From positions 188,374 to 208,373 of the forward strand of contig JAHCIT010000008.1 of the NCBI GenBank assembly GCA_026129095.1: a stretch of DNA of 20,000 bases, written 5' to 3'. Each line of letters begins with the position of its first letter. The stretch's first letter is position 1. This DNA comes from Deltaproteobacteria bacterium (GTDB taxonomy: Bacteria; JAGRBM01; JAHCIT01). The notes under the pieces were generated by a model. The model was not told where the DNA came from. It did no database searches and worked only from the letters and a program-made list of their open reading frames with translations. Positions 1 through 20,000 of the stretch are shown one piece after another. The position numbers and the translations under genes were made by a program.

Positions 1-2093
1 AGCGCCGCGTGCGCCGGCCGCGTGCGGTCGTCGCCGACCGTCAGGTATTCGTACCCCCAGTAGAAGTCGCCGAGGTCCGGGTCGTTCATCTGCTGCCAGC
101 GGGCGCCGTTGTAGGCCTCGGCGGCGGTGTTCCTGAAAACGGTCTCGAGGTAGTGGTTCGACGCCGGCGTGTAACCGTGGTCCTGGTAGATCTGCCTCAC
201 TGAGTCCGTGAACTCCTTCAGGGTCTTCCCCTGCTCGAACGCCTCGGCGCGCGCCTTCTGGACGTCCGAGACGAACTGCTCCGTCACGTCGCCCGCGATG
301 GAGAACGCCTTCCGGCGGGCGGCGTCCGCCACCGCCTTCAGCGCCTCCTGCGTCATCGGCAGCTTCGATGCGAACAGCTTCAGCGCCTCGGTGGGCACGA
401 GGTTCAGGATGTTGATGGCGATGAAGTCGAGCGCCTCCACCGGTGCGAGGCGGAACCGGCCGTCCGGCGTCCAGCCGGACCGGCGGGCTTCGTCCACCAC
501 GGAGACGCGGCCCTCAAGGCGTCCGGCAAGAACAAGCCGCTCCATGATGTCCACGAGCGGAAGCGGCGGAGCCATCCGCCAGGAGGCGAGCGACGGTAGC
601 GCCCCGGCCGACTGCACCGCCGCGTCGAAGGCATCCCTCAGTTCGCGCATCGGGTCGCCGAACGTGCGGAGCGCCCGTTCCGAGAGTTCGTCGATCCGGT
701 CGTGCCGCTCGCGGGAAAACTCGATCAGGTCGAGCCGCTCCGTCAGCGTCAGCTTTCGTGCGAACTCACGGGCGGGTCCATCTGATGGGGTCGCGGGCGG
801 ATTGTCCGGCGGGCCGCCGCCTTCTTCCGGCAGGGGCGATCCCGGCGCGGCTGGCGGGGCCGCCGCTTGAAGCACCGGTTCGCCGTCCTTCGGCGCCGGG
901 ATGCCGTAGGTCTCCCGGACGTAGCTTTCCGGAATCTCCACGCCCATTTGCTGAAGCAGGCGGTCCCGCTCGGCGAGGCTCTTCTGGTCCGCCTTCGCGT
1001 CGTAGTTGATGACGAAGCGCGGGAAACGGTCCACGTTGAAATTGAACCCGCAGATCCACGGGATGAGCTGGCCGTTGAAGACCTCCATCAGTTCCTCGCA
1101 GTCGCAGGCGGTCAGCTCCTCCTTGGTCCGAAGGTGAACCGCACCGAGCGCCTGGGTGCCGTTCCGGCCTTCGCCTGACGACAGCGTCTGTCCGATGATC
1201 GCCTGCGTGATCCCGTCGTCCAGCAGCTGGATCAGCGGGATGAATGACAGGTTTCCAGCCTTCGCCAGCTCGCTCTCCAGAAGCGTCACCTTCACGTCGC
1301 CGGGGATCGTGACGCCGGACATCTCCTCGATCTCCGCGATCACCGCTTCGAGGTCGTCGATCTGCTCGTCCGTATAGGTATCCGGGTAGGTGGCGATGCT
1401 GGTCGGGGAGCCGAACTTCTTCGACATCCGCACCCACGAATCGATCACCTGCCTCTTGAACCATGAGTACCAGTACACAAACTTCGCCTCGCCCTGGCCG
1501 TAGGGGTTGTCGTCTTCGGGCTCGTGTGTGAAGACGAGGAACTTCCGTTCCGGCAGCTCGACGCCGTTCTGAGGCTGCTCGCGGGTGAGCATCCGGAGAT
1601 GGTTCTCGTGATCGAACACGAACCGGCGCGCGGGGCGGCCGAGAATCTTTGCGGGCACGATCAGCGTCCGGCCGAGGATGTCCCGTGTCTCCCAGACGAT
1701 CTCGGCCACGGCGACGCCGGTGCCGATCCCGGCCAGCAGGTGGTTGTTGATCCGTTCCATGGGGAGCAGCAGGAGCATGGCCTCGACGGCCTCGCGGGCC
1801 TCCAGGTCGGCGGGTGTGTCTCCCGCGGGGACGATCTCCCAGGGCCGCCGGCGGGCAGAGACCCGGCGCTCACGGATGGCGGCGCGGACCTTCGGATCCT
1901 TGACCATCAGCTCCCGGTAGTGCTGGAGCGTCCGGCCTTCGTCCCGGAGCACCTCGTCGGGATTCCGCTTCACCGCGAGCCAGGCGTCGGTGCTGGCGGG
2001 ATCGGAGCGGTCCGACCCGAGTGCGCCCGGCTCGGGCTTCAGCTTCTCGCCGCCGGCGGCGAATATCCTCAGAAAAGATTCTCTCAGTCCCAT
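1..2093 (-). CDS. Portal protein (DUF935/Mu gp29-like) fused in frame to head morphogenesis protein (Mu gpF/SPP1 gp7-like); 3' end outside the window
   Basis: Not in the ORF track. ATG at 2093 with GGAGG SD (MGLRESFLRIFAAGG...). I read the frame by hand to position 3 (697 codons) without a stop. Portal motifs NPYGQG, KFGSP, IIGQTLSSGEGRNGTQALGAVH, YVRETYGIPAP; then a Pro-rich linker; then gpF motifs RKAFSIAG, YLETVFRN..AEAYNGARW, YEYLTVGDDRTRPAH. Confidence 0.9.
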   Translation of the reverse strand, partial: MGLRESFLRIFAAGGEKLKPEPGALGSDRSDPASTDAWLAVKRNPDEVLRDEGRTLQHYRELMVKDPKVRAAIRERRVSARRRPWEIVPAGDTPADLEAREAVEAMLLLLPMERINNHLLAGIGTGVAVAEIVWETRDILGRTLIVPAKILGRPARRFVFDHENHLRMLTREQPQNGVELPERKFLVFTHEPEDDNPYGQGEAKFVYWYSWFKRQVIDSWVRMSKKFGSPTSIATYPDTYTDEQIDDLEAVIAEIEEMSGVTIPGDVKVTLLESELAKAGNLSFIPLIQLLDDGITQAIIGQTLSSGEGRNGTQALGAVHLRTKEELTACDCEELMEVFNGQLIPWICGFNFNVDRFPRFVINYDAKADQKSLAERDRLLQQMGVEIPESYVRETYGIPAPKDGEPVLQAAAPPAAPGSPLPEEGGGPPDNPPATPSDGPAREFARKLTLTERLDLIEFSRERHDRIDELSERALRTFGDPMRELRDAFDAAVQSAGALPSLASWRMAPPLPLVDIMERLVLAGRLEGRVSVVDEARRSGWTPDGRFRLAPVEALDFIAINILNLVPTEALKLFASKLPMTQEALKAVADAARRKAFSIAGDVTEQFVSDVQKARAEAFEQGKTLKEFTDSVRQIYQDHGYTPASNHYLETVFRNTAAEAYNGARWQQMNDPDLGDFYWGYEYLTVGDDRTRPAHAA

Positions 2094-2115
2094 GGTTCCT
2101 CCGTGCCGACGGTGT

Positions 2116-3600
2116 TCACCGCCGCCGCGCAAACGCCTTGATCCGGCCGGCCGCCGTCCGGTGGCCGTCCATCGCCCCCGCCATGGCGTCCGGACCGTCG
2201 TCCTTCACCGAGGTGCGCGGATAGGCGAACAGCTGGTCGAGCAGGATGCGGGTATCGCCCACGTTCCGGTTCGTGAGCAGCTCGCCCCGTTCCATCACCG
2301 GGGCGGCGCGTCCGATCCGGGTCTCCTTCGCCTCGCGGGCGGTCCACATCGTGAAGGGGAGCGAGTAGCCACGGCGCTGCGCCTCGTACCGGAACGGCTC
2401 CTTATAGAGAGAGGCGAAACCGTTCGACTCGAACCGCCAGACGCCGATCTTCCGGCCGAACCGCTCGTAGATGTCGTAGTGCGCCCGGACGTATTCCTCC
2501 GGGGAATCTTTCCGGATGCGGACCTCGGCGATGTGATGGCGGCCGTCCTTCAGCGCGTCCACGACGATCACCTTGAAGTCGTTTGATCGCCCCTGACCGG
2601 CAGCCGGGTCCGAGTGGGCGGCGAGGCGGAAACCGTCCCAGCGGCCGATCAGCGCGTCGGGATAGGAGGTCTCCCACGACGGCCGGAACATCATGCCGTC
2701 CTCGTTCGGCTCCCCGTCGTACTCCTGCGCGTAGAGACGCGAACCGAGCCGGGCCAGTTCGGCGTCCAGGAACGCGGTGCTCTTGATGAGCGGTGCGATC
2801 GATTCGCCCCGTTCGTCCCGCGAACGCCAGATCCGGCATTCCCAGGCGTGCGAGAATTCCGAGTCGCCTTTTACCAGCCGCGAGAGCGCGGCGGTCTTGG
2901 ACACCAGCGTGCCCACCCAGGTGAGCGTCCAGCCCTTCGGCGACAGGGCCGGAATGACCTTCGCCATCATGTCGGTGAGCAGCGCGTTCACCCGGTCCGG
3001 GTTCCGCGCCAGTTCCTCGTCTTCAAGGTCGTCGAACACGCCGAAGTCGGGACGCTGGCCTCTGGTGACGAGGCCGCGAATCGGCTGGCTGAGTCCCAGC
3101 GCCATCAGCCGGGCGCCGCTGCGGATCGTGAAGTCGGTCTGCGTCCAGGCGCCTTCGGTCCACTGGGGGCCGTAGTCGCACAGGAGGCGCTCGTTCGCCT
3201 CGAACTCGTCGCGCACGGCCGTCACGAAGTTCGAGGCGAGGTCTTCGGTGATCGACTGGACGAAGCCGAACCGGTAGCCGGCGCACAGCATTTTCCAGAT
3301 CGGCATGCCGAACGACGTGACCGTGGATTTTCCGAAGCCGCGGGGGCCGACGGTCGCGGACGGTTTATCCCGGAGCAGCGACACGCCGATCAGCGCTCGG
3401 TGAAACTCCGACAGCTCCGTCTCGAACCAGTGAGGCAGATAGGTGCGGAGGAACCAGCCCGGGTCTTTGGCCGCCCGTTCGCGGCGGAGGCGGCATGCCT
3501 CCGGCGACACATCCTCGAACGGCAGAACCGACTGGAGCCGCTTCGCGCGGATCTCCTCCATCGCCCGGAGGTAGTCACTGATCTTCAGCTGGTGGCTCAC
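2116..3600 (-). CDS. Terminase large subunit (Mu-like)
   Basis: 494 aa; Walker A GPRGFGKST, Walker B VFDDLED, RNase H-type nuclease acidic motifs HSDPA and DDGPDAM; directly upstream of the portal; GTG start overlaps the upstream stop. Confidence 0.92.
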   Translation of the reverse strand: MSHQLKISDYLRAMEEIRAKRLQSVLPFEDVSPEACRLRRERAAKDPGWFLRTYLPHWFETELSEFHRALIGVSLLRDKPSATVGPRGFGKSTVTSFGMPIWKMLCAGYRFGFVQSITEDLASNFVTAVRDEFEANERLLCDYGPQWTEGAWTQTDFTIRSGARLMALGLSQPIRGLVTRGQRPDFGVFDDLEDEELARNPDRVNALLTDMMAKVIPALSPKGWTLTWVGTLVSKTAALSRLVKGDSEFSHAWECRIWRSRDERGESIAPLIKSTAFLDAELARLGSRLYAQEYDGEPNEDGMMFRPSWETSYPDALIGRWDGFRLAAHSDPAAGQGRSNDFKVIVVDALKDGRHHIAEVRIRKDSPEEYVRAHYDIYERFGRKIGVWRFESNGFASLYKEPFRYEAQRRGYSLPFTMWTAREAKETRIGRAAPVMERGELLTNRNVGDTRILLDQLFAYPRTSVKDDGPDAMAGAMDGHRTAAGRIKAFARRR

Positions 3601-4085
3601 CGAGAACGGATCTCCTTGTACCGGTCGATCAGCTCGCGGTTGATGCGGTCGAGGTGCTGGTCGAACCGGCGGGCGAGGTCCGTGTCATGTTTCGCCAGCA
3701 CACCGAGCACCGTGTCGAGGACTTCCCTGGAGATGCCGAGAAAATCGACGCTCCGGTCCACGCGCTGGAGAACTCCGTTCAGCTTTGCGATCCGGTCGAT
3801 CAGCGTCATGAGCCGCTCGCCGGTGTCACCGGCCGAGGCGTCCCGCTCCATTTCCGTGACCAGCACGGCGAGGGTCGCCTGGATTTTTTCGGACACGTTG
3901 ACGCTGGAGGCGATGCGGGTCTTCCGGAGGTCGTCCCACTTTTCGGCGTCACGCCACTTCCGGAGCGTGACCTCCGAAACGCCGGTGAGGTCCGCGATTT
4001 CGGAGAGCGGTTTCCCATCGTCCACATAGAAGGTGCGGGCCTTCGCTCCGGACTCCAGGTATTTGGGCCCGTTCTGGTAACTCAT
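3597..4085 (-). CDS. Putative terminase small subunit (DUF1804/Mu gp27-like HTH protein)
   Basis: ATG 4085 (MSYQNG) with GGAGGG SD; HTH LSEIADLTGVSEVTLRKWRDAEKWDDLR; coupled to the large terminase. Confidence 0.8.
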   Translation of the reverse strand: MSYQNGPKYLESGAKARTFYVDDGKPLSEIADLTGVSEVTLRKWRDAEKWDDLRKTRIASSVNVSEKIQATLAVLVTEMERDASAGDTGERLMTLIDRIAKLNGVLQRVDRSVDFLGISREVLDTVLGVLAKHDTDLARRFDQHLDRINRELIDRYKEIRSR

Positions 4086-4136
4086 CCGCCCTCCGGAGCC
4101 GCCGCGCAATCCGGCGAAGAAGCCCGTTCAGGGCGT

Positions 4137-4583
4137 TCAGGAACACCTGGAGCCGGTCCGGACGATGGCTGGCCCGTCCCCGACTGTTCCGGGCTCCAGG
4201 ACTGGGGATTCCGGCCGGATGCGGCAGCGGTCCTCGCAGGTGCGAAGGCAGTCCTCGCCGCAGGATTTCAGGCAGGGCCCATCGTAACGGCTGGCGCAGG
4301 CAGCGGGCGTGAGCCCGAGTCCGAGCGCGAACACCAGCGCCACCGAGCGGATCCGGACGTTCCGCTTCATCTGGTCCAGGAGCGGCGCGAGGTTGCCGGG
4401 CAGCGCGGCCCGGAAGGTAGCGATGCCGATGCCTTCGAGGGCCTGGGTCATTTCGGCGGAGGTGAAGATGTCGAGGGCCCCGGCGTGGTCTCCCATGAGC
4501 AGCTTCGTCACTGCCTGGAGTAAAACCAGCAGGGCCACGAGGTAGGTCCGGTATCCGGATCCGAGAGTCAGCAGTTTCAGCAC
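4137..4583 (-). CDS. Holin-like membrane protein with Cys-rich C-terminal extension (lysis cassette)
   Basis: 148 aa, GTG start with AAGGAG SD; hydrophobic segments GYRTYLVALLVLLQAV and SVALVFALGLGLTPAAC; lies between endolysin and terminase. Confidence 0.55.
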   Translation of the reverse strand: MLKLLTLGSGYRTYLVALLVLLQAVTKLLMGDHAGALDIFTSAEMTQALEGIGIATFRAALPGNLAPLLDQMKRNVRIRSVALVFALGLGLTPAACASRYDGPCLKSCGEDCLRTCEDRCRIRPESPVLEPGTVGDGPAIVRTGSRCS

Positions 4584-4600
4584 GGGGTTCTCCTTCGTGG

Positions 4601-5044
4601 TTAATGCCGTTCCGGCGGCCGGAACGGCGGTCGGACCTGGATGTGGATGTGGGCGCCCTGGCCGACATCGTGATAAAGCGCGGTGGGGTAGCGGGCGGCG
4701 GGGGAGCCGAACGGCGCGTACGGGAACTCGCGGTTCAGCTTCGTGACGAGGCTTTTGATGGTGGCGGCGTCCAGGTCACGTGTGCGGATGTCCACGGCCC
4801 GGCCGTCCTCGTGCGGCGACTTCACGGGTTCCTGCCGCCCGAGGCGGATCGCCTCGGCGCGGTATCGCGCCTGAGTCTCCGCGTCACGGAAAACGCAGGT
4901 GATCGTGAGGGTCTTGCCGCGCTCGCTTAAGTATTCGGCGGCGGCGCGAATGACAGGCTGCAGCCGCACGTCGGCCCGGAAGAGCTGGTCCTCCAGCTCC
5001 GGGACCTTGAACGCAATCGTGAACTTGGGCGCGGCACCGGCCAT
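4601..5044 (-). CDS. Endolysin, peptidase M15 (Hedgehog/DD-peptidase fold)
   Basis: 147 aa; ITCVFRD...Q, SPHEDGRAVDI (SxHxxGxAxD) and HIHIQ Zn-ligand motifs; first gene of the late operon. Confidence 0.82.
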   Translation of the reverse strand: MAGAAPKFTIAFKVPELEDQLFRADVRLQPVIRAAAEYLSERGKTLTITCVFRDAETQARYRAEAIRLGRQEPVKSPHEDGRAVDIRTRDLDAATIKSLVTKLNREFPYAPFGSPAARYPTALYHDVGQGAHIHIQVRPPFRPPERH

Positions 5045-5130
5045 GCCGCGAGGTTACGGACGGGCGGTTCCGGTTTGCGGGACTAGGGGTTGAGCCGGGG
5101 ACGTTCTAGTGGTGGAGTTTGCGGGCGTTG
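5045..5130 (-). promoter_or_regulatory. Putative late promoter (activator-dependent, probably leaderless transcript)
   Basis: Minus-strand -10-like TAACCT at 5056-5051 sits 6 nt before the endolysin ATG; no SD and no canonical -35; CCCGCAAAC occurs twice upstream (5073-5081, 5117-5125). Confidence 0.45.
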
Positions 5131-5158
5131 CCTCCCCGCAACTGCCTGATCGAGTCCA

Positions 5159-5171
5159 ATGAACTCTCCCG
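5159..5171 (+). repeat. Direct repeat B, copy 1 (ATGAACTCTCCCG)
   Basis: Exact 13-bp match to 6083-6095; both copies are preceded by TCTAGTGGT (5105-5113 and 6048-6056). Confidence 0.7.
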
Positions 5172-5191
5172 GTAGTGGGTCAGTTTGAGGA

Positions 5192-5746
5192 TTAACGGCG
5201 ATTTTTGCGCCGAGCTTCCCGCTCAGCCTTTCGTCTATCTCTGCGATCTGGTTTGTGGCCACCTGTGTTAACCGACCGCTTAGATGGGGGTTCTGGGATT
5301 ACCGGGATAATGTCGCAATATGCGCCACTGCCATCATAGATCAAACGGACAAATCGGAAAAAATCTCTCCCTAAAAGGCCATTAAATGGGCGTGGATTTG
5401 GCGGTGTGGCCATCCCAATCATCTCGGATGTAAAAGTAATTCCTCTTTTTTTGGTACCGTCCCCGACCACCAATGTGATACTCAGCAAATAGACTGGGCA
5501 GTTTTCCGGGACATGGGAGACCCCCGTCATTTCTTCAAATCGGATAGGCACAATCCCCAAAGACTCTGCAATCCCTCTGTCGATAACCGTTTTTTGTGCC
5601 CCAGTATCGACCATAAGGCGCACTTTAACGCCTCCGGCCTGGGCCGAAGCCTCCCCTGCTTGAAGGGGTCGAGTAAGAGTAACTTCTACGAGAGGCCCCT
5701 GAAGGACCAGTGAATCAGCATTGGCGCTCTGGCAACGATGCTTCAC
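5192..5746 (-). CDS. Retropepsin-like (clan AA) aspartyl protease
   Basis: 184 aa; LMVDTGAQKTVI catalytic motif and GLLGRDFF motif; basic C-terminal tail; visibly lower GC than the flanking phage genes. Confidence 0.85.
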   Translation of the reverse strand: MKHRCQSANADSLVLQGPLVEVTLTRPLQAGEASAQAGGVKVRLMVDTGAQKTVIDRGIAESLGIVPIRFEEMTGVSHVPENCPVYLLSITLVVGDGTKKRGITFTSEMIGMATPPNPRPFNGLLGRDFFRFVRLIYDGSGAYCDIIPVIPEPPSKRSVNTGGHKPDRRDRRKAEREARRKNRR

Positions 5747-6003
5747 GCGTAAGAAAGGCCGAACATTACTGCTGTGGTGACAGGTGTCGCGGCTTGTTCC
5801 ACAACGGGGCCGATAACATAGCCAGCCTCAGCCCCAAATTCTTTTAAGGCGGATTCGTAGGCGCTGCGCTCGTCATCGTGGAAGCTCTTTACCGAACCGC
5901 CGAGAAAAACCACCCATTTGCCGGGATGCGTTTTCAGGAGTTCTGGAAGCGCCTTCCTGAATTGCAGAGTTTCCTGTAAGACTTTTTCAGATGTAGTCGT
6001 CAT
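5743..6003 (-). CDS. Small DUF5678-like protein, translationally coupled to the aspartyl protease
   Basis: LPELLKTHPGKWVVFLGGSVKSFHDDERSAY pattern; stop overlaps the protease GTG (GTGA). Start ATG 6003 with GGTGG SD, or 6036. Confidence 0.7.
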   Translation of the reverse strand: MTTTSEKVLQETLQFRKALPELLKTHPGKWVVFLGGSVKSFHDDERSAYESALKEFGAEAGYVIGPVVEQAATPVTTAVMFGLSYA

Positions 6004-6082
6004 ATGGCTCACCACCGTTTTTACAATAACCATCATACGTGTCCATGTCTAGTGGTATCCCAGAAGCCCAACCAGTTCCGCG

Positions 6083-6095
6083 ATGAACTCTCCCG
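6083..6095 (+). repeat. Direct repeat B, copy 2 (ATGAACTCTCCCG)
   Basis: Exact match to 5159-5171. Confidence 0.7.
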
Positions 6096-6194
6096 CTCGC
6101 TGGACCTATGAAGAGCTTTTCGCCGCACACAGGCGAGAACCCCTCTAAACTTACTCGTCCTAATTGGTCCGCCCGAACCCCCACTAGCCTCCGG

Positions 6195-6230
6195 GTTTCA
6201 CACAGAACTCTGCGGGCGCAGTGCGTCAAA
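6195..6230 (+). repeat. Direct repeat A, copy 1 (GTTTCAC-N10-GCGGGCGCAGTGCGTCAAA)
   Basis: 19-bp exact core 6212-6230 equals 7311-7329, plus GTTTCAC at identical spacing (6195-6201 and 7294-7300). Confidence 0.85.
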
Positions 6231-6233
6231 GGT

Positions 6234-6842
6234 CTATTCGCCGGATTTCTGTGCCCGCCGGAACTCCCACGGCGGTTCAGGGCCGTCCTCGTGCCATATC
6301 CCGAGGCGGTCCGCTTTCGCAGCGGCCTCCGCCTCCTCGAGCGCCCGGTCGTCTCCCGCGTACTGCCGGTACCACCAGGCCCACCCGGAGCGCACCATCT
6401 CAATCTCCACGTCACGGCCGTCGTCGGTGGTGACGCGCCCGACGGTTCGCTGGTAGCGGTCGCGCTGCCGGGGCTCGACGATCACGGTGCCCGACGACAC
6501 CAGCGACTCCAGGAATCTCCACGCCTCCTCGCCGCCGGGCTGGCCGTCCCGGCCCCGCTTCGGCGTCTCCGGAGCATCCACTCCGCCGAGCCGAACCGTC
6601 ACGAGGATGGCGCCGGGCGGCAGGCACGCCGGCTCCACATCGAGCGTGTCTCCGTCCTTGACCTTGACTACTCGCGCCGCAAAGGACTTCGAGCCCGCCG
6701 ATACTGGCGCGTCGCAACGGCAATCCAGTGGCGCGGTCTCACTGACCGGCGCGATGCACCCCGCGAGGAGCAGGAGCGCCGCGAAGAGCGCGGTGAGCTC
6801 ACTTCGCGTGCGCGAGTCTGACGATGGCGGACGACAGCTCAT
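6234..6842 (-). CDS. Thermonuclease (staphylococcal nuclease family), predicted lipoprotein
   Basis: 202 aa; DGDT, VRLGGVDAPE, DRYQRTVG, MVRSGWAW, AEAAAKADRLGIW, PWEFR motifs; signal peptide with lipobox LLLLAGC; AAGGGG SD. Confidence 0.9.
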   Translation of the reverse strand: MSCRPPSSDSRTRSELTALFAALLLLAGCIAPVSETAPLDCRCDAPVSAGSKSFAARVVKVKDGDTLDVEPACLPPGAILVTVRLGGVDAPETPKRGRDGQPGGEEAWRFLESLVSSGTVIVEPRQRDRYQRTVGRVTTDDGRDVEIEMVRSGWAWWYRQYAGDDRALEEAEAAAKADRLGIWHEDGPEPPWEFRRAQKSGE

Positions 6843-7278
6843 CGCGGCCCCTTACCGTCTTCTCGGCCGGATCGTAATCCCACCAGAACACCGACTCGGT
6901 TCCGTTGTGCTCGACTTTCACGAAGTGTATCCAGACTGGTTTCGAGCCGGTCACACTGACGCCGGGAACCGTGTTCCGGTCAATCTCCCTCCACCCGCTC
7001 GTGACGGCGTAAACGTCCAGGATTTCCCGGAAGGTCTCCGTCCCCTGTTTCGAGGCGAGGATATTTTCCGTCGCCTGTTCGCGGGTGAGCCCGCCGGGCG
7101 CCTCCGGCCCGCACATCGCGAGCACCACGCCGATCAGGACCCCAAGCACGATGATGCCGAGGCACCCCTTGCCGAGCTTTCGACCCTGCGCTTCAAGCTC
7201 GGCCTGCTTCGCCGCCTTCTGCTCCTCGATCCGGACCCGCTCCTCGTCCCTGATCCGCTGCTCTTCTTCCGGTGTCAT
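6799..7278 (-). CDS. Single-pass membrane protein of unknown function (prophage accessory)
   Basis: ATG 7278 (MTPEEE) with GGAGGGG SD; charged N-terminus, TM segment GCLGIIVLGVLIGVVLAMC, soluble C-terminal domain; directly downstream of the repressor. Confidence 0.75.
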   Translation of the reverse strand: MTPEEEQRIRDEERVRIEEQKAAKQAELEAQGRKLGKGCLGIIVLGVLIGVVLAMCGPEAPGGLTREQATENILASKQGTETFREILDVYAVTSGWREIDRNTVPGVSVTGSKPVWIHFVKVEHNGTESVFWWDYDPAEKTVRGRDELSSAIVRLAHAK

Positions 7279-7293
7279 TGTCACCCCTCCCAC

Positions 7294-7329
7294 GTTTCAC
7301 GCGCCCCGGCGCGGGCGCAGTGCGTCAAA
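7294..7329 (+). repeat. Direct repeat A, copy 2 (overlaps the repressor stop codon)
   Basis: Matches 6195-6230; the TCA at 7325-7327 is the repressor TGA. Confidence 0.85.
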
Positions 7330-8095
7330 TCTTCCGGCCGAGCCAGACGACCCGGCCTTTCAGTTCAAACCCCCGCCCGTCGTTCTCGTCCACCTCGAAC
7401 GATTCGTACCGGGGATTGTCGCTGATAATCCGGATCTTCCCGGACGGCGTCCGCTGCAGCCGCTTTACGGACAGCGCGTCGCCTTGGCGGATGACGTAGA
7501 CGCCGCCGGAACCGACCGTCTTCTGCCGGAGATCCACGAGCAGGATGTCGCCGCCCAGGATCGCCGGCTCCATCGAATCCCCTTCGGCAGAGATCAGACG
7601 GAAATCCTCTTCCGGATTCGAAGTCCGGAGTTCGCGCCGGAGCCACTCGGTGCGGAACGCCATTTTCACGATCTCGCGCTCCTCGCCCACATCGTTTCCC
7701 GGGCCGGCGCTCGCCCGGACATTGAGCAGCGGGATGCGGGCGAAGTCGCGGGCGAACTGGACTTCATAGGCGGATGCCATTTCGGCCAGCCCGGCCTTCT
7801 TCATGGGCCGGACAGCGGAATCCTGCAGGGCGGCAGTATCGTCCGACAGCTCTTCTCGGAATGCCGCCTTCACCAGTTCGGCGGGCTTGCGAAGCATCGG
7901 CCCCTCGCCGGTCTCCAGCCATTTCAGGTTCACCCCGCGAATCGCGAGCGCGGTTGAAACGAGTGTCTTTGGGGCTTCGCTGACGTCGTTTTCCCAAGCC
8001 GAGACGGTCTTTTGCGACACCCCTAGGACCTGGCTCAGGTCGGCCTGAGTCAAGTCGAGTGCATCCCTTAGTGATTTCAACTGTTTACCAAACAT
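7325..8095 (-). CDS. cI: CI/LexA-type phage repressor (XRE HTH plus S24 autopeptidase)
   Basis: HTH LTQADLSQVLGVSQKTVSAWEN; Ala-Gly cleavage site SAGPG; catalytic Ser GDSMEP and Lys VKRL. Start ATG 8095 (alternative 8122). Confidence 0.93.
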   Translation of the reverse strand: MFGKQLKSLRDALDLTQADLSQVLGVSQKTVSAWENDVSEAPKTLVSTALAIRGVNLKWLETGEGPMLRKPAELVKAAFREELSDDTAALQDSAVRPMKKAGLAEMASAYEVQFARDFARIPLLNVRASAGPGNDVGEEREIVKMAFRTEWLRRELRTSNPEEDFRLISAEGDSMEPAILGGDILLVDLRQKTVGSGGVYVIRQGDALSVKRLQRTPSGKIRIISDNPRYESFEVDENDGRGFELKGRVVWLGRKI

Positions 8096-8153
8096 TGGTA
8101 AAATATCTTGACTTAATACCATAATCAGGTATTACTCATACCATAATATGGAA
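8084..8153. promoter_or_regulatory. Lysis/lysogeny switch: three operators TACC-N7-GGTA and divergent promoters
   Basis: O1 TTTACCAA-ACA-TTGGTAAA (8084-8102), O2 TAATACC-N7-GGTATTA (8114-8134), O3 TACC-N7-GGAA (8139-8153); TTGACT -35-like hexamer at 8108-8113; AT-rich. Confidence 0.8.
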
Positions 8154-8378
8154 CCGTTCGAAGTCGCCCATCGCCTCCGCAAAGCCGGACACACCCAAGT
8201 GGACCTAGCCAAGGAGTTCGATTGCACGCAGGGTTTCATCAACCACGTCATCTACGGCCGAAAGTCAAACCTCCGTATCCAGACTCGCATCGCCGAAATC
8301 CTCGGCGAACCCGTTGAATCCATCTGGCCTTTCGCCACCGAAACCACATTACCGCAAATTTCTGGAGGCGCGCAATAG
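8148..8378 (+). CDS. ner: Ner/Cro-like HTH regulator
   Basis: 76 aa; divergent from cI; Ner-type C-terminal RIAEILGEPVESIWP. Confidence 0.82.
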   Translation: MEPFEVAHRLRKAGHTQVDLAKEFDCTQGFINHVIYGRKSNLRIQTRIAEILGEPVESIWPFATETTLPQISGGAQ

Positions 8379-8380
8379 CG

Positions 8381-8848
8381 ATGCCGCAGCGAAGATTAGA
8401 CACCCCCCTGTCTGCGGCTTCGGGAACCGGTGAAGCCGCCAGTGAACTCGAAGGCCTGCCCCTTTTCACCGGCGTTCCACTCGCGCCCGTCACGCGGCCC
8501 GGCGAAGGCCAGCTCGACTGCGGGCCCGGTCTCAAGCGCATTCTCACGGACGCCATGAAGCCGTTCAGCCGTTACGACGTGGCGGCGGGAATCGGAAAGT
8601 TCACCGGCCGGGACATCACCAAAACAATTCTCGACGCCTGGACCGCCGAGTCCAAGGACCAGAACCAGATGCCCGCGCACCTGGTCCCGGCGTTCGTCCA
8701 CGCGACCCAGGACACCGGCCTCATCGAGGAACTCTGCCGGCTCTGCGGCGGCGCGTTCGTGCCGTTCGAGGAAACCCGTCTTCTGAAGAAGGCCCGTATC
8801 CAGAAAACCATCGAGCTGCTGAAGCAGCAGATGAACTCGCTGAAATAG
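8381..8848 (+). CDS. Phage regulatory protein, CII-like (typical second early gene of Mu-like phages)
   Basis: 155 aa; SRYDVAAGIGKFTGRDITKTILDAWTAESK...MPAHLVPAFVHAT pattern; position after Ner. Confidence 0.6.
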   Translation: MPQRRLDTPLSAASGTGEAASELEGLPLFTGVPLAPVTRPGEGQLDCGPGLKRILTDAMKPFSRYDVAAGIGKFTGRDITKTILDAWTAESKDQNQMPAHLVPAFVHATQDTGLIEELCRLCGGAFVPFEETRLLKKARIQKTIELLKQQMNSLK

Positions 8849-8856
8849 GAGACCCC

Positions 8857-9831
8857 ATGCAAGCTGAAATCTCGTCCACACGCCCGCTGCCTGAGCACCG
8901 CTTCGTCGAGGGCATCGATCTGCTCGCCCTGATGACGCCCGTCGGGGAAAAGGTCGAGGTCGTCACCGACGAGGAGCGCGACCACACGGAGACCGTCACG
9001 GTCACGGCTCCGCTCCGTGACCGGGCGCTCCAGGAAATCCACGCCATCGCGTCAAGTTCGAACCGGATCGTGCTGGCCCTCCAGCGTATAGAGCGGGAGA
9101 AGCTCTACGCCGCCTTCGGCCACCGGACCATGCGCGAGTTCCTGGAGTCGCTGTCGAAGACGCTGAAGAAGTCGCTCCGCACGATGGAAGAGAGCCACCA
9201 AATCGCCCGCGGCATCCACCCGGACGTAATCGGCGGCGCCATCGAGACACTCACCCACAAGAAACTGATCGAGGTGGCGAAGCTCGGGCCGGGCGCAACG
9301 AAGGAACGCATCGCCGCCCGCGTCGTCACCGAAACGGGCGAGGACCGGCCGGAAGCCCTGCTCAAGGTGTCCGACACGGAAGTCGTGGATCTCGTGGGCG
9401 CGTCCGTTTCCGAAGTGAAGGGCAAGATCAGTGAAGTGTGCAAGGCGCTCCGGATTCCGGTCAGGGGCAAGGAACCGAAGAAGAAGGTGGGCGAGTTCAG
9501 GGACAAGGTTCCGCCATCGATCCGCGCCGTGGACATCCTGATCTTCCTCGCCGGCCGCAGCGGTCCGGTCCGGACCAGCGACGTGGGCAACCATCTTCGC
9601 AAGCTGAACGGTGACGACGCAAAGAATGCCGACATGGACCCGGCGGCGACCCGCCACCTGCAGGCCTTCGCCGATCACGGAATCGTCGAGAAGATCGAGA
9701 GCGCCGGCGGCAAGGCTGAACGATGGCAGATCATCGGTCAGGTACGCGCCCGGATGATCATCGGTCTGCTGGAGCAGGCCGAGGCGGACGACGGGCTGAT
9801 CCAGAAGGTCCGCAGGCACCTGGAGAAATAA
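8857..9831 (+). CDS. Early protein with DUF3102-like N-terminal region and C-terminal IclR-like winged HTH
   Basis: 324 aa with AGGAG SD; LQRIEREKLYAAFGHRTMREFL segment; C-terminal IRAVDILIFLAGRSGPVRTSDVGNHL...HLQAFADHGIVEK...RWQI. Confidence 0.55.
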   Translation: MQAEISSTRPLPEHRFVEGIDLLALMTPVGEKVEVVTDEERDHTETVTVTAPLRDRALQEIHAIASSSNRIVLALQRIEREKLYAAFGHRTMREFLESLSKTLKKSLRTMEESHQIARGIHPDVIGGAIETLTHKKLIEVAKLGPGATKERIAARVVTETGEDRPEALLKVSDTEVVDLVGASVSEVKGKISEVCKALRIPVRGKEPKKKVGEFRDKVPPSIRAVDILIFLAGRSGPVRTSDVGNHLRKLNGDDAKNADMDPAATRHLQAFADHGIVEKIESAGGKAERWQIIGQVRARMIIGLLEQAEADDGLIQKVRRHLEK

Positions 9832-9860
9832 CCCCTCATTCACGCGAAGCGGAGGCAAGC

Positions 9861-10361
9861 ATGGGCACGACCGAAACAACGGACGAAAAGAAGGTGGTCC
9901 CCTTCCGGCGGAAGGAGGAACTGGGATCACCGCCGCTCGATTCGCTGCCGGAACCGGCGGATGACCACGAACGCCGGCTCATCGACATGTTCCGGAAGAC
10001 CGAGGACGAGCTTCGCTCCGAGAAGGAAGAGACCGCGCGGCTCGAACACGAGGTCGCCCGGATGGCGGACCACCTTCGCCTCGTGACGGCGAAGGTGGCC
10101 GCGGCGGCGCCGGGCCGGATGGAGTCCCTCGAAGGCCGCATCCGGGAACTGGAACGCCAGCTCCGTACCGCGCCGGACCTGCAGGCGGAAACCGAGGAGA
10201 TGCTCCAGCGGTCAGCGCAGCTCAGGCGCGGGCTAGCGCTGATCGACCCCGCCGCCTGGAAGCCGAACGATACCCAGTTCGCCCTCGTCATGGGGTCGCT
10301 CGCGCAGACCCGCGAGGCCATTGAACGGTTCGCCGCCGCAGCCGGAGGAGACCTGCCATGA
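9861..10361 (+). CDS. Hypothetical coiled-coil early protein
   Basis: ATG 9861 (MGTTETT) with GGAGG SD; E/R/L-rich heptads; ATGA overlap with the next gene. Confidence 0.7.
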   Translation: MGTTETTDEKKVVPFRRKEELGSPPLDSLPEPADDHERRLIDMFRKTEDELRSEKEETARLEHEVARMADHLRLVTAKVAAAAPGRMESLEGRIRELERQLRTAPDLQAETEEMLQRSAQLRRGLALIDPAAWKPNDTQFALVMGSLAQTREAIERFAAAAGGDLP

Positions 10362-10654
10362 GCGACCGCATGATTTCCCGGGCGCGGCACGGCCGCGACG
10401 CACTGCTCCTCGAACGGGCGGCTCTGCTGAACGAACGTCCCACGGCCGAGGCGCTCCGGCGGATACACATCGCCGCCGTCGCCATGGATTATGTGCGCGG
10501 CTACACGGATCTGGACCAGCTGCTGGAAGCTGTCCGGTCGGACCCGGACGAAGACAACAGCGGCTCCGGCACGCCGCCGGAACCGGAGCCCGAACCGTCC
10601 GTCTATTCCCCCGACGAAGATGCCCTCTGGCACGACGAAGGAGTCGCCGGATGA
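10358..10654 (+). CDS. Hypothetical protein with acidic C-terminus
   Basis: 98 aa; GGAGG SD; ATGA overlaps at both ends. Confidence 0.7.
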   Translation: MSDRMISRARHGRDALLLERAALLNERPTAEALRRIHIAAVAMDYVRGYTDLDQLLEAVRSDPDEDNSGSGTPPEPEPEPSVYSPDEDALWHDEGVAG

Positions 10655-11049
10655 AGGCGCTCAGGATCGCCGGACCGTCCGAAGCCGCCGCCCGGCTGCG
10701 CTGTCTCGGCGGCGACGCCGGGTCCGTCCGGGCCGTGGCGTTCTTTGCCGGGACGGGAACGGCGAAGGCCGCCTTCGTCTCCGCCTGGTCTGCCGTCGCC
10801 CGCGAAGGCGACCGGCTCATCTGCTGGCCGCGCAGGCTGCTCACGCTGGAGGACATCGCCAGGAAAGTCGTCAGGCTCCGGCTCTGCGGCATGACGGCCG
10901 CGCTGGTCGAGGTCCGGCCGTCCGACATACCCGAAGGACTGAACGTTCTAATCGAGACCGCTGCGACGCGGGAACTCCCACTGATCCTCATGGATCGCGA
11001 CCCGGGCCCGCTGTTCGCAGTTCACCACTCCGGAGGGGCCACGGCATGA
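10651..11049 (+). CDS. Hypothetical protein
   Basis: ATG 10651 (MKALRIAG) with AAGGAG SD; ATGA overlaps at both ends. Confidence 0.65.
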   Translation: MKALRIAGPSEAAARLRCLGGDAGSVRAVAFFAGTGTAKAAFVSAWSAVAREGDRLICWPRRLLTLEDIARKVVRLRLCGMTAALVEVRPSDIPEGLNVLIETAATRELPLILMDRDPGPLFAVHHSGGATA

Positions 11050-11219
11050 ACTGCATCCAAGCGATGGACCTTTCGCACTGCATTCAGCTGGTGATCTTCA
11101 CCGGGATGGCCTCGTTCGCCCTCGGGTGGCTGTGGGGTGAGCGGGCCGGCCGCGAGGAGATCCTGGAGCGGCTGAATCCGCCCGCACCGGAGCCCAACGG
11201 AAAGGACCGGACGAAATGA
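11046..11219 (+). CDS. Small membrane protein
   Basis: 57 aa from ATG 11046 (MNCIQAMD) with GGAGG SD; one hydrophobic helix; coupled to both neighbours. Confidence 0.6.
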   Translation: MNCIQAMDLSHCIQLVIFTGMASFALGWLWGERAGREEILERLNPPAPEPNGKDRTK

Positions 11220-11485
11220 GCACCGGGGTCTTCGCCGAGAACGTCCGGCAGGCGCTGGAGTTCGTCGAGATGCTTGGTCCCCACTCCATGCTGACGCTCG
11301 CCGACATCATGGACGAGTTCGGCGTGTCGATGCCGGCGGCGAAGAAGATCGTGGGCCGAGCCCGGCATCTGGGCTTCGCGGTGCAGACGGTCCATCTCGA
11401 CAGCGGGATCCACGTCTACCGGATCGACACGGACGAGCTGAGGCGTGTCATGCAGATCGCGGCGAAACGGAGGAAAACCAGGTGA
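11216..11485 (+). CDS. Small winged-HTH-like protein
   Basis: 89 aa; LTLADIMDEFGVSMPAAKKIVGRARHLGFAV...GIHVYRI. Confidence 0.65.
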   Translation: MSTGVFAENVRQALEFVEMLGPHSMLTLADIMDEFGVSMPAAKKIVGRARHLGFAVQTVHLDSGIHVYRIDTDELRRVMQIAAKRRKTR

Positions 11486-11859
11486 ACCCCAGGACGCACA
11501 CACCAGAGGAAATGAAGGCCATGCTCCGCCAGTTCATCGAGAACCGGTGCCGGGGCCGCGAAAACTCGATGAAGCTGAACGCGCTGGCCCGCCAGTTTTT
11601 GACGGACCGGAAGGCGGTGCAGGCGGCGATCCAGGGGCTGATCGCCGACGGGGTTCCGGTCGGCACGTCGAAAACCCCTCCGGCCGGTGTCTTCCTGATC
11701 GAGAGCGAGGCGGAGCGTCTCGCAGCCGCGAACATGCTGATCCGCACGGCGGTGAGCGAGCTGAAGCGGGCGGCGGCGCTCAAGAAGATCCCGCTCGGAG
11801 ACGTGTTCCGTCAGCTCGAACTGGGGTTCGTCCCGCAAATGGGGACCGGCAGGCCCTAG
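11482..11859 (+). CDS. Winged-HTH DNA-binding protein
   Basis: 125 aa; GRENSMKLNALARQF...RKAVQAAIQGLIADGVPVGTS...GVFLI pattern common in prophage wHTH proteins; GGAGG SD. Confidence 0.7.
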   Translation: MNPRTHTPEEMKAMLRQFIENRCRGRENSMKLNALARQFLTDRKAVQAAIQGLIADGVPVGTSKTPPAGVFLIESEAERLAAANMLIRTAVSELKRAAALKKIPLGDVFRQLELGFVPQMGTGRP

Positions 11860-11893
11860 GGTGGTCCGATGACAAGGACGGGGTGACGACCGG

Positions 11894-13567
11894 ATGAAGA
11901 AGGATCTGATCGGGGAGCTGGTGAAAGTGCTGGAAACGACACCACGAGGAGAACGAAACCTGAAGGTCGCGGAGTATGCCCGCGTTCTCGGCGTCTCGGA
12001 GCGCACGCTCCACCGGCGTCTCGCCGCACACCGCATGGCGCAAGACCCATCCCGGACGGCGCGGCGCAAGACCCGCGCCGACAGCGGCACGAGCCGGGCG
12101 ACCGCCGCCGAGATCGAAGCGGTGGCGGCCATCCAGCACATCGCGCGGGACCGGAGCCGCTCGCCGCTCGCACCGGGCGGGGGCCGGAGACTCCCCATGA
12201 CGGTGGCGATCGACACCGCGAGGGCCTCCGGATTCCTCGCGTCGGACCTCTCGGACCAGCGCCTCGCCCAGCTCGCCCGGTCACTCGGCTACCGGGCTCC
12301 GGAGCCGGTCCGCCGGTTCCAGGCTGGCCGTGCCAACGACGTGCACCAGCTCGACTACTCGGGCTCGTCCTGCTTCGCCTTCGCCGGTTTCGCGGACGAC
12401 GGCGTGCCGCTCGTCCGGGTGCGGGGCAGCGCCCTCGAGCGCTACAACGCCGCAAAAGACGGAGCGGAGCCGGTAGACCCGCGCCGCGTGTGGATACTCG
12501 CCTGGGTGGACGACCACTCCGGCGCGGCGTTCAGCGCCTACTTCGTCTCCCCCGGCGAGGAGACGGCGGTGATCCTGTCCACGCTGCTCGATTCCTGGAC
12601 CGGACGGCACGGGCACCAGTCGGTGCCGTTCGGCATGCCGCGTTTCCTCTACGTGGACCAGGGCCCGGCCCACAAGAGCGAGCTGTTCCGCAGCTGCCTC
12701 GGGGCGCTCATTCACCCCGACGGGAAACCGGTGCGGGTCATCACGACGGCGGCCGGCAACGCGCAGGCGAAAGGGAAGGTGGAGCGGCGGTTCCGCGACA
12801 TCAAGACCGCCTTCGAGGGGCGCTTCTGGCTCCAGCCGGGGAAGACCTACCGGCTGGACGAGGTGAACCGGCTGCTCCTCGCCTTCTGCGCGGAGCGGAA
12901 CGCCAGGGCCCACCGGTCGCAGGCGGATCACACCCGGTTCGCCCTCTGGCAGCGGTCGGCCCGGAGCCTCACGGTGCCGGGCCCGGATGCCTGGCTGAAC
13001 GCCTGGGAGACGGAGACCCGCCAGGTGGGCCGCGACGGCACCATCCGGTTCGGCGGCGTCGTCTACCGGGCACCCGTGGAGTTCACCGGCCGGAAGGTCA
13101 AGGTGTTCCACTCGCTCGCCGGCGAACTGTTCGCCGAGGATCCGCAGACGAAGAAATCCCATGCCTGCCCGCCGTTCGAGTTCGAGGCGTTCGGCGGCGG
13201 CAGGGGCCTCGCCGCTCCCGCCCCGCAGGCGGTGGAGCGGCTCAGGAAAGCGGTGGAGTCGCTGCGCTCGGCGGCGTTCCCGCAACCGGTTCTAGGTGAG
13301 GGCCAGCAACTCACGGTGGTGCAGATGCGTGGCAGAAAGACGGAGGCACAGGAGCGGAGACCGTTCGAGGAGGACACCTCGTTCGGATCCATCGAGGAAG
13401 CGGTGCGGTTCGTGCTCGAGGAGCTCGACCTCACGGCGGACGACGCGGGGACGGCAGCGATGGAACTGCTCCGCGAGCGGCTTGCCGAAACGGGGCTCGA
13501 CCGGGCGAAGGTCCGGGAGCTCGCGGCACAACTCAGGGACGCGCAGGCGTCCGCCGCGCAGGCCTGA
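11894..13567 (+). CDS. DDE transposase (MuA-like; rve core with Mu-transposase C-terminal domain)
   Basis: 557 aa; N-terminal HTH (ARVLGVSERTLHRRL); DDE triad in HQLDYS, YVDQG and AKGKVERRF; WVDDHS strand; C-terminal RQVGRDGTIRFGGVVY. Confidence 0.92.
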   Translation: MKKDLIGELVKVLETTPRGERNLKVAEYARVLGVSERTLHRRLAAHRMAQDPSRTARRKTRADSGTSRATAAEIEAVAAIQHIARDRSRSPLAPGGGRRLPMTVAIDTARASGFLASDLSDQRLAQLARSLGYRAPEPVRRFQAGRANDVHQLDYSGSSCFAFAGFADDGVPLVRVRGSALERYNAAKDGAEPVDPRRVWILAWVDDHSGAAFSAYFVSPGEETAVILSTLLDSWTGRHGHQSVPFGMPRFLYVDQGPAHKSELFRSCLGALIHPDGKPVRVITTAAGNAQAKGKVERRFRDIKTAFEGRFWLQPGKTYRLDEVNRLLLAFCAERNARAHRSQADHTRFALWQRSARSLTVPGPDAWLNAWETETRQVGRDGTIRFGGVVYRAPVEFTGRKVKVFHSLAGELFAEDPQTKKSHACPPFEFEAFGGGRGLAAPAPQAVERLRKAVESLRSAAFPQPVLGEGQQLTVVQMRGRKTEAQERRPFEEDTSFGSIEEAVRFVLEELDLTADDAGTAAMELLRERLAETGLDRAKVRELAAQLRDAQASAAQA

Positions 13568-13640
13568 TCCCGCAGGGGAAACGGACCGCGCGGAAGAAAG
13601 GGCCTGCGAAGGCAGGTTCTACCGGTACACGGAGGTCAAC

Positions 13641-14705
13641 ATGCTGGAGGCGGCATTGTCACATTTCGGATTCACGGAACTCCCGTTCAGCTCGGACTGG
13701 CGGGGGGAGATTTTCGAGTCGAAGGATTTCCGGGACACCCGGACGGCGGTGGATTCGGCCATCGAGCGGCATTCGAAGCTGCTCGTCACGGCCCCGATCG
13801 GGGCCGGTAAGACAGAGGCGGCGGATGAGGCGATCCGCCGGGCGAAGGAACGCTGGGACCGGACCGCCGAGGAACCGCTGCTGGTCGTGCCGCTGCTCGC
13901 CCGCGCGAAGAACCAGCTCACGGTGTCGGCGGTGGAGGACACCCTCCACGACGCGCTGGGTATCTCGGGCAGCAGCCGCCGCGAGGTAAGGGCCAGACGG
14001 CTGCACCAGGCGCTGGAATCGCGGCTGGCCAGCGGTGGCCGCGTGGCGCTCGTCATCGACGAGGCGCATGACCTCACGGCGCGGGTGCTTCGGGAACTCA
14101 AGACGCTGCACGAACTCCGTTCGTCCACGGGGAGGCCGCTGTTCGCGATGATCCTCGTGGCGCAAGACACGATCAGGAGTTTCATGAAAATCCACGCGCT
14201 GCACCTGTGGCAGCGCATCCGGGTCCACGAACTGAAGGGGCTCCGGCGCGACGAGATCGAGCCCTACCTCCGGCTCAAGCTGGAGGAGGCCGGAGCGCCG
14301 AAGACGTTTTCGCCGGACGCGATCGGAGCCGTCAAGAAATCCCAGGCCACCTGGCTGCCGCTCGATCTCAACCAGCTGTGCCAGCAGGCGCTGCACGATG
14401 CCTGGCGTCGCGGCGAGAAACAGGTCTCGGCGGAGACGGTGGAGATCGTGCTCAGGCCGAACCTTCTGTTCGCCCTGATGAAGCAGAAGGGGCTCTCCCA
14501 GAACGAGCTGGCCGGGGTCTCCGGCGTTCCGGCGTCCACGCTCAGCACCTTTTTCACGCGTCCGGAGGAGATGAGCGCCCAGAAGCGCGAGGAGGTCCGG
14601 TCGAAGCTCGTGGCCGGGCTGACGAAGACAGCGGCCCGCGAGCCCGACAAGAGCCGGATGGTCATCGGGACGCCGGTGGACGGCGCAAAGGGAAAAGCGG
14701 CCTGA
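13641..14705 (+). CDS. Transposition ATPase (MuB/ExeA-like AAA+) with C-terminal XRE HTH
   Basis: ATG 13641 (MLEAALSHFGF) with GGAGG SD; Walker A APIGAGKT, Walker B LVIDEAH, MILVAQ sensor; C-terminal GLSQNELAGVSGVPASTLSTFF. Confidence 0.9.
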   Translation: MLEAALSHFGFTELPFSSDWRGEIFESKDFRDTRTAVDSAIERHSKLLVTAPIGAGKTEAADEAIRRAKERWDRTAEEPLLVVPLLARAKNQLTVSAVEDTLHDALGISGSSRREVRARRLHQALESRLASGGRVALVIDEAHDLTARVLRELKTLHELRSSTGRPLFAMILVAQDTIRSFMKIHALHLWQRIRVHELKGLRRDEIEPYLRLKLEEAGAPKTFSPDAIGAVKKSQATWLPLDLNQLCQQALHDAWRRGEKQVSAETVEIVLRPNLLFALMKQKGLSQNELAGVSGVPASTLSTFFTRPEEMSAQKREEVRSKLVAGLTKTAAREPDKSRMVIGTPVDGAKGKAA

Positions 14706-14787
14706 CGATTCAGCCGGAGGCAATAACCCCGCGCCGTGGTGGCGGAAGCCGGAGAAGACACGGCGCACAGACGAAGAGGAAAGTCCC

Positions 14788-15336
14788 ATGTCGAAGACCA
14801 GCAAAGTGAAGACGACGGCGATCCAGCCCGCCGCCAGCCGGACGGAAGCCGAGGAGCTGCTCGCCCGGATCGGAAAGAACCAGCGGAAGGTGACGGCCAT
14901 CGAGAGCCGCCTCTCCGACCGCGTGACGAAACTGCAGCAGGAGGCCGCCCAGGAGGCGGAGCCGCTGAATGCGGAGATCGAGAACGATTTCCAGCGGCTT
15001 CACCTGTGGGCGGAGGCGAACCGCGGCGCTCTGCTCGAGGGCAATTCGAAGACCGCGAAGCTCGCCACCGGCGAACTGTCGTGGAGGGTGTCGCCGCCCA
15101 AATGCACGCTCACCGGCGAAGCGGCCGTCATCGCCTCGCTGAAGAAGCACGGGCTCGAGGACGCCATCCGTACGAAGGAGACCGTCGACAAGGAGACCAT
15201 CCTGGACGACCCCGCCCGGTTCGACGGGATCAAGGGCATCTCGGTCACGCAGAAGGAGGACTTCATCGCGAAGCCGACCGAAAGCGAGATCGAGCGGGCC
15301 GTCACCCAGGACCGCCGGGACAGGATCGCGGCCTGA
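14788..15336 (+). CDS. gam: Mu Gam-like host-nuclease inhibitor (DNA end-binding)
   Basis: 182 aa; N-terminal coiled coil, SKTAKLATGELSWRVSPP, IRTKETVDK, GISVTQKEDF; follows transposase B. Confidence 0.9.
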   Translation: MSKTSKVKTTAIQPAASRTEAEELLARIGKNQRKVTAIESRLSDRVTKLQQEAAQEAEPLNAEIENDFQRLHLWAEANRGALLEGNSKTAKLATGELSWRVSPPKCTLTGEAAVIASLKKHGLEDAIRTKETVDKETILDDPARFDGIKGISVTQKEDFIAKPTESEIERAVTQDRRDRIAA

Positions 15337-15363
15337 CGGCCGCTCCACGGACGGAGAACAGCC

Positions 15364-15810
15364 ATGAACACCCAGCCCGCATCCGAGCCTGTGACCCCCG
15401 CCCAGATCCCGGCGATCTGGGCGGCGGGACGGGCGGCTGGTCTGGACCGCGAGGGCATCTATGACGTCGTTGAGCAGGTGTCGGGGTTCCGCTCGGTCAC
15501 CCGGCTCACGAAGGAAGAGGCCCGCCAGATCATTGACCGGCTCAACCCCCGCCGCCCCCGCCGGCGCTCCCACGCGCGCACCCGCGCCCCTGCCCAGGGA
15601 ACGTCCGGCGGCGGGCCGATCCCAGCCATTCCGAGCCCCGGCCAGCGGGCCTATGCCCGGAAGCTGATCGAGGAGCTGGAACGGACCCGTGGGATCCCGT
15701 TCGCGCAGGGGGTCGTGGAAAAGGCCATCGCCAAAAGCACCCCCCTCACCAGCCAGGACTACCAGCGGGTGATCGAGGCGATGAAGGCGCTGGGAAGGAG
15801 GTGCGGATGA
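15364..15810 (+). CDS. GemA/DUF1018-like regulatory protein
   Basis: 148 aa; TPAQIPAIWAAGRAAGLDREGIYDVVEQVSGFRSVTRLTKEEARQIIDRL and VIEAMKAL match the Mu gp16 pattern. Confidence 0.75.
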   Translation: MNTQPASEPVTPAQIPAIWAAGRAAGLDREGIYDVVEQVSGFRSVTRLTKEEARQIIDRLNPRRPRRRSHARTRAPAQGTSGGGPIPAIPSPGQRAYARKLIEELERTRGIPFAQGVVEKAIAKSTPLTSQDYQRVIEAMKALGRRCG

Positions 15811-15986
15811 ACGGCTGTCTTCTGCTCCGCACCGGGTGGTTCGGAACCGTGCGGGTCTGGTTCGCCAGACGGAGATGGTTTCTTCAACGGACGGATGATC
15901 CGTCAACGGTCCTGTGGGGCGGTGACGGACAGACGCTCTGCGATTTCCTGGACTCCCTGGAGTCCGCCGCAAGGGAGGCCGCATGA
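15807..15986 (+). CDS. Hypothetical protein
   Basis: 59 aa; AGGAGG SD; ATGA overlaps at both ends. Confidence 0.55.
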   Translation: MNGCLLLRTGWFGTVRVWFARRRWFLQRTDDPSTVLWGGDGQTLCDFLDSLESAAREAA

Positions 15987-16201
15987 TATTTTTCCCGTTG
16001 CTGGCCGCGCTGCTGGTGTTCATTCTCTGGGTCGTCTTTCTGGCCGGGGCCGCCGCCACCTCCAGCTGGTGGCTGCTAGCCGCCTGTGTGCTGTTCGGCA
16101 TGGTGTTTTTCCTGCTGCCCATGGCCATATGCTCCTTGGCCGTCTCCGCACTGCTCAGGCTCCCGGCCGGTGACGGAGAAGGCCGCTGTGAGGACCGATG
16201 A
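15983..16201 (+). CDS. Small two-TM membrane protein
   Basis: 72 aa, very hydrophobic; GGAGG SD; coupled to both neighbours. Confidence 0.65.
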   Translation: MIFFPLLAALLVFILWVVFLAGAAATSSWWLLAACVLFGMVFFLLPMAICSLAVSALLRLPAGDGEGRCEDR

Positions 16202-16626
16202 AGACTGACAAGGCCATTGCTCCGCTCAGTGCAGACGTGCCTGACCGGATGCGGTCGGCGCGCCTGATCCGCACGGAGCGGGCGCTTGCGGCGCGCAGAG
16301 AGCGAGGAGCCGAGGAGCGTCTCCTCCGGGCGGCCGAGCTGGCGAGCGGTCTCGCCCGCGAGGAGATCACGGGAAAGAGCCGCCGGGTCCCCGCCGCCGC
16401 CGTCCGGCATGCCGTCTGGTACATCGCTGTACAGACGCTCGGCCTGAGCCTCGCGCTCACGTCCGAGGTGTTCGGCGGCACCGGCGGGCGCGACCACACG
16501 ACGATCCTGCACGGCGTGAACCGTGTTCGAAACGACATGCACACGGGGGGACCGCTCGCCGATCTCGTCGCCGGGATCGCCGGTGCGTGGAACGGTATCC
16601 TGGAGGAGGAGCGGTCATGCGGATGA
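16198..16626 (+). CDS. Stand-alone DnaA domain IV (Bac_DnaA_C HTH) protein
   Basis: 142 aa; GKSRRVPAAAVRHAVWYI...LGLSLALTSEVFGGTGGRDHTTILHGVNRV carries the DnaA signature GGRDHTT; no AAA domain. Confidence 0.85.
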   Translation: MKTDKAIAPLSADVPDRMRSARLIRTERALAARRERGAEERLLRAAELASGLAREEITGKSRRVPAAAVRHAVWYIAVQTLGLSLALTSEVFGGTGGRDHTTILHGVNRVRNDMHTGGPLADLVAGIAGAWNGILEEERSCG

Positions 16627-16913
16627 TGCCTGGGTCGATGTCGCGGTACGACCGGAAGCGGACCCGGCAACAGGCGGCGCTGCGCCGCTGGCGGGAGCGG
16701 CGGCTCCGGTCCATGAGCCCGGAGGAGTTCGAAGCCGAGATCGGACGGCGGGCGGCATTCAACCGGTCGATCGGCATGACAGGCGACCGGTCGATGGAGG
16801 AGGCCCGGCAGACGCTCACGATGCTCCGGCGAGCTGCTGCCGCCGATGGGCGCCCGTCCGCCGGAGAACACGCCGGCACTGGTTCCGAGGAGGATACCTA
16901 TGCACCCGACTGA
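16617..16913 (+). CDS. Hypothetical basic protein
   Basis: ATG 16617 or 16623 after GGAGGAGGAG; fills the gap in the coupled operon. Confidence 0.6.
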   Translation: MRMMPGSMSRYDRKRTRQQAALRRWRERRLRSMSPEEFEAEIGRRAAFNRSIGMTGDRSMEEARQTLTMLRRAAAADGRPSAGEHAGTGSEEDTYAPD

Positions 16914-17493
16914 AAGTGGCATACCCAGCATCATGACCCGGAGCGGCCGGTTCATCCGGTTCGATGATCCCGATCCAGACACTATCGACATCGGCGACAT
17001 CGCTCACGGGCTTTCTCACCTGTGCCGGTTCGCTGGGCACACGCGGGAGTTCTACTCTGTCGCCGAGCATTCGGTATATGTGGCGAACCTGTGCCCGCCG
17101 GAGCTGCAGCTAAGGGGCCTCTTGCACGATGCCGCCGAGGCCTATGTCGTCGATCTCCCGAAGCCACTGAAACGAATAATCCCCGAATACCGTGAAATCG
17201 AACGGAAGGTGATGGCGGCGGTCTGCCAGAGGTTCGGGCTTCCGGAAGAAGAACCTGCCACCGTGAAACGCGCGGATCTCATCATGCTCGTCACCGAGGC
17301 CCGCGACCTCTGCGGCCCAGGCTGGGAGGAGTGGGGTATCCGACAGGCCCCACTCCCGGAGCGGCTGGCGCAGCCGCTTCATCCAGAACTGGCCCGGACG
17401 CTGTTCTTGGAGAAGTTCCGCTCGCTGGCCGGTAGCGGCACGCCGGTGGTGCGCCCGCCTTTCGGCCGGATGGACGAGGAGGCGATGCGGTGA
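16900..17493 (+). CDS. HD-domain phosphohydrolase (YfdR/YfbR-like 5'-deoxynucleotidase)
   Basis: ATG 16900 with GAGGAGG SD; DIAHGLSHLCRFAGH, FYSVAEHS, LLHDAAEAYVVD, VKRADLIML. Confidence 0.88.
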   Translation: MHPTESGIPSIMTRSGRFIRFDDPDPDTIDIGDIAHGLSHLCRFAGHTREFYSVAEHSVYVANLCPPELQLRGLLHDAAEAYVVDLPKPLKRIIPEYREIERKVMAAVCQRFGLPEEEPATVKRADLIMLVTEARDLCGPGWEEWGIRQAPLPERLAQPLHPELARTLFLEKFRSLAGSGTPVVRPPFGRMDEEAMR

Positions 17494-18236
17494 GCGCGTC
17501 ATTGATAGAATGGACCGAGGAGACCTGGAACCCGCTTACGGGCTGCACAAAGATCAGCGCCGGGTGCCAGCACTGCTATGCCGAACGGATGGCGAAGCGG
17601 CTCCAAGCGATGGGTCTGGATCACTACCGGGCCGGATTCGAGTTGGCAGTGCACCCCGAGAAGCTCAACATTCCTCGCCGCTGGAAGCGGCCACGCATGG
17701 TGTTCGTGAACTCCATGAGCGATCTGTTTCACGATCGGGTGTCCGATGAGTTCATCCGTGACGTGTTCCGGGTGATGAACGAGACGCCGTGGCACACCTA
17801 CCAAGTGCTGACGAAGCGGGCGCAGCGGCTGTGGTCTCTCTCGCGCGGGCTCACCTGGACCCCTAACATCTGGATGGGAGTGAGCGTGGAGTCCCATTCC
17901 TGGCGCTCGCGTATCCGTCTCTTGAGTGACGTCGCTGCCGCCGTCCGGTTCCTCTCGTGCGAGCCGCTGCTCGGGCCGCTACCGGATATGGCCCTGCAGG
18001 GAATCCACTGGGTGATCGTGGGCGGCGAATCGGGGCCAGGAGCGCGGCCGATGCACCCCGACTGGGCCGAGAGCCTGCTGTATCAGTGTCGGGGCGCCGG
18101 AGTGCCATTCTTCATGAAACAACTAGGTGGCCACCCGGACAAGCGTGGGCAGATCGAACAGCTCCCGGCACACCTGCGCGTGCGGATGTTTCCCGGCGAC
18201 ACCTGGACGGAAACGGTGGAGCCATGCCAGCCCTGA
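17490..18236 (+). CDS. Phage Gp37/Gp68 (DUF5131) family, radical-SAM-related three-Cys protein
   Basis: 248 aa; IEWTEETWNPLTGCTKISAGCQHCYAE, FVNSMSDLFH, LTKR, FLSCEPLLG, WVIVGGESG, PFFMKQLG. Confidence 0.92.
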   Translation: MSASLIEWTEETWNPLTGCTKISAGCQHCYAERMAKRLQAMGLDHYRAGFELAVHPEKLNIPRRWKRPRMVFVNSMSDLFHDRVSDEFIRDVFRVMNETPWHTYQVLTKRAQRLWSLSRGLTWTPNIWMGVSVESHSWRSRIRLLSDVAAAVRFLSCEPLLGPLPDMALQGIHWVIVGGESGPGARPMHPDWAESLLYQCRGAGVPFFMKQLGGHPDKRGQIEQLPAHLRVRMFPGDTWTETVEPCQP

Positions 18237-18646
18237 ACTTCCAGAAGCGGTTCGTTCCGATGATCCGGAGCGGGGAGAAGTGCCAGACGATCCTGGCGCA
18301 CCGGAACGACGGCCGGCCGCCGTGCAAGCCCGGCGACCGGCTGAAGCTCTACACCGGCATGCGGACGAAGGGGTGCAAGCTGGTGGCGACGGTGGAGGTG
18401 ATCAGTTGCCTTCCTGTCCGAATCTTCGGGACGGGTTTCGAGGTCACACACGAGGAAGACGAGACCGACTACTGGCACGGTCTCTCGCTCTACTCCTTCG
18501 CCCGGCTCGACGGTTTCCGGGACTGGACCGAACTGCGGGACTGGTTCGGCCGGACCCACGGCCTGCCGTTCGAGGGCTGGTTGGTGAGGTGGGATTCTAA
18601 TGGATCCGCGGGGGAACCGGTCACAACCATTAGTCCTGATCGCTGA
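18224..18646 (+). CDS. ASCH-domain-like protein
   Basis: ATG 18224 (MPALNFQKRFVPMIRSGEKCQTI...KPGDRLKLYTGMRTK...FARLDGF); GGTGGAG SD. Confidence 0.75.
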   Translation: MPALNFQKRFVPMIRSGEKCQTILAHRNDGRPPCKPGDRLKLYTGMRTKGCKLVATVEVISCLPVRIFGTGFEVTHEEDETDYWHGLSLYSFARLDGFRDWTELRDWFGRTHGLPFEGWLVRWDSNGSAGEPVTTISPDR

Positions 18647-18815
18647 CCGTGATCCTTTTTTCCTTATTATATTCAGTGCATCCCTTGTTCACACACACCC
18701 AGACCTCCTGATACGAGCCTTTTCTTTGAAGCATTCTGGTGACGTATTTCCCAACCAGATCAGGGCGTGGCGACATTGGCTGATGACATTTCGGACAGTT
18801 TTTCGCGGCGAGCAT
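18630..18815 (-). CDS. Small zinc-ribbon protein (antisense, low-GC insert)
   Basis: 61 aa from ATG 18815 (GGGAAGG SD); CPKC...WVCVNKGC; occupies the AT-richer segment ~18600-18870. Confidence 0.55.
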   Translation of the reverse strand: MLAAKNCPKCHQPMSPRPDLVGKYVTRMLQRKGSYQEVWVCVNKGCTEYNKEKRITVSDQD

Positions 18816-18982
18816 GCCTTCCCGGTTCCAGGTTGGGGAACCGCCTCCAAGTAACATGTTAAAGGAGCGGCCCGGCCGTGAGCAAACACGGCTGGACCAC
18901 CTCGCCGGCGGTGCGACCCGCTGGTCCGGCCTACGGCTCCCGCCCTGACGTCAGAGCGCCGGGAGCATAGCACAGAAAGATC

Positions 18983-19741
18983 TTGCCCATGCTGATCCCA
19001 TGGATGGGCGGCAAGCGCCGCCTGGCGAAGCACCTCTTGCCGCTCTTCCCCGATCACACCTGTTATGTCGAGCCGTTCGCCGGCGGGGCGGCGCTGTTCT
19101 GGATGAAGGAGCCGTCGAAGGCTGAAGTCCTGAACGACCTGAATGGCGAGCTGGTCAACCTCTACCGGGTGGTGCAGCACCATCTGGAGGAGTTCGTCCG
19201 GCAGTTCCGCTGGTCGCTTGTGTCGCGGAAGCTGTTCGACTGGCTAAAGACCGCCCAGCCGGAGGGGCTCACCGACATCCAGCGGGCGGCGCGGTTCTAC
19301 TACCTCATGAAAGGGAGCTTCGGGGCGAAGCCCACCGGTTTCACTTTCGGGACGGCCACCACCTGTCCGCCGAAGCTGAACCTGCTCCGGATCGAGGAGG
19401 AGCTGTCGGCGTGTCACCTGAGGCTAGCCCAGGTGACGGTCGAGAACCTGGACTGGAAGACGTGCATGGGCCGCTATGACCGGCCGCACACGTTCTTCTA
19501 CCTGGACCCGCCCTACTGGGGGACGGCTGACTACGGGGTGCCGTTCGAACTGGCAGAATACCGGGCTCTGGCGGACCGGCTCCGTTCGATGGAGGGAAAG
19601 GCCCTGCTGTCGGTGAACGACTGTCCGGAGATGCGGGAGGCGTTCGCGGGGCTGCGAACCGAAACCGTCGGGGTGACCTACACGGTCGGTGGCAACAGCA
19701 ATGCGGTGAAGCGGTCGGAACTGGTCATTCGGAACTGGTGA
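18983..19741 (+). CDS. DNA adenine N6-methyltransferase (D12/Dam family)
   Basis: 252 aa (TTG 18983 or ATG 18989); PWMGGKRRLA, YVEPFAGG, NDLN, YLDPPY, SELVIRNW. Confidence 0.93.
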   Translation: MPMLIPWMGGKRRLAKHLLPLFPDHTCYVEPFAGGAALFWMKEPSKAEVLNDLNGELVNLYRVVQHHLEEFVRQFRWSLVSRKLFDWLKTAQPEGLTDIQRAARFYYLMKGSFGAKPTGFTFGTATTCPPKLNLLRIEEELSACHLRLAQVTVENLDWKTCMGRYDRPHTFFYLDPPYWGTADYGVPFELAEYRALADRLRSMEGKALLSVNDCPEMREAFAGLRTETVGVTYTVGGNSNAVKRSELVIRNW

Positions 19742-19785
19742 GTGATGTCTACCGGACCCTACGAAATAGACAGACCGGTGTCAAA

Positions 19786-19937
19786 GCGGGTTTCAGTTTT
19801 CGAGGAAATTGCGGTTTCGATTTTGATGTGCCTGAGTTTCAGTTTCGTCACGCAGAAGCCCGATTTCACCGAAAAAACAACTGAATGAAACCCGGTTTAT
19901 GACAACTTTCGGGTAGTTATTATGACAATAGTTTACA
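19786..19937 (-). repeat. Candidate prophage end with transposase-binding repeats
   Basis: Minus strand reads TGTAAACTATTGTCATAATAACTACCCGAAAGTTGTCATAAACC from 19937; TTATGACAA at 19897-19905 and 19920-19928 (23-bp period); further GTTTC boxes at 19790, 19814 and 19836. Confidence 0.7.
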
Positions 19938-20000
19938 AAGCGCTAGCCTTGCTGTGTGTGTGGGGGGGGGGGGGCGTAACCCCGCCGGGAGCCGCGCCCA

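Follow-up and report, generated by a model that had tools for sequence, protein, structure and literature searches.

A cI-type repressor gene is followed, in the stretch of 20,000 nucleotides analysed here (the window), by two adjacent pairs of genes, each bracketed by its own direct repeat: repeat A around a membrane-protein gene and a nuclease gene, and repeat B around a DUF5678-like gene and a protease gene. The question raised by this locus is whether the repeats mark a hotspot at which cargo genes are exchanged by recombination, as the original prediction proposed, or whether the arrangement arose in another way. The description behind that proposal stands, as both repeats exceed what shuffled sequences yield by chance, one copy of repeat A takes in the cI stop codon, and all four genes share the minus strand with cI in the gene map; the gene identities also hold, the DUF5678 match being weak.

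The window covers most of the length of a complete, 38.4-kb transposable prophage of the BcepMu/KS10 type (GC 0.665, against 0.615 for the genome). The repressor and late genes, including those for Mu portal, MuF, DUF1804 and TerL, are on the minus strand, and the early and transposase genes, encoding a ner-like protein, a DDE transposase, an AAA+ MuB-like protein, Gam and GemA, are on the plus strand (gene map). Profile matches were obtained to PHROG 310 (transposase, 6.8e-40), PHROG 296, Portal_Mu (3e-87), Phage_Mu_F, Phage_Mu_Gam (2.1e-32), GemA and Mu Gp36. A DDE transposase with its ATPase, Mu-type head genes, Gam and GemA form the gene set of this phage type, and the arrangement of repressor and late genes versus early genes on the two strands agrees with the KS10 layout as outlined in the available text of its description (PMC2628397). 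The prophage ends, at −18501 and 19926, have inverted terminal repeats, with two inverted TGTCATAA-type repeats at each end, and TG...CA ends accompany the divergent-strand layout. No target duplication was found at the ends, where the 5-nt flanks differ by eye; the right flank is possibly not the true neighbour, because the contig stops 74 nt past the right prophage end.

We see about an even chance that the interval, which runs from the repressor gene to the first late promoter, forms the accessory section of this prophage's lysogeny-side transcription unit and is made up of an extension of the immunity operon, an IS1-derived block and the punctuation-like repeat A. The anatomy, the homology to IS sequence and the conserved neighbourhood of cI and the membrane-protein gene are established; we infer the order of events and the function of repeat A and, from its position, that the unit is expressed in the lysogen. 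It is an ordinary accessory-gene region and not a new gene-exchange system. The apparent repeat-bounded cassette system resolves, once relatives are found, into known processes: in one, an IS1-family element would drop passenger genes between the immunity operon and the lysis genes, and in the other, an element following a stop codon would be duplicated. The parts are concrete and testable, and a phage specialist will find nothing surprising in them.

The repressor gene (7325–8095, minus strand, ATG at 8095) encodes a 256-aa protein with HTH and S24 peptidase domains (Peptidase_S24 1.2e-18, HTH_3 4.1e-9, PHROG 4 7.3e-48). Next to it is the divergent repressor/early-promoter region (8096–8147), in which AT-rich operator-like repeats are seen by eye and the promoter scan calls nothing. 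The adjacent gene (6799–7278, minus strand) encodes a single-pass membrane protein of 159 aa with one obvious hydrophobic helix and no Pfam or PHROG match. Residues 1–55 of this protein are homologous (38% identity, E 7e-14) to a 57-aa protein encoded after cI in another Mu-like prophage, G001, the cI of which is 40% identical to the one studied here; the C-terminal ~100 aa are unique here. In G001, the gene for the 57-aa homologue overlaps the cI stop codon, the junction between the two genes is without repeat A, and an unrelated lipoprotein gene follows. By this comparison, cI and the membrane-protein gene are old partners, and the latter is neither recent nor swappable cargo.

The next gene (6234–6842, minus strand) encodes a secreted staphylococcal-nuclease-type lipoprotein (Pfam SNase 6.9e-25; lipobox LLLLAGC by eye), which matches residues 12–145 of the 149 of a PDB thermonuclease (6.9e-9). 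Neither the nuclease nor the C-terminal part of the membrane protein is similar to the G001 lipoprotein, and the second gene after cI differs between the two prophages. Together, cI, the membrane protein and the secreted nuclease would form an extended immunity operon, and the conserved module of cI and a small membrane protein, with an exported lipoprotein after it, is a possible exclusion system.

On its other side the interval ends at the first late promoter (5051–5083, minus strand), which consists of an 18-nt motif (5066–5083), a 9-nt gap and a TAnnnT hexamer (5051–5056), with 6 nt to the endolysin ATG. The first gene of this first late operon (4601–5044, minus strand) encodes an M15/LAS-type peptidase, likely an endolysin (Pfam Peptidase_M15_2 0.0093, a weak match), in which SxHxxGxAxD and HxH motifs are seen by eye; a 45% paralogue is present on contig C7. 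The complete late-promoter motif (18-mer, 9 nt, TAnnnT) has three exact copies, all inside the prophage and on the late strand, preceding the endolysin, head and tail-fibre gene blocks, and a fourth, diverged copy precedes the transposase gene. The motif and its −10 are exact in a relative (77% identical overall) in the sister-genus genome G003; in IMG/VR the 18-mer occurs in one contig, which is unrelated.

Between the immunity operon and this promoter lies the pair of genes bracketed by repeat B. In both copies of the repeat an exact 9-mer (at 5105 and 6048) precedes an exact 13-mer (at 5159 and 6083), and the spacer between them measures 45 nt in copy 1 and 26 nt in copy 2. The 13-mer alone was matched in 6 of 2000 shuffles of both intergenic regions, and a looser chained 11+8 match in 76 of 200,000. 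It had been proposed that repeat B is a conserved recombination linker. Homology tells otherwise: repeat B is two homologous IS1-family end remnants, neither a recombination linker nor a conserved intergenic one. An IS1-family terminal repeat with its outer end at 5171 (5171–5195, plus strand) is 24/25 identical to both ends of an element in G003 that encodes a transposase, and its similarity to the end on contig G003:C179 extends to 5205 (32/35). Copy 2 of repeat B (6048–6095) is held in a 144-bp MITE-like IS1-family remnant (6048–6191) with inverted CTAGTGG tips at 6049–6055 and 6181–6187, and its spacer (6060–6084) agrees at 23/25 positions with the final 8 codons of the G003 transposase, a score reached by none of 3000 shuffles. 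Copy 1 (5105–5171), a diverged second IS-end copy with its tip at 5105, holds a hairpin (5114–5146) and the sequence TAGTGG-N3-AGTTTG from 5107, which occurs in the 3.67-Mb genome only at 5107 and 5173; its alignment to the IS end is marginal (score reached by 131/3000 shuffles). The 9-mer would be the terminal-repeat tip and the 13-mer part of the interior. Since repeat B consists of IS-end remnants, transposition is indicated rather than recombination at the repeats.

The G003 element encodes, on contig G003:C35, a 287-aa IS1-family transposase (Pfam DDE_Tnp_IS1 1.5e-8, a match on which the family assignment rests solely). Its 3' end is 4 nt from the terminal repeat, compared with 864 nt here. 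The 8-bp flank of the terminal repeat at G003:C179 is the same as that at the C35 end, which indicates a single passenger-carrying element with a target duplication; its passenger ORFs had no Pfam match above the cut-off. The region from ~5105 to 6191 would thus be a patchwork of IS1-family pieces (the terminal repeat at 5171, the diverged end at 5105 and the MITE-like remnant at 6048–6191), with the DUF5678-like/protease pair sitting between them after delivery by a passenger-carrying IS or by one-ended mobilisation. Probably IS1-type transposition brought in the low-GC cargo, which can no longer move; it would be a fossil, because its own genome is without such a transposase (tblastn of the G003 transposase, 1e-3). 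Several points weigh against this reading: the marginal homology of copy 1; the absence of a left terminal repeat upstream of the G003:C35 transposase gene; the single recognisable terminus of the gene-carrying piece (5171–6047), inverted tips being found only at 6048–6191; the lack, by eye, of a target duplication around the block; and the exact 9-mer and 13-mer identity between otherwise diverged IS ends, which is unaccounted for.

Transporter IS (tIS), MITEs and one-ended IS mobilisation are described for the IS1 family in the available part of a published account (PMC9330008). The block resembles a tIS in that an IS1-family terminal repeat and a transposase 3' end flank passenger genes, in that the intact G003 relative seems to carry passenger DNA and an 8-bp target duplication, and in that the IS tip supplies a −35-like hexamer to the adjoining gene. 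Unlike an intact tIS, it is a decayed patchwork with no transposase, second clean terminus or target duplication.

Of the two genes in the insert, the first (5743–6003, minus strand, ATG at 6003) encodes a DUF5678-like protein of 86 aa (Pfam DUF5678 0.0015, below the cut-off; Atlas 0.90, 211 shared features), with two other homologues (72% and 59%). The second (5192–5746, minus strand) encodes a retropepsin-like aspartic protease (Asp_protease_2 9.7e-8) with a DTGA motif and a basic C-terminal tail, and its stop codon falls within the IS terminal repeat. The protease has 16 other homologue clusters at 41–60% identity and a weak PADLOC match (PDC-M08B, 5e-4); no match was found in plasmids and phages, and nothing relevant in the literature on DUF5678 and PDC-M08. 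This rare gene pair may be a toxin-antitoxin or defence module. The pair is compositionally foreign, as expected of a moron, with a GC of 0.516 within 5140–6164 versus 0.667 outside; the change-point likelihood is flat over 5100–5180 on the left and 6060–6260 on the right. The sole sigma-70-like match in 4400–8400 (6023–6051, minus strand; TAGACA, 17 nt, TATTGT) lies upstream of the pair, and it is a consensus match only, shuffles giving 1.1 on average. Its −35 is on the IS-end tip, and a hybrid promoter may thus serve the two-gene insert. The hairpin downstream of the insert (5114–5146) has no U tract and a z-score of −0.7. Of the supposed cargo hotspot, two elements are supported: an accessory block on the lysogeny side, reaching from the end of cI to the first late promoter, and a GC-foreign gene pair within it. 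The membrane-protein gene, being next to cI without repeat A in G001, is not swappable.

Accessory genes beside a temperate-phage repressor are known from the cI-rexA-rexB genes of lambda. In KS10, two low-GC hypothetical genes, 11–12, separate repressor gene 13 from holin gene 10, according to the available text (PMC2628397). The insert shares this position between repressor and lysis genes in a BcepMu/KS10-type phage. Like morons, the genes studied here are co-oriented with the repressor and outside the late operon, and the insert differs in base composition, with a site resembling a promoter ahead of it and a hairpin beyond its end. They differ from the moron cases in that remnants of IS1-family elements surround the foreign insert and give it a concrete delivery route, and in that conservation of the cI-proximal membrane protein extends to a second Mu-like prophage that is otherwise different.

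Repeat A is a different matter. Copy 1 (6195–6230, minus strand) starts 3 nt past the stop codon of the nuclease gene and borders directly on the outer end of the block derived from IS elements; copy 2 (7294–7329, minus strand) overlaps the cI stop codon (7325–7327). The copies are identical at 28 of 36 positions, in perfect blocks of 7 and 19 nt; the 8 mismatches all fall within the 10 nt at the centre, a clustering improbable under scattered mutation (P ≤ 4e-5); outside the blocks they have no similarity. Two such matches in the window were seen in 0 of 200 shuffles. Genome-wide (3.67 Mb, ≤2 mismatches) there are just these two copies, and a search of the prophage for a third with the 26 fixed positions and ≤9 mismatches gave only two extra matches, both with 9. 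The exact 19-mer was found at 18 loci in metagenome contigs; the contexts were unrelated throughout and the 7-mer was absent from each, and in G001–G005 only 3-mismatch matches, at control level, were seen. A duplicated promoter, suggested earlier, is not what the sequence holds: TTGACG is present, there is no −10 at 16–19 nt in either copy, and the sigma-70 scan is empty there. A known RNA family (0 Rfam matches at E ≤ 1 over 4000–9000), a genome-wide repeat or late-promoter motif (two copies only) and an integron attC (the repeats are not attC-type imperfect palindromes, and no ORF of the window encodes an integrase) were likewise rejected.

Our best guess, a weakly supported one, is that repeat A is post-stop-codon punctuation or a terminator-like element. 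It would be a duplicated transcript-punctuation element, either a terminator or attenuator or the site for a factor doing that job. If the IS block is taken out, ~26 nt separate copy 1 from the late-promoter motif downstream of it; the original place of copy 1 would be where lysogenic read-through into the lysis genes must stop, hence the punctuation reading. A GC-rich hairpin of 9 bp is possible in copy 2 (−17.8 kcal/mol), and either copy can adopt a fold in which the conserved blocks pair (z-scores −1.5 and −1.3). However, these hairpins are not special: random 10-mer cores fold equally well in 20–56% of trials for copy 1 and 0.4–4.5% for copy 2, as do 297/2000 and 442/2000 shuffles of the copies' own cores, and no significant RNA structure was found at repeat A (z-scores +0.95 to −1.5). 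Also, both copies lack a U tract, although the corresponding operon end in G001 has, by eye, a hairpin followed by a T run.

Alternatively, repeat A might be a functionless neutral scar, left by a recent 36-bp duplication through illegitimate or unequal recombination and then altered by one multi-base replacement of the core. The presence of two copies only, with perfect flanks, suggests a recent event, and most of the GC-rich core of copy 2 reads as the reverse complement of the adjoining block (GCGCCC/GGGCGC), as from a templated mutation; the unremarkable hairpin statistics and the lack of any relative carrying repeat A fit as well. However, an exact 10-for-10 nt swap between 26 perfect flanking positions is unusual, both copies share the same position relative to a stop codon, and copy 1 would have filled, before the IS insertion, the sole space open to an operon terminator. 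We regard a scar as unlikely, if worth keeping in mind.

The recombination proposed originally fares less well. T4-type phages have mobile regulatory cassettes, the PeSLs, which Comeau et al. 2014 reportedly also treated. PeSLs are numerous, ~100 bp long and contain an early promoter of consensus type; their recombination into circles is proven, and the ORFs that they flank in RB49 and phi1 are gained, lost and form circles, according to the available text of Arbiol et al. 2010 (PMC2839356). By analogy, repeats A and B would serve as conserved linkers between genes, and homologous recombination at them would insert and delete cassettes through mini-circle intermediates. Direct repeats do flank both gene pairs, and the variable second gene after cI is consistent with exchange. 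Repeat A resembles a PeSL in being short and intergenic, directly flanking non-essential ORFs, beginning at the upstream stop codon and being stem-loop capable. In contrast to the many promoter and stem-loop copies of PeSLs in plastic regions, each repeat here has two copies in the genome, and repeat A is 36 bp long, has no promoter consensus and has no observed recombination product. Repeat B is IS debris, the exact homology amounts to just 19 and 13 nt, and the A-enclosed membrane-protein gene is kept beside cI without repeat A in G001. The window arrangement is the same in an independent assembly and three other runs, the runs from two studies being identical, and no deletion joint at either repeat was found in contigs of four runs, a search in which the uncovered part carries no weight and contigs drop rare variants. 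(Two other joints, 3051 to 4649 and 6352 to 7221, were set aside, as their sides are ≤23 nt and from other DNA.) As for relatives, none spanning the cI-endolysin interval at the DNA level was found in IMG/VR, GTDB and metagenome scans; the G003 relative (77–82% nt identity) covers only 1–2602 and 18004–19927 of the window, the interval being absent. Queries with cI, M15, SNase, TerL, protease and membrane protein found no close relative in IMG/VR; identities were ≤41% for cI in GTDB contigs and ≤28% for TerL against cultured phages. We consider it quite improbable that repeats A and B are linkers.

A combined reading, which we hold to be still more doubtful, makes repeat A both a phage-specific insulator or terminator without a U tract and a portable junction for exchanging lysogen-expressed exclusion genes, a two-copy PeSL analogue in a transposable phage. 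It would close the cI cistron and the immunity operon just before the late promoter, and would travel with the membrane-protein/exported-protein module among Mu-like phages of a little-sampled phylum. Least probable of all is a site pair for a phage DNA-binding protein (a regulator looping the 1.1-kb segment, or a transposition protein) with putative half-sites TTTGAC and GTGAAA: the bipartite conservation with a free 10-nt spacer, the imperfect inverted repeat seen by eye at the ends of repeat A, the recurrence of GTTTCA plus T-rich sequence near both prophage ends, the CGGGTTTCAC that copy 1 has in common with one prophage-end repeat and the seven GTTTCAC on the prophage plus strand (~2.8 expected) speak for it, but the 7-mer is only modestly enriched, nothing corresponding to the 19-nt block is present at the prophage ends or cI/ner operators, and the 23-bp half-site spacing is odd.

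Among the useful by-products of this work are a full map of a transposable prophage whose phylum is represented by only six species-level genomes in the set searched, and the clean late-promoter motif, which fixes the border between lysogenic and late transcription. Phage Mu has activator-dependent late promoters, Plys, PI, PP and Pmom. As in Mu, the prophage motif has few copies, overlies the −35 region, is accompanied by a recognisable −10 and heads the lysis, head and tail gene blocks, and a candidate small HTH activator is encoded after GemA (16198–16626). Unlike in Mu, the motif, which is unrelated in sequence, also precedes the transposase gene as a diverged copy.

The low-GC gene pair beside the likely endolysin gene (an M15-like peptidase, first in the late operon) is probably a moron that reached the immunity-proximal slot of a transposable prophage by way of an insertion sequence (IS), all of these being of kinds already known. 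The window is the right half of this complete prophage. Its minus strand carries the genes for the Mu-type portal/F protein, TerL, DUF1804, the M15-like peptidase, the four proteins of the interval and the cI-type S24 repressor, while the plus strand carries those for the ner-like protein, CII-like regulator, DDE transposase, AAA+ MuB-like protein, Gam, GemA, a small HTH protein and a Dam-type methylase; the head, tail and baseplate genes carry on to the left of the window. Inverted terminal repeats set the ends at −18501 (negative coordinates being left of the window start) and 19926, giving a length of 38,428 bp with a GC content of 0.665 versus 0.615 for the genome. Each end (19786-19926; −18501 to −18390) has two TGTCATAA-type terminal repeats, inverted between the ends, and GTTTCA(C/G)TTTT arrays are present at both ends in the same orientation. 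The 5-nt flanks do not match, and the contig ends 74 nt past the right end, within a poly-G run. KS10 and BcepMu share this gene layout, and KS10 has two low-GC hypothetical genes between its repressor and holin genes (PMC2628397). A paralogue of the M15-like peptidase (45% identical; G000:C7:11286-11669), located on a different contig of the same genome beside an SLT-domain protein, may belong to a second phage-like region.

The original prediction held that two gene pairs downstream of cI were cargo cassettes, each bracketed by a direct repeat serving as a recombination linker. Both repeats are indeed present and are rarer in shuffled sequence, and the four genes are as described, the DUF5678 assignment being a weak one. 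Repeat B, which brackets the DUF5678-like and aspartic protease genes, consists of an exact 9-mer (5105 and 6048) and an exact 13-mer (5159 and 6083), separated by 45 nt in the first copy and 26 nt in the second. Shuffling of the two intergenic regions reached the 13-mer by itself 6 times in 2000, and a looser chained 11+8 criterion 76 times in 200,000. Change-point analysis placed a GC island of 0.516 at 5140-6164 against a background of 0.667, with the likelihood flat across 5100-5180 and 6060-6260. The pair is foreign cargo, as had been proposed; the proposed mechanism is wrong, the copies of repeat B being debris of an IS1-family element instead of recombination linkers.

This origin emerged from a sensitive search of a sister-genus genome, G003, in which two loci match window positions 5171-5205. 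On contig C35, the matching stretch forms the 3' end of an ORF of 287 aa with a Pfam DDE_Tnp_IS1 match (1.5e-8). The last 8 codons of this transposase match window 6060-6084 at 23 of 25 positions, and the 25 nt from its stop codon match window 5171-5195 at 24 of 25. In G003 only 4 nt separate the transposase end from the terminal repeat, compared with 864 nt in the window, where the protease and DUF5678-like genes occupy the gap. Similarity among the three loci (the window, C35 and contig C179) breaks off abruptly at a shared base, which is what an element terminus should show. The C179 and C35 copies have the same 8-nt flank, oriented as a target duplication, and taken together they resemble a single IS1-family element with passenger DNA, divided between two contigs. 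This element (L187, G003:C35:1-1750, and L188, G003:C179:5604-6180), whose 25-nt ends are identical and which has an 8-bp target duplication, apparently carries at least 1.4 kb of passenger DNA containing small ORFs of no known family.

In the whole genome that carries the prophage, the composite TAGTGG-N3-AGTTTG of the terminal repeat occurs at 5107 and 5173 only. Within the window, plus-strand CTAGTGG tips lie at 5106 and 6049, and a minus-strand tip at 6187. This distribution identifies copy 2 of repeat B as an IS end with an internal deletion; its score against the IS end was reached by 0 of 3000 shuffles. Copy 1, whose score was reached by 131 of 3000, would be a diverged full-length IS end and is more weakly supported. 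The 9-mer is the tip of the IS terminal repeat. Both the 9-mer and the 13-mer are exact although the two IS ends have otherwise diverged, and this is unaccounted for by an IS origin. Moreover, the gene-carrying piece has a single terminus, and no target duplication flanks the IS-derived block. An IS1-family transposase of the G003 type is absent from the genome that carries the prophage. Four of the 13 CTAG sites in the window fall within the two intergenic regions (5083, 5106, 6049 and 6184), mostly explained by the IS-end tips. The sole promoter-like match in 4400-8400, a consensus match only, has its −35 element on an IS tip (6051-6046); hybrid promoters of this kind are known at IS ends (PMC9330008).

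The aspartic protease has a DTGA motif and a basic tail; its other homologues form 16 clusters at 41-60% identity, and it weakly matches (5e-4) the PADLOC candidate PDC-M08B. Its public gene call is 140 aa, versus a 184-aa frame (5192-5746, minus strand); the longer form is backed by homologues of 183-187 aa covering 100% of that frame. The DUF5678-like partner has two other homologues. For these two genes and the nuclease gene alike, a putative role in exclusion or defence in the lysogen is a reasonable guess.

The second proposed cassette, the membrane-protein and nuclease genes bracketed by repeat A, found no support as repeat-bounded cargo. Another sister-genus genome, G001, carries a different Mu-like prophage with only the immunity module in common with ours. 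This prophage (locus L149, G001:C2:72000-91999, at 9128-11566) is one with a MuA-type transposase and Mu I protease, and the common part comprises cI, the small membrane protein and the CII-like gene only. The two cI proteins are 40% identical across the S24 part. G001 also encodes a 57-aa protein, its ATG overlapping the stop codon of cI, that shares 38% identity (E 7e-14) with residues 1-55 of the window membrane protein. Hence the membrane-protein gene is a long-standing neighbour of cI, joined without repeat A. The lipoprotein encoded next in G001 resembles neither the SNase nor the C-terminal part of the window membrane protein; a hairpin with a T run lies 3' of its gene. The match of the window nuclease to staphylococcal nuclease spans residues 12-145 of 149, and by eye the protein has a lipoprotein signal. 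Hence the variable part is the exported second protein only. In this comparison, made across the cI-endolysin interval at the protein level and with G001 only, homology stops within the membrane-protein gene instead of at a repeat. Other genomes of the host's phylum, which is represented by only 6 in the searched set, lack a homologue.

Searches of IMG/VR, GTDB contigs, metagenome contigs and cultured phages yielded no DNA-level relative spanning the interval. The G003 phage relative, present as fragments (L173 on contig C79, L174 on C334) 77-82% identical in DNA, covers just the two flanks; of this phage, the sister-genus MAG includes the packaging/head part and the right end alone. Logan contigs from the probable source run, together with short contigs from three other activated-sludge runs (two studies), carry an identical sequence over both repeats, and therefore the arrangement is not an assembly artefact. 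The assembled contigs of these four runs contain no joint at repeat A or B.

An 18-nt motif occurs in three exact copies, all within the prophage and on the late strand and nowhere else in the genome, each followed after 9 nt by a TAnnnT hexamer. On the minus strand, copy 1 (motif 5083-5066, unit 5051-5083) has its hexamer 6 nt before the endolysin ATG, and copies 2 (−629) and 3 (−13931) precede the head and tail-fibre genes, respectively. The G003 relative, at 77% overall identity, preserves the head-gene copy and its hexamer exactly. We infer that these are activator-dependent late promoters, presumably comparable to those of phage Mu. Their position therefore places the four genes of the interval outside the late operon, downstream of cI. 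Ahead of the transposase gene lies a diverged copy (11830-11862, plus strand) with 3 mismatches and unchanged spacing and hexamer. As the ATG is only 6 nt past the hexamer, the endolysin mRNA may be leaderless. A 142-aa protein with a DnaA-C-like HTH (16198-16626, plus strand; Pfam 5.7e-9), encoded immediately after gemA, is a candidate Mor/C-type activator of these promoters.

Repeat A is left as one small unexplained element. Its copies (6195-6230 and 7294-7329) are identical at 28 of 36 positions, with perfect 7-nt and 19-nt blocks around a 10-nt core to which all 8 mismatches are confined (P <= 4e-5), pointing to either a bipartite constraint or a single multi-base event. Two matches arose in 0 of 200 shuffles of the window; the 19-mer has no further copy in the 3.67-Mb genome with up to 2 mismatches allowed, and a prophage scan tolerating 9 mismatches in the 26 fixed positions gave just two extra hits, each with 9. 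With the IS-derived block removed, copy 1 fills nearly the whole gap from the nuclease stop codon to the late-promoter motif. A functional role is favoured because copy 1 sits where transcription from the lysogenic promoter must end, and we tentatively prefer a punctuation or terminator-like element to the alternatives of neutral scar, linker and operator. Both copies can fold with the conserved blocks paired (−9.9 and −17.8 kcal/mol); equally good folds came from random cores in 20-56% (copy 1) and 0.4-4.5% (copy 2) of trials, a U tract is absent, and no Rfam family matches. The alternative that repeat A is a duplicated promoter element fails, as a promoter scan found no sigma-70 promoter there. 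Nor is it related to the late-promoter motif or to the operators. The latter likely lie, together with divergent promoters, in the 52-nt cI/ner-like intergenic region (8096-8147), where TTGACT, a 7+7 inverted repeat (TAATACC / GGTATTA) and two direct ATACCATAAT repeats can be seen by eye.

Follow-up and report, generated by a model that had tools for sequence, protein, structure and literature searches.

A retropepsin-like aspartic protease and a DUF5678-type partner form a mobile two-gene cassette, a candidate toxin-antitoxin or abortive-infection module, in a Mu-like prophage

Two overlapping genes in a Mu-like prophage of a Deltaproteobacteria bacterium, one encoding a small DUF5678-type protein and the other a retropepsin-like aspartic protease, are, judged from the comparison of homologous loci, one conserved, translationally coupled, autonomous cassette. 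The small protein is predicted to bind a dimer of the protease, with its core clamping one flap and its C-terminal tail filling the catalytic cleft. We tentatively read the cassette as a type II toxin-antitoxin (TA)-like or abortive-infection module in which the protease is gated by a pseudosubstrate partner, a proposal to which we give slightly less than an even chance.

The gene pair and its prophage setting

The features of the pair and its surroundings are listed in Table 1. A sequence-only reading of the window (the whole 20,000-nucleotide stretch that was analysed) had described a lower-GC pair with a GTGA overlap, a GKWVVF protein of ~86 amino acids, and a DTG/LLGRD aspartyl protease with a very basic tail and no signal peptide. 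All of these hold for the DNA, the lack of a signal peptide being judged by eye only, from the N-terminus, and the length of the small protein being that given by an ATG start at 6003. The GC content of the pair is 0.517 vs 0.653 for the window, and the low-GC stretch spans ~5130 to 6230. The partner reading frame also opens at ATG 6036, which gives a protein of 97 aa (5743..6036, minus strand). Homologues begin at the position of Met12 of this longer frame, and the promoter-like site falls inside it, which argues for the start at 6003. An SD-like GGTGAG lies between the promoter-like site and this ATG. The cassette is present in a single copy in the source genome, and Rfam and tRNA scans of the cassette region gave no matches.

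The cassette lies in a Mu-like prophage in which we found Mu portal, Mu F, MuA-like, MuB-like, and GemA genes. The earlier description of the pair as prophage cargo beside a repressor agrees with its position on the same strand as the CI/S24 repressor and two genes downstream of it. On the other side of the cassette, the M15-like peptidase opens the lysis/packaging block; from its position we take it to be a putative endolysin, and its homologues in relatives have 38-51% identity.

The cassette is bracketed by exact copies of a 13-nt direct repeat, and two matches of this repeat were obtained in 0/200 shuffles. We rejected the repeat as the end of a mobile element because its four genomic copies share nothing past the 13 bases. 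A search for an unoccupied site found none, and no contig of four sequencing runs joins across the cassette. One joint, from 6352 to 7221, was found in a high-depth contig with a 23-letter side and was taken as belonging to another organism. The homologues of the M15-like peptidase (on C7 of the same genome and in relatives) were dropped as empty-site comparators because they share no other phage gene, and no relative of the terminase was found in IMG/VR.

Table 1. Features of the cassette and its surroundings (positions are those of the window)
Feature	Position	Strand	Evidence or remark
M15-like peptidase, putative endolysin	4601..5044	-	weak Peptidase_M15_2, E 0.0093
13-nt direct repeat ATGAACTCTCCCG, downstream copy bracketing the cassette	5159..5171	+	exact
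Protease gene, retropepsin-like aspartic, 184 aa, GTG start	5192..5746	-	Pfam profiles and invariant motifs
Arg/Lys-rich C-terminal tail of protease, residues 165-184, KPDRRDRRKAEREARRKNRR	5195..5254	-	outside the predicted interface
Second retropepsin motif G123-L-L-G-R-D-F129	5360..5380	-	invariant in both alignments
Flap-like segment of protease, residues 66-87, VPIRFEEMTGVSHVPENCPVYL	5486..5551	-	predicted dock for partner N-terminal helix and strand 61-65
Catalytic motif D47-T48-G49-A50	5597..5608	-	invariant or nearly so in 16 and 28 aligned sequences
Partner gene, DUF5678-type, divergent, 86 aa	5743..6003	-	homologues start at Met12 of the longer ORF
GTGA stop/start overlap of partner and protease genes	5743..5746	-	translational coupling
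Partner C-terminal tail codons QAATPVTTAVMFGLSYA, residues 70-86	5746..5796	-	residues 70-83 predicted in the protease substrate cleft
Promoter-like site TAGACA-17-TATTGT	6023..6051	-	just upstream of ATG 6003
13-nt direct repeat ATGAACTCTCCCG, upstream copy bracketing the cassette	6083..6095	+	exact
SNase gene	6234-6842		between repressor and cassette
Membrane-like ORF, 164 aa	6799-7293		between repressor and cassette
CI/LexA-type repressor, HTH and Peptidase_S24	7325..8122	-	Peptidase_S24 E 1.2e-18; phrog_4 E 7.3e-48

The protease

By its profile matches, its catalytic motif, and its second motif, all three of which are present, the larger protein belongs to the retropepsin-like aspartic proteases (clan AA). 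The profile check called for by the sequence-only reading gave two Pfam matches above their cut-offs, PF13650 (33.1 bits, cut-off 24.3) and PF13975 (30.4 bits, cut-off 28.2), of the Asp_protease_2/gag-asp_proteas families. The NCBIfam clan_AA models matched weakly, at 19.8 and 13.2 bits, far under their cut-offs. In an alignment of 28 sequences, there is no variation at D47, T48, or A50 and G49 shows at least 90% conservation; P67, R69, G75, and P84 are likewise invariant in the segment that, by analogy with retropepsins, we take to be a flap (residues 66-87). A word search returned 17 protease homologues of 133-196 aa. By sequence, no PDB entry matched at or below E 0.1, and the weak matches above this level (E 0.14-1) were to a Ddi1-like protein, ApRick, and the FIV/HIV proteases.

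A basic C-terminal tail similar to that of the window's protease is found in 12 of the 21 non-redundant relatives; 7/21 lack it, and of the other two, one stops at a contig end and the other is ambiguous. The sequence-only reading had suggested that this tail may bind nucleic acid; since it is missing from seven relatives, it cannot be essential to the core mechanism.

The partner protein

The DUF5678 model (PF18929) scores 18.8 bits on the window's partner, under its gathering cut-off of 23.2, and three close relatives pass that cut-off (28.6, 28.3, and 23.8 bits). The window protein thus falls outside the curated family, as a divergent relative of it, and the earlier wording "DUF5678-like" was apt. 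The G-K-W-V-V-F hairpin region of the core aligns with the DUF5678 model. The nearest Atlas clusters are also DUF5678 (score 0.90, 211/256 features, with the family common to 10/10 best hits), and one of them is viral. Fold matches in BFVD to DUF5678 proteins have TMq values of 0.56-0.59, the best BFVD hit has a TMq of 0.63 (E 2e-3), and the best structural neighbours are viral.

Modelled alone with AF2 (pLDDT 80.2), the partner has a helix at residues 4-25, strands at 30-34 and 37-42, a second helix at 45-56, and a strand at 63-66, followed by a low-confidence tail (residues 70-86). Conservation in the tail is moderate (P72 63%, P74 56%, F81 65%, G82 56%), and the final residues vary in both sequence and length among homologues. 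No solved structure resembling this model was found in the PDB by sequence or fold: Foldseek returned nothing at E<=1e-3, the best VIA-align Z was 4.1 (rmsd 4.9 over 71 residues), which is under the tool's meaningful level, and the sole sequence match, to a stretch of a kindlin PH domain at E 0.01, was taken as chance. Searches by Pfam, NCBIfam, and fold match found no DNA-binding domain in the partner.

Homologues of the partner numbered 6 by word search and 533 representatives at E<=1e-3. No fusions of partner and protease were found (0/172 proteins match both profiles). One protein, P0101, carries two partner domains in tandem.

Predicted complex

The sequence-only reading had suggested structure prediction of the pair as a complex, and the prediction supports binding. 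In a model of three chains (two protease copies and the partner, with their own alignments), a setup unlike the one used for the tool's calibration, the partner-protease ipSAE was 0.78, and the best of 3 controls reached 0.06. The same mark is reached by 116/157 solved complexes and by 2/215 mismatched pairs. The complex runs share at least 89% of contacts, and the partner pLDDT is at least 86.

The predicted interface holds partner residues 70-83 together with Asp47 from both protease copies, so that a single partner tail touches both catalytic residues (in the three-chain model, in which the partner alone was scored). The lowest-error contacts are residues 67-70, 82, 84, and 87 on the protease side and residues 5, 8, 9, 12, 15, 45, 49, and 62-65 on the partner side. 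In this geometry the partner grips one protomer by its flap with its core, and its tail runs into the catalytic cleft. The small protein had been proposed to gate the protease as an inhibitor, sensor, or substrate, and of these roles the predicted tail-in-cleft binding would fit the inhibitor or the substrate. The prediction may have carried over the tail-in-cleft pose from known structures of retropepsins with bound peptides, of which there are many. In a test of interface conservation, the interface residues of the partner did not exceed its other residues (1.82 vs 2.11 bits), and a charge test gave no consistent pattern of acidic antitoxin and basic toxin.

Conservation, coupling, and expression

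The stop/start overlap is kept in all of the intact homologous pairs (30/30), with an overlap of -4 in 19, -8 in 10, and -7 in 1. In essentially every related locus that has upstream sequence, the partner gene is directly upstream of the protease gene and on the same strand, and the pairing is also kept in 4/5 unrelated genomes that have only distant protease homologues. In informative pairs dN/dS is 0.06-0.43 for both genes, and the lone value near 1 comes with a dS of 0.016, so by this measure both genes are under purifying selection. The divergence of partner and protease correlates (Pearson 0.94 over 276 pairs, which are related sequences and not independent). The pair is more than a chance arrangement because both genes have homologues, dN/dS is low, and the pairing recurs.

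An extended -10-like element, TGnTAnnnT, occurs within 60 nt upstream in 21 of the 24 non-redundant cassettes (0.66 expected), and the cassette in the window has a 1-nt variant of it. Only members of the close clade have a CACGTG palindrome adjoining the -10 element. Contigs from an RNA library match the pair, and one of them extends to 6008, which is a weak hint of cassette expression; parts of 4000-7400 that are uncovered in the library were not counted as evidence. Identical copies of the pair are present in other sequencing runs.

The catalytic half of the protease has been deleted beside an intact or nearly intact partner gene in two lineages (L003 and L025/L032), and among the related loci we saw no intact protease beside a broken partner. 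This asymmetry comes from two lineages only, and the protease gene, with twice the length of the partner gene, is also the larger target. A further locus (L004), with an apparently truncated protease, was dropped from the count because it holds a masked run of N, and four frameshifted loci (L022, L024, L027, and L041), in which both genes are broken and which come from two related metagenome series, were left out as possible assembly errors.

Distribution and genomic context of relatives

The cassette was found in none of the genomes of the five closest relatives (0/5, 83-99% complete). Most homologous pairs are in bacterial chromosomes, and several are inside the host's own restriction-modification (R-M) operons. 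In two loci (L001 and L018) the pair sits between hsdR and hsdS/hsdM, in company with DUF433, Fic, MqsA-like, and Phd/PIN genes. Other loci adjoin other R-M genes, IS21, a DUF4258/HTH pair, or an excisionase with a primase, and a distant pair has an endolysin as its neighbour on a viral contig from IMG/VR. No third gene is conserved across these contexts.

The sequence-only reading had tied its proposal to homologues in mobile or defence contexts. Neighbours of this kind (type I R-M, TA genes, or mobile DNA) occur in 10 of the 18 context groups, by our own grouping and as raw counts, and 7/18 have only ordinary or unknown neighbours; one group is uncertain. Taken together, the loci point to a cassette that is horizontally mobile and patchily distributed and that probably moves among phages, R-M islands, and other mobile DNA. 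The available text of Payne et al. (bioRxiv 10.1101/2024.01.29.577857) argues that a gene lodged within a type I R-M system is a candidate for a role in defence.

Comparison with known systems

The sequence-only reading knew of no demonstrated function for the pair, and our literature search likewise found no paper on it. Among bacterial proteases, ApRick/APRc of Rickettsia (PDB 5c9b, 5c9d, 5c9f) and RimB of Pseudomonas are likewise single-domain clan AA proteins with DTG and G-R-D motifs. According to the accessible part of its description (PMC11957791), RimB acts with partner proteins to trim the tail of a specific protein; it is part of the RimABK ribosome-modification system, with no DUF5678 partner reported there. 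The accessible accounts of APRc concern rickettsial surface proteins and also report no DUF5678 partner. The window's protease differs from both in having no signal sequence (by eye), an Arg-rich tail, and a place in a mobile two-gene cassette.

Neither of the two proteins is hit by a validated model of a defence or TA system. The nearest match is to a component of a candidate system, PDC-M08: the PADLOC model PDC-M08B matches the protease weakly and at domain level (E 5e-4, 18.1 bits) and matches 14 of the 28 protease relatives, at best with 5.3e-5. PDC-M08 calls for its A and B components on adjacent genes, and searches of the partner and 84 relatives turned up no PADLOC match, to the A component or otherwise (0/84), so that the pair shows B without A. 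According to the available text of bioRxiv 10.1101/2024.01.29.577857, the PDC systems came from cassettes that lie inside BREX, DISARM, and type I R-M systems, and several relatives of our pair are likewise embedded in type I R-M. The main text of that preprint, in its accessible part, mentions no aspartic protease.

The likeness to type II TA systems is in organization: the small gene comes first, with a stop/start overlap, an apparent promoter of its own, and a patchy, mobile distribution, and relatives of the cassette neighbour other TA genes. It extends to the predicted binding, in which the small protein places a disordered C-terminal tail in the active site of the larger one. Many type II antitoxins have disordered neutralising tails, and the tail of the partner, which is of low confidence when modelled alone, resembles these. 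Classical type II antitoxins bind DNA, whereas the window's partner is without a recognisable DNA-binding domain; not all type II antitoxins bind DNA. In the literature on retropepsins or aspartyl proteases and toxin-antitoxin systems, we came across no toxin that is an aspartic protease. The available text of Ernits et al. 2023 (PMC10440598) assigns the protease domains of TA networks to ImmA-type antitoxins.

The position of the cassette also recalls that of the lambda rex genes. In lambda, the order is cI-rexA-rexB, with lysogen-expressed exclusion genes downstream of the phage repressor. Our cassette is similarly on the same strand as, and downstream of, a CI-type repressor, and has a foreign base composition. 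It differs in that there is no sequence or fold relationship with Rex, two genes intervene, and what appears to be a separate promoter serves the cassette.

Interpretation and alternatives

Building on the conservation, coupling, promoter motif, mobile contexts, and predicted binding geometry described above, we propose the following mechanism. Both proteins would be co-produced from the cassette's own promoter with translational coupling, and the place of the cassette downstream of the repressor makes its expression in the lysogen probable. The protease would act in the cytoplasm as a homodimer, with one Asp47 per chain. The core of the partner would clamp the flap of one protomer, holding the protease in check, and its tail, disordered when alone, would lie across the pair of catalytic aspartates in the manner of a pseudosubstrate or a slowly cut substrate. 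If the partner were lost or displaced, the freed protease may cut cell or phage proteins. Such release could be set off by an infecting phage, by a shut-off of host gene expression, or by the element being lost, and would abort the infection or exact a cost for losing the prophage. The inhibition, toxicity, trigger, and targets in this scheme are what we infer. The stronger claim, that the cassette represents a new class of TA or abortive-infection system with a retroviral-type aspartic-protease toxin held by a threaded pseudosubstrate tail and a flap clamp, is possible, and we would sooner doubt it than assert it.

The predicted geometry would suit a substrate as well as an inhibitor, so the pair may instead be a processing pair with no toxin, in which the partner is a substrate or an adaptor that delivers clients, and the proteolysis is harmless and regulatory for the carrier element. 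Cleavage of the partner tail in the cleft would then free a mature protein or peptide. The variable last residues of the partner, its moderately conserved P72, P74, F81, and G82, and its want of a DNA-binding domain are consistent with this, and tail trimming with partner proteins has a precedent in RimB, as far as the accessible text goes (PMC11957791). However, no third conserved gene is there to serve as client or receiver, the promiscuous mobile and defence contexts and patchy distribution would be unusual for housekeeping, and lineages that have lost the protease yet keep the partner are unexpected if the partner exists only to be cleaved. On balance we consider such a pair unlikely.

The same cassette might also serve the phage or mobile element as a weapon or regulator, with the protease cutting host defence proteins or repressors and the partner silencing it until needed. 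Carriage by a prophage near the immunity region, the distant pair on a viral contig, the viral Atlas cluster and viral structural neighbours of the partner, and the RNA-library matches, weak as a hint of expression, all lean this way. Yet neither protein matches a PHROG family, most relatives are chromosomal, with several in the R-M operons of their hosts, and the GC content of the cassette is unlike that of the phage, which argues that it was acquired recently as cargo and is no core function of the phage; we regard this role as improbable. A structural or maturation protease of the phage would be in keeping with a location in the prophage near lysis and packaging genes, but the cassette is upstream of the lysis genes and far from the head genes, has no PHROG match, and has counterparts outside phages. 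A decaying, non-functional insert would hardly have intact frames, invariant catalytic residues, dN/dS well below 1 in relatives, and identical copies in other sequencing runs. We give these last two explanations almost no credence.

Bacterial retropepsin-like proteases have barely been studied, and in the literature we found none tied to TA or anti-phage biology. If the gated-protease interpretation is true, bacterial immunity or addiction would have in this cassette its first effector of the aspartic-protease type, together with a natural protein inhibitor design for retropepsins that is spread by phages and R-M-embedded islands. If the two proteins are instead a processing pair, they would give a first function to DUF5678, a family that is found from phages to giant viruses.

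The gene pair

The sequence-only reading described a lower-GC gene pair with a GTGA overlap, encoding an 86-aa protein and a DTG/LLGRD aspartyl protease with a basic tail, and we recovered all of these features at 5192-6003, where the GC content is 0.517, compared with 0.653 across the window (at finer resolution, GC is low from ~5130 to 6230). Both genes are on the minus strand, and the GTGA joins the GTG start of the protease gene to the stop of the small partner gene. Met12 of the longest partner ORF is the start in all partner homologues and a promoter-like site (6051-6023) falls within that longer ORF, so we take the real product to be the 86-aa form.

Positions of the features of the gene pair and of the surrounding prophage
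Feature	Position	Strand	Remarks
Protease gene	5192..5746	minus	184 aa; GTG start
Protease tail, KPDRRDRRKAEREARRKNRR	5195-5254	minus	
GLLGRDF motif of protease	5360-5380	minus	
DTGA motif of protease	5597-5608	minus	
Partner ORF, longest form	5743..6036	minus	97 aa
Partner gene, 86-aa form	start at 6003	minus	preceded by SD-like GGTGAG
SNase-family nuclease	6234-6842	minus	lipobox-like N-terminus (LLLLAGC)
164-aa ORF	6799-7293	minus	one hydrophobic segment; no family match
CI/S24 repressor	7325-8122	minus	divergent from Ner-like gene
MuA-like transposase	11894-13567		
DUF5131 (phrog_2045) gene	17490-18236		
Portal fused to Mu F (Mu-type), large terminase, DUF1804			window prophage
MuB-like ATPase, GemA, Dam-type methylase			window prophage

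The protease family assignment held, with scores above the Pfam cut-offs for both Asp_protease_2 (33.1 bits vs 24.3) and gag-asp_proteas (30.4 bits vs 28.2). The label "DUF5678-like" stood as a resemblance, but at 18.8 bits the partner misses the Pfam cut-off of 23.2, which its close relatives exceed. In the Atlas it falls closest to clusters of DUF5678 proteins (score 0.90), and among viral structure predictions it best matches small phage proteins without characterisation and DUF5678 proteins of Pandoravirus (TMq 0.56-0.63); sequence and structure comparison found no solved structure resembling it. Modelled alone from an 84-sequence alignment (pLDDT 80.2, pTM 0.64), the partner consists of a helix (4-25), a hairpin (30-42), a helix (45-56) and a strand (63-66), followed by low-confidence residues 70-86. 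Judging from profiles and models, we regard it as a divergent member of DUF5678, a family with no known function.

Conservation and decay of the pair

Word-based search returned 17 protease and 6 partner homologues, and a profile search with the partner brought up 533 cluster representatives, most of them 80-95 aa long, at E<=1e-3, and 148 at E<=1e-10. We compared 45 related loci (L001-L045) from genomes, metagenomes and IMG/VR, and in every one with upstream DNA the partner gene is directly upstream of the protease gene on the same strand; L019, L042 and L044 have no partner gene because the contig ends there. The protease gene of L004 appears truncated, but a masked N run (2262-2401) lies within it, so the truncation is not real, and its identical copies from metagenomes, L028 and L029, are intact. 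Stop and start overlap in all 30 intact pairs (-4 in 19, -8 in 10, -7 in 1), with GTG as the protease start in 27 of them. Both genes have dN/dS values of 0.06-0.43 across 24 non-redundant pairs, apart from a single outlier of 1.01 whose dS is only 0.016. Partner and protease identities covary (Pearson 0.94, Spearman 0.78; 276 comparisons), which, because the sequences are related, indicates co-inheritance and is not an independent test.

Distant protease homologues occur in 5 of the 55 unrelated genomes in a sample of 61, in four cases with the partner gene directly upstream. No partner-protease fusion was seen among 172 related proteins. The pair is single-copy in the window's genome and was not found in the five closest genomes searched (83-99% complete). 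Duplicated or orphaned partners do exist: at L045 a protease gene (3-494) is followed 55 nt later by a second partner gene (550-813) with no protease after it, and the related protein P0101 (210 aa) has two partner domains in tandem.

At L003 the partner is intact and the protease is without profile positions 1-69, including the DTG; in the related L005 neither gene is intact. At L025/L032 the protease is reduced to positions 101-187, with positions 12-84 of the partner retained. Among the related loci we saw no intact protease next to a broken partner, an asymmetry that rests on two lineages and is what toxin-antitoxin logic predicts.

Promoter and expression

Of 24 non-redundant cassettes, 21 have an extended -10-like motif, TGnTAnnnT (most often TGGTA...), at most 60 nt upstream of the partner ATG, where shuffles predict 0.66; the motif is kept between clades whose flanks are otherwise unalignable. 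In the window it differs by one base and falls on the promoter-like site. These sequences point to a promoter of the cassette's own. In a close clade (L001, L012, L013, L017 and L018), a CACGTG (or CCACGTGG) palindrome abuts the -10-like element upstream of the partner gene and is a candidate operator there; it is missing from the window's copy.

Contigs of two RNA libraries, from two studies, match the pair exactly at 5276-5581, 5692-5804, 5195-5336 and 5751-6008, which is only a weak hint of expression since DNA can occur in such libraries. Two other runs supplied DNA contigs that match the cassette exactly at both junctions, so the arrangement is not a one-sample assembly artefact.

Setting in the prophage

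By its gene content the window is a Mu-like transposable prophage with a divergent layout: the late genes (for lysis, DUF1804, terminase and the portal-Mu F fusion) extend leftward of the repressor, and the early ones (Ner-like, MuA-like, MuB-like, GemA, DUF5131, Dam methylase) extend rightward as far as the end of the contig. On its own strand the repressor is followed downstream by the 164-aa ORF, the SNase-family gene, a gap of ~200 nt, the cassette, an M15-like peptidase gene and the packaging genes, an order that places the cassette in the lysogen-side cargo region. The 164-aa ORF and the SNase gene are possibly further lysogen-expressed cargo. In lambda, rexAB occupies the same slot.

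The cassette is flanked on either side by identical 13-nt direct repeats (5159-5171 and 6083-6095), a double match that did not arise in any of 200 shuffles. Across the 3.67-Mb genome there are four copies of the 13-mer (the other two at C1:542140 and C20:92889) and none of its reversed control, and there is no similarity around the four copies beyond the 13 bases. Read on the coding strand, both window copies precede a gene start, and the repeat may be the scar of an insertion or a regulatory word that was duplicated. In two DNA runs, a contig of ~43x depth joins 6352 to 7221 with 23-letter sides ("skips 868"); we set it aside as most likely another organism's sequence.

Settings of related cassettes

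The earlier proposal of a protease-based defence or toxin-antitoxin module agrees in part with the neighbourhoods: near-identical loci, merged by hand, formed 18 context groups, of which 10 have mobile, defence or TA neighbours, 7 have ordinary or unknown ones and 1 is uncertain (L043, with a sub-threshold integrase domain), a description and not an enrichment test. The ten include the window prophage. In L001/L014/L008 the pair, accompanied by a DUF433 gene, is located between hsdR and hsdS-hsdM and adjoins Phd/PIN; L018 is an operon of this type too, here with Fic and MqsA-like genes; the pair of L011/L002 adjoins a ClpP-like SDH protease and another hsdS-hsdM-hsdR. The others have nearby an HTH-M78 protein and an R-M fusion (L012), IS21 (L020/L019), an excisionase, Prim-Pol and replication initiator (L023), a DUF4258/HTH pair (L025/L032) or a phage-type DUF5131 (L026), or lie on an IMG/VR contig with an endolysin (L006). 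Ordinary or unknown neighbours surround L017, L003/L005, L004/L028, L039/L040, L038/L042, L013 and L037. No third gene is common across the 18 groups. A DUF5131 gene, present in the window prophage, also lies directly beside the related cassette on the unrelated metagenome contig L026 (2456-3088), which may be coincidence or shared phage background.

Payne et al. (bioRxiv 10.1101/2024.01.29.577857) make the case that cassettes found inside type I R-M, BREX or DISARM systems are defence candidates, and derive the PADLOC PDC models from them. The protease matches PDC-M08B weakly (E 5e-4), as do 14 of 28 relatives; neither the partner nor any of 84 relatives has a PADLOC match.

Predicted complex

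The suggestion that the small protein gates the protease gained support from structure prediction: two protease copies and one partner, run with alignments of our own, gave the verdict "supports binding" with an ipSAE of 0.78 (runs 0.79, 0.78 and 0.77), against 0.06 for the best of three controls. Of 157 solved complexes 116 attain the ipSAE mark, as do 2 of 215 mismatched pairs, counts that apply only roughly to a run with three chains and our own alignments. The runs share at least 89% of contacts, with partner pLDDT of at least 86. Partner residues 70-83 (QAATPVTTAVMFGL) share the modelled interface with the catalytic Asp47 and positions 49-50 of each protease copy, so the partner tail is predicted to sit in the substrate cleft. 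Solved retropepsin-peptide complexes are plentiful, and the predictor could therefore have remembered this pose instead of inferring it. The lowest-error contacts are between protease residues 67-70, 82, 84 and 87, in the flap-like hairpin 66-87, and the N-terminal helix (5, 8, 9, 12, 15), residues 45 and 49 and strand 62-65 of the partner. Partner interface residues are no more conserved than the rest (1.82 vs 2.11 bits). The basic tail of the protease is outside the predicted interface and missing in 7 of 21 relatives; it is an accessory feature of the window's clade, and nucleic-acid or ribosome targeting by it is a guess.

Function and novelty

The best-supported picture, drawing on the models, is of a mobile, self-expressed cassette whose protease would be gated by its cognate partner, the tail plugging the cleft and the core clamping the flap-like hairpin. 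A toxin-antitoxin-like or abortive-infection function is the reading we favour, at a little short of an even chance. That the two genes form a harmless dedicated processing pair is rather unlikely. We consider it improbable that the pair serves the phage or element as a weapon or switch, and highly improbable that it is a structural protease or relic; part of the probability goes to none of these readings.

Our literature search found nothing on a DUF5678-retropepsin pairing or on aspartic-protease toxins, nothing joining "retropepsin-like" with "toxin-antitoxin", and no mention of PDC-M08, which the supplements of the Payne preprint, outside our search, may describe. DUF5678 was mentioned only in an unrelated plant study, and retropepsin-like proteases in connection with bacteria and phage led only to RimB and Rickettsiales. 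Among the matches listed, literature on PF13650 concerned eukaryotes or retroviruses, and "aspartyl protease" was absent from that on antitoxins and defense islands. We class the cassette with those of TA-like or defence type, although its family is unstudied; what the window adds is the phage-borne copy in a repressor-side slot, the copies within R-M operons, a promoter and an overlap that are conserved, and the predicted tail-in-cleft geometry.
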